Source: a bacterium (GTDB lineage: Bacteria > Electryoneota > JAOADG01). From it: DNA of 64,000 bases. The notes beneath the pieces are model-generated. The model was not told where the DNA came from and ran no database searches. It saw nothing but the letters and a program-made list of their open reading frames with translations. Both the position numbers and the translations under genes were made by a program. This document shows positions 1-64,000 of this stretch, piece by piece (the first letter of the stretch is position 1; each line of letters begins with the position of its first letter). Location: the NCBI GenBank assembly GCA_963681965.1, contig OY820579.1:3040001-3104000 (forward strand). Reading direction: 5' to 3'.

Positions 1-280
1 AATATAATACGTCGGTAACCGAACTAATAATAGGTCGGTAACCGAACAATTCGGAGATCGAACACTAAATAAGCCGAATAAATGTATTATCTCAGTGCGG
101 ATTTATCTTTTTACGAATCAATGAATAACGGCTTTGTGTTTGATCAGATTTGACTAAATATCAGAAATATTCAGTTATTCAAATACAGCGGTTCAGCGGA
201 GTAATCACGTATCCTTAAGAGATATCACATTAGTGATAGATATTTTAAAAAAGTTTACTCGGAGAGGACGGGTTGACAAC

Positions 281-303
281 AAAAAAGGCGGGTAATCCCG
301 CCT
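281..303 (-). terminator. Intrinsic terminator after pgk
   Basis: AGGCGGG-N4-CCCGCCT stem followed by a T-tract on the minus strand, just past the pgk stop. Confidence 0.75.
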
Positions 304-326
304 CTTTTCGGATACGTAATAACAGA

Positions 327-1517
327 TTATGCGTCGTCCAATGCTACAACTCCAGGTAGTTGTCGCCCTTCCATCAGTTCAAGTGAAGCGCCACCACCGG
401 TTGAAACATGGCTGAAGCCTTCCGCCAACCCCATTTCCTGAACTGCTGCAGCGCTATCGCCACCGCCAATTACTGAAATTGCACCATCTTTGGTTCGTTC
501 GACGATTGCTTCCGCTATTGCCCGGGTACCGTTGGCAAACGACGGCATTTCAAAGACACCTAATGGTCCATTCCAAAATATCGTTTGAGCGTCTTGAATG
601 ATTTTTGTGTATTCATCGATCGTAAGCGGACCGATGTCGACGCCCATCCACTTCCCATCGAATTCGTCAGTCTTCATAATTCGCGAAGGTGCTTCATTCT
701 TGAATTCTTCTATACTGATGTGATCGGATGGTAAATGAAGTTGTGTGATAGAATCGGAACACTTCGCAAGAATAGAATTTGCCAACTCAATTTTATCCTC
801 TTCTACCAAGGATTTACCCGTCGGTCGACCTTGTGCCCGATAAAAAGTAAATGCCATACCGCCACCGATTAGCAACGCATCGAACTTACCAATCAAGTTT
901 GTTATGACATCGATTTTACCGGATACTTTCGCTCCCCCAAGGATACCGATCAGCGGTCGTTTCGGGTTTTGTAATAATCCCACTAAATAATGGAGTTCAC
1001 TTTCCATCAGGAAGCCACCGACGCTCGGATGGAGAATATGGGTTACGCCTTCAGTAGAGGCGTGCGCACGATGCGCTGAACCGAAGGCATCATTCACATA
1101 CATTTCCCCCGCCTTCGCTAATTCTTGAGCAAATGCCGGATCGTTCTTTTCTTCTTCTGGATAAAACCGGACATTCTCTAGTAACAGTACTTCACCATTT
1201 TTTAATGCCATCGCCTTCGATAGGACTTCGCCGCCAATGCAATCATTGATAAACTGGACCGGTTGCCCGAGTAACTCAGTAAGTCGATCGGCAATCGGTT
1301 TTAGCGATGATTTTGGATCCGGTCCCTTCGGACGTCCGAGATGGGACATTAAAATCACTCTTGCACCGTGTTCAATTAAATATTTGATCGTCGGGAGCGA
1401 TTCGACAATTCTGCGATCGTCGGTGATATGTCCGTCACTCATCGGTACGTTGAAATCGCAGCGCACCAATACCCGTTTGCCAGATGGGTTAATATCCTTA
1501 ACAGTTTTCTTTTTCAT
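327..1517 (-). CDS. pgk: Phosphoglycerate kinase
   Basis: Motifs [50 protein letters not shown]; start moved to MKKKTV. Confidence 0.98.
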
Positions 1518-1644
1518 AAGTTCCTCACATTGTTCCATAATTCGAAATTCGATATAAAAAAACACAAACGGCGAACGTTACCGCCCGCCGTTTATGATCG
1601 AAGAAAAATCTTATAGATGTTTTAGATTCGGGCGATCGCTTACG

Positions 1645-2640
1645 TTACTTCAACAGCATCATCAGGTCGACCACGCGGTTCGAATAACCCCATTCGTTGT
1701 CGTACCAGGATAATACTTTCACGAATCGTTTGTCCATTACTTGCGTGGATAAGCCATCGAAGACTGAAGAATGCTTGTTTCCCACCACATCGGCTGATAC
1801 GATTGGATCGTCGGTATATTCCAGAACACCTTTCATCGGACCTTCGGCAGCCGCTTTCATTGCAGCGTTGATCTCTTCAGCAGTGACGTCCTTGGCAACT
1901 TCGCAAACTAAATCGACTAGTGAACCATCCGGAGTCGGAACGCGAATTGCGATACCGTCGAGTTTCCCTTTCAAATCGGGAATCACTTTTCCGACAGCGC
2001 GTGCGGCACCAGTAGTAGTAGGTATCATGCTGAGTGCTGCTGCACGAGCGCGGCGAAGATCCTTATGGGGTAAATCGAGAACATTCTGATCGTTCGTATA
2101 CGAGTGAATTGTCGTCATCCACCCCTTAACAATACCGAAATTCTCGTGTAGAACTTTTGCAACCGGGGCGAGGCAATTCGTCGTACAGCTCGCATTCGAC
2201 ACAACTTTATGTTCTGGTTTTAACATGTCCTCATTGACGCCCATAACAATCATGGCATCGATCGGATCCTTCGCCGGGACAGTTAACAGAACCTTCTTTG
2301 CACCTGCAGTGATGTGCTTCTGCAGGTCTTCCATTTTGATAAATTTACCAGTCGATTCGATAACTACATCGACTTTGAGCGCCGACCACGGCAGTTGCGC
2401 CGGATCTTTGATTGCCGAAACCGGGTAGTGTTTGTCGCCAATGACAATATCGGTTCCCGAGACGGTCACTGTTTCGGGGAACTTACCATGTACACTGTCA
2501 TATTTCAATAAATGCGCCAATGTCGAAGCATCGGTGATATCGTTGATGGCTACGAATTCGACATCGGAACGGCGATATGCTGCCTTGAATACGAGCCGAC
2601 CGATTCGACCAAATCCATTAATGGCAACACGCAAAGGCAT
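1645..2640 (-). CDS. gap: Type I glyceraldehyde-3-phosphate dehydrogenase
   Basis: INGFGRIGR, ASCTTNCL, WYDNEWGYS; GGAGG RBS before ATG at 2640. Confidence 0.98.
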   Translation of the reverse strand: MPLRVAINGFGRIGRLVFKAAYRRSDVEFVAINDITDASTLAHLLKYDSVHGKFPETVTVSGTDIVIGDKHYPVSAIKDPAQLPWSALKVDVVIESTGKFIKMEDLQKHITAGAKKVLLTVPAKDPIDAMIVMGVNEDMLKPEHKVVSNASCTTNCLAPVAKVLHENFGIVKGWMTTIHSYTNDQNVLDLPHKDLRRARAAALSMIPTTTGAARAVGKVIPDLKGKLDGIAIRVPTPDGSLVDLVCEVAKDVTAEEINAAMKAAAEGPMKGVLEYTDDPIVSADVVGNKHSSVFDGLSTQVMDKRFVKVLSWYDNEWGYSNRVVDLMMLLK

Positions 2641-2908
2641 GTATTCCTCCAAAATTAACGATTATATGGGTGAACGGTGCGCGAATGCGATATCGAAGCG
2701 GCTATATCTATAGCACCTGAAACTTATAGAGGAGTATACTAAAAATAAGTAGTAAATAAAAGATCACAGCGACTTGATATCAATTATTCGCATTTTTGAT
2801 TTTGAAATCGATCATTATATTTCTCGATCAAACCATCATTACTATGTATTCAATCGGAACAATATGATTTATACTCCAATTGAAATCAAATGGTTCCGAT
2901 CCATCTCG

Positions 2909-2943
2909 AAAAAAAAACCGGGAAGCAGTTCTACTTCCCGGTT
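2909..2943 (-). terminator. Intrinsic terminator after pfkA
   Basis: AACCGGGAAG...CTTCCCGGTT stem plus long T-tract on the minus strand. Confidence 0.75.
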
Positions 2944-2962
2944 AAATCGATTAAAGCTGAGA

Positions 2963-4003
2963 TTAAAAGAATAAACTTGCGATCTCGTAAAACATTGGAT
3001 CGACGACTTTATTCTCCAAAACTGCTTCAGCTAATGGAACCAGTATAATGTCTTCCGAACGTAATGCGACCATCATTCCCCGCTCCCCATTGGCAACCGC
3101 ATCAACTGCCGCAATCCCAAATCGAGTAGACAAGATTCGATCGTAAGCAATTGGTATCCCACCGCGTTGAATATGACCTAAGTTGGTATAGCGTGTTTCA
3201 ACACCAGTCTTCGCCTCGATCTGATCGGCAACCCATTGACCGACCCCGCCCAATCGGACGTGTCCGAATGCATCGGTTTTATCCGACATCAGGAAGTTCT
3301 TCGGTTCCGCTTTCGGTACCGCCCCTTCAGCTACGACCACGATTGAAAACGGACGTCGCTGATGACGTTTCTTCAATTTTTCGCAAACCTCATTGATGTC
3401 GAACGGCATCTCGGGGATCAAGATCTCATCGGCACCGCCAGCGATACCTGACATAGTGGCAATCCAGCCGGCATGGCGACCCATCACTTCCACAACCATA
3501 ATTCGGTGATGCGATTCGGCAGTGGTCTGAAGTTTATCAATCGCCTCAGTCACAGTTTCTACCGCAGTATTGAATCCGAATGTATAATCGGTCCCCTTGA
3601 TGTCGTTATCGATTGTCTTGGGAACGCCGATCACTTGAAATCCCCGCTCGTGCATCCATAACGCCACACCGAGCGTATCATCGCCGCCAATCGGGATCAA
3701 TGCATCGATTTCAAATTTCTTCAAATGATACAAGATTCGGTCGAGATCTTCCGGTTTCTTGCGAGGATTCGTTCGTGAAGTGCCTAAAATCGTACCACCG
3801 CGACGAAGAATTCCTCCGACTGACAGCGAAGTCATCGGTTCGATCCAGCCTTCGATCAAACCTTTCCAACCATCGCGAAAACCAAACACTTCAAAGTCAT
3901 GTGTTTGAACCGATCGCCGCACAACCGCTCGAATCACGGCATTCAAACCTGGACAATCGCCACCGCCGGTAAGAATTCCGATTTTTTTCTTGCCTTCGCC
4001 CAT
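2963..4003 (-). CDS. pfkA: 6-phosphofructokinase (group III; PPi-type signature residues)
   Basis: TGGGDCPGLN, GGDDT, PKTIDND, EVMGRHAG, LGHIQRGG; AGGAG RBS before 4003. Confidence 0.93.
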   Translation of the reverse strand: MGEGKKKIGILTGGGDCPGLNAVIRAVVRRSVQTHDFEVFGFRDGWKGLIEGWIEPMTSLSVGGILRRGGTILGTSRTNPRKKPEDLDRILYHLKKFEIDALIPIGGDDTLGVALWMHERGFQVIGVPKTIDNDIKGTDYTFGFNTAVETVTEAIDKLQTTAESHHRIMVVEVMGRHAGWIATMSGIAGGADEILIPEMPFDINEVCEKLKKRHQRRPFSIVVVAEGAVPKAEPKNFLMSDKTDAFGHVRLGGVGQWVADQIEAKTGVETRYTNLGHIQRGGIPIAYDRILSTRFGIAAVDAVANGERGMMVALRSEDIILVPLAEAVLENKVVDPMFYEIASLFF

Positions 4004-4122
4004 GATACTCCCTATTGAAATGTTATTCAAGAATATAGTAAGTGATTAGTTCATTTGCCATGAAGGATAATTCGTTTCGACGACTACCAATCAACCGATG
4101 AAAAGAATCGAAATGAAATCAC

Positions 4123-5421
4123 TCACGTTTTCGGTTTTTTCAAAAATTGCTCGCGTTCACTCGCAGTTCGATCGAAAATTGTACGAAACATCGCTTCAAT
4201 TTCCGGTACGAATTCGCGATTGCGTCGTGACATTGCGATCTTCGCAGTTTCAATCGCCTTTGTTAAACCATGTTCGCGCAACCACTCGGCACCACCCCAC
4301 GAGAACGACGGAACATAGGTTTGCGGAAAGCCAGCGCCGAACAAGTTACATGCAATTCCGGTCACAGTACCGGTATTTAATTGCAGTCCGATCGACGTCT
4401 TAGTATGATCGCCAAGCAGGCATCCAATATGCACTTCTCCGGTTTCGATTCGTTCACCTGCAATCGTGATCGTGATCGGTCCATAGGTATTTTTTAGATC
4501 GGAGTTATTCGTTCCGGCACCAATATTCACCCAACTGCCGATTACACCCGTTCCAAGATATCCATCGTGTTGTTTATTGGAATATCCCATCCACAACGTC
4601 TTCTGTATTTCTCCACCAAGTTTACAGACCGGACCAATACTCGACGGTCCGTAAAGCTTGATACCAGCCCGTAGGGTGCAATTCGAGCCGATCGCGAGCG
4701 GTCCTTTCAAAAATGCATGCCCTTCGATAATTGTTCCTTCGTCAATCCAAATGGGTCCATCCGATGCATCGATTACAATTTGTTTACCAATTTTCACTGA
4801 GGGATGAATAAAAATCTGATCGGGATTTTCTAACCATACCCCGGGTAAATCGCGCTGAATCAAAGGATGCGTGGTACTATTCGATAATCTACGCGCTATG
4901 TCAAGCGCAATTTCAGTTTCCTGACGCACCAAAACATCGAATGGCGTTTGCACCAATTCGAGTTCATTCTCGACTGAAATGACCGGGATACCCAGTTCCA
5001 TCCAATCATCGGTGATCCAACCTTCATTGGTTAACATCGCAAGTAATTTTTCCTGAGCATCGTGTTTCAGTGAAGCTGCCACGACAGTCTGGTCGCCACT
5101 TTCGGACATCACCGCAATCCACTCTTTATCAACCGGAAGCTTTTCTAGTAACGTTGCATCCCAGAGTCTACCATTAATGAACAACGCGATGTCGGTAATT
5201 GCTTCATTTACAACACTACCGGGATGGTAAAGTCGCTGCCACTCCACGAGATGCGGACGTACCCAACGATGCAATTTCCCGGAAAAGTGCGACAGCGCAC
5301 TCTCGCGGAGGATACCGCATCCCGACCTGATTGCCCATACCGGTCGCAAGAGAGCTACTCCCCCTAACCGCCGAACTTTTTCATCTTCCCAAAGAATGAT
5401 GTTGCGGAATTGATTATTCAT
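4123..5421 (-). CDS. GlmU-like sugar nucleotidyltransferase/acyltransferase (N-terminal NTP_transf_4-like domain plus hexapeptide repeats)
   Basis: LRPVWAIRSG and FINGR N-terminus; SNKQHDGYLG, WVNIGAGTNNSDLKN, GDHTKT left-handed beta-helix. Confidence 0.85.
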   Translation of the reverse strand: MNNQFRNIILWEDEKVRRLGGVALLRPVWAIRSGCGILRESALSHFSGKLHRWVRPHLVEWQRLYHPGSVVNEAITDIALFINGRLWDATLLEKLPVDKEWIAVMSESGDQTVVAASLKHDAQEKLLAMLTNEGWITDDWMELGIPVISVENELELVQTPFDVLVRQETEIALDIARRLSNSTTHPLIQRDLPGVWLENPDQIFIHPSVKIGKQIVIDASDGPIWIDEGTIIEGHAFLKGPLAIGSNCTLRAGIKLYGPSSIGPVCKLGGEIQKTLWMGYSNKQHDGYLGTGVIGSWVNIGAGTNNSDLKNTYGPITITIAGERIETGEVHIGCLLGDHTKTSIGLQLNTGTVTGIACNLFGAGFPQTYVPSFSWGGAEWLREHGLTKAIETAKIAMSRRNREFVPEIEAMFRTIFDRTASEREQFLKKPKT

Positions 5422-5627
5422 AGGTTATATTCCTTCTGTCCCGATCTAAACTCATTTTGTAGACCTGTAAGTGAAAATATACAACATTCTCTCAAGTCAA
5501 ACTTAAGAAAAAATGAGTTTTCCATCTCTAACTACTTGCAAATTTGATAAACGTGCGGTTATACTGTAGTTAACTTGATCTTGGGTGCTCCGGTCTTGTG
5601 AAGAAACGTTCATGAAAGGATGCTCCG

Positions 5628-5942
5628 ATGCAAACATTCATTAAAAAAGATGTAGTCGAGCGAACCGCCAGCAAAGCGAATGTCGATGTCAAAGAAGTCG
5701 CAAAAGTAGTGGAATCGGTTTTTACCGTATTGCGCGAAATTATGATGAATGCCGATCCCGGTGTTCGCATCGAAATTCGTGATTTTGGTGTATTTGAAGT
5801 GAAACAAACGGCGGCAAAACCGAAAGCGCGAAATCCGAAGAAACCGGATCAGGTGATCTATATTCCACCTCGGCGCAAGACGCACTTCAAGCCCGGAAAA
5901 TTGCTGAAGAATGCGTTAAAAGAACCGTTTGCTGTCGCTTAG
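5628..5942 (+). CDS. HU/IHF family DNA-binding protein
   Basis: RIEIRDFGVFEV, ARNPK, FKPGK. Confidence 0.93.
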   Translation: MQTFIKKDVVERTASKANVDVKEVAKVVESVFTVLREIMMNADPGVRIEIRDFGVFEVKQTAAKPKARNPKKPDQVIYIPPRRKTHFKPGKLLKNALKEPFAVA

Positions 5943-6584
5943 TCCGCTCCTCTACTTACCAATTTAGTTTTTTGCGAATCGAAACCGGCTTGAGATATTC
6001 AAGCCGGCTATCGTTTTCGATTCTCGATAGCTCCACAACCATTCGATAACTGATACTTAGTTGAAATCAGCACAGGTTAATTTTATCTATCTACATTTCT
6101 ATTTTCGCTATTATTTAATTCGATCTACTTTTATCCATATCGGTACTAATTATCAATTAATTAGAGGCAATCGGAAATCCTCAATATGCTTGCCGTAAAA
6201 TGCGCGTTTGACTCTGAACAACGGATATACCCTTTAAATATTCATTTAAGGTAATCGCAAAAGTTATCAAGAATATGAAAAAGAAGTGAGAAAATAAAAA
6301 CGGATTTCGAGAAAACAGTCGAAATCAAGAAAGCAGCTCAAAAACGGGGATTCTATCCTGTAGGAATCTGATTTTCTATTTATCGCAGTCTTAGGAATTT
6401 TTTTTCGAGTATTACTTACGATTCAACGCGACATCCGAAAACTTGTAGAGCTGGTTGTGAAAAGTTGAATTGACATCTGGCGTTTTTTTTAATTCGAAGC
6501 AAAAAGCCATTGGATCTCTTGGTCAGATGACTTTTCTACTTTCTATAAATTTAGCGTTTTCTTGCTTAGCTTTTTAACTGAGAT

Positions 6585-6612
6585 AAAAAAAACAGGAGCA
6601 ATCGCTCCTGTT
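6585..6612 (-). terminator. Terminator-like hairpin after the partial tRNA-Lys copy
   Basis: AACAGGAGC-N4-GCTCCTGTT stem plus T-tract on the minus strand. Confidence 0.65.
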
Positions 6613-6622
6613 ATTTTGTATC

Positions 6623-6667
6623 TGTGAGCCACCAGGGACTCGAACCCCGAACCGACAGATTAAGAGT
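6623..6667 (-). repeat. Duplicated 3' half of tRNA-Lys (att-like repeat or tRNA pseudogene)
   Basis: 44/45 nt identical to 6756..6800; begins at the anticodon loop. Confidence 0.9.
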
Positions 6668-6720
6668 TTTCTTGCACAACTCATAATTGAGCTTTGATCT
6701 CAATTGATCTATCTAAAACG

Positions 6721-6750
6721 AAAACAGCCACCTATCCGATGGCTGTTTCT
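6721..6750 (-). terminator. Hairpin/terminator after tRNA-Lys
   Basis: AAACAGCCA...TGGCTGTTT inverted repeat directly 3' of the tRNA. Confidence 0.6.
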
Positions 6751-6757
6751 GTTTGTG

Positions 6758-6830
6758 TGAGCCGCCAGGGACTCGAACCCCGAACCGACAGATTAAGAGT
6801 CTGCTGCTCTACCAATTGAGCTAGCGGCCC
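6758..6830 (-). tRNA. tRNA-Lys(CTT)
   Basis: GGGCCGCTAGCTCAATTGGTAGAGCAGCAGACTCTTAATCTGTCGGTTCGGGGTTCGAGTCCCTGGCGGCTCA cloverleaf; CCA not encoded. Confidence 0.96.
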
Positions 6831-6892
6831 ATTCCTAACGTGTGCACAAATTAACGGTATTGAATCCGAAAGTCAAGTCTCGTCATTTTCCG

Positions 6893-8188
6893 TTATTTTA
6901 CCAATCGCAAAGCAATTGTCTGCTTAAACTGCCTATTGTCGGTAATCTGCGCGAAATAATTTCCCGACGCTACACCAGTAGCATTCCATTCAAGACTTTG
7001 TTGTCCGGCACTGAACAATCGGTCGGCAATCGTCGCAATCTCTCGTCCCTGTTCGTTTACGATCGAGATATGAAGGGCAATCGGTTTCGCCAAATCGAAT
7101 CGGATCAGTGTAGTAGCATTAAACGGATTCGGATATGCGCGTAAATTGGAAATCTCCGGAAGCGGTGCAGTACGCGGTTCCGGCGCAGCATTCGATCCGA
7201 CAAACACAAAATCGGCATAAATCGGTAAATGATCTGCCCCATAATAAAGCGCTAGCGCTACACTGTCCGGGACAACCCCGTTCGGTAAACTTATGAGTGC
7301 GCCATTGAAGCGATTTCCATCGTTTCCAACTGTACGATGACTACCGACGATAAAATGCGATCCTGTTTCGGATTGTAAAGATACTGAAGGTAGCAGAAAA
7401 TCGAATCGATCGTCCAATCCACCACCCACACCGCCATCGCTTAGCGAGGATATCCGCGAGGACTGAGTGTGAATATATCGGTAAGCTTCGCCATCGTGCC
7501 AGACACCAGATGCCACCGGATCGAATGCGCGACCGTTGTTATTCGTCAAGCTTCCAGTCAATTCGGTGTAGGCAGGTTCGGTATTCGTGTAGAAATTCAT
7601 GTCGCCGCAGTAAATAAATCTCGCACCAGACGGCAAAGAATTTGCGTAATTGCGAGCAATCGTGGCTTCTGCCAATCGGTTCGATTCATACCCTTGCGAT
7701 GCTTTCAAATGCATTCCGAAAATATAGAAATCGCCGGTGGAATCGGAATGGATCGGTCGCATCCGAAACACATAAATGAGGCGTAGCGATGTCTCCAAAG
7801 TTGTCTGATTGATCAAACGTACTTTCGACGAACGATAAAACAAACCAATTTGCGTATCATTTCCATCGATATAAGTTGAAGTCAGCCAGTCGGAATCGCC
7901 CCACACATTCAATGCTTGATCGCGAAACAATGGCAATCCACTTGCGTCATTGAGTTCACCGCTGACGAGAATATCCGGGTGAGTGTAATGAATCGTCGTT
8001 CGAAAATATGGGATGCGGGCTGCACCAGCTTGATTCGAACCCGGAAAATTTAACAGATTGTATGCCATAATCCGCAGAGTATCACGGGTCTGAGCCGACA
8101 CTACGGACGCAAATAAACTGACAATGATGACAGCAGTTAAGACCACTGAAGAACGAGTACTACGCAATAAAGAATATTTCAAATACAT
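6893..8188 (-). CDS. Secreted endonuclease/exonuclease/phosphatase-family protein with T9SS-type C-terminal domain
   Basis: Signal peptide; YNLLN, HLKA, GDMN, DRFDF, DHLP motifs; AYPNPFN...SGNYF tail; start uncertain. Confidence 0.85.
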   Translation of the reverse strand: MYLKYSLLRSTRSSVVLTAVIIVSLFASVVSAQTRDTLRIMAYNLLNFPGSNQAGAARIPYFRTTIHYTHPDILVSGELNDASGLPLFRDQALNVWGDSDWLTSTYIDGNDTQIGLFYRSSKVRLINQTTLETSLRLIYVFRMRPIHSDSTGDFYIFGMHLKASQGYESNRLAEATIARNYANSLPSGARFIYCGDMNFYTNTEPAYTELTGSLTNNNGRAFDPVASGVWHDGEAYRYIHTQSSRISSLSDGGVGGGLDDRFDFLLPSVSLQSETGSHFIVGSHRTVGNDGNRFNGALISLPNGVVPDSVALALYYGADHLPIYADFVFVGSNAAPEPRTAPLPEISNLRAYPNPFNATTLIRFDLAKPIALHISIVNEQGREIATIADRLFSAGQQSLEWNATGVASGNYFAQITDNRQFKQTIALRLVK

Positions 8189-8495
8189 TGAAAAACCCAT
8201 CAAGGTGTCAAGACAACGAAGTCGCAGACTGTGTCTGCGACGTGAACAAATCATGGATTAAAGATGATGTTGGGTCCGAAGAAACATAGGTACTATTCAA
8301 GAACCCACTCGGGAAACGAAACAAGTTAAGATGTGATCTAGACTTGCGTTTCTTCTAATAATTGTAATATACTACGAAAAATTCCTGAAAACACTTAATA
8401 CAATTCGAATCTGCCTTAGCTTCTGAACTTCCGATCCATTCGAAAAAAGCGGGTCATTCAACCCGCTTCTTGAAAAATTGTACCGATATCGGTTA

Positions 8496-9233
8496 TTAAT
8501 CGTCTTCTTCCCAAGGTTTCTTCGTTGTCACCGGTGCAGGAGCAGCTTCTTCTTCGGCTAACCAATCCGGTTTATCCGGTTTCGCAGCTTCCTTCTCCTC
8601 TTCGGGAACCACTTTCTGATCGGTCAGTGCTTTATCGGCATTCACCATCTCTTCCACTTCAAGGGGAACTAGGTTCGGATCGTCAAAATGCCATGGTTTG
8701 GCTTCTTCGCCAATATCTTGTCCCAAGCGGCGATAAATCTTCGAACCATCGTCTTCCACTTCCCAAGGCTTAAAGTTGGTCTCTTCAACCTGACCCTCGT
8801 CTGCCAATCGCAGTACCATACCAGAACTTTTTTTCTTCTGGAACGGGTCAGCTATTGGTTTTTCGGTTGAAGCAGGTTTAACAATCTTCTTACAAATGGG
8901 ACAGGGTACATCATGGCTGGCAGGAACTGTCGGGTGTTTAGAGTTGTCGAGATAACCATTTCCACGATATTTATGATAATCGCGACAATTCCGCTCGAAC
9001 GCTTGTCGAGCAGTTTCAGCCAATTGGAATGTAAATCGGGTATACTTTTTCTTCTGCGATTGACGTCGAAGTTCCGCTTTTAGATCATCGTCGGAACGAC
9101 CGATATAACGGACACTTAGCTGTCCCCATACATCGTTGTGACCTAAACGGAATGTACCCGGACCCGATCGAGTGACATTCGACTCAATGATATCGTTTTC
9201 CAAGTCGAATGGTCCGAGTTGCTCGGAAGACAT
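8496..9233 (-). CDS. Hypothetical protein: GIY-YIG-like N-terminal domain, CPIC motif, acidic C-terminal tail
   Basis: GGAGG RBS; GTF...YIGRSD...AFERNC..YH...LDN..HP...CPIC; repeated KPW+acidic motif. Confidence 0.6.
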   Translation of the reverse strand: MSSEQLGPFDLENDIIESNVTRSGPGTFRLGHNDVWGQLSVRYIGRSDDDLKAELRRQSQKKKYTRFTFQLAETARQAFERNCRDYHKYRGNGYLDNSKHPTVPASHDVPCPICKKIVKPASTEKPIADPFQKKKSSGMVLRLADEGQVEETNFKPWEVEDDGSKIYRRLGQDIGEEAKPWHFDDPNLVPLEVEEMVNADKALTDQKVVPEEEKEAAKPDKPDWLAEEEAAPAPVTTKKPWEEDD

Positions 9234-9519
9234 AGCTCCCTCCTTTCAGCCTTATAATTTGCAACAAAATTTCTCGGAATTCCACAGGCGCAAGGAGTTT
9301 ACTTCATCAGCTTACTCATCGTAGAACAATTCAAAGACTGCTGCATTGAAAAATACGGAATAACATCCCCGAAACAAATGTACTGTACTTTGCCTAACCG
9401 AGGTTTTAAATTGAATTGATAATCTCTTATTAATTAGTTAATAATAAATTTTACGGAAGCTAGTTGCTCGAATTCATTCTCTAATTCATCTTGTAGCATT
9501 CATTCTTGAGGAATCATCC

Positions 9520-10095
9520 ATGTCTGAAACCGATCTTATCCAAGAAATCGACCGACTTGAAAATGAGTTGAAAACGTCAAAACAACGATTGGCTGAGTTG
9601 CGGCTACAACTACCAATTCAACCGGTTACGAATTATACATTTACCGATCCGGAGCGCCGCAAAGTCACACTCTCGGAATTGTTTGGTGATCGGAACGAGT
9701 TGTTAATTGTTCACAATATGGGTAAATCGTGCCCATATTGCACGCTTTGGGCAGACGGCTTGAATGGTGTATACTTTCATATCGAGAGTAAAGTGCCGTT
9801 TGTGGTCTCAACACCGGATTCGCCTGATACGATTCGCGAATTTGCCGCATCCCGAAATTGGAAGTTCAAATTGGTCTCGACTCAGGGAACCAGCTTTAAG
9901 CAAGACTTGGGATTTGAGGTTGACGCAAGTTATTTACCGGGAGTGACGTCTTTTAAGAAAGACCCCGACGGTAAAATTTATCGCGTTACACAAACGCTGT
10001 TCGGTCCGGGTGACGATTTCTGTGCGGTCTGGCCGTTATTTGATCTGCTCCCTTCGGGAAACGAAGAGTGGCACCCTCGTTTCAAATATTTATAA
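9520..10095 (+). CDS. DUF899-family thioredoxin-like protein
   Basis: TLSELFG, HNMG.SCPYCTLWADG, FGPGDDFC..WPLFDLL. Confidence 0.85.
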   Translation: MSETDLIQEIDRLENELKTSKQRLAELRLQLPIQPVTNYTFTDPERRKVTLSELFGDRNELLIVHNMGKSCPYCTLWADGLNGVYFHIESKVPFVVSTPDSPDTIREFAASRNWKFKLVSTQGTSFKQDLGFEVDASYLPGVTSFKKDPDGKIYRVTQTLFGPGDDFCAVWPLFDLLPSGNEEWHPRFKYL

Positions 10096-10131
10096 CCAAC
10101 TTGAACAAGCGCTATCGATTTGGAAGAGTGA

Positions 10132-11193
10132 ATGGCAACTTATTCTAAAAAACGGTTTGTATCACCCTTGGATTGGCTCGATGACCCGCAATCCCCACCT
10201 GAACTAACGTTTCTGGTGGGTACCGATGAATGGGTCATCGAAAAGATGCTCGATAGCTTTAAAGCGATCCTTCAAATCGAAGATCTTGAATACGGTTTTT
10301 CGATTCTTCATTGCGACGATCTCACGCCAGAAGCTGCGATGGATGCGCTTCGCGGGGGATCGTTACTTTATTCCGGGCGGCGGCTGATTTTTCTCCGGGG
10401 AACTCCATCCGGTCGACAAGACAAGCTGCGAAAGATCCTTGAACAATCCGTCACTAAACTTGAACCAGAGCTTACTTATGTCGTCTGGCAACTCGAAGAG
10501 TATGATGGTTCGAAACGTCCGAAACTTTGGCCATATACTGCCATTCAGCCGAGTCTGATTATTCGCTTCGACGAGCGATCCGATGATGAGATGCTCCTTT
10601 GGGCTAAGTATCTGCTTCGGAATGCCGGACTGAAGTTGTCGCCGAAGGGTATTCAACAGCTAGCCAATTCCGCACAATTTCCCTATGAATTGAACAGCAT
10701 TGTCGAACAACTCCGGGTCTGGGCTGACGAACACGGCACCATTTCGGACGATGTGTTTGGTAAATTGGCGCTCGGTGAAATCAATTCCGTCGTCGAAGAG
10801 GTTGTATTCCACCTGCTGACTGGCAATCCGGATAAGATGCTTGCCGCTATCTATCGACTGGATGAGCAGACCGTTGCTCGCAATACCACGACGATTTTAT
10901 GGCGGGTAGGATCGATGCTTCACGAAGCTTGGCAATGGCTACTACCCGCGCGACCGACCGATCCGCAGAGTTATCGGTGGAATCCGTACCAACGGTTCTT
11001 TCAGGATTTGGAGCCGTATCGCGATCGCGTCACGGAAGCGGCAATCTGGGAAACGTTGGCGGATTTGTCCACTTTGGACACCAGTTTAAAAACTACCGGT
11101 GCTTTCCAACAGGAATACCGGTTATTGGTTCAGTCACTGCTCCCTGCAGCCAAGCGTTTCCAGTCGGGAACACAACGGAAAGCTCGTGCGTAA
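10132..11193 (+). CDS. Probable DNA polymerase III delta subunit (HolA-like, divergent)
   Basis: Length about 350 aa; FLVGTDEW and SLL..RRLI N-terminal motifs; C-terminal D..LKT. Confidence 0.6.
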   Translation: MATYSKKRFVSPLDWLDDPQSPPELTFLVGTDEWVIEKMLDSFKAILQIEDLEYGFSILHCDDLTPEAAMDALRGGSLLYSGRRLIFLRGTPSGRQDKLRKILEQSVTKLEPELTYVVWQLEEYDGSKRPKLWPYTAIQPSLIIRFDERSDDEMLLWAKYLLRNAGLKLSPKGIQQLANSAQFPYELNSIVEQLRVWADEHGTISDDVFGKLALGEINSVVEEVVFHLLTGNPDKMLAAIYRLDEQTVARNTTTILWRVGSMLHEAWQWLLPARPTDPQSYRWNPYQRFFQDLEPYRDRVTEAAIWETLADLSTLDTSLKTTGAFQQEYRLLVQSLLPAAKRFQSGTQRKARA

Positions 11194-11850
11194 ATGAAAC
11201 AGACTAGCGATCACGGCAACGATGTCGAAGACACCGACGAAATCACCGAGGTAGACGAAGGGATGCACGAACAATTGGCGGTAAAATTCGATCACACATC
11301 CGATCGGATTTTGATGCAACGGTTCCAAGCAGGCGAAGAAGAAGTATTCGTCACTCTGATGGAGCGTTATCAAGCGCCGCTCTATACGTTCATTTTGCGC
11401 ATGCTCGGCGATCCGGTTGGAGCGAAAGATATGCTCCAAGAGACGTTTATCAGGGTCTGGGAACGTCGCGATCAGTACCGTGAAATCGCACAATTTTCAA
11501 CTTGGCTCTATACCATCGCTGCCAATCTGGTTCGTTCCGAATTGCGAAAACGCAAACTTCGGCGCTGGATCCCGCTCGGTCATCACGACGACGACCAACC
11601 GGAAATCGATCCACCCGACGACGGTTTCCTTCCGGACGAGCTGGCAAACAGCAGTGGATTGCGAGTCAAAATCAATCAAGCATTGAAAAAACTACCGAGT
11701 GAATTTCGCGAAGCAGTGGTATTGCGCGACATCAACGACCTATCCTACGAAGAGATTGCGACGGCATTGAATGTGCCGGTAGGAACGGTGAAATCCCGCG
11801 TCAATCGCGGTCGGGCGCGGTTACAAGAAATGTTGAGACAATATTTATAA
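11194..11850 (+). CDS. ECF sigma-70 factor (RpoE/SigW-like)
   Basis: DMLQETFIRVW, FSTWLYTIAAN, LSYEEIA..L.VPVGTVKSRVNRGR. Confidence 0.95.
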   Translation: MKQTSDHGNDVEDTDEITEVDEGMHEQLAVKFDHTSDRILMQRFQAGEEEVFVTLMERYQAPLYTFILRMLGDPVGAKDMLQETFIRVWERRDQYREIAQFSTWLYTIAANLVRSELRKRKLRRWIPLGHHDDDQPEIDPPDDGFLPDELANSSGLRVKINQALKKLPSEFREAVVLRDINDLSYEEIATALNVPVGTVKSRVNRGRARLQEMLRQYL

Positions 11851-11869
11851 ACCATAACGGTGAGAAAGC

Positions 11870-12397
11870 ATGATCACTTGTACAAGATTCGAATCGATGT
11901 TCCCCAATGCAGTTGCAGGAAAATTAACACCGGAAGAAGCAGCAGAGTTTGCGGAACATCGCACACAGTGTCGGCACTGCGCCGGGTTCACCGAGGGTGA
12001 CGCGTATTATCGGATGCGGTTGCAGACCGTCGGTTTCGAGCCGAATGCACCACAACTTGATCTGAACGCGATTTACCGTGGACAACGAGCCCCGCAGAAC
12101 CGGACGTACAATTTGCCGATGCGTACTCTCAGCTTGGCTGCCGGTATCGTACTCGGGGCATTCGTGGTCGGCAAAGTGCTGTTGAACAATCCTGCAACAC
12201 TTTCTACACCCGGTGCAATCAATCAAGCGAATCGAATCGATACAGCGCTTCCAGCCACTCCAGCACAGCAATTCGTGTCGAGTACGGACGGTAAATCTTC
12301 AACCAAACCAGTCGATTCGGTGAAAAACAAAAATCAAACCACGCAACCGATACCGGATCAATTCCACGGATCGATGCAGAGCGTCAGCGGTAAATAA
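11870..12397 (+). CDS. Probable ZAS (zf-HC2) anti-sigma factor
   Basis: HxxxCxxC (HRTQCRHC), one hydrophobic TM segment, directly after the ECF gene. Confidence 0.8.
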   Translation: MITCTRFESMFPNAVAGKLTPEEAAEFAEHRTQCRHCAGFTEGDAYYRMRLQTVGFEPNAPQLDLNAIYRGQRAPQNRTYNLPMRTLSLAAGIVLGAFVVGKVLLNNPATLSTPGAINQANRIDTALPATPAQQFVSSTDGKSSTKPVDSVKNKNQTTQPIPDQFHGSMQSVSGK

Positions 12398-12488
12398 CCG
12401 ACTTTTTGTATTACCTCCAACTGACCAACACGAACGGCGACCTTTCGGTCGCCGTTTGTGATTTGAAATAATCTCATTGAAAATAGTA

Positions 12489-13040
12489 CTACTCTTCCCC
12501 ATCCTTCTCATCCGCTTCAGCGCCCGGTAATTCTTCCTGTCGATGCTGCTCCAGCGCATCCTGCAGCGCCTGTTCCGCCGAAATATTCGTCCAGCAAACC
12601 GCCTGAATTACCGGCCAAAACCGGTTCATCATCCCGAACCCCATAAACACCAGAGGACTGAGAAATTCCGCAGGAAACGCCTGTTTGTAATGAGGATACC
12701 CAACCCGAAAGCGCACTTCACCGGAATTAGAATCAAGTTCGAAATTCCCGAACGCAAGATCGAAATTGAGCCGATTGAGAATATCGAGGATTCTGCTCCT
12801 TTTCGACTTTGGTGCGCGGAACGAGTGTGTTGTTAATGCGAGAATATTGCTCTCGCCAATCATGAAGACTGAACTATAATTGGAATTGTCGAGTGCCATC
12901 CCGACTCGTACTGCTCGACTCGGGTCGATGACTTCGTATTCTAAGCCGGTCGAATCGAGAAAATCCGTCAACTGGCGGAATAATGGCAACGCCGTCGATT
13001 CCGACGGCGTTACGTTTGAAGATTGTTCCTGATCGCTCAC
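12489..13040 (-). CDS. YbjN-domain protein
   Basis: LNRLN....FGNFELD...GEVRFR; GTG start overlaps the rho stop. Confidence 0.75.
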
Positions 13041-14287
13041 TGCTTGCCCATCGAACTAAGGAACTGCTCGTTGCTCTTGGTGCCGCGTATCCGGTCGCTG
13101 AGGAACCGCATCGCATCGGCTGGCGACAGATCGCCAAGCATATTGCGCAGAATCCAGATTCGGTTGAGTTCCATCTCGCCGAGCAACAGCTCTTCGTGGC
13201 GGGTACCCGACTTGTTGATGTCGATTGCCGGGAAGATACGCAATTCCGCCATGCGACGGTCGAGCACGATTTCGTTGTTACCGGTACCTTTGAATTCTTC
13301 GAAAATGACTTCGTCCATTCGACTGCCGGTATCGATCAATGCCGTTGCAATAATCGTCAACGACCCACCTTCTTCGATGTTGCGCGCCGCACCGAAGAAT
13401 TTCTTCGGCTCATAGAGTGCGGTAGCATCCATACCACCCGATAACACGCGTCCGGAATGCGGTGCGACAGCGTTGTGGGCACGCGCTAAGCGCGTTATCG
13501 AGTCAAGGAGAATAACGACGTCGTGACCGTATTCAACCAGGCGTTTCGCCTTTTCAATCACCATATTCGAGATCTGAATATGTCGTTCCGGTTTTTCGTC
13601 GAATGTAGATGAAATCACTTCGCCGTGAACCGTACGCTGCATATCGGTGACTTCTTCGGGACGTTCGTCGATCAACAGAACGATCAACAATACTTCGGGA
13701 TGATTGCGCGCAATCGAGTTGGCGATTTTTTGTAGAATAATCGTTTTACCGGCACGTGGCGGCGAGACGATCAACGATCGTTGACCTTTGCCGAGCGGTG
13801 TAAACAGGTCGATTGTACGACTGGTGATATCGCACCCTTCGTATTCTTCCTTGATTCGTTCGTTGGGATAAATCGGCGTCAGGTTATCGAACAGAATCTT
13901 GTTACGCGTCTCTTCGGGCGCTTCGAAGTTGATCGCTTCGACTTTCAAGAGGGCGAAAAAGCGTTCGCTCTCTTTCGGCGGGCGAATCTGTCCACTGACA
14001 ATGTGACCTTTGCGAAGCCCGAATCGCTTGATTTGCGAAGGGCTGACATAGATATCGTCCGGACCGGGGAGATAATTCGAGGTCGGGCTGCGGAGAAAAC
14101 CGTACCCTTCCGGTAAAATTTCCAAGACACCATTGGCAAAGATCAAACCGTCTTTTTCGGTTTGGCGTTCAAGGATCTTAAAAATCAAATCCTGACGCGG
14201 CATGCCTGAATAATCGTCGATTTTCAGACTCTTTGCGATGTCATTCAGTTCGGAGATTTTTAGCGATTTTAATTCGGCGAGTTCCAT
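13037..14287 (-). CDS. rho: Transcription termination factor Rho
   Basis: [41 protein letters not shown]. Confidence 0.99.
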
Positions 14288-14437
14288 AGGAGTTCTCAAG
14301 CGAGGGAAATCAGAAACGACAGCCTAAAGCCCCCCTCGACAGGGTCCTTAGCGTGGGTGTGAGAATGGGTTACAACGTTACGATCATACAGGAGAGTGCT
14401 CAGGTAAGGAGCTAACACTTCAGATATGCTGTAACGG

Positions 14438-14466
14438 AAGTTACAAGCTGTTGCGAGCATAGTCAA
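14438..14466 (-). promoter_or_regulatory. Sigma70-like promoter of rho, followed by a C-rich leader
   Basis: TTGACT-N17-TAACTT. Confidence 0.5.
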
Positions 14467-14520
14467 GATGAGATACGAAAAAATTACTCGAGATTGTGGA
14501 ATCCTAGTAACAAGAATAAA

Positions 14521-15831
14521 TTACTGGAAACGTGGAAGTAAAGAACCGACCAGATAATGCGATCCCGTTAAAACAATACAATCGTTGGGATTTGCCTCGC
14601 TTATGGCAGCTTTCAGCGCTGCTTCCGGAGTCGGAAATGAACTCGCCTGACAGCCACAATCTGTAAATAACTGTGCCAATTCACGTCCGTCGCGAGCTCG
14701 TTCTCCTGTTAGAGGAGCGGCATAGATAATTGGTTTAAGTGGCTGTAACTCCCCAACAACACCAGCGATATCCTTATCAGCCAACAACCCGATCACCAAT
14801 CGATAACGACCCTGTAACACCGGTTTCCGTGCCAGTAAAGTCTGTGTTAGCGCTGCCGCGCCAGCGGGATTGTGCGCCACATCGGCTACTATCAATGGGT
14901 TGCGTTGCAGCGGTTCCAATCGGGAGCGCCAGATAGTCTTCGGTAAACCAGATCGGATCGCGTCATTGGTGAACTGCGACAATCCTTGTTCCCGCACCGC
15001 CAACATGACACAGAGCACACCTTCGAGATTCTCGCGTTGGTGTTTTCCCTCGAGCGGTAACTCCAAATGATCTAGTCCTGCGAATTCGCGCTGTGCCTCT
15101 TCCGATAATTTCACCAATCGCACAATTTGATTTTTCTCAGGGGTGTTCTTTGCTCTTACCGCTTGAACGATCACAGTCGATCGGGCGTTCCGGTAAGATT
15201 TCGCTTTCCGATCAATGAAACGCTTTTCGAGAAACCGCTCGACTGCCGCCACCTGCCGTGAAGAAGTTGCGGCAGCACACGGTTTCCAGATGCCGGATTT
15301 ATCCCGCGCAATCGCCACCCGAGTATAACCAAGGATTTCAGTATGATCGAGATCGATCCGTGTCAAATGCGCCACCAGCGGCTGTACTACGTTCGTACAG
15401 TCCCACGTACCGCCCAACCCAACCTCGATGACATTCAGCGTCGTTTCGGTTTGCCGGAAGACTTCGAAGGCGATTGCGGTTGTCACTTCAAAAAATGTCG
15501 CCTGGAGATTTTCCGCAAGCGGTCGAATCGATTGTAACAATTCACTCACTGCATTGATCGAAACCATCGCGTCATTAATCCGGATTCGCTCCCGCCAGTC
15601 GATCAGATGCGGTGACGTATAGAGCCCGACCTTGTATCCAGCTTCCTGCGCGATGGCGGCGATCATGGCACAGGTGGATCCTTTTCCGTTCGTTCCGGTT
15701 ACGTGAATCACCGGAATTGCCAGATGTGGATCACCGAAATACGCAAGCAATTTCCGCGTCGTGTCGAGCGTACGCGTCATGCCGAAACGGTGACGCTGGA
15801 ATAGCCAGTCGAGATTTTGTTGGTATGACAC
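14521..15831 (-). CDS. folC: Folylpolyglutamate synthase/dihydrofolate synthase
   Basis: HVTGTNGKGS, YTSPHL, EVGLGG, DLDH, DVAHNP. Confidence 0.95.
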   Translation of the reverse strand: MSYQQNLDWLFQRHRFGMTRTLDTTRKLLAYFGDPHLAIPVIHVTGTNGKGSTCAMIAAIAQEAGYKVGLYTSPHLIDWRERIRINDAMVSINAVSELLQSIRPLAENLQATFFEVTTAIAFEVFRQTETTLNVIEVGLGGTWDCTNVVQPLVAHLTRIDLDHTEILGYTRVAIARDKSGIWKPCAAATSSRQVAAVERFLEKRFIDRKAKSYRNARSTVIVQAVRAKNTPEKNQIVRLVKLSEEAQREFAGLDHLELPLEGKHQRENLEGVLCVMLAVREQGLSQFTNDAIRSGLPKTIWRSRLEPLQRNPLIVADVAHNPAGAAALTQTLLARKPVLQGRYRLVIGLLADKDIAGVVGELQPLKPIIYAAPLTGERARDGRELAQLFTDCGCQASSFPTPEAALKAAISEANPNDCIVLTGSHYLVGSLLPRFQ

Positions 15832-16697
15832 TATTCCCCAACCACCTTAAGATATGCAGCCTCTAGTTCTTCGATCGGTATTGAGCGAATGAGTTTTGGT
15901 GCTTCTCCTAAAAACCGCTCTGCGACTTCGAGAAAATTTCCTCCGGCATCCGTTAAGTAAAGTGCCGGATCTTGGGTGGGTGCAACGACATCTGACGAGT
16001 TGGGAAGATTAGCCAAATTCCGAATCGATAACTCCTGCGCTACCACCGCCGCCGTTGCTTCGGCGCTGTCGATGGTCTGAACAGTGTTCCAAATCCGATT
16101 CAATAGCGGTTTCAACAACGGGTAGTGAGTACAACCAAGCAAGAGAGTATCGCAGTGAGCATAGCGCAGCGGGGCAAGATATTTCTCAACAATCAACTCG
16201 GCAAATGGCGTCTCGTAGTCACCCTCCTCGATGATTGGAACCAGTAACGGCGCCGCGACCGACACAACTTTGCAGGAATTATCGATGCGTTGAATTGCGT
16301 GCCGGTAAGCATCGCTATTCACAGTTGCTCGTGTTGCCAATACCCCGATGCAGGTTTTCGAAAGCGCTACTGCTGCAGCCGCACCCGGCTGTATCACGCC
16401 GAAAACCGGCACCGGCATCCGCTCGTGGAGTGAGGGAAGTGCCAAGGCACTGGCAGTATTGCACGCAACGACAATTGCTTTCACCGGTTGAAGCGACAAC
16501 CATGAACCAATTTGAAGGGCAAAACTTCGAACGATCTCTTTCGATTTCGATCCGTAAGGAACGCGAGCAGTATCCCCGAAATAGATAAAATCTTCTTCGG
16601 GGAGTTTTTTTCGCAATTCGCGCAAAACCGTAAGACCGCCGACACCGGAGTCAAAAACTCCGATCGGCAGTCTACGGGGTAGTATGGGAGTAATCAT
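15831..16697 (-). CDS. murI: Glutamate racemase
   Basis: FDSGVGG, PYG, VACNTAS, LGCTHYP. Confidence 0.97.
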   Translation of the reverse strand: MITPILPRRLPIGVFDSGVGGLTVLRELRKKLPEEDFIYFGDTARVPYGSKSKEIVRSFALQIGSWLSLQPVKAIVVACNTASALALPSLHERMPVPVFGVIQPGAAAAVALSKTCIGVLATRATVNSDAYRHAIQRIDNSCKVVSVAAPLLVPIIEEGDYETPFAELIVEKYLAPLRYAHCDTLLLGCTHYPLLKPLLNRIWNTVQTIDSAEATAAVVAQELSIRNLANLPNSSDVVAPTQDPALYLTDAGGNFLEVAERFLGEAPKLIRSIPIEELEAAYLKVVGE

Positions 16698-16716
16698 AGC
16701 GTAAAAATCACAGAAT

Positions 16717-19203
16717 TTACCGGATTACGACATTCACCAATTTATCCGGTACGACAACCTCTTTTACGATCGTATAACCGTGCGTGTATTTCAGATATGC
16801 TTCGTCATTGTGAAGAATATCTAACACTGCTTCGTTCTTCAAGCCACGTGCCATGGTAACATGACCTCGGACTTTTCCATTCACCTGCATCACATACGCA
16901 ACAGTATCTTCAACCAACCATTTGGGATCGGCTACCGGGAATGCTGCATCAAACAGATTACCGCTCTCCCCCAACCGTTCCCACGCTTCACAGAACAGAT
17001 GCGGAGCCAGCGGCGCGGCTGCTTTAACAATCCGCTTTACCGCGTGATTGAATGCAATTGTATCGATTTCACCGACATCCCACGCGTAGAATTCATTCAC
17101 GCAAGTCATCAGCGCCGCAATCGCGGTATTGAATTTGAATTGCCCGACACCACGTTCTACCGCGTAGGCGAGGTGATTCAACGCGCGTTCAATCTTTTCC
17201 GGGATAACACTATCGCCACCCGTTGCATTTTCTGCCCGTAACACCAAGCGCCAGATACGATTGACAGCACGTTCAATACCGGTGATTCCACCGTCGTTCC
17301 AGTCGCCACCGATCGCATAGTCGCCCATGAACATCAGGTACATCCGGAAGACATCGGAGCCGTATTGTTCGATGAATGGTTCCGGATTCACTACGTTGCC
17401 ACGCGATTTCGACATCCGAGCACCATTATGGGTGATAACGCCCTGATGAACCATCTTCTTGAAGGGTTCCTTGAATGAAATCAAACCCGCCTTCTCGAAC
17501 GCATGACAGATAAACCGCGCATAGAGCAAATGCCCGTAAGTATGCTCGGTACCACCGACATAAGTATCGACCGGTAACATTTTATTCACGATCTCGCGAT
17601 CGAATGGTTGTGTATCATCCTGAGCACAAGGAAACCGCAGGAAGTACCACGAGGAACAGACAAACGTGTCCATCGTATCGGGATCGCGATTCGCCGGTTG
17701 TCCGCATTTCGGACAAGTGGTATGAATAAACGAGTCGATTGCTTCCAGTGGCGACTTACCCACCGGACGATATTCTTTCACTTCACTTGGCAGTACCACC
17801 GGCAGTTGACTTTCGGGTACCGGTACGACACCGCAATCGGGACAATGGATCATGGGGATCGGCGCTCCCCAATACCGCTGTCGGGATACCGACCAGTCGC
17901 GCAGTCGGTAAGTGATTTTCTTGTTTCCCTTGCCGATCTTCTCCAATCGGTCGACGATGACTTTCCCGGCAGTTTCCGATGGTGTACCGGTTAAATCGTC
18001 GCCGGAATTCACCATGAAGCCCGGTTCGGTATACGCGACTTCCATCGCGATCGGATCGAGTTTCGTCTCTTTCGGTTGAATAACCACTTTGATCGGCAGA
18101 TCGAATTTACAGGCAAATTCAAAATCGCGTTGGTCATGCGCCGGAACCGCCATCACCACACCAGTACCGTAGCTCTCCAGCACATAATCGGCAATCCAGA
18201 TCGGTATTTGCGTGCCCGTTAAGGGATGCGTGCAATAAGCTCCGGTGAACACACCGGTTTTCTCGCGATCGGTCGCCATCCGATCAATCTCAGTCGCACG
18301 CAACGTCTGACTGATATACTCTTTCACCGCGCCACGTTGCCCTGCTACAGTAATTGTATCGACCAGACTATGTTCCGGTGCCAACACCACATAAGTCACG
18401 CCATAGAGCGTATCGGGACGCGTAGTAAAGACTTCCAGATCGCCAGAGCCATCCGACATCGGGAATTTGATCGATGCACCCTCGGATTTTCCAATCCAAT
18501 ACTTCTGCGACGATTTGGTTTTCTCCGGCCAATCGATACCGCCTTGATCCACCGGTCGATCCAATTCTTCCAACAGACTTTCCGCGAAATCGGTGATCTT
18601 GAAAAACCATTGCGCCAGCTTGCGTCGTTCCACCGCGGTGCCGCAGCGTTCGCAATTACCTCCAACCACCTGCTCATTGGCTAACACGGTTTGATCTTTC
18701 GGACACCAATTCACCGGAGCCGTTTTATAATCGACCAAGCCCTGTTTGTAAAGCTGCAGGAACACCCACTGCGTCCACTTGTAATATTCCGGAGTCGATG
18801 TATTGACTTCGTAATTCCAGTCGTACATCGTACCCATCCGACGCAATTGACCACGGATGAAATCGACATTCGATTTGGTCGAATCGGCGGGATGTACGTT
18901 GTGCTTGATCGCGAAGTTTTCGGCAGGTAATCCGAAGGCATCGAAACCCATCGGTTCAAACACATTGTACCCTCGCATCCGCTGCAACCGTGCAAAAGTG
19001 TCAGTGGGACCGTAATTCCACCAATGACCGATATGTAGTTTGTCGCCACTCGGATAAATAAACATGCAGAGAATGTACTTTTTCTCGCGATCGGATCGAT
19101 TCAAATCGACCTTGTGGTCGCCGCGAGTATCCCACTTGCTGCGCCATTTCTCTTCAATCTCACGAAATGGATAGATCTGAGTGTGGAAATTGTCTTCCGC
19201 CAT
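16717..19203 (-). CDS. leuS: Leucine--tRNA ligase
   Basis: YPSG..LHIGH, FTTRPDT editing domain, SRQRYWG, RMSKS. Confidence 0.98.
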   Translation of the reverse strand: MAEDNFHTQIYPFREIEEKWRSKWDTRGDHKVDLNRSDREKKYILCMFIYPSGDKLHIGHWWNYGPTDTFARLQRMRGYNVFEPMGFDAFGLPAENFAIKHNVHPADSTKSNVDFIRGQLRRMGTMYDWNYEVNTSTPEYYKWTQWVFLQLYKQGLVDYKTAPVNWCPKDQTVLANEQVVGGNCERCGTAVERRKLAQWFFKITDFAESLLEELDRPVDQGGIDWPEKTKSSQKYWIGKSEGASIKFPMSDGSGDLEVFTTRPDTLYGVTYVVLAPEHSLVDTITVAGQRGAVKEYISQTLRATEIDRMATDREKTGVFTGAYCTHPLTGTQIPIWIADYVLESYGTGVVMAVPAHDQRDFEFACKFDLPIKVVIQPKETKLDPIAMEVAYTEPGFMVNSGDDLTGTPSETAGKVIVDRLEKIGKGNKKITYRLRDWSVSRQRYWGAPIPMIHCPDCGVVPVPESQLPVVLPSEVKEYRPVGKSPLEAIDSFIHTTCPKCGQPANRDPDTMDTFVCSSWYFLRFPCAQDDTQPFDREIVNKMLPVDTYVGGTEHTYGHLLYARFICHAFEKAGLISFKEPFKKMVHQGVITHNGARMSKSRGNVVNPEPFIEQYGSDVFRMYLMFMGDYAIGGDWNDGGITGIERAVNRIWRLVLRAENATGGDSVIPEKIERALNHLAYAVERGVGQFKFNTAIAALMTCVNEFYAWDVGEIDTIAFNHAVKRIVKAAAPLAPHLFCEAWERLGESGNLFDAAFPVADPKWLVEDTVAYVMQVNGKVRGHVTMARGLKNEAVLDILHNDEAYLKYTHGYTIVKEVVVPDKLVNVVIR

Positions 19204-19231
19204 GGCTCTGCTCCTCGGTTGTGTAATACAT

Positions 19232-19260
19232 AAAAAAAGGGGCGTACAAACGCCCCTAAA
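19232..19260 (-). terminator. Attenuator terminator upstream of leuS
   Basis: AGGGGCGT-TTGT-ACGCCCCT plus T-tract, about 30 nt before the leuS ATG. Confidence 0.8.
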
Positions 19261-19281
19261 ATACTCTCAGGGCGCAATCGA

Positions 19282-19314
19282 TCAGCACAATAGAAGCGAG
19301 CGGACAACATTCAT
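19282..19314 (-). CDS. Putative leuS leader peptide MNVVRSLLLC (may extend upstream to the ATG at 19389)
   Basis: Three tandem Leu codons (CTT CTA TTG) just before the stop, next to an antiterminator arm. Confidence 0.65.
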   Translation of the reverse strand: MNVVRSLLLC

Positions 19315-19411
19315 TTGAATGGTCCGAACGAACATTGGGAATTGCATTTGTGCTGATTTCTTCAAAATTGGTCTGCTTTCGTTATTCATCGATGTATATA
19401 TAATACGAAAC

Positions 19412-19437
19412 AAAAATGCCGCCCGGAACGGGCGGCG
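19412..19437 (-). terminator. Terminator after tRNA-Pro
   Basis: GCCGCCCG-N4-CGGGCGGC plus ATTTTT. Confidence 0.75.
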
Positions 19438-19446
19438 TTTCTTGTG

Positions 19447-19520
19447 TCGGGGAGACTGGATTTGAACCAGCGACCCCTTGGTCCCGAACCAAGTGCGCTA
19501 CCGGGCTGCGCTACTCCCCG
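19447..19520 (-). tRNA. tRNA-Pro(CGG)
   Basis: CGGGGAGTAGCGCAGCCCGGTAGCGCACTTGGTTCGGGACCAAGGGGTCGCTGGTTCAAATCCAGTCTCCCCGA cloverleaf. Confidence 0.96.
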
Positions 19521-19532
19521 TGTTTTCGTTAC

Positions 19533-20243
19533 TTACCGATATTTACCGGATAACTTTCGAAAAACCTCTACTCCAATCATTCGCAAGAACCGGATTGTGT
19601 CCGGAATGCGGTGGATTGAACTGTCGGAATGCAAATATATAGTAGGGATTGGTACAAATGCAAGCCGCCATTTTTTCCAAACTCCCTGCAAGATCAATTG
19701 CGGTTCAAAATCAAATCGATTCCCGTCAACATGCAGCTCCGACCAGCGTGAAAGCCGCATCCAGCGAAATCCGCATTGCACATCGTGCAATTTACGAAAG
19801 GCGATACATTCCATGACAAAAGTACTTAACCGATTGGAACAGCGACGATCCCACGGCATCCCGGTCATATCGCTTAATCGATCCCCGACTACCAAATCGG
19901 CACGGCTCTGTTCGGCTAGCGCGATAAATCGCGGAATGAATTCCGGAGGATGCTGTCCATCGGCATCCAGTGTGATCACTGCGTCAAATCCATCTGCTAT
20001 CAACCGCTCGAAACCGAGTCGAAGCGCTGCCCCTTTGCCTTGATTGATCGGCAATCGTAAAATCAGATCCGTATCGGGCAAATCGACCACCACATCATCA
20101 GGAACGCCATCCAGCACCACATAGATTGATAGATCGGGAATCGTGCGCTTGATCTCTGCACATAGCTGATGCAATCGATCATCGACAGAGACGGTCGGTA
20201 TCAGTACCGCTGTGCGGAAAGTGGGTGTCGGAGTATTCGTCAG
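19533..20243 (-). CDS. Glycosyltransferase family 2 (DPM/DPG synthase-like)
   Basis: NQGKGAAL, TLDADGQH, DVQCGFR; the open frame extends to a CTG at 20243 and includes the N-terminal AVLIP strand; start uncertain. Confidence 0.8.
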   Translation of the reverse strand: MTNTPTPTFRTAVLIPTVSVDDRLHQLCAEIKRTIPDLSIYVVLDGVPDDVVVDLPDTDLILRLPINQGKGAALRLGFERLIADGFDAVITLDADGQHPPEFIPRFIALAEQSRADLVVGDRLSDMTGMPWDRRCSNRLSTFVMECIAFRKLHDVQCGFRWMRLSRWSELHVDGNRFDFEPQLILQGVWKKWRLAFVPIPTIYLHSDSSIHRIPDTIRFLRMIGVEVFRKLSGKYR

Positions 20244-20271
20244 ATGGTTCCTATCGTTTACCGATTAGACC

Positions 20272-20293
20272 GTAGGGGCGAATCGCATTCGCC
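20272..20293 (+). repeat. GTAG-type REP palindrome (GTAGGGGCGAATCGCATTCGCC)
   Basis: Same sequence at 48903 and inverted at 21069..21091. Confidence 0.85.
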
Positions 20294-20390
20294 TTCATAA
20301 AAGATCAAGATTCAAGATAAAGAATAGATCGCCACACTACGCTTCGCTTCGTTCGCGACGACATATAACGAAACTAAGAAGGACCAAGCA

Positions 20391-21005
20391 CTACTCCCCA
20401 ACAACCGCGACAACCCGACAGGGTGATCCATCCAATTGATCGTAATTCAACGGTAAAGCAAACATAGTGAATTTCCGCGAGGGTAGTAAATCCAGATTCA
20501 CTAAGTGCTCAAGAATTAAGATATCATGTTGAAATAATGCTTTGTGTACTAAATAGGGTAATTGATCCGGAGATGGAGAGTCGATTCCGATCATTTTAAT
20601 TTTCTTCGCGACCAATTTCTCAACCAGTGGTAACCCGATTACCGGGATACTGTCGAAATAATCTTCGGTTCCAACACGTTTGGTGTGATCGGTACGAAAA
20701 ATTGCAAAATCGCCCGCTTCCAATTCATCGACATTCGCATCAATGATCTTCTGACCGCGAACATCGAATAAAATCGCTCGTCCGATAAATTGATCGATCG
20801 AATATTCGGACAGTTTTTTCCCATCCTCCCGAAAATGCCATGGCGCATCGATGTGCGTTCCGAAGTGCGTACTGGTTCTTACTTCATGTTCGTTCCAACC
20901 CTCGACATCGCAACGTGCAACCCGCTTGAATTCCGGCTGTGCCGTTCCGGGGTAAATCGGGGTCACTTCATTCAAAGTCATCGAGAGATCGATATACATC
21001 ATCAC
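20391..21005 (-). CDS. Cyclase family protein (kynurenine formamidase KynB-like)
   Basis: HFGTHIDAPWH, GIDSPSPD, ILEHLVNL, DGSPCRVVA. Confidence 0.9.
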   Translation of the reverse strand: MMMYIDLSMTLNEVTPIYPGTAQPEFKRVARCDVEGWNEHEVRTSTHFGTHIDAPWHFREDGKKLSEYSIDQFIGRAILFDVRGQKIIDANVDELEAGDFAIFRTDHTKRVGTEDYFDSIPVIGLPLVEKLVAKKIKMIGIDSPSPDQLPYLVHKALFQHDILILEHLVNLDLLPSRKFTMFALPLNYDQLDGSPCRVVAVVGE

Positions 21006-21068
21006 AATATCCTATCCTGAATTATTTCATCCACGTAAAAAATATACTGTCAGGTTTCACCCGACTGA

Positions 21069-21091
21069 GGGCGAATGCGATTCGCCCCTAC
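21069..21091 (-). repeat. GTAG-type REP palindrome, inverted copy
   Basis: Reverse complement is GTAGGGGCGAATCGCATTCGCCC. Confidence 0.85.
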
Positions 21092-21149
21092 AAAAAATAA
21101 TACGGCGCAGACAACATGCCTGCGCCGTTTAATAAAGATCGATCGAAGA

Positions 21150-21680
21150 TTATTCGCGGAATTGTTCCGGAATTTCCTCTTCCAGCGCAACCGGTTCTTC
21201 GGCAACGACTGCTTCCGGTTCCGATTGTTCGACGATAGCCTTTACATGGACATGGACCGATGCAGCGACTTCGGAATGAAGCTTCAATTGAACGACATGT
21301 TCGCCAATGGCTTTAATCGGTTCTTCCAGATCCAATTTACGACGGTCGACTTCGATATTCCGCTGTGCTAACATCGCCTGAGCGATATCCGACGACGTCA
21401 CAGCACCGAACATCTTGCCATCGATACCGATTCTCATCGGGATTTCGACTTCGATATGTCCCCATGCAGTCACGGCTTTCAACGCTTCCTTGCGCTGTTT
21501 TTCGCTGCGGATTTTCCAGCTACGGCGATACACATGTGCCAGTGTATTGCGGTTGCCCGGAGTATCGATCATCGCCATACCGCGCGGAATCAAGAAATTG
21601 CGGGCATATCCGTCTTTGACTTCCACTGAATCGCCCGGGACGCCCAGTCGATTCACATCTTGCTTTAATAATACTTTCAT
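21150..21680 (-). CDS. rplI: 50S ribosomal protein L9
   Basis: VKDGYARNFLIP, FGAVT, IKAIG; acidic C-terminal extension. Confidence 0.97.
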   Translation of the reverse strand: MKVLLKQDVNRLGVPGDSVEVKDGYARNFLIPRGMAMIDTPGNRNTLAHVYRRSWKIRSEKQRKEALKAVTAWGHIEVEIPMRIGIDGKMFGAVTSSDIAQAMLAQRNIEVDRRKLDLEEPIKAIGEHVVQLKLHSEVAASVHVHVKAIVEQSEPEAVVAEEPVALEEEIPEQFRE

Positions 21681-21704
21681 ACTCGTTTCACCTCTGGGCT
21701 TGCG

Positions 21705-21938
21705 TTAGCGCGGGTTATCCGACACAAAAGGCAGTAAGCCCATGTGACGCGCTCGTTTGATGGCGATAATCAATTGTCGCTGGTGCCATGCGGTCGAACC
21801 ATTAACGCGACGAGGAATGATCTTGCCTTCTTCCGTAATGTACCGTTGCAGCATCTTCTCGTCTTTGTAGTCGATATAGAAAATGCCTGCTTCGGTGAAA
21901 CGGCACGGTTTCTTCTTGAATGACATCGATTTCTTCAT
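21705..21938 (-). CDS. rpsR: 30S ribosomal protein S18
   Basis: IDYKD, GKIIPRR, AIKRAR..LLPF. Confidence 0.97.
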
Positions 21939-21979
21939 TGCTCACCTTAGCTAGGATCCACTCTCCCGCGGATCTCGGG

Positions 21980-22393
21980 TTACAGATCGTTCGGGTAATC
22001 GGAATTGTGACCGTAACTCGGTTCATCCGATTCCAGAATCGTCACTTCTTTCTTATTCAAAAATTGTATTCGGCGTGCTTTGATTTCGACAACTGTACGA
22101 ATCGAACCGTCGTCGCCGCGTAAATTGCGACTTTGAAGTTCGCCTTCGACCAGTACTGCCGATCCTTTAACCAAATTCGCCGAGCAGTCTTCCGCCAACT
22201 TGTACCAGGCAACAATACCGATAAAGCAGACGTCTTCCTTCCATTGACCCGTATTGTCCCGGAACTTACGATTGGAAGCAATTATAAAATTCGAAACCGG
22301 CGTACCCGTAGTCGTGTGGCGGATCGTCGGATCTTTGATCAGATTCCCGGCGATAAGCACCGTATTTACGTCGGGCATACGCAATTCGGACAT
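21980..22393 (-). CDS. ssb: Single-stranded DNA-binding protein (short form)
   Basis: OB fold (N.V.IAGNL..DP, KGS.VLVEG.L); rpsF-ssb-rpsR synteny. Confidence 0.9.
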   Translation of the reverse strand: MSELRMPDVNTVLIAGNLIKDPTIRHTTTGTPVSNFIIASNRKFRDNTGQWKEDVCFIGIVAWYKLAEDCSANLVKGSAVLVEGELQSRNLRGDDGSIRTVVEIKARRIQFLNKKEVTILESDEPSYGHNSDYPNDL

Positions 22394-22411
22394 GTAACTA
22401 TCGCTTTCCGT

Positions 22412-22864
22412 TTAATTACCCTCGACTGCGATTTTTTCCGCGATTGCTTCGGCTTCTTCTAAATTCTGCGGTCGATCCGGCGCATTTGCCGCATCCGCAC
22501 GAGCTGCTCGGTCTGAAACTTCAGTCGAAAGACGGGATCGAAGCGAATTCTGCTTGTCCATCAACTTGTCCATTCGCGGAGTGATGTAGAGCATCAAATG
22601 ACGAAGAACGCATTCGTTCAGTTTCAAAAGTTGTTCAACTTCTGCAACCGCGTTTGCCATCAGCATCATCGTGACTACAAAGTAAACACCGTGTGTGCGA
22701 CCTTTGATTTCGTATGCAAACCGACGCTTGCCCCAACGATTCCAATCGACAATTTCCGCGCCTTTGCTTTCCAACATCTGGCGGATTTTGTTCGCATTAT
22801 CCTCGATCTGCCCTTCGTCGAGAAGAGCGTCGATGGTAAACATCAACTCATATTTTCGCTTCAT
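22412..22864 (-). CDS. rpsF: 30S ribosomal protein S6
   Basis: KYE, WGKRRFAYEI, VLRH. Confidence 0.95.
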   Translation of the reverse strand: MKRKYELMFTIDALLDEGQIEDNANKIRQMLESKGAEIVDWNRWGKRRFAYEIKGRTHGVYFVVTMMLMANAVAEVEQLLKLNECVLRHLMLYITPRMDKLMDKQNSLRSRLSTEVSDRAARADAANAPDRPQNLEEAEAIAEKIAVEGN

Positions 22865-22940
22865 TCGAAAGCCCCAAAAAAAGGATCAACAGATCGGTAA
22901 AGTCAATTCGTAGAAAATGCCGACCGGACAAACAATAAAC

Positions 22941-23537
22941 TTATAAAGACGAATCGCTATCGGTTTGAACTCGATTAAATTGATTCATCGCAACCACGAT
23001 ACCGGACTTAATGTAACATTCGACCGCTTGCACCGCACGATCGGAAATCTCGTCGATCGTTTTCCGCAGATCATCGGGTGGCGCCGAGAGCACCTTGTTG
23101 ACAAGATTACCGCTAACCCCATCCGCAGGACGAATACCCAGTCGAAGCCGGTTGAATACTTGCGTACCGAGACATTCAATTATCGATCGCACACCTTTGT
23201 GCCCACCATCGCTACCACTCCGCCGAATGCGAAGTGAACCGAGTTTTAAATCGTGGTCGTCGTAAATTACAAAGAGCTGTGATGGATCGCCGTTAAAAAA
23301 ATTTAAAACATCTGCAACAGCATGACCCGATAAATTCATGAAAGTGGTCGGTTTAACTAAAAGTACCGAAGAACCTTCCCACTCCCCTTTCGCGTAATGA
23401 TAGTCGCTTCGACCGGATCGAAAACTCAAAGCGGCGTTTCCTGCAAACCGATCGACGATCCAAAAACCCGCATTGTGCCAAGTATCGCGATATCGGTTTC
23501 CGGGGTTGCCTAAACCAACGATAATCGCAGTCGACAA
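22941..23537 (-). CDS. pth: Peptidyl-tRNA hydrolase
   Basis: VGLGNPG, HNAGF, KPTTFMNLSG, GSDGGH.G. Confidence 0.95.
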   Translation of the reverse strand: MSTAIIVGLGNPGNRYRDTWHNAGFWIVDRFAGNAALSFRSGRSDYHYAKGEWEGSSVLLVKPTTFMNLSGHAVADVLNFFNGDPSQLFVIYDDHDLKLGSLRIRRSGSDGGHKGVRSIIECLGTQVFNRLRLGIRPADGVSGNLVNKVLSAPPDDLRKTIDEISDRAVQAVECYIKSGIVVAMNQFNRVQTDSDSSL

Positions 23538-23552
23538 CGGTAGTACGCTCTC

Positions 23553-24170
23553 TTATTCTTCCTTCTTACGTTCAGTGATCACTTCCGGAGCGGCAACTGT
23601 TTCAGTTGCAGGCTTTTCTTCCTGATGCTTGGCAGCATGAATAACGACAACGGTATCATCCGGATCGTCAATCAATCTTACACCAGCAGGCAAAGCAATC
23701 GAAGAAGCGTGAAGTTTTTCGTTCAGTTTCAGATTGGTGATATCGATTTCAATCTTGTCGGGAGCATCCAAAGGATTGGCTTCGATTTCGATGTGGTGCT
23801 TGATCTGTTCCAGCACTCCGCCATTCTTTACGCCTTCCGCAGTTCCTTTAATGTGAATCGGAAGGGACAATCGAATCAATTTTCCGGCTTCGACGATTTC
23901 GAGGTCGATGTGAACCAATGCTCCAGTCACCGGATGGCGCTGAAGGTCGCGAACGACGCAAGTTTTATCCAAACCGCCGATCAGTTTCAACATCGTCGGG
24001 TGTTTCAGCAGCGTAAACCGCAACTTATTCGCATCCATGGTGATGGGAGTCCCGCTACTACCTTTGTCACCATAAATAATACCGGGTACTTTTCCTGCGG
24101 CACGGGCGGTTCTTGCAGCCCCTTTGCCAATACCGTTTCGTAATTCGACTGCAATTTCCAAAACTGACAT
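23553..24170 (-). CDS. rplY: 50S ribosomal protein L25/CTC
   Basis: GKGAAR...G.VPGIIYG, Q.HPV...HIDL, GVK.GG. Confidence 0.95.
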   Translation of the reverse strand: MSVLEIAVELRNGIGKGAARTARAAGKVPGIIYGDKGSSGTPITMDANKLRFTLLKHPTMLKLIGGLDKTCVVRDLQRHPVTGALVHIDLEIVEAGKLIRLSLPIHIKGTAEGVKNGGVLEQIKHHIEIEANPLDAPDKIEIDITNLKLNEKLHASSIALPAGVRLIDDPDDTVVVIHAAKHQEEKPATETVAAPEVITERKKEE

Positions 24171-24267
24171 TTTACTTTCCTATCTCCCAACACCCGTGCC
24201 AGAAATTATTGTCTGCCAGGGAATGATTAGCGTGATCTCGATTAGATTTTCAAAAACCGGATCGGTA

Positions 24268-25215
24268 TTAAGATCTATTATAGTCGAACATCGAACTGAT
24301 CGATCGATCTTCATGTGTACAGAGTATCGCTTCGGCAAATTCACCGGCTACCGATGCTACGTGGACCCATTCCGGAATACCTTTCGGCAAATTCAGCGGT
24401 AATGTATCGGTCACGTGAAGCGCATCGATTTTAGAAGCTTCCAATCGATCGATTGCGTCGCCGGATAAAACCGCATGGGTACAAGCAACTTGAACGGAAT
24501 TGGCTCCGGCTCCGCGAATCGCCGTGATTGCCGCCGCCATTGTACCTGCTGTGTCGATAATGTCGTCGATTAGTACGACATTCTTGCCATTCACGTCGCC
24601 TAAAATATTCATCGCTTCGGCAACATTATGTGCAGCACGCCGCTTGTCGACGATCGCCAGATCGGCATCGAGACGTTTGGCATAAGCCCGGGCAATTTTC
24701 ATATTGCCCAAATCCGGAGAAACGATACACAAACGTTCAATCTTTTGCCGGCGGATGATATCGGTAAAAACCCGAGCCGCATACAAGTGATCGACCGGAA
24801 TGTTAAAGAACCCTTGAATCTGCGACGCATGCAAATCCATTGCCAAAACGCGATCGGCTCCTGCCGTGGAAATCAATTCGGCAATTAATCTTGCCGAAAT
24901 CGCTACACGCGGTTGATCTTTTCGATCTTGCCGGGCGTACCCAAAATACGGAACGACCGCAGTGATTCGGTCTGCCGAAGCCCGTTTTGCAGCATCGATC
25001 ATCAGCAACAATTCCAAAAGATGATCGGCTGGAGGATTAGTCGGTTGAACGATGAAGACATCGTTACCGCGAATATTCTCGGCGAATTTGACCCAAATTT
25101 CGCCATCAGCAAACCGCTTGATCTCGCATTCGCCTAGTCGTACACCTGCCAAAGTGGCAACTCGTCTGGCAAATTCGGGATTCGCAGTACCCGTGAATAT
25201 CTTCAGTTCCTGCAT
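24268..25215 (-). CDS. prs: Ribose-phosphate pyrophosphokinase
   Basis: FADGE, PYFGYARQDRK, DLHASQIQGFF, DDIIDTAGT. Confidence 0.98.
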   Translation of the reverse strand: MQELKIFTGTANPEFARRVATLAGVRLGECEIKRFADGEIWVKFAENIRGNDVFIVQPTNPPADHLLELLLMIDAAKRASADRITAVVPYFGYARQDRKDQPRVAISARLIAELISTAGADRVLAMDLHASQIQGFFNIPVDHLYAARVFTDIIRRQKIERLCIVSPDLGNMKIARAYAKRLDADLAIVDKRRAAHNVAEAMNILGDVNGKNVVLIDDIIDTAGTMAAAITAIRGAGANSVQVACTHAVLSGDAIDRLEASKIDALHVTDTLPLNLPKGIPEWVHVASVAGEFAEAILCTHEDRSISSMFDYNRS

Positions 25216-25240
25216 ATCGCCGTACTCGAGTGGTTATTTG

Positions 25241-25312
25241 CTGGGGCGGAGGGATTCGAACCCCCGGATGCGGGGACCAAAACCCCGTGCCTTACCACTT
25301 GGCGACACCCCA
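25241..25312 (-). tRNA. tRNA-Gln(TTG)
   Basis: TGGGGTGTCGCCAAGTGGTAAGGCACGGGGTTTTGGTCCCCGCATCCGGGGGTTCGAATCCCTCCGCCCCAG; usual ispE-tRNA-Gln-prs position. Confidence 0.96.
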
Positions 25313-25319
25313 AAAAGCA

Positions 25320-25607
25320 TTATTCAGCCTCGTAAGAAATTCCATCGGGATCATCAATCAACTTCTGATGATATGTATCTAAAATCATCGCTTCCAGCTC
25401 TTGACGGAATTCGTTCGAAATGGGATGAGCGATATCCTTGTAAGTTCCATCCGGCATTTTTCGAGATGGCATGCAGACAAACAGACCCTGATTGCCTTGG
25501 ATGACTTTCAGTCCACGTACGACGAAGACATCATCCAACGTGATGTTGACGAATGCTTTTAAGCGATCTTCTTGTCGAAGATTGACATTTATCTCAGTGA
25601 CTTTCAC
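25320..25607 (-). CDS. spoVG: SpoVG family nucleic-acid-binding protein
   Basis: LKAF..IT.DD.FVV..LKVI.G..GLFV.MPSRK...G.YKDIAHPI. Confidence 0.95.
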   Translation of the reverse strand: MKVTEINVNLRQEDRLKAFVNITLDDVFVVRGLKVIQGNQGLFVCMPSRKMPDGTYKDIAHPISNEFRQELEAMILDTYHQKLIDDPDGISYEAE

Positions 25608-26494
25608 GCATCACCACATATTTTGTTTGTTTGCACTCCCCGTGACACCGGTTCGGTAACCCAAACTTGTCCGGGAAGTTGCCAAACCGCACACGAGGCT
25701 TCGCACGCGGATTTATCGGTAAAGTAAGCGATCTGACAACTCCCGCTTCCGCTAAGAGAAATCCAACGGGCGCCATGATCGAGCCAAAATTCAATCGCGC
25801 GATTCCACTCCGGAATGCGCGGTGCAACGACTTCTTCGAAATCATTGACGATTGATTCCTCTTTCCACCAGCAACCGGTGGAAAGAAAACGATCGTATAA
25901 GATAAGCGTAGGCTCATCCGGAGTCAAGCTACGACCGAGTAACCGGTAAGCCTCGCTCGTCGAAACACCCACTCCAGGATACCAAATCGCAAAGGCACCG
26001 GATACGGTTCGCGGAACATCCCGCAAACATTCACCTCGTCCACTTGCCTGCTGAAGCCCGCCGCGAATGAAAAAGGGACAATCGCTGCCAATACTTGCTG
26101 AAAAACGCTCTAATTCAATATCGGTACAAGGGGAATCGAATAATTGATTGATCCCAACCAATATTCCAGCAGCATCGGCTGAACCACCACCCAATCCCCC
26201 CCCTGGAGGAATAATTTTGTTCAAATGTATGCGAAACAGTAGCGGTTTACCTAAGTACTCACAGAGTTTCCGAGCTGCTTTCACGACGAGATTGGTTTCA
26301 TCCAATGGAACATCCCACTGTCCACTCGCAGAGAATGAAAAAACGTCTGCTTCTTCGATCGATAAATCATCGAACATAGATATCGATTGAAATAATGTAT
26401 CGAGATTGTGATAACCATCTGGTCGGCGGTTGAAAACCCGCAATCCAATATTAATTTTCGCCGGAACTGTCACTTTGATCGTTTGGTTATGCAT
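25604..26494 (-). CDS. ispE: 4-diphosphocytidyl-2-C-methyl-D-erythritol kinase
   Basis: PAKINIGL, DGYH, GGGLGGGSADA, GSDCPFF, LSGSGS. Confidence 0.95.
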   Translation of the reverse strand: MHNQTIKVTVPAKINIGLRVFNRRPDGYHNLDTLFQSISMFDDLSIEEADVFSFSASGQWDVPLDETNLVVKAARKLCEYLGKPLLFRIHLNKIIPPGGGLGGGSADAAGILVGINQLFDSPCTDIELERFSASIGSDCPFFIRGGLQQASGRGECLRDVPRTVSGAFAIWYPGVGVSTSEAYRLLGRSLTPDEPTLILYDRFLSTGCWWKEESIVNDFEEVVAPRIPEWNRAIEFWLDHGARWISLSGSGSCQIAYFTDKSACEASCAVWQLPGQVWVTEPVSRGVQTNKICGDA

Positions 26495-26583
26495 TGCCTC
26501 TAGTTCCTGTTCCACTTAAGTATTGATTGCGCAAAAACGGGGCGAATAATTCGCCCCGCTTTCTAAATTGATCACTGGAAAAG

Positions 26584-28893
26584 CTACGCCTTCTTCTCTT
26601 CGTTCGCTTCGCGAGAGACACGCACGGGTACTGACTTCTTCTTCTCCCCACGGCTTCCGTAATAGTAGTAGTAATGATAGTAGTGATAGTAGTAATAATA
26701 CGATCCATAAACTCGCTTGATATCCAAACCGTTCAACACAACACCGGTTAGTTTCACACCGATACTTCTTAGAATCGAAATACAGCGTTGCACTTCACGT
26801 TTCGAGATGTAACCGGAGTGGGTTACCAGAATGCAACTGTCGGCAATTCGCGCCAGAATCGAGGCATCGGTAACAGCAATCAACGGAGGACTATCAAGAA
26901 CGATGATATCGTACTCGGCACGCAGGCGATCCAACAACGCCAGGAATGCATCCGAAGCAATGATTTCCGCCGGATTCGGTGGTACTTCACCGCAAGTCAA
27001 GATTTCCAAATTATGAATGTCGGTCGGTTTTAAAGCTTGATCCAGTGTAATCGTTCCCAAAAGAATATCGGTTACACCGTGATGGCGATCCAATCGGAAA
27101 TTCTTGTGCAGCGATGGACGTCGGAAGTCGGCATCGATCAACAGCGTCTTCATTCCAGCGCTGGCGATCGTGATCGCTAGATTCGATGCGGTAGTGGTCT
27201 TTCCTTCTTTCGTAGTGGCACTGGTCAGCAAAATAACTTGTTTCTTTTTGTCGAGATTCGCGAATAACAAATTCGTTCTTAACGCGCGATACGCTTCCGA
27301 AATCGGCGACTTAGGCGAGAAAGAGGTGATCAATCGAGTCTCGAGTTTGTCCCAAACCCGATCGTCGATCGATTTTCCTTCGCGACTTAACTTGCGCATA
27401 ATCTCTTCAAGATTGATGTACGGAATCGTTCCGATAATTTGGACACCAATCCGTTCCACGTCTTCAACGGTTCGAATCGAATTGTCGGAAAATTCAATCA
27501 ACAGCGATGCCGAAACACCGATCAACAAACCGAGGATCATACCGATAATAATATTGGCGCGTTTGTTCGGTTTTACCGGTGATCGCGGGGGTTTCGCTTC
27601 GTCGATGATGCGAATTTTGGCACCGCGTCCAGCTTCGGCAATGCGGGATTCTTCGTACTTTTCCTTCAACATCAAATACAATTTTTCGTTGAGTTGGGAA
27701 TCGCGCGTCAACCGTGCCAGCATCAACGATTTTTCCGGTAATACTTCTAGTTTCGCATCGTAGCCGTCGACGATCGTACGCAGTGCTTCGGCTTTGGCGG
27801 ACAACGATTTAATTTCGATTTCTACGCTAAGAATATTGTCATACAAGCGCTGAGTTGTACCCAGAGGATCACCGGAACCCATCGTGTTCGCAGCATACTT
27901 CCGGGTTTCTTCCTTCAACCGATCCTTGATCGTTTTGATCTCGTTTTCCAATGCCCGCGAAGTAATATCGGCACCGGGAGCGCCACGTCCCTGAATTGAG
28001 GCGAGTTGCGTCTGTTTGTCGGCGAGTTCTTTCATCAACGACTGAATCAATGGCGACGAAATCGAGCTGATATCTTCCACCAAATTCATTTTCGTATCGG
28101 ATAGTTCTTTCCGCAAATAATCCAATCGACGCAAGTTGGCATTCAAATCGGTTTCAGTTGAAGCTAGATCGGACCGGAATGTAGAAGATTGCTCGACTAA
28201 TTTACGGGTCTCTTCGTCCAGTGCCGGAATACGTTCTTCTTCTTGATAGTGTCGCTGGGCTTCCTCACTGGATGCCAAGCGAACGCGAACTTTATCCAAT
28301 TCGTCTTCTAAGAATTTTCGGACTTCGCTGACTTCGCCGCGCGATGCGTTTAAACTCTGTTCGTAGTAGGTTTGCGCAACTAGATTGGTCAAATACGACG
28401 CTTCGAATGAACTCGCACCTGTTACTTTAATGCGAACTACATCGTTGTCGTGAAAACTCGAAACACTAATTCGGCTCCGAAGCTCACCGACCTTATCATC
28501 GAAATTTGCATTGGATTGAATCAGTGAGATTTCTTGTCGATAGGGGGAAACATCGAGTTTCTTGACAACTTCTTCGGCAAGTGTCCGCGATTTTATCAAT
28601 TCGATTTCGTTTTTGATCCGATTCGAAAGTTGATTCGTTCCGGCAACAGCTAGCAGCGGAAGCGATTGATCCATTGCACTGGCACCTTCGACCAAAATCG
28701 AAGTATCGGTTTCGTAGACCGGATCCATACGAGATGTAAAAATCGCAGTAGAAGTAACGACTACGACAAACGATAAAAAGATGATCCACCGACCGCGGAA
28801 CAGCGCGCGAGTAACTCGCGACCAGTCCAGTGTACTGAATTCTTTTTCCTGTTCACTCTGTTGTTCGGGGACAAACTCGGAAGTCTGCAACAA
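26584..28893 (-). CDS. Wzc/GumC polysaccharide co-polymerase with BY-kinase domain
   Basis: Two TM segments around coiled coils; EAYR.LRTN, EGKTT, LIDAD.R.P, DSPP; C-terminal Tyr cluster. Confidence 0.93.
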   Translation of the reverse strand: MLQTSEFVPEQQSEQEKEFSTLDWSRVTRALFRGRWIIFLSFVVVVTSTAIFTSRMDPVYETDTSILVEGASAMDQSLPLLAVAGTNQLSNRIKNEIELIKSRTLAEEVVKKLDVSPYRQEISLIQSNANFDDKVGELRSRISVSSFHDNDVVRIKVTGASSFEASYLTNLVAQTYYEQSLNASRGEVSEVRKFLEDELDKVRVRLASSEEAQRHYQEEERIPALDEETRKLVEQSSTFRSDLASTETDLNANLRRLDYLRKELSDTKMNLVEDISSISSPLIQSLMKELADKQTQLASIQGRGAPGADITSRALENEIKTIKDRLKEETRKYAANTMGSGDPLGTTQRLYDNILSVEIEIKSLSAKAEALRTIVDGYDAKLEVLPEKSLMLARLTRDSQLNEKLYLMLKEKYEESRIAEAGRGAKIRIIDEAKPPRSPVKPNKRANIIIGMILGLLIGVSASLLIEFSDNSIRTVEDVERIGVQIIGTIPYINLEEIMRKLSREGKSIDDRVWDKLETRLITSFSPKSPISEAYRALRTNLLFANLDKKKQVILLTSATTKEGKTTTASNLAITIASAGMKTLLIDADFRRPSLHKNFRLDRHHGVTDILLGTITLDQALKPTDIHNLEILTCGEVPPNPAEIIASDAFLALLDRLRAEYDIIVLDSPPLIAVTDASILARIADSCILVTHSGYISKREVQRCISILRSIGVKLTGVVLNGLDIKRVYGSYYYYYHYYHYYYYYGSRGEKKKSVPVRVSREANEEKKA

Positions 28894-28902
28894 GTTTCCT
28901 CC

Positions 28903-29619
28903 TTAAGAACGCAACTCGACGATCGATTTTGGAAATTCAACGAATAGTGCTTCGGCACGATCGCGATTCGTCCATTTAACAACTTGATGATAAGCCGATT
29001 GTAATCCGAGCGGACGGTGATCGTCATTGTGTCCATCGGAAGCCACTAAATCGGCTAGTCCTTTTTTAACGAGCATTTTTGCGACTTTCTGGATTTTTTC
29101 ACCAAAATCGCCGCGAATTGATCCAGCATTAATCTGTAGGAAAGCGCCATTTTCCTTGAGTTTTCGATATTCCGATTCAGAATCGATAATTTTGATATAT
29201 CGTTCCGGGTGCGCTACCACTACTTTTAATCCATTTGTGACCGTACGTCGAATTACTTCCTTGTAATTCGGGTGGTAATCGTACATCGGAAATTCGACCA
29301 GACACACTTTTCCAATACCGCTGTAAGTACCGCATGGATATCGGGTAAAAGCTAGTAAATCAGGCATGAGATAAATCTCACCGCCTCGAATCACTTCGAT
29401 TCGTAAATTCCACTCTTGGATTTTGGAACAACCTTCCAAAAATCGCTGCTCGATCTTTTGAAAGCTGTCGATATTCTCGCCCGACATCAAATGCGGAGTC
29501 CATGCGATCGTGGAAGTTCCTTCGTTGATCGCTTGGGTTAGCATTTGCAGCGTCATACCCCAAGACTTGCTTCCATCATCTATGCCGGGAAATATATGAC
29601 TGTGGAGATCAATCATCAA
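28903..29619 (-). CDS. CpsB/CapC PHP-family tyrosine phosphatase
   Basis: DLHSHI.PGIDDG, TPH, AHPERY, ASDGH. Confidence 0.93.
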   Translation of the reverse strand: MMIDLHSHIFPGIDDGSKSWGMTLQMLTQAINEGTSTIAWTPHLMSGENIDSFQKIEQRFLEGCSKIQEWNLRIEVIRGGEIYLMPDLLAFTRYPCGTYSGIGKVCLVEFPMYDYHPNYKEVIRRTVTNGLKVVVAHPERYIKIIDSESEYRKLKENGAFLQINAGSIRGDFGEKIQKVAKMLVKKGLADLVASDGHNDDHRPLGLQSAYHQVVKWTNRDRAEALFVEFPKSIVELRS

Positions 29620-29766
29620 ATTAATTTCTTTCCATGATAATCAAAGACTTAGATCATCCGCAGTCTTTTCACTCAGTTTACCGCAAACAATAAATATAGT
29701 ATAATTTTAACAAATCTACTCAAACGACATTTTGAATCGGGAAAGTCAACGCAAATGTGACTGAAA

Positions 29767-31995
29767 TCAATCGTTATCGTCGCGTTCCAGCATTTCTTCC
29801 AGAGTTTCCATGCTGATCAAAATTTCTCGTGGCTTCGAACCGTCAAATCTACCTACAATTCCAGCTTGTTCCAGTTGATCGAGAAGTCTTCCGGCTCGAC
29901 TATATCCGACTTTCATTCTACGGCGAATAATTGCCACCGATCCCTGTCCCGCTCGCACACAAACCCTTGCCGCTTCGGCAAAGAGCTGATCCCGATCGTC
30001 GATACCACCTTCATCGTCGCCCTTGTCGTCACGTGGCGGTTCGAGGATCAATGGAGCCGCTTGGGGTTGCTTTGCAATCCACTGCAGAATTTTTTCGGTC
30101 TCGCCACCTTCGATTAAACAGCCATGAACTCGAACGGGTTTCATTTCCCACGGTGGTGAAAACAAGGCATCGCCTCGACCCAACAACTTTTCGGCACCGG
30201 TTTGATCCAAAATCGTCCGACTGTCGGTCTGACTGGCAACTTGAAATCCCAATCGTGCCGGTAAATTCGCTTTGATCACACCCGTAATCACATTGACCGA
30301 AGGTCGCTGCGTCGCAACAACTAAATGAATTCCCGTGGCTCGTGCCATTTGAGAAATACGTTGAATCGGGTCTTCAATTTCTTTCGCTGAAGCAAGCATC
30401 AGGTCAGCCAACTCGTCAATCACAATAACGATAAAACTCAGTGGTTCGGCTGCTGCAGGGTGTCCCTGGCGATGTTTATCCCGATACTCTTTAAGGTCTC
30501 TGACACCCGCTTGCGTCAATAGATCCAAGCGGCGTTCCATCTCAGCGACACCTGCTTGCAATAACTTCACTGCTTGTGCTGGTTTTGTCACCACTGGATC
30601 CGCCCCAGCCAGTCTCACTAAATGATGATCTGCCAAAACTTTATACGGAGTAAGTTCCAATTGTTTTGGATCGATCAAGGCAATCTTGACTTCCGAAGGA
30701 GTCCGCCGCAACAACAATGATCCCAATAAACAATTGATAAACACAGACTTACCAGAACCAGTTGTGCCTGCAATCAACAAGTGAGGCAGCTTGGCTAGAT
30801 CAGTTACAACCGGTTGACCATCCGTAGTTAATCCAACAGCAACTGGTAAAATCCAACTCTCTTTCTGAAAGATTGTCGATTCAACAACTTCTCGGAATCG
30901 AACAATTCTCGGTTTTCGATTCGGGATTTCAATACCAACTGCCTCTTCTCCCGGAATCGGTGCGAGGATTCGGACACTGATCGCTCGCATTGCTCGCGCG
31001 ATATCATCCGAAAGGTTGGCAAACGCACTGACTTTCACGCCCGGTCCCGGAACGAAGTCGTATCGCGTCACGACCGGACCGGGATGAATCGTGCTGATTT
31101 TCGCATTAACATTGAATTCACGTAATGTCTGAAGCAGTTTCTCTGCCAGTTCCTCGTAGGGTTCATCCACCATTTCCACATCGTTGGGAATGAATAAATC
31201 AAGGGGTGGAAGTTCGTAGCGCCCTTCGTCTTCAATGAGTAGATCCGGTTCGTTTTCTTCGACGATCGCGACCTGTTCCGGCTTTACAATTTTTGCTCCG
31301 GAAGATGTCATCGATACAGTTTCGAGAGGCATTTCATGAATAACCGGTGGTGGCGGTGGCGGCTTTTCAACAATCTTGGGTTTGACAACCGGGATCGGTT
31401 TGATATATACCCGTTCCCTTCGCGAAGTTCGCCATCGTACCCAGAGGTTTTTAATTCTATTCCCGAAAACGATGCCGATAAATACGATCGAAAGTAGTAG
31501 CAGAATTAAGAAGGTACCGAGTGGATTTAACGCCTCATTCGTCAATCGAATGAAACCTCCACCCAATAAACCACTGGCATCGAAATCGAATGTTGCTTCG
31601 AGAAAATCGGGAAAGCTTTGCCAAAAACCTATCCAGCAAGAACTCAACCAGCAAAGCACGATTACCGGTAATAGTCCGCGCAGATAGGGAAATCGGCGAT
31701 TGGGAAAAAACAGGGAAATCGCAAACCATGCGAGTAATCCGGGAAGAAGAAATGTAACATATCGCCCAAATGTCATTTGAAGCGAGAAAAAAGCTAGATG
31801 ACTACCGACTGGTCCTAACGAATTAGCGTACTCACCAAATCTTCCGCCAGTTCCTCCCGGTGGATCGGCAGGTGAATATGACCATAATGATAAAATCCAG
31901 ACAATACAAACAAAAAGAAGAATCAGTGCAAGGATCCACCGACGTTTGGGAGCAGTTTCCTCGAGAGGAACATTTTTTTTTCGTCGACCAGCCAT
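29767..31995 (-). CDS. ftsK: DNA translocase FtsK
   Basis: N-terminal TMs; PHLLIAGTTGSGKS, IDELADLM, ATQRPSV; gamma domain GYSRAGR. Confidence 0.97.
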   Translation of the reverse strand: MAGRRKKNVPLEETAPKRRWILALILLFVCIVWILSLWSYSPADPPGGTGGRFGEYANSLGPVGSHLAFFSLQMTFGRYVTFLLPGLLAWFAISLFFPNRRFPYLRGLLPVIVLCWLSSCWIGFWQSFPDFLEATFDFDASGLLGGGFIRLTNEALNPLGTFLILLLLSIVFIGIVFGNRIKNLWVRWRTSRRERVYIKPIPVVKPKIVEKPPPPPPVIHEMPLETVSMTSSGAKIVKPEQVAIVEENEPDLLIEDEGRYELPPLDLFIPNDVEMVDEPYEELAEKLLQTLREFNVNAKISTIHPGPVVTRYDFVPGPGVKVSAFANLSDDIARAMRAISVRILAPIPGEEAVGIEIPNRKPRIVRFREVVESTIFQKESWILPVAVGLTTDGQPVVTDLAKLPHLLIAGTTGSGKSVFINCLLGSLLLRRTPSEVKIALIDPKQLELTPYKVLADHHLVRLAGADPVVTKPAQAVKLLQAGVAEMERRLDLLTQAGVRDLKEYRDKHRQGHPAAAEPLSFIVIVIDELADLMLASAKEIEDPIQRISQMARATGIHLVVATQRPSVNVITGVIKANLPARLGFQVASQTDSRTILDQTGAEKLLGRGDALFSPPWEMKPVRVHGCLIEGGETEKILQWIAKQPQAAPLILEPPRDDKGDDEGGIDDRDQLFAEAARVCVRAGQGSVAIIRRRMKVGYSRAGRLLDQLEQAGIVGRFDGSKPREILISMETLEEMLERDDND

Positions 31996-32735
31996 TAGTT
32001 TTCGAGATCACTGACAATAGTTCGAATAATTTTTCCGTCGCGAAACAACGGAATACTGGTAAATCGATCGACTTCCGCACAGATCGAAAGATCACTCTCC
32101 ATACCGATACTCGTCAAATATTCACCATGTCGACAACCCGCAAGCATATTATTTAGATCGGTTCCGTAAACCATAGCCAGTGCCGATGCGGCTAACGCAC
32201 CATCGGTGAAAATTGCATCGGACTGCTGCTCGGAAATCATATTCGCAATAAAACCGGCACATACTGCATCTTCGAGTGAAAATCGGTCCAATTTACCGGC
32301 GCAAATGATTACGATATCACTGTTTTGATTCAGCAAAAATTGAACGGATGCCGAGAGATTAACAAAACTGGCAATGATCGATGCTTTGGCACTACGGGTC
32401 TTCAATAAAGTTTTCGAACCGTTGGTTGAGGAAAATATAATCGTCTTTCCCTTTACGACATCTGGAGAATATTCGATCGGTGAATTACCTAAATCGAAAC
32501 CGACGATTTTTTTCCCATCCCGTTCACCGCACAACAACAATGTCTCGCGCTCGAATTGCTGGGCTTTGTCCATCGCATCCGCCACCGATTCGGTGGGAAT
32601 CACGGCACGAGCATTATGTTCCAAGGCATAGATAATCGATGTCGACGCACGAAGGACATCCACTACGGCAATTACACGATCCTTTATGCGTTCTTCAGTC
32701 ACTTCCAATGGAATTAAACAGACATCGACTTTCAT
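31995..32735 (-). CDS. comB: 2-phosphosulfolactate phosphatase family protein
   Basis: VDVLRAST, GER.G....FDLGNSP, STNG, EDAVCAG. Confidence 0.9.
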   Translation of the reverse strand: MKVDVCLIPLEVTEERIKDRVIAVVDVLRASTSIIYALEHNARAVIPTESVADAMDKAQQFERETLLLCGERDGKKIVGFDLGNSPIEYSPDVVKGKTIIFSSTNGSKTLLKTRSAKASIIASFVNLSASVQFLLNQNSDIVIICAGKLDRFSLEDAVCAGFIANMISEQQSDAIFTDGALAASALAMVYGTDLNNMLAGCRHGEYLTSIGMESDLSICAEVDRFTSIPLFRDGKIIRTIVSDLEN

Positions 32736-32881
32736 AGACTCTCTTGCAGTAGTTGTATGAAATTAATTCGACAATGAATCGCTTGCTTCAAGATGAAGTA
32801 AGAATCGATTGTGGTGGATTATTTCGACCGCGTTGAAAAGAAGGGAAGTCGGCTTTTTACGACCGACCTCCCCAAAATAAG

Positions 32882-33988
32882 TTAGTCTTTTTTGACGAAT
32901 GGAACTTCGACTACAGTTGCTTTAATTGCCCGGTCGCGAACCACGATCTGGATTTCATTGCCAATCGCAGATTCATCTATTGTCACGTAACCAGTTCCAA
33001 TTCCCTTGTCGAGGGTCGGCGACCACATACCGCTGGTGGTAATACCAATAGTCATACCGGCTTTATTTCGAATTTCCATCGCCTGTCGCGGAACAGCGCG
33101 ACCTTCAACGATAAAGCCTACATTGGTTCGCGGAGTGACTTCAAGTTTTGCTTTCAAAATCGCATCGCGACCGGTAAAATCGCCTTTATTCAGTTTCACG
33201 ATCCAGCTTAATCCAGCTTCGATCGGATTGTGATAAGCATCGATTTCGTGTCCGTATAACGCGAATTTCATTTCCAACCGTAATGAATCGCGCGCTCCCA
33301 AACCGATCGGTTCGAGACCGAAATCCTTGCCATACTTCCACAATTCGTTCCAAACCTTAAGCGAATGTTCGACCGGGAAATAGAGTTCGTATCCCAATTC
33401 ACCAGTGTAGCCGGTTCGGGAAACAATACCGGGAATACCGGCGATTTGACCCGGTTGGCACCAATAGTACTTGATTGACGGAACATCGACATCGGTTAAT
33501 TTTTGAACCAATTCAGCCGATTTCGGACCCTGTACCGCTAGTAATGTATACGTGTCGCTCTTGTCTTCTAATTTCACACCATCCGCAGGAACGTGGGCTT
33601 TCAACCAAGCGAAATCCTTCTTAATGTTGGATGCGTTAACGACTAACATCACCCGGTCAGCGAGTCGATACACCAATAAATCGTCGACAAAACCACCATC
33701 CGGATAGCACAAGCCACTATACATCACTTGATTCAGTCCCAGTCCTTCGGCATTGTTGGTAACCATCGAATTCACCCACTGCAGCGCTTTCGGACCGGTG
33801 ACGATAAATTCACCCATGTGAGAGACATCGAAAACACCTACGCCTTTTCGAACGGCATGATGTTCCGCAAGAATTCCCTTTGAATAATTTACTGGCATTA
33901 GAAAACCAGCAAAATCAACCATTTTTCCACCGAGCGCAATGTGTTGGTCGGCTAGCGCCAAACGCCTGGGTTCACCGTGATTAGTCAT
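32882..33988 (-). CDS. gcvT: Glycine cleavage system aminomethyltransferase T
   Basis: FDVSHMG, NASN, RTGYTGE.GYE, GLGARDSLRLE. Confidence 0.97.
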   Translation of the reverse strand: MTNHGEPRRLALADQHIALGGKMVDFAGFLMPVNYSKGILAEHHAVRKGVGVFDVSHMGEFIVTGPKALQWVNSMVTNNAEGLGLNQVMYSGLCYPDGGFVDDLLVYRLADRVMLVVNASNIKKDFAWLKAHVPADGVKLEDKSDTYTLLAVQGPKSAELVQKLTDVDVPSIKYYWCQPGQIAGIPGIVSRTGYTGELGYELYFPVEHSLKVWNELWKYGKDFGLEPIGLGARDSLRLEMKFALYGHEIDAYHNPIEAGLSWIVKLNKGDFTGRDAILKAKLEVTPRTNVGFIVEGRAVPRQAMEIRNKAGMTIGITTSGMWSPTLDKGIGTGYVTIDESAIGNEIQIVVRDRAIKATVVEVPFVKKD

Positions 33989-34227
33989 TGAGTACTCCGT
34001 AGTTTTCTATCGGGGCAGTGAAGAATTGCCCTATCAGATATTGTACATATTGCAGGTTCGTGAATCGACCTGCTACGATTAGTAATACTGAGTTTTAAGT
34101 AGAAGTAGCATACACAACTGAGTAAAATACCTTTTTTTCTCATCTTGACCAAAGCACAGTTTTAGAATCAAAATGGCGACCGAAATCGCCATTTCACCTG
34201 AATCGATTTATACTAGTTCTCATGAGT

Positions 34228-34303
34228 GAGTTGTCATTGGTAGCAGGGGCGGATCCCATGTCCGCCTTCAAGTAAGGCGAAGACACCGAATCATGACAAC
34301 TTC
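34228..34303. repeat. Degenerate REP-like palindrome inside a short inverted repeat
   Basis: GCAGGGGCGGATCCCATGTCCGCC (34243..34266) resembles copies at 48856 and 61630; flanked by GTTGTCAT/ATGACAAC. Confidence 0.55.
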
Positions 34304-34331
34304 TTTTATAGCGTGACTTAAGTTCGATGCT

Positions 34332-34577
34332 TCACGTACGATTTGACCAAGCTGGAAGCTTCAACAATTGCTCTCTTGCCAATTCACGTGCGACCGATGC
34401 ATCTAATCCCTGTGTTTTTATAACAAAACCGGTCATACTGTCGAGTTTCTCTTCGAAATTCTGCATCGATCCATCCGGTTTAGCACAATAGATACAATAA
34501 TCTTTCGATGGATCACCTTGAGCGAATTGTTCTGTTCGCTCCATTGGCATCCCACAGGCAATACATTGTTTGGACAT
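34332..34577 (-). CDS. Zinc-ribbon domain protein (Zn_ribbon_2-like)
   Basis: CIACGMPM...DYCIYC; L.KLPAW C-terminus; AAGGAG RBS. Confidence 0.85.
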   Translation of the reverse strand: MSKQCIACGMPMERTEQFAQGDPSKDYCIYCAKPDGSMQNFEEKLDSMTGFVIKTQGLDASVARELAREQLLKLPAWSNRT

Positions 34578-34588
34578 AATCTTCTCCT

Positions 34589-35194
34589 TTAATTAACAGA
34601 TATTAACGACATATAATGGTCGATTAAATCACGACCGTAGCGCTCAATGACCGATTCATCCGGTGAAAATAGATTTTTGTTAATCAAATAATGATGTATT
34701 AATGCAATCCATGTATTGAATAACAAGTGTGGTGGAATTGCTTTCAAATTTCCTGATTTACAATCTTCTTCGAATACAATTTGGAGTCGATGCGAGATGG
34801 CAGATTGGATCCCCAAAAATGTATTTCGAACTGGAATCGGTAGTTGTGAAAACTCTTCGATGAGTCGGGAATAGAATGGTTCAACCTCTTTGAGGCATTG
34901 AAGATGAGCCTCTAGAACCCCTCGAACACCTACTGCCCAATCCCCTAGTTCACCAGATCGGTGAATGACGCGAGATCCAAATTCGTGAGTCACTTCGATC
35001 AATAATGCTTCCTTCGTCGGGAAATGTAGAAACAGTGTACCATGTGCCACTCCTGCAGCGCGAGCAATATTGATCGTTCGGCACTGCATTAGCCCCTTTT
35101 CCCCGAATACGCGATAAGCAGTATCAATAACTAATTTTCGAGTATCGCTTTTCCGGTCAAGACGAGTTTTTGGTGGAGTTTTCATATTGAGCAT
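34589..35194 (-). CDS. TetR/AcrR family regulator
   Basis: IARAAGVAHGTLFLHFPTKEAL HTH. Confidence 0.93.
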   Translation of the reverse strand: MLNMKTPPKTRLDRKSDTRKLVIDTAYRVFGEKGLMQCRTINIARAAGVAHGTLFLHFPTKEALLIEVTHEFGSRVIHRSGELGDWAVGVRGVLEAHLQCLKEVEPFYSRLIEEFSQLPIPVRNTFLGIQSAISHRLQIVFEEDCKSGNLKAIPPHLLFNTWIALIHHYLINKNLFSPDESVIERYGRDLIDHYMSLISVN

Positions 35195-35215
35195 CTACTC
35201 ACTGAGTTACCGCTC

Positions 35216-35244
35216 ATTATAACAAAAAAATTAGTCATTGTCAA
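35216..35244 (-). promoter_or_regulatory. Consensus sigma70 promoter of the tetR-zinc ribbon operon
   Basis: TTGACA-N17-TATAAT. Confidence 0.8.
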
Positions 35245-35374
35245 GCATAACAGCCCTTTAGTATAAGAAATTGAATTTTTTTACTGTGAATAAGCTAGAA
35301 ATAGCAGGAAAAAAAAGTTCAATATTGATTTATCGGTATTTATATATTTCTTGTACGGACAAATTCAGAATGGA

Positions 35375-36448
35375 TTAGTTCTTCTGTTTCCCAAAAACCA
35401 CAAAATTCCAAACGCCTTTCAGAAAACCGCTACCGTACGCTAAATGGTATGTTGCAAACACAGCCGGGAAGATCGGTAAATACTTCAACCCATGTTTTAC
35501 TGCGAGCTGTATCGATGCCAGAATGGATGCACTCAGATATGCGAATGTTGAAAGTCCAAAAATTCCCAGCCAGATTTGTCCAATGATCGATGTGGTTGGA
35601 CTTTCCACCAATTGACCAAGAATTAGAGATAAAAGTCCAATCAATAAACTAGCGACCTCAACCAAAACAAATGTACCGGGGACAACGTGTCGAATCGATG
35701 TCGGTCGGGAATGTTTCTGAATTACTCGAATTTTCCAATAACCATATTCAAAATATTGCTTCCACAGTTTCGATAACGGTGTTCTGGGAGTGTAGAAACT
35801 TTTCATCCGTGGTGTCTGCCAGATCTTGCCACCACTCTTTAGCAGTCGGTAATTGAATTCATCATCCTGATTCCGGATCAATTCCTCATCAAACATGCCA
35901 ATTCTGGTAAATACGTCGCGATGATACACTCCACCGAACGTAGTTTCGGCGTACCCTTCAAAATTAATATCGTGCCATTGCGCTCCCCCCATCCCGAAAA
36001 ATGAATTGTGCGCAAACCCGATTGCCTTTTGTAAAGTTGTGTTTCCGACGGCAATCATCGAACCACCTACATCGTCGGCACCAGTTTCCTCACGAACCAG
36101 AATCGCTTGATATAAATAATCTTCGGAGTAACTACTGTGCGCTCCCATGATTGCGATCAATTCGCCACGAGCAGCGCGTATACCAGCGTTAAAAGCAAAA
36201 GGAGTATACCGATCGGGGTTATCGATCAATCGAATTCGAGAATCCTGCTTGATCAACACTTCGACGATGGAGCGAGTTCGATCAGTAGATCGACCGTCGA
36301 CAATTAGTAGTTCAAAGCCACCTTCAGGTTCTCGTTGCATCAAGACTGATCGAATCGAATTTTCGATAAACTTCTCTTCGTTGTATGTCGGCATGATTAC
36401 CGAGATTTTCGGAGGGTGATTTTCGATCAAATTGCCTTGCAATGCCAT
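35375..36448 (-). CDS. Glycosyltransferase family 2 (ExoA-like)
   Basis: SVIMPTYNEE, VDGRSTD, FDEELIRNQDDEFNYR, QYFEYG; C-terminal TMs. Confidence 0.92.
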   Translation of the reverse strand: MALQGNLIENHPPKISVIMPTYNEEKFIENSIRSVLMQREPEGGFELLIVDGRSTDRTRSIVEVLIKQDSRIRLIDNPDRYTPFAFNAGIRAARGELIAIMGAHSSYSEDYLYQAILVREETGADDVGGSMIAVGNTTLQKAIGFAHNSFFGMGGAQWHDINFEGYAETTFGGVYHRDVFTRIGMFDEELIRNQDDEFNYRLLKSGGKIWQTPRMKSFYTPRTPLSKLWKQYFEYGYWKIRVIQKHSRPTSIRHVVPGTFVLVEVASLLIGLLSLILGQLVESPTTSIIGQIWLGIFGLSTFAYLSASILASIQLAVKHGLKYLPIFPAVFATYHLAYGSGFLKGVWNFVVFGKQKN

Positions 36449-36507
36449 TACTATCCCTTATGAGTGCAGCTCTTCGTCCTGATAAATATTGAGTGTACTG
36501 AATCGTA

Positions 36508-37932
36508 TCAATCAATTGTTTTGAGAATTACCCGCTCGCGAGCTTGCCAGTATTCCACTAATTCCGTCGCAGTTGTCCACCAAATATCCGAGTCTCTGAA
36601 CAATGGAACAACGATTTCTTTGAATTTATCGATATACCTGCTATATCTATAGTCGTTGACAGCAGTCTCTTGGTGCCAATTGAATACGGATGTACCACCG
36701 ATCTGTCGATTTTGCTCGATAATGGATTGTGCTACTTCTTCGGCTTCGTCCTCTGAAACCATCCCTTCAAAGAATTGAACATCCATCATTTGCATCGGTA
36801 ATTCCCAGAAATCGATCCGCTTGCCGGATACAATATCAATCGGTCGATAAGGCAAAGATGTGCCGGATCGGTAACCCGACAAATCTCGCCATGCGATCGA
36901 GGAATCATACAGATATCCTGCTGCCATGTGGGCTTTGAAAGTTTCGATCGGATCGTCCCAATTCACAGCAAGATAATGATGTCTCACACCAGTAATCGGT
37001 AATTCAAGCATTCGCTCGATTTCCGATTTGGCGGATTGTAGACCATTCGAGATATACCGGGTCATGAGTGATGGATGAGCACCGATTTCCCATCTTTCAG
37101 TGACCATTTGGTGAAGTAATGTCCACCGATTGTCACGCCGTCCTAACGATGATCGACAATCCCTACTTTCAAATGGAATGCCAAGTGGTCGGATGTAAAC
37201 ATAGAACGTACTTCTTACATTATTCAGCCGTTCAAAATCGAACCACCATTGAAATCCATCGAGTGGGTTACCCTTCGATCGACCTAACCAAACCAATCCA
37301 TCACGCATCATTCTTAAATCGATCGGATTGCGCTTAAGCAATCCTTTGAGACCATTGGCAGCGATCTCAAGCATTCCACCCAAGTTTACAGCATCGACGT
37401 CATGTGAGAGAACCGCTGCTTGTTTTTTTCCGTCTTTCCAGCGAGGAATTGATTCTGAAAATAACTTCGGAAACTGCTTTTCACATTCGAATTTAAGCCA
37501 ATCCGCCATCAATTCGACTAGCGGTAGATGCGGATCGCGCTTCAGCTCATCGGGTAAATCACGGACCAAAAATAACCCTCTTGCATCGCGGAGCGATTCG
37601 GGAATCTGTTTCTCATCGAGCAGTGTTAACAGACGAAACGATCCACCCACGATATCGGGCAGTGCATTTGATTCAGTACGGGCGACCCCCCAATATTGAC
37701 GGTCTCCTCTATTAAAAATGGCGCAATTGGTCTCAGGTTGATAAAGTTTTTCGTCGCAGGAAATTAGAACAAAGGATTGATTGTTAAGAGAAGAACTACC
37801 ATAAACGATGTGAGGTTGATCCGATTCCGAAACGAATTGTACTCCTACTCCCCACCGAAGTGCGAATTCGATAAATATTGATCTCGCACACTCTCGTAAT
37901 TGAGATGGAACATTCAGAAATACTCGAATCAA
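36508..37932 (-). CDS. Polysaccharide deacetylase family protein
   Basis: LSHDVD, EIGAHPS, GVRHHYL, YDSS, YRSGT..PY, WH. Confidence 0.8.
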   Translation of the reverse strand: MIRVFLNVPSQLRECARSIFIEFALRWGVGVQFVSESDQPHIVYGSSSLNNQSFVLISCDEKLYQPETNCAIFNRGDRQYWGVARTESNALPDIVGGSFRLLTLLDEKQIPESLRDARGLFLVRDLPDELKRDPHLPLVELMADWLKFECEKQFPKLFSESIPRWKDGKKQAAVLSHDVDAVNLGGMLEIAANGLKGLLKRNPIDLRMMRDGLVWLGRSKGNPLDGFQWWFDFERLNNVRSTFYVYIRPLGIPFESRDCRSSLGRRDNRWTLLHQMVTERWEIGAHPSLMTRYISNGLQSAKSEIERMLELPITGVRHHYLAVNWDDPIETFKAHMAAGYLYDSSIAWRDLSGYRSGTSLPYRPIDIVSGKRIDFWELPMQMMDVQFFEGMVSEDEAEEVAQSIIEQNRQIGGTSVFNWHQETAVNDYRYSRYIDKFKEIVVPLFRDSDIWWTTATELVEYWQARERVILKTID

Positions 37933-38012
37933 GCAACACTCTCACGTTAAATGTTTAATAGTATTTTATTCGAGCAGAGTAGTGGTATTGAATTGTGAAT
38001 GACAACGGTAAT

Positions 38013-38060
38013 ATCATACCCCGGTTACTCAATGCATTACTTGAGTATCCGGGGTATGAT
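38013..38060. other. Long intergenic hairpin
   Basis: ATCATACCCCGG.TACTCAA...TTGAGTA.CCGGGGTATGAT. Confidence 0.6.
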
Positions 38061-38069
38061 TACAGGAAT

Positions 38070-39182
38070 TTACTTATGCGACGTAAAAAAGGCTTTGATC
38101 GCATTAACCGTCGTAATGATGTGATCCTCTGTCATTTCAGGGAATAACGGTAACGAAAGCTCTTCTTCCTGATGCGCGTAAGCAAAGGGAAAATCAGCAA
38201 TCGTTGAATTCAAATAGGAATAAGCTTCGAGAAATGGGAGTGCAGTTGGATAATGAACGGCAGTCTCGATACCGTTATCGGCAAGATACTTCTGAAGCTG
38301 ATTCCGAACTGAGGTCTTGATCCCGAAGATATGATGAGTGTGAATCGAATTGGGTCTAATATTCGGGATGCAAATCTCCTCGACATCTTTCAACAAATCC
38401 CGATAACGATCTGCATGTTGTCGTCGAAGATTGTTCCATTTCGGAAGATGCGGAAGTTTTACACTCAGAATGGCTGCTTGTAATCCATCGAGTCGGCTGT
38501 TAATTCCTTCGATCCGATGTTGGTGCTTTACGATTTGCCCGTGATTGGCAAGCATTCGACAATTCTCTGCCAGTTTGTCGTCATTCGTCACAATACAACC
38601 AGCATCACCGTAAGCACCTAAATTCTTGCCCGGATAAAAACTGAATGTTCCAGCAATACCCATCGTCCCGGCTAATCTGCCATTAAAAGCGGAAAAATGC
38701 GATTGTGCACAATCTTCAACCACGAATAAATGGTGCTTATCTGCGATCGCGAGAATTTGATCCATTGCCGCCATCTGACCATATAGATGAACGGGAATAA
38801 TGGCTTTGGTACGATCGGTAATTACTGCTTCGATATTGGTCTCGTCGATGGTAAAATGCACGGGATCGATATCGACAAATACTGGTTTTGCACCGGTTAG
38901 ACTAATCGTTTCAGAAGTAGCGATCCAACTAGAAGCAGTGGTAATCACTTCGTCGCCGGCACCGATTCCGAGCATCTTCAACGCGATAAAGATTGCATCG
39001 GTACCATTGGCAACACCGATACAGTGCTTCATCCCGATCGTTGACGCAAATTGAGTTTCAAACTCTTTTACATATTTGCCTTTGATGAAAGCACATTCTT
39101 CAATAACGGAATGAATCGCGTGATCGATATCTTGCTTGATCGTTAAATACTGTGCATGTAAATCGACAAATGGGACGTGCAT
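38070..39182 (-). CDS. DegT/DnrJ/EryC1/StrS aminotransferase (WbpE-like)
   Basis: NGTDA, PVHLYGQ, EDCAQSH, SFYPGKNLGAYGDAG. Confidence 0.95.
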   Translation of the reverse strand: MHVPFVDLHAQYLTIKQDIDHAIHSVIEECAFIKGKYVKEFETQFASTIGMKHCIGVANGTDAIFIALKMLGIGAGDEVITTASSWIATSETISLTGAKPVFVDIDPVHFTIDETNIEAVITDRTKAIIPVHLYGQMAAMDQILAIADKHHLFVVEDCAQSHFSAFNGRLAGTMGIAGTFSFYPGKNLGAYGDAGCIVTNDDKLAENCRMLANHGQIVKHQHRIEGINSRLDGLQAAILSVKLPHLPKWNNLRRQHADRYRDLLKDVEEICIPNIRPNSIHTHHIFGIKTSVRNQLQKYLADNGIETAVHYPTALPFLEAYSYLNSTIADFPFAYAHQEEELSLPLFPEMTEDHIITTVNAIKAFFTSHK

Positions 39183-39195
39183 AAATCCTCAGACG

Positions 39196-39660
39196 TTAAA
39201 TATTGCGAATTTTCTTTGCAGGATTACCGGCATAAATTCCTGGTTCCAGAATATCTTTAGTGACCACCGAACCGGCTCCGATCACGACATTGTCGGCTAT
39301 CTTTACCGGTAATATTGTGGAATTCGTGCCAATCGATACATGGTTTCCGATCTCAGTCGATTTCCATTTCGACTTATCGCCACCTGCTGGACCACCTTTG
39401 TTGAAAGTATCGTTGATGAACATAGCGCCGTGCGAAATGAAACAGTTCTCGCCGATATTGACCAAATCGCAGATAAACGCATGAGATTGAACTTTTGTAT
39501 TAGCGCCGATCTTAGCGCCTCGTTGAATCTCCACAAACGGACCGATAAAACAATTGTCGCCGATCGAACAGCCGTATAAATTTACCGGTGAAACAATCTT
39601 CACATTTTCGCCAAATTCAACGTCGACGATACCATTCGGAAAGATTTTTGGTTCAGCCAT
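39196..39660 (-). CDS. Hexapeptide N-acetyltransferase (WbpD/WxcM-like)
   Basis: NLYGC.IG, GPFVEIQ, SH.FIC, GAGSVVTKD, GNPAK. Confidence 0.9.
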   Translation of the reverse strand: MAEPKIFPNGIVDVEFGENVKIVSPVNLYGCSIGDNCFIGPFVEIQRGAKIGANTKVQSHAFICDLVNIGENCFISHGAMFINDTFNKGGPAGGDKSKWKSTEIGNHVSIGTNSTILPVKIADNVVIGAGSVVTKDILEPGIYAGNPAKKIRNI

Positions 39661-40663
39661 TTTGCGCAGCCCTGTAAATTTTATCGATTATTTCGACTGT
39701 TTTCAATCCTTCAATACCGACCGTTCCAATTACTCCGCCATTCAACAAAACATCGCGGACATTTTGGTATACTTTATCATGATTGGACATCGATCCGACA
39801 TAGTTACCGTAATTATTCGGGGGATTTCCCTCGGGCAATCCTTCGATCCGATAATTCTCGATCTCCTGATATTCCAATTCATTGAGATATTGCCCGCCGA
39901 CTTTTACTGTCCCTTTTTCACCGAAAACAGTCAAGGAACCTTCCATGTTTTTCTTGAATGCATTAATCGAAAAATTGATCGTTCCAATTACACCATTGTA
40001 AAATTCGACAATAGCAACTCCTTCGTCCTCGAACTCGACTGTATCCTGATGTATCCGATTGTTGATATACGACTTAACATTCTTGATATCGCCGATCATC
40101 CAATATAGCAAGTCAATAAAGTGACTGAATTGAGTATAGAGTGTGCCGCCATCCAGTTTTCGAGTCCCTTTCCAATCGTCTTGAAAATATGCCGGACCGC
40201 GATTCCAGTAACAGTTCAACTGAATGCTTAATATTTGTCCTAATTTTCCCTCGTCGATCGCTTTTTTCAAGGCTTCAACAGGTGGATTATAACGATTTTG
40301 TTTTACGATAAAGAGGCGTTTGTTGGCAGTCTCGGCGGTTTTAATCATTTCAACGCAATCATGTACTTGAATCGCCATTGGTTTTTCACAGAGGACATGA
40401 AAACCAGATTTAAGCGCTTTTATTGAATGCGCAGCATGTAATCCATTCGGTGTACAGATGGATATGACGTCAATCGATTTTTCGGATTCGAGCATATCTT
40501 CGAGTTTTGAATATGCTTTACTTGAATATTGTTGTGCCAATTTCTCCGCACGGTCTGGAATGATGTCGCAAACAGCAACCAATTCACCAAATTGCGCCGC
40601 CCATTGCGCGTGACGCTGTGCGATTCGACCACAACCAATCAATCCGAATTTTAATTTTTCCAC
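39653..40663 (-). CDS. Gfo/Idh/MocA oxidoreductase (WbpB/WlbA-like)
   Basis: GCGRIA.RH, EKPMA, QNRYNP; GGAG RBS before GTG at 40663. Confidence 0.9.
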   Translation of the reverse strand: MEKLKFGLIGCGRIAQRHAQWAAQFGELVAVCDIIPDRAEKLAQQYSSKAYSKLEDMLESEKSIDVISICTPNGLHAAHSIKALKSGFHVLCEKPMAIQVHDCVEMIKTAETANKRLFIVKQNRYNPPVEALKKAIDEGKLGQILSIQLNCYWNRGPAYFQDDWKGTRKLDGGTLYTQFSHFIDLLYWMIGDIKNVKSYINNRIHQDTVEFEDEGVAIVEFYNGVIGTINFSINAFKKNMEGSLTVFGEKGTVKVGGQYLNELEYQEIENYRIEGLPEGNPPNNYGNYVGSMSNHDKVYQNVRDVLLNGGVIGTVGIEGLKTVEIIDKIYRAAQNG

Positions 40664-41153
40664 GATATTAATCTCCAAATTTCCGATATAATATTGAAAT
40701 TCCAGCACAAACTCACTAAGAAGTACCGATTGTCAATCAATTCGACAACACATGACTCTTAGATTTTGATTTCGGTGAGAAATAACAAAGAACCGATGCA
40801 GACTACTCGCTGGAATTGGCAATATTGTGCCATTGTTTCACATGAATATCCAAACGTATCGAAAAAAAAACCGTTCGGCAACTCGTTTCGATTTGATAAT
40901 TGTCTGCTAAATTTGTGTGAAAATGCACATTATTTCAATGTTTTCAAGTCCAAACAACATTCGATCGATTATTGTAATCTAATATTTATTATATAATTAG
41001 AGATTTTCAGTAATCACTTTCCAACGATCTTGTTATGATATTCACAACAATAAATTAAATTAGCTAATGATAATAACCAATATGGTTGTATTCTATGATT
41101 CGACCCTGAAGCAATAGCACTTCAGGGTCGATTATCCTAAATAATCAATGAAT

Positions 41154-42785
41154 TCAATTGATCGCAGTAACCCGATAATAGTTCACCCCAGTGACACCAG
41201 TATCAATGAACGTCGTTGTCGATCCTGAGACGGTTCCGATTAGATTCCCCGTTCCCGGTGGAGTAAAATATCCGGAAGAATACCGATAAATCCGATAACC
41301 AGTTACCGAAGAACTTGATGGTGTCCAACTCAGTTGTGCTCCTGGATTGAGAAATTGAACCGACAGCAACGATGGACTCCCCGGCGGTTGTGCAACAATG
41401 AAACCTGAGAATGCGGGTGTACTCCAAACTCCATTTTCATCCCGAGTTCGAATAAAGAGCGAGTGATTTCCAAGTGCAATGCTCGATAATGAAATTAGAA
41501 AATTCGAGTGAACTGAGTCAGCGTTTGCAATCGAAACAGTGTTTGCATTTCCAATTCCCGGATCGGTGTCGAGAAAATATTCCGCTCGTGTTAGATGCGG
41601 TCGAACAGTTGTTGAATTTCCTTTCCAGAAATAGCGCGAAATCGGCATCGACCATTTACCCGCTGCATCGCGGGTTCGAAACCAGATCGAATGAAATCCG
41701 TTACTAAAAGTTGATAACGGAATATTGAACGAAGTATTCACTGAATCGGCAACGCTAACTCCCACGCTAGTGCCACTACCCGGATTTACCAATCCATCGA
41801 TCGAATATTCCGCTGCAACGATATTCCGCGATGATACCTGTTCGCACCAAAACGAGTGATTGATTGGATACGACCATACCCCATTCGCAGCCTTCACTCG
41901 AAAACCAAAGCTGTGCATACCATTGCTAATACCGGTTAAGGGTGCAATAAACCGAGAATTAACCGAATCCGAAGGAGTAACGATTACGGAATGCGCAACA
42001 CCGCGACCGGGGTCGGTATCGAGAAACCATTCTGCCGCACTGATTTGCGAACCCGACAATTGCTGCACCCAAATCGGTCGAAAAATTGGTGCTGACCAGA
42101 TGCCATTAGTCGCCTTCACTCGGAACCCAAGAGCGTGGAAGCCACTACTAATTCCAGTTAGCGATGCGATAAATTGCGAGTTGACTGAATCTGCCGGTAT
42201 GATCGTCACTGCGTGTGCAGCACCGCGACCGGGATCTTCATCGAGGAACCACTCGGCTGCGCTGACCATAGTCGAAGGAAGATATTCCACCCAGAGTGGA
42301 CGTAGGGTAGGGTGTGACCAATTTCCCTTGCGGTCGTTAACTCGAATCCCCAAGACGTGAAATCCGCGAGTTAACGTGGTGATTGGTACCTCGAAACTCA
42401 CCGACACCGAATCTGATTCCAGGAAAATGATTTCGTTGCCATGTAGCGGTCCGGGATCGACATCGAAAAAATATTCACCGTAGGGTACCACTGTCGACAG
42501 ACTTCGTTGTACCCAGATCGATTTTATCACCGGGATACTTTTCCGATTATTATTGTCGACTGTCCTGATCAGTACTGTGTGAAACCCGTCAGATAATCCA
42601 CCGATTGGAACGGTAAAACTTCCCGCTGCTGAATCGCCATTCAGCGTAATACCAGTCAGCCAGTACCCGTTGATGGATGGCGGATCGATAGCATACTCAA
42701 TTCGATTGAGCGGTGTAGCAATCGTTACGCTTACGCATATTGAAAGCATTGCCAAAAGCAACTTACGTAGAATTGATGCGTTCAT
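41154..42785 (-). CDS. Secreted protein with six roughly 74-aa 'AEYFxDxDPG' Ig-like repeats and a C-terminal FN3-like domain
   Basis: Signal peptide after GGAGG RBS; repeats E(Y/W)FxDxDPG...G(F/M/N)H...R.....G.WS. Confidence 0.8.
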   Translation of the reverse strand: MNASILRKLLLAMLSICVSVTIATPLNRIEYAIDPPSINGYWLTGITLNGDSAAGSFTVPIGGLSDGFHTVLIRTVDNNNRKSIPVIKSIWVQRSLSTVVPYGEYFFDVDPGPLHGNEIIFLESDSVSVSFEVPITTLTRGFHVLGIRVNDRKGNWSHPTLRPLWVEYLPSTMVSAAEWFLDEDPGRGAAHAVTIIPADSVNSQFIASLTGISSGFHALGFRVKATNGIWSAPIFRPIWVQQLSGSQISAAEWFLDTDPGRGVAHSVIVTPSDSVNSRFIAPLTGISNGMHSFGFRVKAANGVWSYPINHSFWCEQVSSRNIVAAEYSIDGLVNPGSGTSVGVSVADSVNTSFNIPLSTFSNGFHSIWFRTRDAAGKWSMPISRYFWKGNSTTVRPHLTRAEYFLDTDPGIGNANTVSIANADSVHSNFLISLSSIALGNHSLFIRTRDENGVWSTPAFSGFIVAQPPGSPSLLSVQFLNPGAQLSWTPSSSSVTGYRIYRYSSGYFTPPGTGNLIGTVSGSTTTFIDTGVTGVNYYRVTAIN

Positions 42786-42795
42786 CACGCCTCCG

Positions 42796-43764
42796 TTAGT
42801 TGCGACCCTTGGCACGGAAATCGACTTGTAAACCACCGGTAGTTGATGCCGTGGTTGGAACAAACAGATAGGTGATGGTCGGAATCGGCGGTATACCCGA
42901 AAGCACATACGGATAAGGTCCAGTATACATTCCGATATCTGCTCCGCTACGACCGGCGCCGATGCCCGCTGAATTGGCTTTCAATTGCCATCTGGTTTCG
43001 TTGTTACCCGGACCGGTAAACACCGAGTCGATCGGCGACTGCCGATTACCGGTACCGTTGGGAAAAACGGCGTAGGAAAATAACACATGATCGATCGTGC
43101 AGTTCGAAGTACTGATTGCTTGGATGGAAACGATATATGAATTGTAACAGGTTGAGTTCGCTAAATTCATTCCACCATAAGGATTGGTATAATTGAATAT
43201 GCAATGTCCTATAGTCGTTCCAGTATGATTGGAGCCATAGGAAATCGGAGAATTGTTGTTTTCGATATAGGTATTGAAGATCTGGGTATTGGAACTCCCA
43301 TTGATATTGATTGTACCTGTGATGAAACATTGCTGAATACAGACGTCGGTTACAGATCCAACAAGGATCGTAGTATTCACCAAACATCTTCTAATTAAGA
43401 TATTGGATGCGTTTACCGAAACATTGCTGTAAAAGGTCAAACTGACGAGTTGCGAGTTCTGAGATCCTTCGGACATCGTGATACCATTCAGGCGAGCTTC
43501 AGAAGCATTTGCCTGTGTTTCCAAATTGCTGGTTAGATAATATCCGGGACCAATCCACACCAGACGTTTAGTACAGTTCGGTGCTTCGTACATCGTTGCA
43601 GAGCCGATCACGTAGATCGTATCGCCGACGGCTGCGGCATCGTGACCGGATTGCGGAGTACGATATGCTGTTGGATTATTGGTGTTGTTATCGACGATGT
43701 ACACGTTGGCAAAAGCTGTGATCGAGCACGCGATGCACAATAGAAATAGCAAAAAGCGCTTCAT
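42796..43764 (-). CDS. Secreted right-handed beta-helix-like protein
   Basis: Signal peptide; A..GDTIYV, IGPGY, Asn/Ile/Cys ladders, AIGAG-like..DIG.Y.G. Confidence 0.7.
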   Translation of the reverse strand: MKRFLLFLLCIACSITAFANVYIVDNNTNNPTAYRTPQSGHDAAAVGDTIYVIGSATMYEAPNCTKRLVWIGPGYYLTSNLETQANASEARLNGITMSEGSQNSQLVSLTFYSNVSVNASNILIRRCLVNTTILVGSVTDVCIQQCFITGTININGSSNTQIFNTYIENNNSPISYGSNHTGTTIGHCIFNYTNPYGGMNLANSTCYNSYIVSIQAISTSNCTIDHVLFSYAVFPNGTGNRQSPIDSVFTGPGNNETRWQLKANSAGIGAGRSGADIGMYTGPYPYVLSGIPPIPTITYLFVPTTASTTGGLQVDFRAKGRN

Positions 43765-44213
43765 AAGAGCCTCTTATGTGAAGTAGAAGAAGTGAAGTAA
43801 AAAAATGAGAAAATCCGGAAGTCATACATTATAAGTATAAATTAGAAATTAACGTCTCATATAGCAATCAATTTTCCCGATTAAGACTAGATTTCAATAA
43901 GCATTGGTTCAAGCAATAATTCTGGATAACAGAATATGAATAAAGCAGTAAGCACATACATACGATTTAGTGCTTTGAGTCGATTATTATAACTACTGAG
44001 TTTTAATGACTACGTGTAGTATCGGGCAAGCAATTAGAGAAACTTTTTACTTGACCGGAAGAACATTCAGTCGCAATTGACAGAAGTATATTCGCAAGGA
44101 ATGCATCGCTACAACAATTTTCTGGATAGCTCGAACTGGCTATTATCTCTTTGAGATCGTTATAATGCAAGTTAATTGCTAATCGGGAAAAATCAGTAAT
44201 TATTTCAATCGCT

Positions 44214-44870
44214 TCAATGAATTTTCTCGGTCACCACTGTTCCAAAATAGCGATCGCCATAATCACCAAGACCCGGATCGATATACTTCATCGCAGTTAA
44301 ATGGGGATCGATCGCAGCCACAGTAATATGGGCTTCCGGAATATGCGTTGCCAACCGATCATACCCTTCCTGTGAAGCGACAACTCCGAGAAAATGAATC
44401 TGATCGGGAATGTAACCATGATCGCGTAAAATGTCGATCGCCATGATTGCTGAGCCTGCGGTAGCAAGCATTGGATCAAGAATAATCGCATTGGTCGGGA
44501 GTGGATGAGGAAATTTCTTATAAAATAGTTTTGGTTCGGCAGTAGCTTCATCTCGTTGTATCAATAAAGAACCGACTGCTGCTTGCGGAACGACACCCAG
44601 AAAGGCTTGAACCAACGCTTGCCCGGCTCGATAGATCGGTACACCCATGACATCGGTATCGAGCACTTGCCCTTCGGCAATGCCAACCGGTGTCTGTACG
44701 GACAACGTGCGGTGCGGTAATTTTGCTACGGCTGCCGCACAAAGCAAGCGAGCTAGATTGTCGGAAGCCCATCGGAATTTTTCAGTCGTCGTCGATACAT
44801 CGCGCAAGATGTATAGATACCGTTCCATTTCGAGTGTGTTCGGATTCAAGTTGTCCTCACTAGTGAGCAA
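44214..44870 (-). CDS. upp: Uracil phosphoribosyltransferase
   Basis: PIYRAG, IQRDE, DPMLATAGS, PGLGDYGDR. Confidence 0.93.
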   Translation of the reverse strand: MLTSEDNLNPNTLEMERYLYILRDVSTTTEKFRWASDNLARLLCAAAVAKLPHRTLSVQTPVGIAEGQVLDTDVMGVPIYRAGQALVQAFLGVVPQAAVGSLLIQRDEATAEPKLFYKKFPHPLPTNAIILDPMLATAGSAIMAIDILRDHGYIPDQIHFLGVVASQEGYDRLATHIPEAHITVAAIDPHLTAMKYIDPGLGDYGDRYFGTVVTEKIH

Positions 44871-44973
44871 GTAATCGCCCCAATATTACTAAATAAAACA
44901 CCCAGGAAAAAATTTGTTGGAGTAACTGACTGAATCGCACCTTCAGTGCTGTATTGAGATATCAATCATCTGC

Positions 44974-47900
44974 TTAATTTCGATCCAGAACATACCTTAC
45001 TTTTGCCGCTAGATCTTTCATCGAAAATGGCTTCTGGATAAAATTGTACTCTTCATCCAGAACTCCCTCATGTTCGATAACTTCAGCGGTATAACCAGAC
45101 ATAAAAATATGTCTCATGTCTGGAAATCGTTGCTTAAGATTTAACATCAGATCTCGACCATTCATCTCCGGCATAACAACATCGGTAATCAGTAAGTCAA
45201 TATAATTCAGATCGGTCGAAGCGATCCGAATTGCAGCTTCTGGCGAGTTAGCGGGTACGATATTGTAGCCCATTCGTTCCAACATCGACGCAGCCATTCG
45301 CAAGATCGCCGGTTCATCTTCCACGAGTAATATCGTTTCACTACCTCGAATTGGTTGAGATGTAGAAATCTCATTCGATCGAACGATCGTAGTTTGAAAT
45401 CGCGGAAGATAAATTTCAAACGTTGTACCCTTACTCTCTTCACTCGATACTTCAATATATCCCTTGTTCTGTTCGACAATGCCGTAAACCGACGCTAATC
45501 CGAGACCGGTACCCTTTCCCAATTCCTTGGTGGTAAAGAACGGTTCATAAATGTGTTTTAAGGTCTCCTCATTCATACCACAACCATTATCGGTTACCGA
45601 CAGTACGATAAATTCACCATGTTTCGATTGGTTGTGATTGTTGTCGTTGTTATCATCTACAACAATATTGCGAGTCTGAATAGTGATTTTTCCGATGCCG
45701 GAAATTGCATCACGCGCATTGATACACAGATTGGCTAGAATCTGGTCGATTTGTGAGGGATCCATATTAATCTGCCATAAATTAGATCCTGGACTCCAAG
45801 TCAACTCAATATTTTCGCCAATCAATCGGTGAAGCATATTCAGCATACCCTCAACCGTACTATTCAAATCGAGAATTTTCGGAATCACTGTTTGTTTTCG
45901 TGCGAACGCCAACAACTTACTTGTCAAATCAGCCGATCGCATGGCTGCTTTGTGGATTTCCTCCAAATTGCGATAGTCATCACTATTCTGATCGATTGTA
46001 CTCAGAAGCATCTCAGTGTGTCCAAGAATGACACCCAACATATTGTTAAAATCGTGTGCGACACCGCCTGCCAAACGCCCGACAGACTCCATTTTTTGAG
46101 CTTGAATGAGTTGAGATTGAAGTTGCTTTTGTTCCTCCTCGGCAATTTTTCGATCGGTAACATCAAGATGAGTACCGCACATACGAAGCGGTCGACCGAA
46201 CTCGTCTCGGTCAACTACCCGTCCTTTATCAAGCACCCATACCCACTTACCTGATTTATGTCGAAGACGATTTTCGACGGCATAAAATTCAGTTTTTCCC
46301 TCCAAATGTGCGGCTAGAATTTTGTTTACTTCCTCTTTATCGTCGGGATGTACTAATTTTTCCCAAGAACTGATATCTTGCGCAATTTCTTCATATTGAT
46401 AACCGAGCATTTCTGCCCATCGGTCGTTGAATTTGACATATCCGGTCGTTACATTCCAGTCCCAGGTACCAAGTTCGGCACCGTGCAATGCTAGTTGTAA
46501 CCGTTCTTCACGCTCTTGAAGGATCTTTTCCACTTGTTTACGTTCAGTAATATCGCGTGAAAATCCTGTTGTTCCGATTATTACCCCGAATTCGTTACGT
46601 ACCGGCGTTTTAAATGTTTCAAACCACCGCATCTCCCCATTATCGAAAATTTGTTCTTCCGTGACGACGGGAATTCCTGAAGACATGATGTCAAAATCAT
46701 CTTTACGGTATTTGTTGGCTAGCTCTGCCGGCCAGATATCGAGATCGGTTTTACCAACTACTTCGGATCGTTTTTCTTTTCCACACGATTTTGCAAACAT
46801 GCGATTCACCGCGAGAAACCGGCTTTCGGCATCTTTCAACCAAACCAATCCGGGTTGGTTCTCAATGATCGCAGTCAAGTAGGATTCGCGTTGTTTCACT
46901 GCTTCTTCGGCACGACGGCGTTCAGTAATATCGATTAAGAAACCATCCCAAATGATCGCTCCCGATGGTAATCGTTCTGGTGTTGAATGAATTTCCAACC
47001 ACCCAACTTCACCATTTTTTACAAATCGGTACGAAGCGTGGTAGGGGTTCAATGAGGTCGCTGATTCTGTAATGCTAGCATAGAACGCCGCATGATCGTC
47101 GGGGTGAACCAAATTGAGGATTAGCGAGGCATCGCGAGTCGCTGCTTCAGCAGAAATCCCGGTGATATCGATCAGCACTTCATTGACGTAAGAAAAATTG
47201 AATTCACCAGTCGGAGACATTTCAAATTGAAAAACGACCGCCGGTGAGTTTTCCGCAAGTCGCTTGTATTTACCCTCGCTTTTACTGAGATCGTTAATTT
47301 TCTGGTTTAAACGACTCTTCAGAATAAATGTGATGCACAAGAGACCGACGAGTAATAACACAGCGAATGTGACGACCAACCTGAGTAGTCGTTTGGTTTC
47401 CGGATCGAATCCCGCCTCACTTTGCAGCGAAATCCACTGATTGCGAATCGTTTTAAGTTCTGATTCCGGAACACTGTTCAGCGCCTTTTGGATCGAGCTA
47501 TACAGATAGGGATATTTCCGGCTGACACCGATGCTCCAAGCGAACGAAAAGTCCGTTGTTCCCGCAACCCGAAGATTGGGAATACCACTCTTATTGATGT
47601 AATAGGCTGCTACTGCGAGATTCTCGACAAAAGCGTCGACCTGACCAAACGAAACGCTCTGTAATCCATCTTGTACATTTTTTACCGGAATCACGTGAAA
47701 CGAACCGAGTAACGCCTGATCCCGGATATACTTTTCGGTTGCGAATCCCGAAACAACACCGATCCGTTTCCCGGCAAGATTGTTTAGCGATAATTTCTCA
47801 CTAACTGAGTTTTTCGTGATGATTACAACTGGCACCGTTGCATACGGTTGTGTGAAAAACGCATACTCCTCCCGTTCGTTCGTGCGAACGATGGTCGGTG

Positions 47901-48252
47901 CGATGGCACACTCCCCACTCTTCAGAGCTGCAAGATGAGCATTCCAGTCGTCCGAGGGTTTCTTAATGAAATGCACATTGAGCAGTGTTTCAACCCGATC
48001 GACAACATCCGCACCCATCCCCACGAATGTGCCGGATTTTGAACTAAACTCGATCGGCGGAAACTCGACATTGAAGAGCAGAATCATTTTATCGGGATTG
48101 TTATCCAACCATGCCCGTTCTTCGGTAGATAGTTGGACGCGAGCGGCTTTGACTGCGCTGGCAGATGCAAACTGCAGCATGAATACAATCAGGAGGAAAC
48201 AAATTATAATTGGTAGCTTCGCAAATCGAGACATAGACCATCGAACAATCAT
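44974..48252 (-). CDS. Hybrid sensor histidine kinase (periplasmic SBP family 3, three PAS, HisKA/HATPase, REC)
   Basis: FPP.E SBP domain, TM, PAS motifs VHPDD, AHDFNN, NARDA, GTGLGL, receiver DVVMP/KPF. Confidence 0.95.
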   Translation of the reverse strand: MIVRWSMSRFAKLPIIICFLLIVFMLQFASASAVKAARVQLSTEERAWLDNNPDKMILLFNVEFPPIEFSSKSGTFVGMGADVVDRVETLLNVHFIKKPSDDWNAHLAALKSGECAIAPTIVRTNEREEYAFFTQPYATVPVVIITKNSVSEKLSLNNLAGKRIGVVSGFATEKYIRDQALLGSFHVIPVKNVQDGLQSVSFGQVDAFVENLAVAAYYINKSGIPNLRVAGTTDFSFAWSIGVSRKYPYLYSSIQKALNSVPESELKTIRNQWISLQSEAGFDPETKRLLRLVVTFAVLLLVGLLCITFILKSRLNQKINDLSKSEGKYKRLAENSPAVVFQFEMSPTGEFNFSYVNEVLIDITGISAEAATRDASLILNLVHPDDHAAFYASITESATSLNPYHASYRFVKNGEVGWLEIHSTPERLPSGAIIWDGFLIDITERRRAEEAVKQRESYLTAIIENQPGLVWLKDAESRFLAVNRMFAKSCGKEKRSEVVGKTDLDIWPAELANKYRKDDFDIMSSGIPVVTEEQIFDNGEMRWFETFKTPVRNEFGVIIGTTGFSRDITERKQVEKILQEREERLQLALHGAELGTWDWNVTTGYVKFNDRWAEMLGYQYEEIAQDISSWEKLVHPDDKEEVNKILAAHLEGKTEFYAVENRLRHKSGKWVWVLDKGRVVDRDEFGRPLRMCGTHLDVTDRKIAEEEQKQLQSQLIQAQKMESVGRLAGGVAHDFNNMLGVILGHTEMLLSTIDQNSDDYRNLEEIHKAAMRSADLTSKLLAFARKQTVIPKILDLNSTVEGMLNMLHRLIGENIELTWSPGSNLWQINMDPSQIDQILANLCINARDAISGIGKITIQTRNIVVDDNNDNNHNQSKHGEFIVLSVTDNGCGMNEETLKHIYEPFFTTKELGKGTGLGLASVYGIVEQNKGYIEVSSEESKGTTFEIYLPRFQTTIVRSNEISTSQPIRGSETILLVEDEPAILRMAASMLERMGYNIVPANSPEAAIRIASTDLNYIDLLITDVVMPEMNGRDLMLNLKQRFPDMRHIFMSGYTAEVIEHEGVLDEEYNFIQKPFSMKDLAAKVRYVLDRN

Positions 48253-48572
48253 CTAAGACCCAAAATTAGGTAGTTCTTGAAATCCGGGGGTTGGTTACTT
48301 TGCTGTCGCTTGGCTAATTTTTTATTGAAACTGTAGCAAAGATCGAGCAAATCGACACAATCCATAATAAATGCACTGTCTCATCAGAATGCTAGCGTTA
48401 GATCGCGATAATTGAAAAAATATAGTTCGATAGGATAATCAATTTATTACGCAGTGTATAGGTCGATGAGAGGGATAGATCGCGTCAGTTGACTATGGTG
48501 GTTTTCAAAAGTTAGTTCTCATCATGCGTAACTGCGCTTCCCCGCTTCTGCCTCTTCTGTTGTAATCTTGTA

Positions 48573-48967
48573 GTAGAGGCGCCTCCCCGCGGGCGCCCGA
48601 TCTTTTATCTTTAATTTTTTTTATCTTTTCCCTAACACCCATCACCCATTACCCAACCCCCATTTTGTTGATTTGTCGTTGCGAGGAAAACCTTGCGGCA
48701 GCGAAGCGGCAAGGTTTAGCGAACACCGATGAATCTTGTAAATGTCGGGTTCGCAACACAACGTAGGAACGTGCGCAGCACTTCCGAAGCGAAGAGACGA
48801 AGCAACCCCGAAGGGCTCACCGAAGGTAATCTCCTCCTGTGTCTTGTATCCTGCAGTGGGGTGGACCCCTTTGTCCGCCCGTTTTTGTATCAGTTTTCTA
48901 CCGTAGGGGCGAATCGCATTCGCCCACTCTTGTATCTGTTTCACCAAGCACTAAGAACCAAGCACTA
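48573..48967. repeat. Mosaic cluster of REP-like and RPE-like palindromes
   Basis: GTAGAGGCGCC..GGCGCC (48573), GTCGTTGCGAGG (48675), GACGAAGCAACC (48796), GTGGGGTGGAC..GTCCGCCC (48856), GTAGGGGCGAATCGCATTCGCCC (48903), tandem ACCAAGCACTA. Confidence 0.75.
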
Positions 48968-48971
48968 TGCT

Positions 48972-51380
48972 CTACTTCACCATCACGACTTTCTTCGTTG
49001 CAACAAATCCCGGCGCTTTCATCGAGATAAAGTAGATGCCCGATGAATTACGGTCAGCATGCCAGATGATCTCGTGACGACCTGCATTAAGTTGGCCATC
49101 ATGAAGTGTAGAAACAATTCTTCCCAACACATCGGAAACAATGATCGTTACTTGATCCTTTTTCGGAACATCGAAACGAATGTGCAGTGTCGAGTTGAAA
49201 GGATTCGGATAAGGAATCGAAAGCTTGAAATCGTTGGGAAGCGGATTACCGATGAGTGGTTCCACAGCAGTATCGTAGTGAGGAATGTGGTAGGTGCTGA
49301 TGGCATCATTGCCGAACAGTACAACTGTATTGTGGTATATAATCGGGTTGGCTTGCTTCATGATCCTGCCACGATACACTAATCCACTTGGTGTTATCTG
49401 GTAAACCAGCTTAAAACCATACCAATAATTATGCAAATCGACGAGAAGGATATTCCCGTCCAGGTCGATGTTTATTTCGGTATTGTACTGCTGGAATAGG
49501 GTATCGAGGGAACAATAGAGATAAGGCATACCAGTTTGCGGTAATACATAAATCCCCCGACCGTAAACAAATAGAGTGTCAAAATTCGTAGAAGATAGTA
49601 GCCCTGGACTCGCAATCGGAACGGAAAAACCAGTTTGTTGAACCCAACCAGTACCAGTCAAGCGAAACCACTTAGCTGTCGCTGGAGAAGAAGAAGTTGC
49701 AAAAACAGCATTGGAATCGCGTATCGCAAGAATGTTGTAAACCTGATTTACATTTATGGTCGTTTCCAAACGCGCACTATCAGAATCGATTCGGTAAAAA
49801 TATAAGTATGCACTTGTTCTAGGAGGAGGGGAAGCATTCAATACGAAATGTCTATTAGAGAAATACGTGATATGGAAATAGTCCGCACAATTGGCTGAAT
49901 ATGAAAGTAATGTATCAATAATTACTGTTCCATTGGTAAATCTTGCACGAAGAACTTTCTTATCTGCCGTTGTCCCTAACAATGTTGTATCATACAGTTT
50001 ACTGTCAACTACATCCAAATTCGTAACATCATTTGGTAGTATTCCTAAGATTTGATGATTGGTTCCGTTTGTATCGATTTCGAAAACACCCCAATTACCT
50101 CCTTGTAGTGATGTGCGTACTCCTCCCATCGAACCAAGTATTCGATTTCGCCACCGCATTACGCTATACGATCCATTCGTTACCGCCACCTTCGGAACAT
50201 TCGTCTGCGTTCGATAGAACCAAGCAGTGTCGATCACCGTTTGGTCGTCGATGCAGAATAAATGTGGATTTAACCCGTAACCGGTGGGGTATTCATGGGC
50301 GATTGCTCCAATGATACTTGTTTGCGTTCGTGTGACTAGTGCTGGAGGCGGAGGAGTAAACCCGCGATCCCAAGTTTGTGGTTCGAATTGATAGAACGGT
50401 ATTGAATCGAAGGGAACCGGATATCGAACACTTTGTGCCAGCGAGAAGCGCATATATTGCACATTCAATGCACCAGATGATCCGTTTGCATTTCTCGCAG
50501 TCATGCCATCGATATACTGTCGATCCGTTTGTGGCATGAGCCATTTGATGTTGTAAGGAAAAGTGATAGAATCAAGGACGGAAGGGGTTAACGAATCGTT
50601 CAGCGTCCATACAATCCATTGGTGATTATTACCAACAGTTACGAGTGTATCATTGACAAATGCCGGTACGCCGGGTAATACCGGTACTTGCACCCGACGA
50701 ACGGAAGGAGGGTGCTGCGACAAGTCGAGGATTACAAATGTCGAATCGGTACTATCGGCGCCAAACGCGATGTTGTTGCGAACTGCCCAATCGGAAACCG
50801 TCGGAACACTTAAATAATCCTGCCATTGATCGTTACTGTCGCGAATGAAGATTCGATTCAAATGAAATAAGTAATCGCCATACCGTACCGGTCGTAATGG
50901 ATAACGAAACACATCGTACATCGCCACATCTGGTTGCTGAAAGAAATTCTCATTCCCGCAGAGCGTTGTATCTATCTGAAATTGAGTCCCGTTCGGTACG
51001 GGACCGAGATAGGTTGGTGAGTTAATCCCATCCCATTGTATCCATGGGTTGGGACGAGTAAATGTTAATTTATCGCCATAACGGAACAGGTACGGAACGC
51101 CGGCATGATGGTAGTAGGGTAAAGCAAGCGACGTTAGTTGACGAAAACTATCCGGTGCCACTTCCTGCAAGGCGACAAACCCGTAATCGGTGAGACAGAA
51201 CAGCGTATCGCCATTAGCGGTAAGCGAATTCAAATGGTAGTTTGGATAGCTGTCTCCAATCCACTCGAAATCATCGCCCCAGCGCGGAGTAGCAAGCGCT
51301 ACTCCGACCAGAAGCAACCAAAAGATGATTGTCACACTGCGCATCGGGATCTCGATTTGCACTTTGTAATATCTATTCAA
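48972..51380 (-). CDS. Secreted beta-rich protein of unknown function with T9SS-type C-terminal domain
   Basis: Signal peptide (start probably MRSVTII); PYPNPFN...SSGIYF...KKVVMVK tail. Confidence 0.75.
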   Translation of the reverse strand: MNRYYKVQIEIPMRSVTIIFWLLLVGVALATPRWGDDFEWIGDSYPNYHLNSLTANGDTLFCLTDYGFVALQEVAPDSFRQLTSLALPYYHHAGVPYLFRYGDKLTFTRPNPWIQWDGINSPTYLGPVPNGTQFQIDTTLCGNENFFQQPDVAMYDVFRYPLRPVRYGDYLFHLNRIFIRDSNDQWQDYLSVPTVSDWAVRNNIAFGADSTDSTFVILDLSQHPPSVRRVQVPVLPGVPAFVNDTLVTVGNNHQWIVWTLNDSLTPSVLDSITFPYNIKWLMPQTDRQYIDGMTARNANGSSGALNVQYMRFSLAQSVRYPVPFDSIPFYQFEPQTWDRGFTPPPPALVTRTQTSIIGAIAHEYPTGYGLNPHLFCIDDQTVIDTAWFYRTQTNVPKVAVTNGSYSVMRWRNRILGSMGGVRTSLQGGNWGVFEIDTNGTNHQILGILPNDVTNLDVVDSKLYDTTLLGTTADKKVLRARFTNGTVIIDTLLSYSANCADYFHITYFSNRHFVLNASPPPRTSAYLYFYRIDSDSARLETTINVNQVYNILAIRDSNAVFATSSSPATAKWFRLTGTGWVQQTGFSVPIASPGLLSSTNFDTLFVYGRGIYVLPQTGMPYLYCSLDTLFQQYNTEINIDLDGNILLVDLHNYWYGFKLVYQITPSGLVYRGRIMKQANPIIYHNTVVLFGNDAISTYHIPHYDTAVEPLIGNPLPNDFKLSIPYPNPFNSTLHIRFDVPKKDQVTIIVSDVLGRIVSTLHDGQLNAGRHEIIWHADRNSSGIYFISMKAPGFVATKKVVMVK

Positions 51381-51507
51381 TTCTCAAGATAACAACATAC
51401 TTCACCAGTTAAAATACTTTATCCCTGCATTTTCAATTTTCTCTTTAAAAAAATGCGCCGAATCGCTTCAGCGCATCGATATCTTTCAATCACTTCAGTC
51501 GAAAAAT

Positions 51508-52302
51508 TTACATCGTAAATTTGATGGTTTGCGCGATCCAGACTTCCACCGGTTGCTGATTATTCAGTGCCGGTTTGAATTTCCAACTTCGCACCGCTTT
51601 GACCGCTTCGTCTTCGAAACCAAGACCGGACGGATTGGACTTCACCACCACAACCTTACTGACAGCTCCCTGCCGGTTCACCCGAATCTGTAACACCACG
51701 CTGCCCGTAACATGCGCAGCACGCGCCAATTCCGGGTAAGCAGGTTGATTCTTCACTACCAATACCGGTTCATCCTCATAGGGTATGAACTTCGCATATT
51801 CCGGTACAGTATCGGTCACCGGTGGATTGATTACTGCGATTCCCGATCCACCTTCCGTTCCCGCACCTGTACCTGATCCATTACCCGTACCACTACCGGA
51901 ACCCGGTTCGTCTGGATAGCGGTTTTCATCCTTGGTTGATATCACAATCGTGTCGGGTACTTCTTGATCGTGAGTCAATCTGAATTTCTCGGTTTTCGGC
52001 GGAATAAACTCTTTAATCCTGAGCCGAATTCTATCAGAAACATCTTTGATAATCGTAGGCGGACCGGGATTGATGATCACCACTCCTCCCGTTCCGGTTG
52101 GAGGTGTTATCGATAGTGAAATATCGAACTGTTTCAATAAGAGAACTGTGGCTCCAATCAGAGTCCAGAGCGTAAGAGTGGCGATTGCGACGGCGCGTAT
52201 CAGGTTGGGACCAACGACCGAGCGAAGAACCAATGCGCCGTATTCCCGCGCGAGCAGTTCATCGTAAATCGTCAGGTTAGCATCTGCTGTTTTCGTTTGC
52301 AT
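51508..52302 (-). CDS. Energy transducer TonB family protein
   Basis: N-terminal TM, Gly/Ser linker, P.YPELAR....G.V, W.FKPA; GGAGG RBS. Confidence 0.9.
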   Translation of the reverse strand: MQTKTADANLTIYDELLAREYGALVLRSVVGPNLIRAVAIATLTLWTLIGATVLLLKQFDISLSITPPTGTGGVVIINPGPPTIIKDVSDRIRLRIKEFIPPKTEKFRLTHDQEVPDTIVISTKDENRYPDEPGSGSGTGNGSGTGAGTEGGSGIAVINPPVTDTVPEYAKFIPYEDEPVLVVKNQPAYPELARAAHVTGSVVLQIRVNRQGAVSKVVVVKSNPSGLGFEDEAVKAVRSWKFKPALNNQQPVEVWIAQTIKFTM

Positions 52303-52776
52303 GGTTCATCCTCCCTATTCGTTGTAACCGCTCGCACCTCCCACATTCATCGCATCGACAACTGAATAACGTGTAATGAACCGACATTGACATTTCCAGC
52401 AAATCGACCGAATGCAGATGGTGTTTGTGGTTGTTGTTTGTCGATCGTCAGCTTCCGGTGAAAACCGGGCTGATCCTTCCAAATCCGGGTTTCCCCGCAG
52501 CGAAACCCTTCTATAAATAAGATAGTATATCTCCTCCGAAAAATAAATAGCGAATATCAAACTATCTCATTTTATTTCAATCTCGTTCGTGAACTTGAGC
52601 GCAAGTGTACACGATAATCCGTTATTACCTGATAATTAAGAACATTTGCTTCGAGCTAAAATCGATTGAGAAAATCCGCATTCCAAAGTAACTTGATCGA
52701 GACCCACAGCGATCCACGGCTTCACCTAATTCGAAAAAGTCAAGTTTCATCTCAATCTTGGACATTGGAGACTGCA

Positions 52777-54546
52777 ATGAACTCTCGATTCCTGCTAATT
52801 ACAGTTGTTCTTCTTTCAATTTTACTGCTACCTATCACCGGAAGTTGCAAACCAATCGCTCATCCGGTCCGCTTTTCAATTCTTGGAGATCGCACCGGCG
52901 GTCATGAAAAAGGGATCTACGAAGGGATCATTTCCGAAGTGAATGCACTACATCCTGATTTTACCGTTACAGTCGGAGATATGATTGAAGGCTATTGCAA
53001 ACCCGAACAGGCAGAAAAACAGTGGCAAGAGTACAAACAAATCATTGCGAAATTGCAATCGCCAATCTATTACACACCGGGTAATCATGACTTGGATTTC
53101 CCCGGACTCGAACAGATCTATCGCAACAACATCGGTAAACCGTATTACTCGTTCGAACGCGACAACATCCATTTTACGATTATCGACAATAGCCGCTGGG
53201 AATGTTACGATTCCCTTCCCCGGGAGCAAAAAGATTGGATCGAACAAGATCTGAGTGCCAAGACTACTGCCGCCTATAAAATTGTGCTGATGCACATACC
53301 CTTCTGGTCGCTGGCACTGGATCGTCATCAACCCGACAATCTGCATGCGATCCTGAAACGAAACGGTGTCGATGCCGTTTTCTGCGGTCATCACCACCAT
53401 TATTATATGGAACGTATCGAGGGGATTTTATATGTCGCTTGCGGTAGCAGCAGTGGCATAATCTTAGATCCGATCAAACAGAATACATACATGCATCATC
53501 TGGTAACTGTCGATTCGAATGGCATCGAAATTCATCCGATCTGTAATGGGATCACGAAACCAATGGATATGTATTCGTATGAAGATCAATTGCAAGGTTG
53601 GAGACTGGGTCACGAATCGATACCGGAGTTTCATACGACCAAATGCATGATCCCCGTTCTGAGTAATCCCACGGATCATCTGGAAATTACGAATTGTGAG
53701 CTGGTATTTAAAAATGTCAGTAAATTTTCTCAATCGGATACGTTTCATTTGACCACTGTTGATGGCTGGGAAATCACTCCAGCATCGATTCCATTCGCAA
53801 CGAAACCGGATGAAACCTTCAAGATTACTTGGTCTGCCAGACCGATCAACAGTTCCGCTTCCTATCCAAAAATATCGCTGTCGACAAATTTTATATTCAA
53901 TCCGAACAAGCCAGTAATGAAGTACGAAATTCCAATTCAAGTGAATCGCAAATTACTCTGCGAAACTGCATCGGTATTGCCTACTCTGGATGGAGTGATT
54001 CAACCGGATGAATGGCATCAGCCTGTCACAGTCTTGTTCGATCTTAATGGGGAAAACTCACATACCGAACCGACCAAATTCTATTTCACTCACTCTCAAC
54101 ACGATTTGTATATCGCAGTGGAATGTACCGAATCAAATCCGAAATCGATCATTGCTAACGTTAATCAACGCGATGATAACAATATCAGTTCGGACGACTG
54201 CGTCGGTTTCTTTTTTGGAGTAGGTGAACTACCCGCCTCGATTTATCAAATTTACTTTACAACGAATGGATCCGTTTTCGACGGCGAATATTCCTACCGA
54301 AATGGTCATCTTGGTAAAGTCGACTTGAAATGGAATAGCGAGTACGAAGTGAAGACGCACATTGGAACGAAATCATGGAGTATCGAAATTCGAATACCTC
54401 TTGCGCAATTGGGTCCGAATGCCGAGATTGAAAAAAATTGGAAACTCAATTTCCGAAGACGTCAACAGCGAACTCATTCTGTCGCAGATTGGGAACCATT
54501 GGACCGCGACTTAACCGCAAAATATGGGTCGATGGAATTTCGGTAA
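52777..54546 (+). CDS. Secreted calcineurin-like metallophosphoesterase with C-terminal CBM9-like domain
   Basis: GD.T, GDMIEG, GNHD, MHIP, GHHH; PTLDG....EW, LYIA, DD.V, WS.E.RIP. Confidence 0.85.
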   Translation: MNSRFLLITVVLLSILLLPITGSCKPIAHPVRFSILGDRTGGHEKGIYEGIISEVNALHPDFTVTVGDMIEGYCKPEQAEKQWQEYKQIIAKLQSPIYYTPGNHDLDFPGLEQIYRNNIGKPYYSFERDNIHFTIIDNSRWECYDSLPREQKDWIEQDLSAKTTAAYKIVLMHIPFWSLALDRHQPDNLHAILKRNGVDAVFCGHHHHYYMERIEGILYVACGSSSGIILDPIKQNTYMHHLVTVDSNGIEIHPICNGITKPMDMYSYEDQLQGWRLGHESIPEFHTTKCMIPVLSNPTDHLEITNCELVFKNVSKFSQSDTFHLTTVDGWEITPASIPFATKPDETFKITWSARPINSSASYPKISLSTNFIFNPNKPVMKYEIPIQVNRKLLCETASVLPTLDGVIQPDEWHQPVTVLFDLNGENSHTEPTKFYFTHSQHDLYIAVECTESNPKSIIANVNQRDDNNISSDDCVGFFFGVGELPASIYQIYFTTNGSVFDGEYSYRNGHLGKVDLKWNSEYEVKTHIGTKSWSIEIRIPLAQLGPNAEIEKNWKLNFRRRQQRTHSVADWEPLDRDLTAKYGSMEFR

Positions 54547-54582
54547 AGATATATTCTGCTGATTCACGTCTCGCTAAAAATC

Positions 54583-54609
54583 GAACCGCCTCTGACAAGG
54601 AGGCGGTTC
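54583..54609. terminator. Hairpin between convergent genes
   Basis: GAACCGCCTC-N7-GAGGCGGTTC. Confidence 0.65.
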
Positions 54610-54639
54610 TGGAGAACGGAGCAGAATGATAAGATGATC

Positions 54640-55482
54640 TTAGCCGACGAGCTGAGCGACTTGCTGTGGCGTCTGATTGGCTTGCGATAGCATCGAGATG
54701 CCAGTCTGCATCAAGATTTGAGCGCGAACGAAATTCGACATTTCCACTGCGATATCGGCATCGCGAATTTGCGACTCGGAAGCAGTTGCATTTTCGTGAG
54801 CGATTTGAATATTTGTGATCGAATTCTGAAGACGACTGACATAGGCACCCAATCGTGTACGTTCGGAATCTTTGGATTGGATTGCGACATCCAACGTATC
54901 GATTGCTGCTTGGCTAGCGACGGTGTCGGTAACACTCAGTGCACCGATTCCGAGCGCCTGTGAAGTCATGCTGTTGATGGAAACATAATAATAATCTTGA
55001 TTCTGGATATTGTTCGTTCCGATGTGGAATTTGATACCATTGGAACCGGATCCGGAGTATGTACCATTCAATAAGTAGAGACCATTGTAATTGGTAACAC
55101 TGGCGATACGCGTAATTTCACTCTTTAATTGTTGGAACTCAACATCGAGTGCACCACGGTCGTTTCCAGTCAGCGAGCCATTGGAAGCTTGTACTGCAAT
55201 GGAGCGTAGTCGAATTAATTTTTCATCGATCACCGACATCGAGCCTTCGGCAGTAGACAGGAGGTTGATATTGTACTCCATGTTCCGTTCGGCTTCAGTC
55301 ATTGAATCGATTTGAGCGCGGAAACGTTCCGACACGGCTAAACCGGCGGGATCGTCCCACGAATTGTTAATACGGAGTCCACTTGATAGACGATTGATCG
55401 CCGTATCGAGAGATTTCTGGGTTGCGTAAATATTACGTTGTCCTGTTATCGACAGGATATTGTGATTGATTCGGGTAGACAT
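54640..55482 (-). CDS. fliC: Flagellin (short form, 280 aa)
   Basis: RINHN, RLSSGLRIN..DD.AGL, R..LGA...RL, ESQIRDAD.A.EM, ML.QAN. Confidence 0.93.
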   Translation of the reverse strand: MSTRINHNILSITGQRNIYATQKSLDTAINRLSSGLRINNSWDDPAGLAVSERFRAQIDSMTEAERNMEYNINLLSTAEGSMSVIDEKLIRLRSIAVQASNGSLTGNDRGALDVEFQQLKSEITRIASVTNYNGLYLLNGTYSGSGSNGIKFHIGTNNIQNQDYYYVSINSMTSQALGIGALSVTDTVASQAAIDTLDVAIQSKDSERTRLGAYVSRLQNSITNIQIAHENATASESQIRDADIAVEMSNFVRAQILMQTGISMLSQANQTPQQVAQLVG

Positions 55483-55641
55483 TTCCTACTTCCCTCCCCT
55501 GGCTCGGGTAGGCCTGCGCGGTGGCTAGGCCCGGCCCGGATCGGTGTTATGCGAATGCCGCCCGAAGGCGGCGTTTCGACGAATGAATAATAATTGATGA
55601 ACTTCTAGCTCGGCACTTCCACTAGGGATCATCCAGAACCG

Positions 55642-56040
55642 TTAGGGTCCGCCAGTTCGCTCATTGGCTTTCTGGAAGAACTTCCGCAGTAAGTAGTCAG
55701 ACATTGTCTCGGCTAACTTATCCAATCCGGTTTCAGGTTCGGTATGTTCCGGTGCACTTCCGTTTACCACAACATCTTTGACTTTGCCGTACTGAACCTC
55801 GAGCTTCCGTCGGGCTCCTTCCAGGGTAAACCCTTCCTCATGCACCAGGCGACGAATATTTTCGAGCACTTCGACCGTGTGTCGGTCGTAACGCCTTTGG
55901 TTACCTTCCGTTCGAAGGGGACTCAGAAAATCACTGAATTCCTTCTCCCAGAAGCGGATCGTCGGTTTGGGGATCCCGGTTAGTGCGTTGACCTGCCCAA
56001 TGCTATAAATCTGATCGGGAGGACCAGCGAACTGAACCAT
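55642..56040 (-). CDS. MerR family HTH regulator
   Basis: YSIGQV, TIRFWEKEF, GNQRRY, EGFTLEGAR. Confidence 0.9.
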   Translation of the reverse strand: MVQFAGPPDQIYSIGQVNALTGIPKPTIRFWEKEFSDFLSPLRTEGNQRRYDRHTVEVLENIRRLVHEEGFTLEGARRKLEVQYGKVKDVVVNGSAPEHTEPETGLDKLAETMSDYLLRKFFQKANERTGGP

Positions 56041-56082
56041 GATTTCCTCACTTCCTGGTATCGGTTCCGCTCTCCAGCACTT

Positions 56083-56109
56083 CTATCGTTTATTTATGGA
56101 AAAGCTTTA
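56083..56109 (-). promoter_or_regulatory. Sigma28-like promoter of merR-flagellin
   Basis: TAAA-N15-AACGATAG (consensus TAAA-N15-GCCGATAA). Confidence 0.5.
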
Positions 56110-56276
56110 ACGATTTTCTTTTGAACTCACAGAAACTTAAAGTGTTAGTAGAAGTGTCTACCCGAATTCTTCTTCATCTTACACTTTAATTATTCTTGAC
56201 GGCTTGCATGAAAATCGTACAGTCTACACAGATCCAGTCAGCTCCGCGCAGAGTGACTGGATTGAAAGTGTTCGAC

Positions 56277-57119
56277 TTACCCGATCAGCTGTGCTACAAC
56301 TTGCGGCAACTGGTTTGCCTGACCCAACATCGCCATTCCGGACTGATACTTCATCTGATTGCGCAGGAAGTTCGACATTTCCGCTGCGATATCGGCATCG
56401 CGAATCTGCGATTCGGCATTGGAAGCGTTCACTTGCTGCGTCTGAAGATCCAGGATTGTGTTCTGGAGCCGGTTGACGTAAGATCCTAAGCGAGTCCGTT
56501 CGGAGTCTTTCGATTCGATCGCGGTATCGAGTTCGGAAATACATGCTTGGCTGTTTACGGTATTCAACACATCCATGTCGGCGATCTTTAACGCATCGGC
56601 GGTCAAATTCGACATACTGACATAATAGTAGTCGATGCCAAACGTATTGTTGGTGCCGATATGCAGCTTGATACCATGCGATCCGGTACCGGAGAATGCG
56701 CCATTCAATAGATGCAGACCGTTGTAATTGGTGATGTTCGCGATCCGGTTGATTTCTGACTTCAACTGTTGGAACTCAAAGTTGATTGCGATACGATCCG
56801 AATCGGTGAGTGCACCATTCGATGCATCTACAGACAATGCGCGCATCTTGATCAGTTTTTCGTCGATAATCGACATCGAACCTTCTGCCGTGGCGAACAT
56901 GTTGATCGAGATATTCGCATTCTTTTCAGCTTCCGCCATCGAAGAGATTTGTGCTCGAAGTTTCTCGGACATTGCCAAACCGGGTGCATCGTCCCACGAA
57001 TAGTTGATGCGAATGCCGCTGGAAAGTCGTTCAACAGCAGTTTCCAATGACTTCTGGGTATCGTAAATATTCTTCTGTGCGGTCAGCGAAAGAATATTGT
57101 GATTAATTCTGGTACTCAT
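56277..57119 (-). CDS. fliC: Flagellin (short form, 280 aa), second paralog
   Basis: Same N- and C-terminal flagellin motifs; colinear with 54640..55482. Confidence 0.93.
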   Translation of the reverse strand: MSTRINHNILSLTAQKNIYDTQKSLETAVERLSSGIRINYSWDDAPGLAMSEKLRAQISSMAEAEKNANISINMFATAEGSMSIIDEKLIKMRALSVDASNGALTDSDRIAINFEFQQLKSEINRIANITNYNGLHLLNGAFSGTGSHGIKLHIGTNNTFGIDYYYVSMSNLTADALKIADMDVLNTVNSQACISELDTAIESKDSERTRLGSYVNRLQNTILDLQTQQVNASNAESQIRDADIAAEMSNFLRNQMKYQSGMAMLGQANQLPQVVAQLIG

Positions 57120-57170
57120 CCTACTTCCTCCTCCTGCGATTGGTTAACCGCTTGTGCGGTGTCAGTTCTA

Positions 57171-57197
57171 TCATCGGCAACCGGAAGCAGAACTTTA
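57171..57197 (-). promoter_or_regulatory. Sigma28 (FliA) promoter
   Basis: TAAA-N15-GCCGATGA, about 50 nt before the flagellin ATG. Confidence 0.8.
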
Positions 57198-57391
57198 ACT
57201 ATTTTTCATTATTCAGAAGAGAGTTTCTTAATGTATTATTATCATAATAGTTATGTAGTGCATGAGCTTATCTTGAAGCAACTATTTACTGATTTACACT
57301 CCAGTTCAGTTAGGATTCTGAGAGCACGCTCAAAAAAAATCCAAGGTAACATTGTTACCTTGGATTTGGCTGCGTTCAAAATGGATTTGTC

Positions 57392-58810
57392 TTATTGCGC
57401 GGGAAGAACCAATGTCCGCAGTTCCATCATTTCCTGCATCGCAAATCGAACCCCCTCACGACCGCTTCCCGAAAGTTTCACACCGCCATAAGGATAGGAG
57501 TCTTCGCGGAAAGTCGGAATGTCGCCGGCAATCAAACCGCCGACATGAAGCTGCTCAAATGCAGCAAGGACGCGTTTCAAGTCGGTAGTGAAGTAACCAG
57601 CTTGCAAGCCATACTTCGAATCTTCGATTGCATTGATTCCAGCTTTCCAATCAGACACCGGCGCCACCCAGCACACAGGACCGAAGACTTCCTCTTGCGC
57701 GAGTCGACAATTGTGTGGAACATCGATCAGTAGCGATTGCCCTAACCGGTTACCCACGCGGTTGCCACGAACCAGAATCGATGCGCCTCCAGCTTTCGCC
57801 TCGGCAATCCACTCCTCTACTCTGATTGCAGCGGCTTCCGAGATCAGACACGCGAAATCGGATCGTTCGTCAAGTGGATTGCCTAATTGTAATGTGTTAA
57901 CCGCATCCTTGAACCGCTTAATAAATTCCTGATACCGTGTCTCAACGACAAATATCCGTTGTACCGAGATACAGACTTGACCAGCATACGAGTAAGCCCC
58001 GATCAAACATCGCTTCACTGCAAATTCGAGATCGGCAGTCTCATCGATCAATACCGCGCCATTCCCACCCAATTCGAGAGCCACCGGTACATCGGCTAAT
58101 TTCCGCAATTTCCATCCGACCAGCGCACTTCCGGTAAACGAAACGAACTTAATTCGCGGATCCGACACAAACGGCTCGATTGTCTTCCCATCGCAGGGAA
58201 TCACTTGTAATACACCGGGTGGAAAACCGGCTTTCGCGACCAATTCCGCCAGTCGTAATGCCGTCAACGGAGTCTGTGGCGCCGGTTTTAACACGATCGT
58301 ACAACCGGCAGCGAGTGCCGGTGCCACTTTGTGCGCAACCAAATTCAAGGGGAAATTGAACGGCGTAATTCCTAGTATCACGCCACGCGGAAAGTGCTTG
58401 ACTATCGCCGATCGACCATGTGCGGCAGCGGTTCGATCCAAGTTCAAATATTCCCCGTCACCCGAGCGAACAGTTTCTTCCGCTGCCAAACGAAAGGTGG
58501 CAATCGCGCGGAATACTTCACCCCGGGCATCGCGAATAGGTTTGGCGGCTTCTTGCGCAATCAACTTTGCCAGCTCTTCGCTTGCATTCGCTAGCAGCTC
58601 GACTAATTTCAGTAACCAATCGCACCGCTGGTAGAGTGGGGTTTGTGCATACCCCGGAAAAGCGCGCTCGGACGATGCAATTGCAGCGTCGATTTGTGTA
58701 CTCGAAGCTTGATTGAAGTCGACGAGCAGCTCGCCACTCCATGGGGCGCGGACTTGATACGGTTCACCTGTTCCGGTCACAGACTGATTGTCGATCCAGA
58801 TGTAGGACAT
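57392..58810 (-). CDS. Aldehyde dehydrogenase family protein (ALDH21/GapN-related)
   Basis: PFNFPLNLVAHK, FTGS, LELGGN, GQVCISVQR, EEVFGP. Confidence 0.93.
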   Translation of the reverse strand: MSYIWIDNQSVTGTGEPYQVRAPWSGELLVDFNQASSTQIDAAIASSERAFPGYAQTPLYQRCDWLLKLVELLANASEELAKLIAQEAAKPIRDARGEVFRAIATFRLAAEETVRSGDGEYLNLDRTAAAHGRSAIVKHFPRGVILGITPFNFPLNLVAHKVAPALAAGCTIVLKPAPQTPLTALRLAELVAKAGFPPGVLQVIPCDGKTIEPFVSDPRIKFVSFTGSALVGWKLRKLADVPVALELGGNGAVLIDETADLEFAVKRCLIGAYSYAGQVCISVQRIFVVETRYQEFIKRFKDAVNTLQLGNPLDERSDFACLISEAAAIRVEEWIAEAKAGGASILVRGNRVGNRLGQSLLIDVPHNCRLAQEEVFGPVCWVAPVSDWKAGINAIEDSKYGLQAGYFTTDLKRVLAAFEQLHVGGLIAGDIPTFREDSYPYGGVKLSGSGREGVRFAMQEMMELRTLVLPAQ

Positions 58811-58991
58811 GGAATCTCCCGATCGAAGTATTTTTAGAAGGTAATAAGGGTAATACTTAGTAACAAAAGCCGTCGGAGCACGATGAAATAAAAAAAAATC
58901 GCAGTGATCGTTTTACTTCCATTCATGACACTCATTTAATATATTGCATACAATACAATTCAATTATCAATTGGACTGAAGCGAGGTCATT

Positions 58992-61595
58992 ATGCGACTG
59001 TGTGCTGTTCGACGATGGCTGGTAGGGCTGTTCTTTATTAGCCTGATTGGCTCGACCTTCGCAGTCTCGGTACAATCCTCGCGATTGCCGCACCCGTTTC
59101 AGTTTACCGAGAACAAAGGGCAGTGGGATTCAGCGGTCGTATACAAGTGCGAGGTGCGCCGCGACGGCTTCACGTGGTTCCTTGAGCGCGATGGCGTCAC
59201 CCTTGTCACCTCCGTAATCGATTCATCTTCTTTGGTAGGGGCGGTTCGCGAACCGCCCGTGTCCGTTAATGATTCACGATTTGATCCCAATGGTCGTATC
59301 CCACATCCTCGGTTAAAATCTCACGCGCTCAAATTCAAATTCGTGCAACCATCCGGGGACACGGGCGGTTCGCGAACCGCCCCTACCATGAATAAATACG
59401 CCTCCGCGAAATGGATTGATGCACAAGGTGAACTATCCTGGCACAACAATTATTTCTTGGGGAATGATTCTACGAAGTGGGCACCGGATTGCCGCAATTT
59501 CTCTCGCGTGGTGTATCATGACGTGTGGCAAGGAATCGATGTCGAATGGTATGAGAGCAAAGGTCATCTCGAATTCGATTTTGTGGTACATCCCGGTGCC
59601 GATCCCAAGCAAATCAAGCTGGTGTGTGAGGGGTTGGAAGCGCCAATCGCAGGCGGAGGACGGACACTCTTGTCCGTCGACTCAGATATTTCTGTCACAA
59701 AAGGGAGTCGGACAGGAGTGTCCGACCTCCACTTATCGAATGAACTTTCGCTTCCCACCTCCCTCGGTGAATTGCGGATGTCGATTCCGGGCGCATACCA
59801 AACCACCGCGAATGGCACTCATGGAAACACTGTCACGGCACAATTCAGACTCGTTTCAGAAAATCTCTTCGCCATCGCTTTGCCGAACGGGTACGATAAC
59901 TCGCAGACGCTCCGAATCGATCCGCTGGTGTATAGTACGTATTTGGGAGGTGGTGGAAACGATTATGGCGATGGCATCGTCGATGACGGAAGTGGGGGAG
60001 TCATCGTTTGTGGTTGCACAAACAGCTTCGATTTTCCAGTCACTGCCGGAGCCATCGATGTTAGCTACAATGGTGCATCGGTTGGTACTGGCGACTGTTT
60101 CGTCACAAGAGTGGATAGTACTTTTTCACAACTGATTTATAGTACTTTTCTCGGTGGACCGGGTGACGATCGCGCGGAAAGTATTGTCAGTGATTCTTTG
60201 GGTAATTGCACGATCACCGGGTATGCCGATACTCTGTTTCCGACCACTAGTGGTTCATTTGACAGACTATTCAATGGCTCAGAGTGGGATTGTTTTGTAG
60301 CTCGATTAAATAGCTCTGGCTCGAGATTGATATATAGTACTTATCTGGGCGGTTCATCTTGGGATCGAGGTCATTCGATTATCAATGATGATAGTGGTGG
60401 TGTTTTTATCGGTGGAAAATCTTGGAGCGACAATTTTCCGACCACTGAAGGCGCATACAACACGACCAATTCTGGTGGATTTGTCGCTCATTTAAACAAT
60501 ACCGGTTCTGGTCTGATCTATAGCACCTTTCTCGGGCGCGGTCCAGAATTATGGTCGATTACATCAGATGGGTCGGGGGGAATATTCGCAACTGGACATA
60601 CATTAACTGGATTATATACAACCCCCAATGCGTTCGATACGACTTATAATGGCGGTGAAACCGATGCATTTGTACTACGCTTGAATTCGACCGGCTCGCA
60701 GTTGCTGTACAGTACTTATCTCGGTGGTTCCGGCGACCGTGAATGGGCAGTTGGGATTACAGGTGATGGAAACGGTAACTGTTTTGTAACAGGTTCTACT
60801 ACCAGTCCCAATTTTCCAATTACAGTCGGTGGGTTTGATACAGTCTATAACGGAGGCACCACAGTTATCGGTGATTGTTTTATTTCATATCTCAACAGCA
60901 CTGGATCGAATCTTTTATACAGTACTTATCTCGGTGGTTCTGGTGAGGATGCAGGTAGGGGAATCCTGTACTATGCTGATACTAGTGTTACCATTGTGGG
61001 GGGAACAAAGGGTACTGACTTTCCAACTACAATAGGCGCTTATTCAGAACACCTTAACGGTACAGGAAACTGTTTTGTAACTCATCTTAAAGTCAATACA
61101 TCTCGATTAATTTACAGCACGTATTTTGGTGGGACAGGCAGCGATGTCGCTTATGCATGTATGAAACACCATTCTGATGGAATCATTTTTACTGGTATTT
61201 GTGGACCTGGTTTTCCCACGACCCCGGAGGTCGGTGACACGAGTTTCAACGGGGTTACTGATGGCTTCATTGCGCGTTTGACACTTATTCCGGACTCATC
61301 AGCCAGTACACCGGAACGATTCATACAACCATCCGGTTTCGCTTTGGCGCAGAATTACCCGAATCCGTTCAACTCCACCGCCACTCTTTCCTACACAATC
61401 CCAATCACTTCTCATGTCGATCTCCGTCTTTACGACATTACCGGTCGCGAAGTATCGACGCTGGTGCAGCGCGAACAAATTGCCGGAACCTATCGTGTGT
61501 TGCTCGATGGTTCGCGCTTGGCGAGTGGAACCTATTTCGTGCGATTGCAGGCGGGTGCGTTTTCGAAGACCCAGAAGATCGTGCTGTTGAAGTAG
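58992..61595 (+). CDS. Secreted SBBP (beta-propeller repeat) protein with T9SS-type C-terminal domain
   Basis: Signal peptide; FTENKGQW, NYFLGND..KW, IDPLVYSTYLGG, repeated L.YST(Y/F)LGG/FPTT.GA(F/Y)D; QNYPNPFN...SGTYF...K. Confidence 0.9.
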   Translation: MRLCAVRRWLVGLFFISLIGSTFAVSVQSSRLPHPFQFTENKGQWDSAVVYKCEVRRDGFTWFLERDGVTLVTSVIDSSSLVGAVREPPVSVNDSRFDPNGRIPHPRLKSHALKFKFVQPSGDTGGSRTAPTMNKYASAKWIDAQGELSWHNNYFLGNDSTKWAPDCRNFSRVVYHDVWQGIDVEWYESKGHLEFDFVVHPGADPKQIKLVCEGLEAPIAGGGRTLLSVDSDISVTKGSRTGVSDLHLSNELSLPTSLGELRMSIPGAYQTTANGTHGNTVTAQFRLVSENLFAIALPNGYDNSQTLRIDPLVYSTYLGGGGNDYGDGIVDDGSGGVIVCGCTNSFDFPVTAGAIDVSYNGASVGTGDCFVTRVDSTFSQLIYSTFLGGPGDDRAESIVSDSLGNCTITGYADTLFPTTSGSFDRLFNGSEWDCFVARLNSSGSRLIYSTYLGGSSWDRGHSIINDDSGGVFIGGKSWSDNFPTTEGAYNTTNSGGFVAHLNNTGSGLIYSTFLGRGPELWSITSDGSGGIFATGHTLTGLYTTPNAFDTTYNGGETDAFVLRLNSTGSQLLYSTYLGGSGDREWAVGITGDGNGNCFVTGSTTSPNFPITVGGFDTVYNGGTTVIGDCFISYLNSTGSNLLYSTYLGGSGEDAGRGILYYADTSVTIVGGTKGTDFPTTIGAYSEHLNGTGNCFVTHLKVNTSRLIYSTYFGGTGSDVAYACMKHHSDGIIFTGICGPGFPTTPEVGDTSFNGVTDGFIARLTLIPDSSASTPERFIQPSGFALAQNYPNPFNSTATLSYTIPITSHVDLRLYDITGREVSTLVQREQIAGTYRVLLDGSRLASGTYFVRLQAGAFSKTQKIVLLK
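59233..59388. repeat. Intragenic inverted REP pair (32-bp perfect inverted repeat, 92-bp spacer)
   Basis: TGGTAGGGGCGGTTCGCGAACCGCCCGTGTCC at 59233..59264 and its exact reverse complement at 59357..59388. Confidence 0.9.
59653..59732. repeat. Second intragenic inverted REP pair (GTGG-type)
   Basis: GCGGAGGACGGACACTCTTGTCCGTC vs reverse complement GTGGAGGTCGGACACTCCTGTCCGAC (22/26). Confidence 0.8.
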
Positions 61596-61853
61596 GGGCG
61601 ACCCACTGCGGTCGCATACCTTTTTTTCTGTAGGAGCGGATCCCCTCATCCGCCGCAAGCGGCAACGTCGTTGCCGCCGTAGGGGCGTATAACAAAGACA
61701 AAATCAGGATACAAGATACAAGATACCTGAAGATTGCTTCGTCACTTCGCTACGGCTATCCGCCTACGGCGGATGATCCTTCGCTGCATTCCTCGCAACG
61801 ACAAATCAAGATACATGATTCAAAATGTGGGCGACCGCAGTGGGTCGCCCTAC
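61592..61853. repeat. Mosaic REP/RPE-like cluster bounded by an inverted REP pair
   Basis: GTAGGGGCGACCCACTGCGGTCGC (61592) and inverted copy (61829..61853) enclose other GTAG units, GATACAA tandems and GATTGCTTCGTC...TTCCTCGCAACGAC. Confidence 0.85.
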
Positions 61854-62082
61854 TACAAATTAGAAGAAATGGTCAGAACAAGTTCTGACCTACGGAAAAG
61901 AAGAATTACGCCCAATCGGAGTTGGGCAGTACTGCAAGAAAAGATTCAACAACTCTGGCTCGGAGACCTGCACTCCCCAATCGTCTCCGCAATTGAATTC
62001 GATTGTCCCGTTATGTACATTGCTTGATACCCGCGCAAATTCGCATTGATCTCTATTGCCAATGAAAATTGTAGGAGTTTCT

Positions 62083-63117
62083 ATGACCGTCGACCTTCGA
62101 TCCGATACCGTAACCCGCCCCTCGAAAGCAATGCTTGCCGCAATGATGGCTGCCGAAGTCGGCGATGATGTCTTTGGCGACGACCCATCAGTGATCAAGT
62201 TGCAAGAGACAGTTGCCGATCTGACTGGTAAAGAAGCAGCGCTTTTCGTACCGTCCGGCACCATGTCCAATCAGATTGCGTTGCATGTGGCGACAACACC
62301 CGGCGACGAAATCTACTGCGACGAAGGGGCACACATCCTCAACTTCGAAGCCGGTGCCGGTCCACTTCTTTCAGGCATCCAACTCTATCCGATCCGAGGT
62401 GATCGCGGAATATTTACTCCGGATCAAATCGAAGAACGGTTACGCCCACCGAACAACGAGCACTTCGCGCCATCAAGATTAGTGGAAGTGGAGAATACCC
62501 ATAACCGCGCTGGCGGTGTCGTCTGGAAAGTAGAACAGATGTCGGTTCTGCAACAATTCTGTAACGAACGCGGTTTGCATCTTCACCTCGACGGTGCCCG
62601 AATCTGGAACGCAGCAGCAGCGACTGGTCTAAACATCCGCGCTTGGACCGATCTCGCCGACTCTGTTTCGGTCTGTTTCTCCAAAGGACTCGGTTGTCCG
62701 GTCGGATCTGCGTTATGCGGCAGCAAGGAATTCATTTCGAAAGCTCGCCGAGCGCGAAAACGCTTCGGAGGCGGCATGCGCCAGTCCGGGTATTTAGCGG
62801 CAGCAGCGCTCTACGCGCTAACCAACAATCGCGAACGACTCACTGAAGATCACCGCCGTGCACAACTCTTAGCACAAGCATTGCAAGCTTTGGGATACCG
62901 AATCGACGCGAAACTCGTTGAAACGAACATCATCATATTCGAATTACCGGACCAGAGCGATGCTACACAACTCGTCAATTTCGGTAAGGAAAACGGAGTT
63001 TGGTTTACATCTTTCATGAAGACGAGAATGCGTGTCGTAACTCATCTTGACCTTGACGATGAAAAAATTACGAAGGCAATTGACGTCTTTGAAAAATTCT
63101 TGAAATTCAATCGATAA
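62083..63117 (+). CDS. ltaE: Low-specificity L-threonine aldolase
   Basis: DLRSDTVT.P, GDDVFGDDP, PSGTMSN, ENTHN, HLDGAR, FSKGLG.P; AGGAG RBS. Confidence 0.95.
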   Translation: MTVDLRSDTVTRPSKAMLAAMMAAEVGDDVFGDDPSVIKLQETVADLTGKEAALFVPSGTMSNQIALHVATTPGDEIYCDEGAHILNFEAGAGPLLSGIQLYPIRGDRGIFTPDQIEERLRPPNNEHFAPSRLVEVENTHNRAGGVVWKVEQMSVLQQFCNERGLHLHLDGARIWNAAAATGLNIRAWTDLADSVSVCFSKGLGCPVGSALCGSKEFISKARRARKRFGGGMRQSGYLAAAALYALTNNRERLTEDHRRAQLLAQALQALGYRIDAKLVETNIIIFELPDQSDATQLVNFGKENGVWFTSFMKTRMRVVTHLDLDDEKITKAIDVFEKFLKFNR

Positions 63118-63462
63118 ATACCGATAACTCACTCAAATTGGTTCGAAATACGCCGCGAATTCCGATCGTAACTCGTGTAATTCGCTTGAATTTCTACGCT
63201 TCTCACAATGATCTCGATTTGTGAAAGAATTTGCAATGATCCAAGAAATTCTGTATCTTTTCGGCAGTTTGAGGTTAGATCCTACGTTTTTCCCACGAAG
63301 GACACCAGCTCTGTAAAAACCCAACCTCGTTCGAGGCTATATTATCTAGTTGATATTACTAAAATGATTCAATGGTAGGTAGTCATTTTTACGAACGGAT
63401 TTCGGTCGATTATTATGCGGGAATATTCACAAACTATGTTTATCTCTCTGCGGGGGTAGTAC

Positions 63463-64000
63463 ATGCTCTTTCGGATCGTATCGAAAAGTGCTTTCAAGAA
63501 GTTTATCGAGTCGCTCTTGGAATCGACGGAAGTCGTCGCGCCCAAACGAGTTGGATCGCACGCTGACGGAAAGCCAGTAAATCAGTTTCTACCGGTCGAA
63601 AAGTTCGACGAAATCGAATTCAGTCATGAAAAATGCGATTTCTCGGCGAAGACTTATTTTCTTCCGTTCAAAGCGAGACTGTCCACCTTTAAACTCAATG
63701 AGAACGATTGGGAACAAGTGATCCAATATCGGATCTTCCCGCGAGCAATCGTTGGACTTCATCCATGCGATATCAATGCCTTATTGAAGCTGGATAAAGT
63801 CTTTGCCCGCGAGTTTTATCCCAATCCTTATTATATCTCGCGGCGACGCAATACTTTTATTGTCGGTATCGATCACGATCCCTGCGATGACGGTTTCTGC
63901 CACGCTTTGAACGCCAATAACGTCACCCACGGTTTCGATTTGTTCCTAACCGATTTAGGCGATCGTTATTTCGTTAAAATCAATTCCGACCGCGCATTCA
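63463..64000 (+). CDS. Partial 4Fe-4S protein, sulfhydrogenase beta (HydB)/AsrA-like; runs off the window end
   Basis: Hand translation MLFRIVSK...SAKTYFLP...GLHPCDINAL..LD.VF....PNPYY..RR...FIVG...C...FC...GFDLFLTDLGD; missing from the ORF track because there is no stop. Confidence 0.8.
   Translation, partial: MLFRIVSKSAFKKFIESLLESTEVVAPKRVGSHADGKPVNQFLPVEKFDEIEFSHEKCDFSAKTYFLPFKARLSTFKLNENDWEQVIQYRIFPRAIVGLHPCDINALLKLDKVFAREFYPNPYYISRRRNTFIVGIDHDPCDDGFCHALNANNVTHGFDLFLTDLGDRYFVKINSDRAF

Follow-up and report, generated by a model that had tools for sequence, protein, structure and literature searches.

An intact gene in the window (the whole 64,000-nt stretch of DNA analysed) carries REP units in frame, and in this gene and its close paralogs REPs occupy three predicted loops of a single domain, DUF7948. 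We consider it probable that these tolerant loops act as a self-reinforcing sink for REPs, trading DNA with intergenic clusters and, by putative gene conversion, with ~25 sister genes. The gene product consists of a signal-like N-terminus, DUF7948, SBBP beta-propeller repeats, and a T9SS-type C-terminal sorting domain, in that order. See Table 1 for all coordinates.

Table 1. Features of the REP-bearing gene and its 3' flank (positions in the window)
Feature	Position	Strand	Description
Intact 867-aa gene	58992..61595	+	Open 867-codon ORF; one of 25 close paralogous loci
DUF7948 (PF25778)	59088..59924	+	Domain, predicted all-beta
Loop 1	59220..59315	+	Variable, REP-filled; 96 nt here, 72-243 nt among paralogs
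Pair-1 left arm	59233..59264	+	GTAG-headed REP in loop 1; reads LVGAVREPPVS
Strand between loops 1 and 2	59316..59342	+	Conserved ancestral beta-strand KSHALKFKF
Loop 2	59343..59405	+	63 nt here, 30-384 nt among paralogs; 10-12 aa in 62 distant homologs
Pair-1 right arm	59357..59388	-	Same REP as left arm, in loop 2; GTAG head on minus strand, DTGGSRTAPT on gene strand
Loop 3	59637..59744	+	108 nt here, 33 nt in REP-free paralog; 7-9 aa in 69 distant homologs
Pair-2 left arm	59655..59676	+	Reads GGRTLLSV
Pair-2 right arm	59709..59732	-	GTGG head on minus strand, RTGVSDLH on gene strand
SBBP propeller region	59925..61355	+	Without REP units; boundaries approximate
Por_Secre_tail / TIGR04183	61356..61583	+	Sorting domain, aa 789-864
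Intergenic REP cluster	61596..61930	.	Directly 3' of stop codon; 7 units, 6 seed types

A preliminary description of this DNA reported two inverted REP pairs in the gene. The arms, the reading frame, and the folding all confirm that both are genuine GTAG/GTGG-type REPs, in frame in an intact ORF, and that pair 1 is a perfect inverted repeat, with 32-nt arms (100% complementary) around a 92-nt spacer. The pair-2 arms are 22 nt long, 91% complementary, and 32 nt apart, with the right one pairing over 59709-59730. Read in order, the four arms give LVGAVREPPVS, GDTGGSRTAPTM, GGRTLLSV, and RTGVSDLH. Both pair-1 arms have a GTAG head, while pair 2 has GTGG on the right and a degenerate GCGG on the left. 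Pair 1 folds with a z-score of -11.0 and pair 2 with -6.7, and 0/200 shuffles fold equally well. Pair 1 is high in copy number and mostly extragenic, as is typical of a GTAG-type REP: its 24-nt core has 72 exact copies genome-wide, and 86 copies of the REP lie outside the DUF7948 family vs 15 inside. The pair-2 REP is exceptional in this genome, with 34 of its 35 copies within the family and no intergenic pool; it is a repeat in 7 of 40 relatives.

The two pairs also differ in how they were gained. Pair 2 behaves as a REPIN, an inverted doublet with a short spacer and both arms in one loop, gained as a unit: 17 paralogs have the 108-nt allele vs a 33-nt empty allele. Pair 1 had been taken for a single inserted element, which we rejected because its spacer holds the ancestral strand, with the arms in the two loops on either side, and because the arms assort separately: of 24 paralogs, 2 have both, 4 have the loop-1 arm alone, and 1 has the loop-2 arm alone. 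A two-sided stem difference in pair 2, first described as a compensatory change, is present, but both stem variants occur as repeats in G019, and likewise in G039, of the same phylum. It is likely an inherited, standing REP variant, and we did not accept it as proof of selection after insertion.

To compare the loops, those of paralogs were cut out by conserved anchors and those of relatives by HMM anchors. As had been proposed, the REP segments are indels in predicted loops, and the loops of homologs are shorter. The pair-1 palindrome being abundant elsewhere in the genome as well, none of the sequence-based grounds for refutation named in the preliminary description applies. Anchor to anchor, loop 3 spans 28-187 residues, vs 26-29 in nearly all rows for a control loop. 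Single loops reach >100 aa and mix many REP families. AF2 pLDDT is 45-62 in loop centres vs 85-98 in the flanking core blocks. There are 13, 9, and 7 allele classes for loops 1, 2, and 3, respectively, in mosaic combinations, and the loop-3 allele of the 867-aa gene is common to 17 of 24 paralogs. Diversity-generating retroelements combine a reverse transcriptase, a template/variable repeat, and adenine-specific change; here, in contrast, the loops vary by block insertion and replacement. A reading-frame filter is apparent, as loop lengths are multiples of 3 in 70 of 72 paralog loops, and of the GTAGG heads 21 fall in phase 0, 23 in phase 1, and none in phase 2, which would give a stop. When REP-cluster DNA is sampled at random, 30% of 100-nt draws and 7% of 250-nt draws lack a stop. 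Six of the 25 close loci are broken, four of them in or at a loop.

By definition REPs are extragenic, and the only intragenic ones known to us are scattered singletons or lie in the RAYT gene itself. In a genome-wide count of the kind the preliminary description had called for, 112 of 1,413 REP units lie inside called genes, spread over 26 genes and almost all in one family: 25 DUF7948 gene models account for 108, and a single RAYT-like gene for the other 4. Among 177 further genes that bear a sorting tail of this kind, none holds a REP. Four RAYT-like genes are present, with NF047646 scores of 94.3, 78.9, 68.8, and 67.7 bits (cut-off 80). Two are flanked by GTAGGGG-type REPs, as in pair 1, and one by a VGINSD-type REP of loop 2; no exact pair-1 or pair-2 REP directly flanks any of the four. 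Of the proposal that RAYT-type REP/REPIN activity inserts peptides into loops, the REP-derived peptides in predicted loops of a secreted family and the presence of RAYT-like genes are supported, but pair 1 as one unit is not.

Next, we looked at DNA shared between loops and intergenic clusters. The loops, including their spacers, have 14-mers in common with intergenic DNA, whereas cores share at most 14 of ~600 nt, and the cluster directly 3' of the stop codon contains module types also present in loops of other paralogs. DNA of the KSHALKFKF strand has three copies in intergenic REP clusters (E 4e-6, 9e-5, and 0.056), vs 0/17 control core windows with an outside match at E<0.05. The presence of this strand, which lies between the pair-1 loops, in three such clusters suggests that REP ends were points at which DNA left these genes. 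One of the copies is chimeric, combining an intergenic REP flank with loop-1 modules, the strand, and the pair-1 REP of loop 2; in runs X1 and X2, single contigs bridge this copy. A six-copy intergenic doublet has a related 89-nt spacer (z 3.8-5.4, 0/500 shuffles, three copies tested). The intergenic strand copies could instead be relics of deleted paralogs, as G001 has a family gene at the site orthologous to one of them. The exported coding strand would be evidence, at the genome level, that REP units capture fragments of genes, a proposal made in the available text of PMC3333891.

The domain itself is uniform, with a mean identity of 92% for DUF7948 core segment C among 19 paralog proteins vs 42-49% for the propeller, and variable core sites more than ~15 nt apart show only background linkage. 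We considered REPs as the cause of this homogenisation and rejected it: G030 and G022 show the same contrast of constant domain and variable propeller with no hairpins in their fetched loops, and beyond 15 nt linkage across loops is no lower than within cores. The paralog core tree is star-like, and no order of events was drawn from it.

We suggest the following course for a REP sink. The alignment shows that the domain tolerates extra residues at three positions, which are predicted to be loops, and a rare first REP that leaves the frame open could become fixed in one of them. By analogy with E. coli TnpAREP biochemistry, a REP-holding site may then be prone to cleavage and strand transfer by a RAYT, or to homologous exchange via its REP, whereby whole modules with their spacers would enter loops and gene pieces would leave. 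Homogenisation of the domain among paralogs, a process to which the observed pattern points, would spread and reshuffle loop alleles, and paralog redundancy would cut the cost of accidents. Only stop-free, frame-keeping arrangements last in intact genes, as the loop lengths and phases above show. The REP-encoded peptides are likely tolerated passengers, not selected epitopes. There is precedent for such a mechanism in the available excerpts of PMC3333891 and PMC6006769. A sink does not fully explain why other linker-bearing secreted proteins lack REPs, or why three separate loops were seeded in several lineages. Also weighing against it are the invariance of the pair-2 stems (see below), the absence of either pair's exact REP directly beside any RAYT-like gene, and the possible relic origin of the intergenic strand copies.

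Alternatively, the host may have co-opted REP/RAYT recombination for selected variation of surface loops on a constant domain, for example for phage or predator evasion or as protease bait. The near-total confinement of REPs to one exported family would fit this, as would the many allele classes in mosaic combinations and the 19 of 25 close loci that are intact despite the mutational cost. Furthermore, the same loops are filled with different REPs in related genera (G001, G003, G014, G026, and G038). However, the propeller, likely the binding part, is already far more variable without any REPs, and the dominance of one loop-3 allele is unlike diversifying selection. Such loops are also missing from most homologs: loop 3 exceeds 20 aa in 2/156 distant proteins, one a parsing artefact of a duplicated domain. 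In a further 69 domains, a single hairpin is present among 3,414 loop residues. Counts by pattern in fragmented relatives, which understate REPs, were excluded. We regard selected surface diversification as unlikely. Its boldest form, a REP/RAYT-powered diversity generator with a constant gene-converting domain, three landing loops, 1,300 intergenic REP units as donor library, and selection of loop combinations, we likewise doubt; if true, it would be the first case of domesticated REPs supplying peptides combinatorially, with DNA moving in both directions between genes and intergenic clusters.

The hairpins might also be kept for a role in nucleic acid, as mRNA structure near the 5' end (pausing or stability) or as a binding site for RAYT or another protein, with the peptide incidental. 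The strong predicted RNA folds of both pairs are consistent with this, and the pair-2 stems are unusually invariant among 17 paralogs: 38 of 40 stem sites do not vary, synonymous sites included (variable sites, 2/40 in stems vs 9/28 in the spacer; at fourfold sites, 2/11 in stems vs 61/69 in the core). This invariance, in a REP with no intergenic pool, may point to selection acting on the hairpin, or to self-repair, and it is the part of the earlier retained-hairpin claim that survives, the compensatory change being likely inherited. Palindrome self-correction or a young allele could, however, yield equal invariance, and the sites are not independent. Hairpin number ranges from 0 to 9 per family gene, and one intact close paralog has empty loops 1 and 3 and only a decayed hairpin in loop 2. 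A nucleic-acid role is in our judgement decidedly improbable.

It had also been suggested that the pair-1 spacer inverts or is excised, which would make pair 1 an ON/OFF switch. The arms are perfect, and either event would stop the frame, inversion at codon 103 and deletion at codon 92. In loop 2 of one paralog, a deletion between two REP cores shifts the frame, and an intergenic unit after yidD is oriented opposite to the family gene at the same site in G001. Against a switch, only 2/24 paralogs have both arms, and neither neighbouring ORF resembles a recombinase, judging the translations by eye. The inverted junction, probed with unique flanks, has 0 matches in the genome assembly, contigs being prone to drop rare variants, and no opposite-strand joint between the arms was seen among 15 of 19 contig joints. 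Mapping onto the gene used run contigs, and paralogs pile up there. Joints skipping 59258-59362 (X4) and 59281-59361 (X1) were not counted as excision, as their sides are 24-27 nt and their inserts unknown. We hold a switch to be very unlikely; what remains of the proposed mobility of this segment is that the REP-bracketed strand has copies in intergenic clusters. As for assembly chimeras, or unexpressed pseudogenes gathering repeats, we give them almost no credence, despite the six broken loci and the fact that no run contig spans the whole 867-aa gene, since core pi is 0.05-0.12 at first and second codon positions vs 0.36-0.42 at fourfold sites, the loops are filtered for frame and phase, and the pattern is repeated in independent genomes.

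We also searched for structural relatives of DUF7948. No sequence relative was found in the PDB (best E 0.4), and Foldseek gave no match at E<=0.001. VIA-align reached a Z score of 9.1 at best (rmsd 5.5, 174 aligned), with many beta-supersandwich domains scoring equally, and an Atlas search returned DUF7948 only.

Our comparisons with published systems draw on the available portions of the papers cited. The preliminary description held that in-frame palindromes are best known from Rickettsia RPEs, but in-frame GTAG REPs, too, are better known than it assumed (PMC3733652, PMC6006769). Di Nocera et al. 2013 (PMC3733652) describe GTAG-headed hairpins wholly inside ORFs and in frame, as here, occurring singly, in dimers (20-30 aa), or in clusters (43-82 aa), with 70 supplement rows for Opitutus terrae, and suggest that intragenic REPs in linkers or loops are neutral. 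Those REPs are scattered over unrelated genes, often for DNA repair or RNA binding, whereas here they are confined to three fixed loops of one paralog family, reach >100 aa per loop, and come from many, shuffled REP families; 'propeller' or 'SBBP' rows are absent from four supplement files of that paper. RPEs are palindromic repeats translated inside apparently functional proteins (via PMC3733652, PMC3184786), and our palindromes resemble them in being in frame, in an intact protein, and in predicted loops. RPE-1 is long (about 105-146 nt) and spread over unrelated genes, while 25 of our 26 REP-holding genes belong to one family, and no RPE-named model is among the NCBIfam matches of 16 family proteins.

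Studies of REPIN/BIME dynamics driven by TnpAREP (PMC3333891, PMC8266576, PMC3337134) describe inverted doublets, mosaic clusters, and REP sites that are cleaved and undergo strand transfer in vitro, and propose integration at REP-carrying targets and gene-fragment capture. These dynamics are known from extragenic space; here the clusters lie inside coding loops under a reading-frame filter. PARCELs (PMC2996958) are likewise palindrome-encoded variable segments in surface proteins, but consist of a single amphipathic tandem repeat of 25 residues whose protein pattern is conserved, unlike the unrelated peptides and many REP families seen here. Our searches of the open-access literature found nothing on REPs in hypervariable loops of secreted paralogs, none naming DUF7948, and nothing relevant on SBBP/T9SS.

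This REP-saturated genome is a clean natural experiment, in which three fixed sites can be followed through ~25 parallel genes, with alleles both filled and empty, some copies broken, and some pieces apparently exported. From sequence, one can ask how REPs reach new sites in vivo, targeting REP-holding sites and carrying flanking DNA with them, and how selfish DNA seeds new protein sequence. The DUF7948 loops are large, naturally validated insertion sites in a secreted domain and, if selected, would be a new route to surface variation.

In subclass 2.4 TnpAREP (RAYT) genes, REPs are inserted in frame, repeatedly at the same peripheral position of the protein (Quentin et al. 2018, PMC6006769, in its available text). 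They match our case in having in-frame REPs at a recurring site of one protein family, with the difference that their host is the transposase itself and ours an unrelated secreted domain with three sites and ~25 copies. The RAYT-like gene at G000:345517-346362, which carries four REPs between its HuH and Y regions, appears to be such a gene, judging by this one feature.

The two inverted REP pairs that the preliminary description placed inside an open gene are both present, and the product of that gene, if expressed, would carry an N-terminal DUF7948 domain, SBBP propeller repeats, and a T9SS-type sorting tail (Pfam, NCBIfam). The genome (4.24 Mb, single contig) contains the pair-1 core 72 times without a mismatch. 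Close homologs of the protein are labelled "bacterium," "Caldithrix," or "candidate division KSB1" in the databases. A tblastn search with core segments, that is, DUF7948 outside its variable loops, found 25 close loci in the genome along with three divergent loci and one weak fragment; 19 of the 25 close loci have a full open frame. An anchored comparison of 73 proteins revealed three variable positions in DUF7948 (loops 1–3) and a nearly constant fourth, control loop. Aligning homologs, as proposed earlier to look for indels, shows that the REP-bearing segments are length-variable stretches, predicted to be loops, that are shorter in distant, mostly Bacteroidota-labelled homologs, where loop 2 has 10–12 aa (n = 62) and loop 3 has 7–9 aa (n = 69). 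The AlphaFold2 model of DUF7948 (mean pLDDT 84, from an 82-row alignment) consists almost wholly of beta structure, with KSHALKFKF as a predicted strand and the three loops as the low-confidence stretches. Many beta-supersandwich domains resemble the predicted fold, and none stands out among them. Repeats other than REPs enter these loops too: four homologs (P0030, P0033, P0047, and P0051) have tandem repeats of 7 residues (KVKGEGL/S, HPTPYTL) in loop 2.

Locations of the REP pairs, the DUF7948 loops, and other features (G000, this genome; G039, another genome of the phylum; C, contig; L, locus)
Feature	Location	Description
Pair 1	window 59233–59264, 59357–59388	32 nt, perfect, spacing 92 nt
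Pair 2	window 59655–59676, 59709–59730	22 nt, 91%
ORF holding both pairs	window 58992–61595	open, 867 codons
REP units	window 20285–21077	two of one family, ~800 nt apart; probably what the preliminary description calls the "REP-bracketed cyclase gene"
802-aa protein	window 48972–51380, minus strand	C-terminal sorting domain of the same type; no DUF7948, no internal REP
Flagellin-like ORFs	window 54640–57119	two of 280 aa, small HTH-type ORF in between (read by eye)
Loop 1		5′ of strand KSHALKFKF (anchored comparison)
Loop 2		3′ of strand KSHALKFKF (anchored comparison)
Loop 3		between CEGL and ELxLxTSLGEL (anchored comparison)
RAYT-like gene, L033:1018–1863	G000:C1:345517–346362	281 aa; NF047646 68.8 bits, below cut-off of 80
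RAYT-like genes, L001 and L002	G000:C1:526700–530100	separated by 3 kb, each with REP families of its own on both sides
Broken locus L035	G000:C1:1543000–1545400	loop 1 split by transposase-like ORF, ~300 aa
Truncated paralog L036	G000:C1:3224500–3226100	ends directly after conserved strand; next ORF has cysteine/histidine-rich repeats, ankyrin-like end (read by eye)
Strand copy	G000 3810395	E = 4e-6
Strand copy, L150:2160–2330	G000 4132755 (C1:4132660–4132830)	E = 9e-5
Strand copy	G000 3356686	E = 0.056
REP-rich gap	G000:C1:3808425–3810781	2.4 kb, 35 REP units in tandemly amplified blocks; ends in copy of family loop 1, strand, loop 2
L120 hairpins	G039:C135:21149–21267	four tandem, pair-2 type, 33-nt period, in frame at 5′ end of long ORF without DUF7948 match

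We scanned the genome for REP units with 41 seeds against our own gene calls (2,995 genes, 85% coding). The intragenic and intergenic count called for in the preliminary description gave 1,413 units, 112 of them within called genes: at least 108 in 25 DUF7948 gene models and four in one gene resembling a REP-associated transposase (RAYT, or TnpAREP). Our caller is crude and placed some family starts inside loops; therefore, the family count is a lower bound. Another 28 units belong to 5′ extensions that precede the start codon chosen for 16 other genes and are likely untranslated. A looser 16-mer scan added only three single matches, and REP units were found in none of the 177 other genes with a PNPFN-type tail. 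The RAYT-like gene, the only non-DUF7948 gene with internal units, has four tandem REPs with an 84-nt period, in frame between its HuH and Y regions, and is flanked by GTAGGGG-type REPs. It scores below the cut-off of the NCBIfam model for such genes, and in its array it is like subclass 2.4 TnpAREP, of which an in-frame REP array between HuH and Y is given as a hallmark (PMC6006769). The genome has four RAYT-like genes, but none of the four is directly flanked by an exact pair-1 or pair-2 REP. In-frame REPs are already on record (PMC3733652, PMC3184786, PMC6006769). Searches of the open literature yielded no precedent for a genome whose intragenic REPs are nearly all confined to fixed loops of one secreted family, combined with shuffled loop alleles and exported coding DNA; the observation itself is real.

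Across 24 parsed loci, we distinguish 13, 9, and 7 allele classes in loops 1, 2, and 3, with lengths of 72–243, 30–384, and 33–222 nt, respectively. Much of the loop DNA, including spacers, has 14-mers in common with intergenic sequence, compared with at most 14 nt of ~600 in the cores. Seventy of the 72 loops are multiples of three. GTAGG heads in the 22 in-frame loci number 21, 23, and 0 in phases 0, 1, and 2, where phase 2 reads TAG, and of random draws from REP-cluster DNA, 30% are free of stops at a length of 100 nt, 7% at 250, and 2% at 350. Together, these patterns show that the reading frame of the loops is filtered. A cost can be seen among the six broken loci. In one, a deletion from one REP core to another within loop 2 shifts the frame; a second has lost 1 nt in loop 2, a third ends where loop 2 starts, and the ORF splitting loop 1 in a fourth (L035) has three close copies in the genome; the remaining two are broken in the core and in the propeller.

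Identity among 19 paralog proteins is 92% in the DUF7948 core, 42–49% in the propeller, and 67% in the tail. Beyond 15 nt, variable core sites show only background linkage, the pattern that frequent short gene conversion would produce. The contrast between domains also holds in two genomes whose fetched loops lack hairpins, G030 (L005, L017, and L026; DUF7948 90–96% vs propeller 42–75%) and G022 (L004 and L016; 87% vs 34%). Therefore, homogenization of DUF7948 does not require REPs. A constant DUF7948 with a divergent propeller is a family-wide design of interest by itself. TnpAREP of E. coli was seen in vitro to cut close to REPs and to join strands that carry them, and the authors of that work proposed integration at REP-carrying targets as well as capture of gene fragments (PMC3333891). 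Taking core homogenization, linkage decay, this biochemistry, and the RAYT-like genes together, the best explanation, which we consider fairly probable, is that DUF7948 loops tolerate inserts and would rarely be seeded by REPs, that RAYT action would drive REP-targeted exchange at seeded loops, that gene conversion would spread loop alleles among paralogs, and that filtering would keep frame-preserving arrangements. That the loops were instead diversified under selection for diversity itself seems unlikely.

The pair-1 arms lie in different loops; both occur in 2 of 24 loci, the loop-1 arm only in four, and the loop-2 arm only in one. The pair-1 loop-2 allele is 63 nt, as long as the commonest allele, whose REP differs, so it is a replacement. 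Inversion or excision at pair 1, as suggested, seems unlikely. Computed inversion would lead to a stop at codon 103 and deletion to one at codon 92, and the inverted junctions have no match in the genome at up to five mismatches. A DNA profile of the strand enclosed by pair 1 finds three intergenic copies, all behind loop-1-type modules, and one weak match inside a gene (E = 3.8). Of 17 control windows taken from other cores, none matches anything outside at E < 0.05. Three reach 0.055–0.065, so the copy at 3356686 leans also on its flank, which is 82% identical over 175 nt to a family locus. The 4132755 copy starts ~35 nt past the yidD stop and combines an intergenic REP flank of the usual kind with loop-1 modules, the strand, and the pair-1 loop-2 REP. 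Single contigs from two sequencing runs (X1 and X2, possibly the assembly's own source) span this unit without differences. The corresponding site in G001, flanked by the same two genes, has a split family gene on the opposite strand, so the unit is either the remnant, inverted or re-imported, of a paralog since lost or a piece that was copied out; under both origins, it consists of gene DNA that was cut and joined at the ends of REPs. Six intergenic pair-1 REP doublets each follow closely on a gene that has the C-terminal tail of the family. Their 89-nt spacer is related to that of the window gene (0/500 shuffles; three doublets tested), through exchange that may have gone in either direction.

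Pair 2 is a loop-3 doublet common to 17 of 24 loci and was gained as one unit. Its compensatory change is present. Other genomes of the phylum have both stem variants as repeats, with the two side by side in the genomes G019 and G039, so the change likely predates insertion. There is no intergenic pool of the pair-2 REP in this genome. Among the 17 loci, 2 of 11 fourfold sites vary in the stems vs 61 of 69 in the flanking cores (Fisher p = 5e-6), and 2 of 40 stem sites vs 9 of 28 spacer sites (p = 0.005), with sites in these tests not independent. This near-invariance is the main loose end and could stem from a recent origin of the allele, from self-repair of the palindrome, or from selection acting on the hairpin.

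DUF7948 occurs in 12 of 41 phylum genomes searched, this one included. In the fetched loci, which are the best-scoring ones and biased towards short loops, hairpins per residue in loops vs the rest of the gene are 10/497 vs 1/3,794 in G001, 8/250 vs 2/1,837 in G014, 3/169 vs 1/2,031 in G026, 2/62 vs 0/677 in G038, and 1/135 vs 2/1,934 in G034; those of G003, G008, G018, G022, G027, and G030 have no loop hairpins. The 69 distant domains have a single hairpin in 3,414 loop residues. Of the 19 copies of a pair-2-type hairpin in G003, 15 were retrieved: seven lie inside loop 1 of DUF7948 genes, one adjoins a family fragment at a contig end, and, among the other seven, none is inside another gene and two are upstream of a later start. 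Since this REP type occupies loop 3 in our genome and loop 1 in G003, its placement points to separate insertions in the two.
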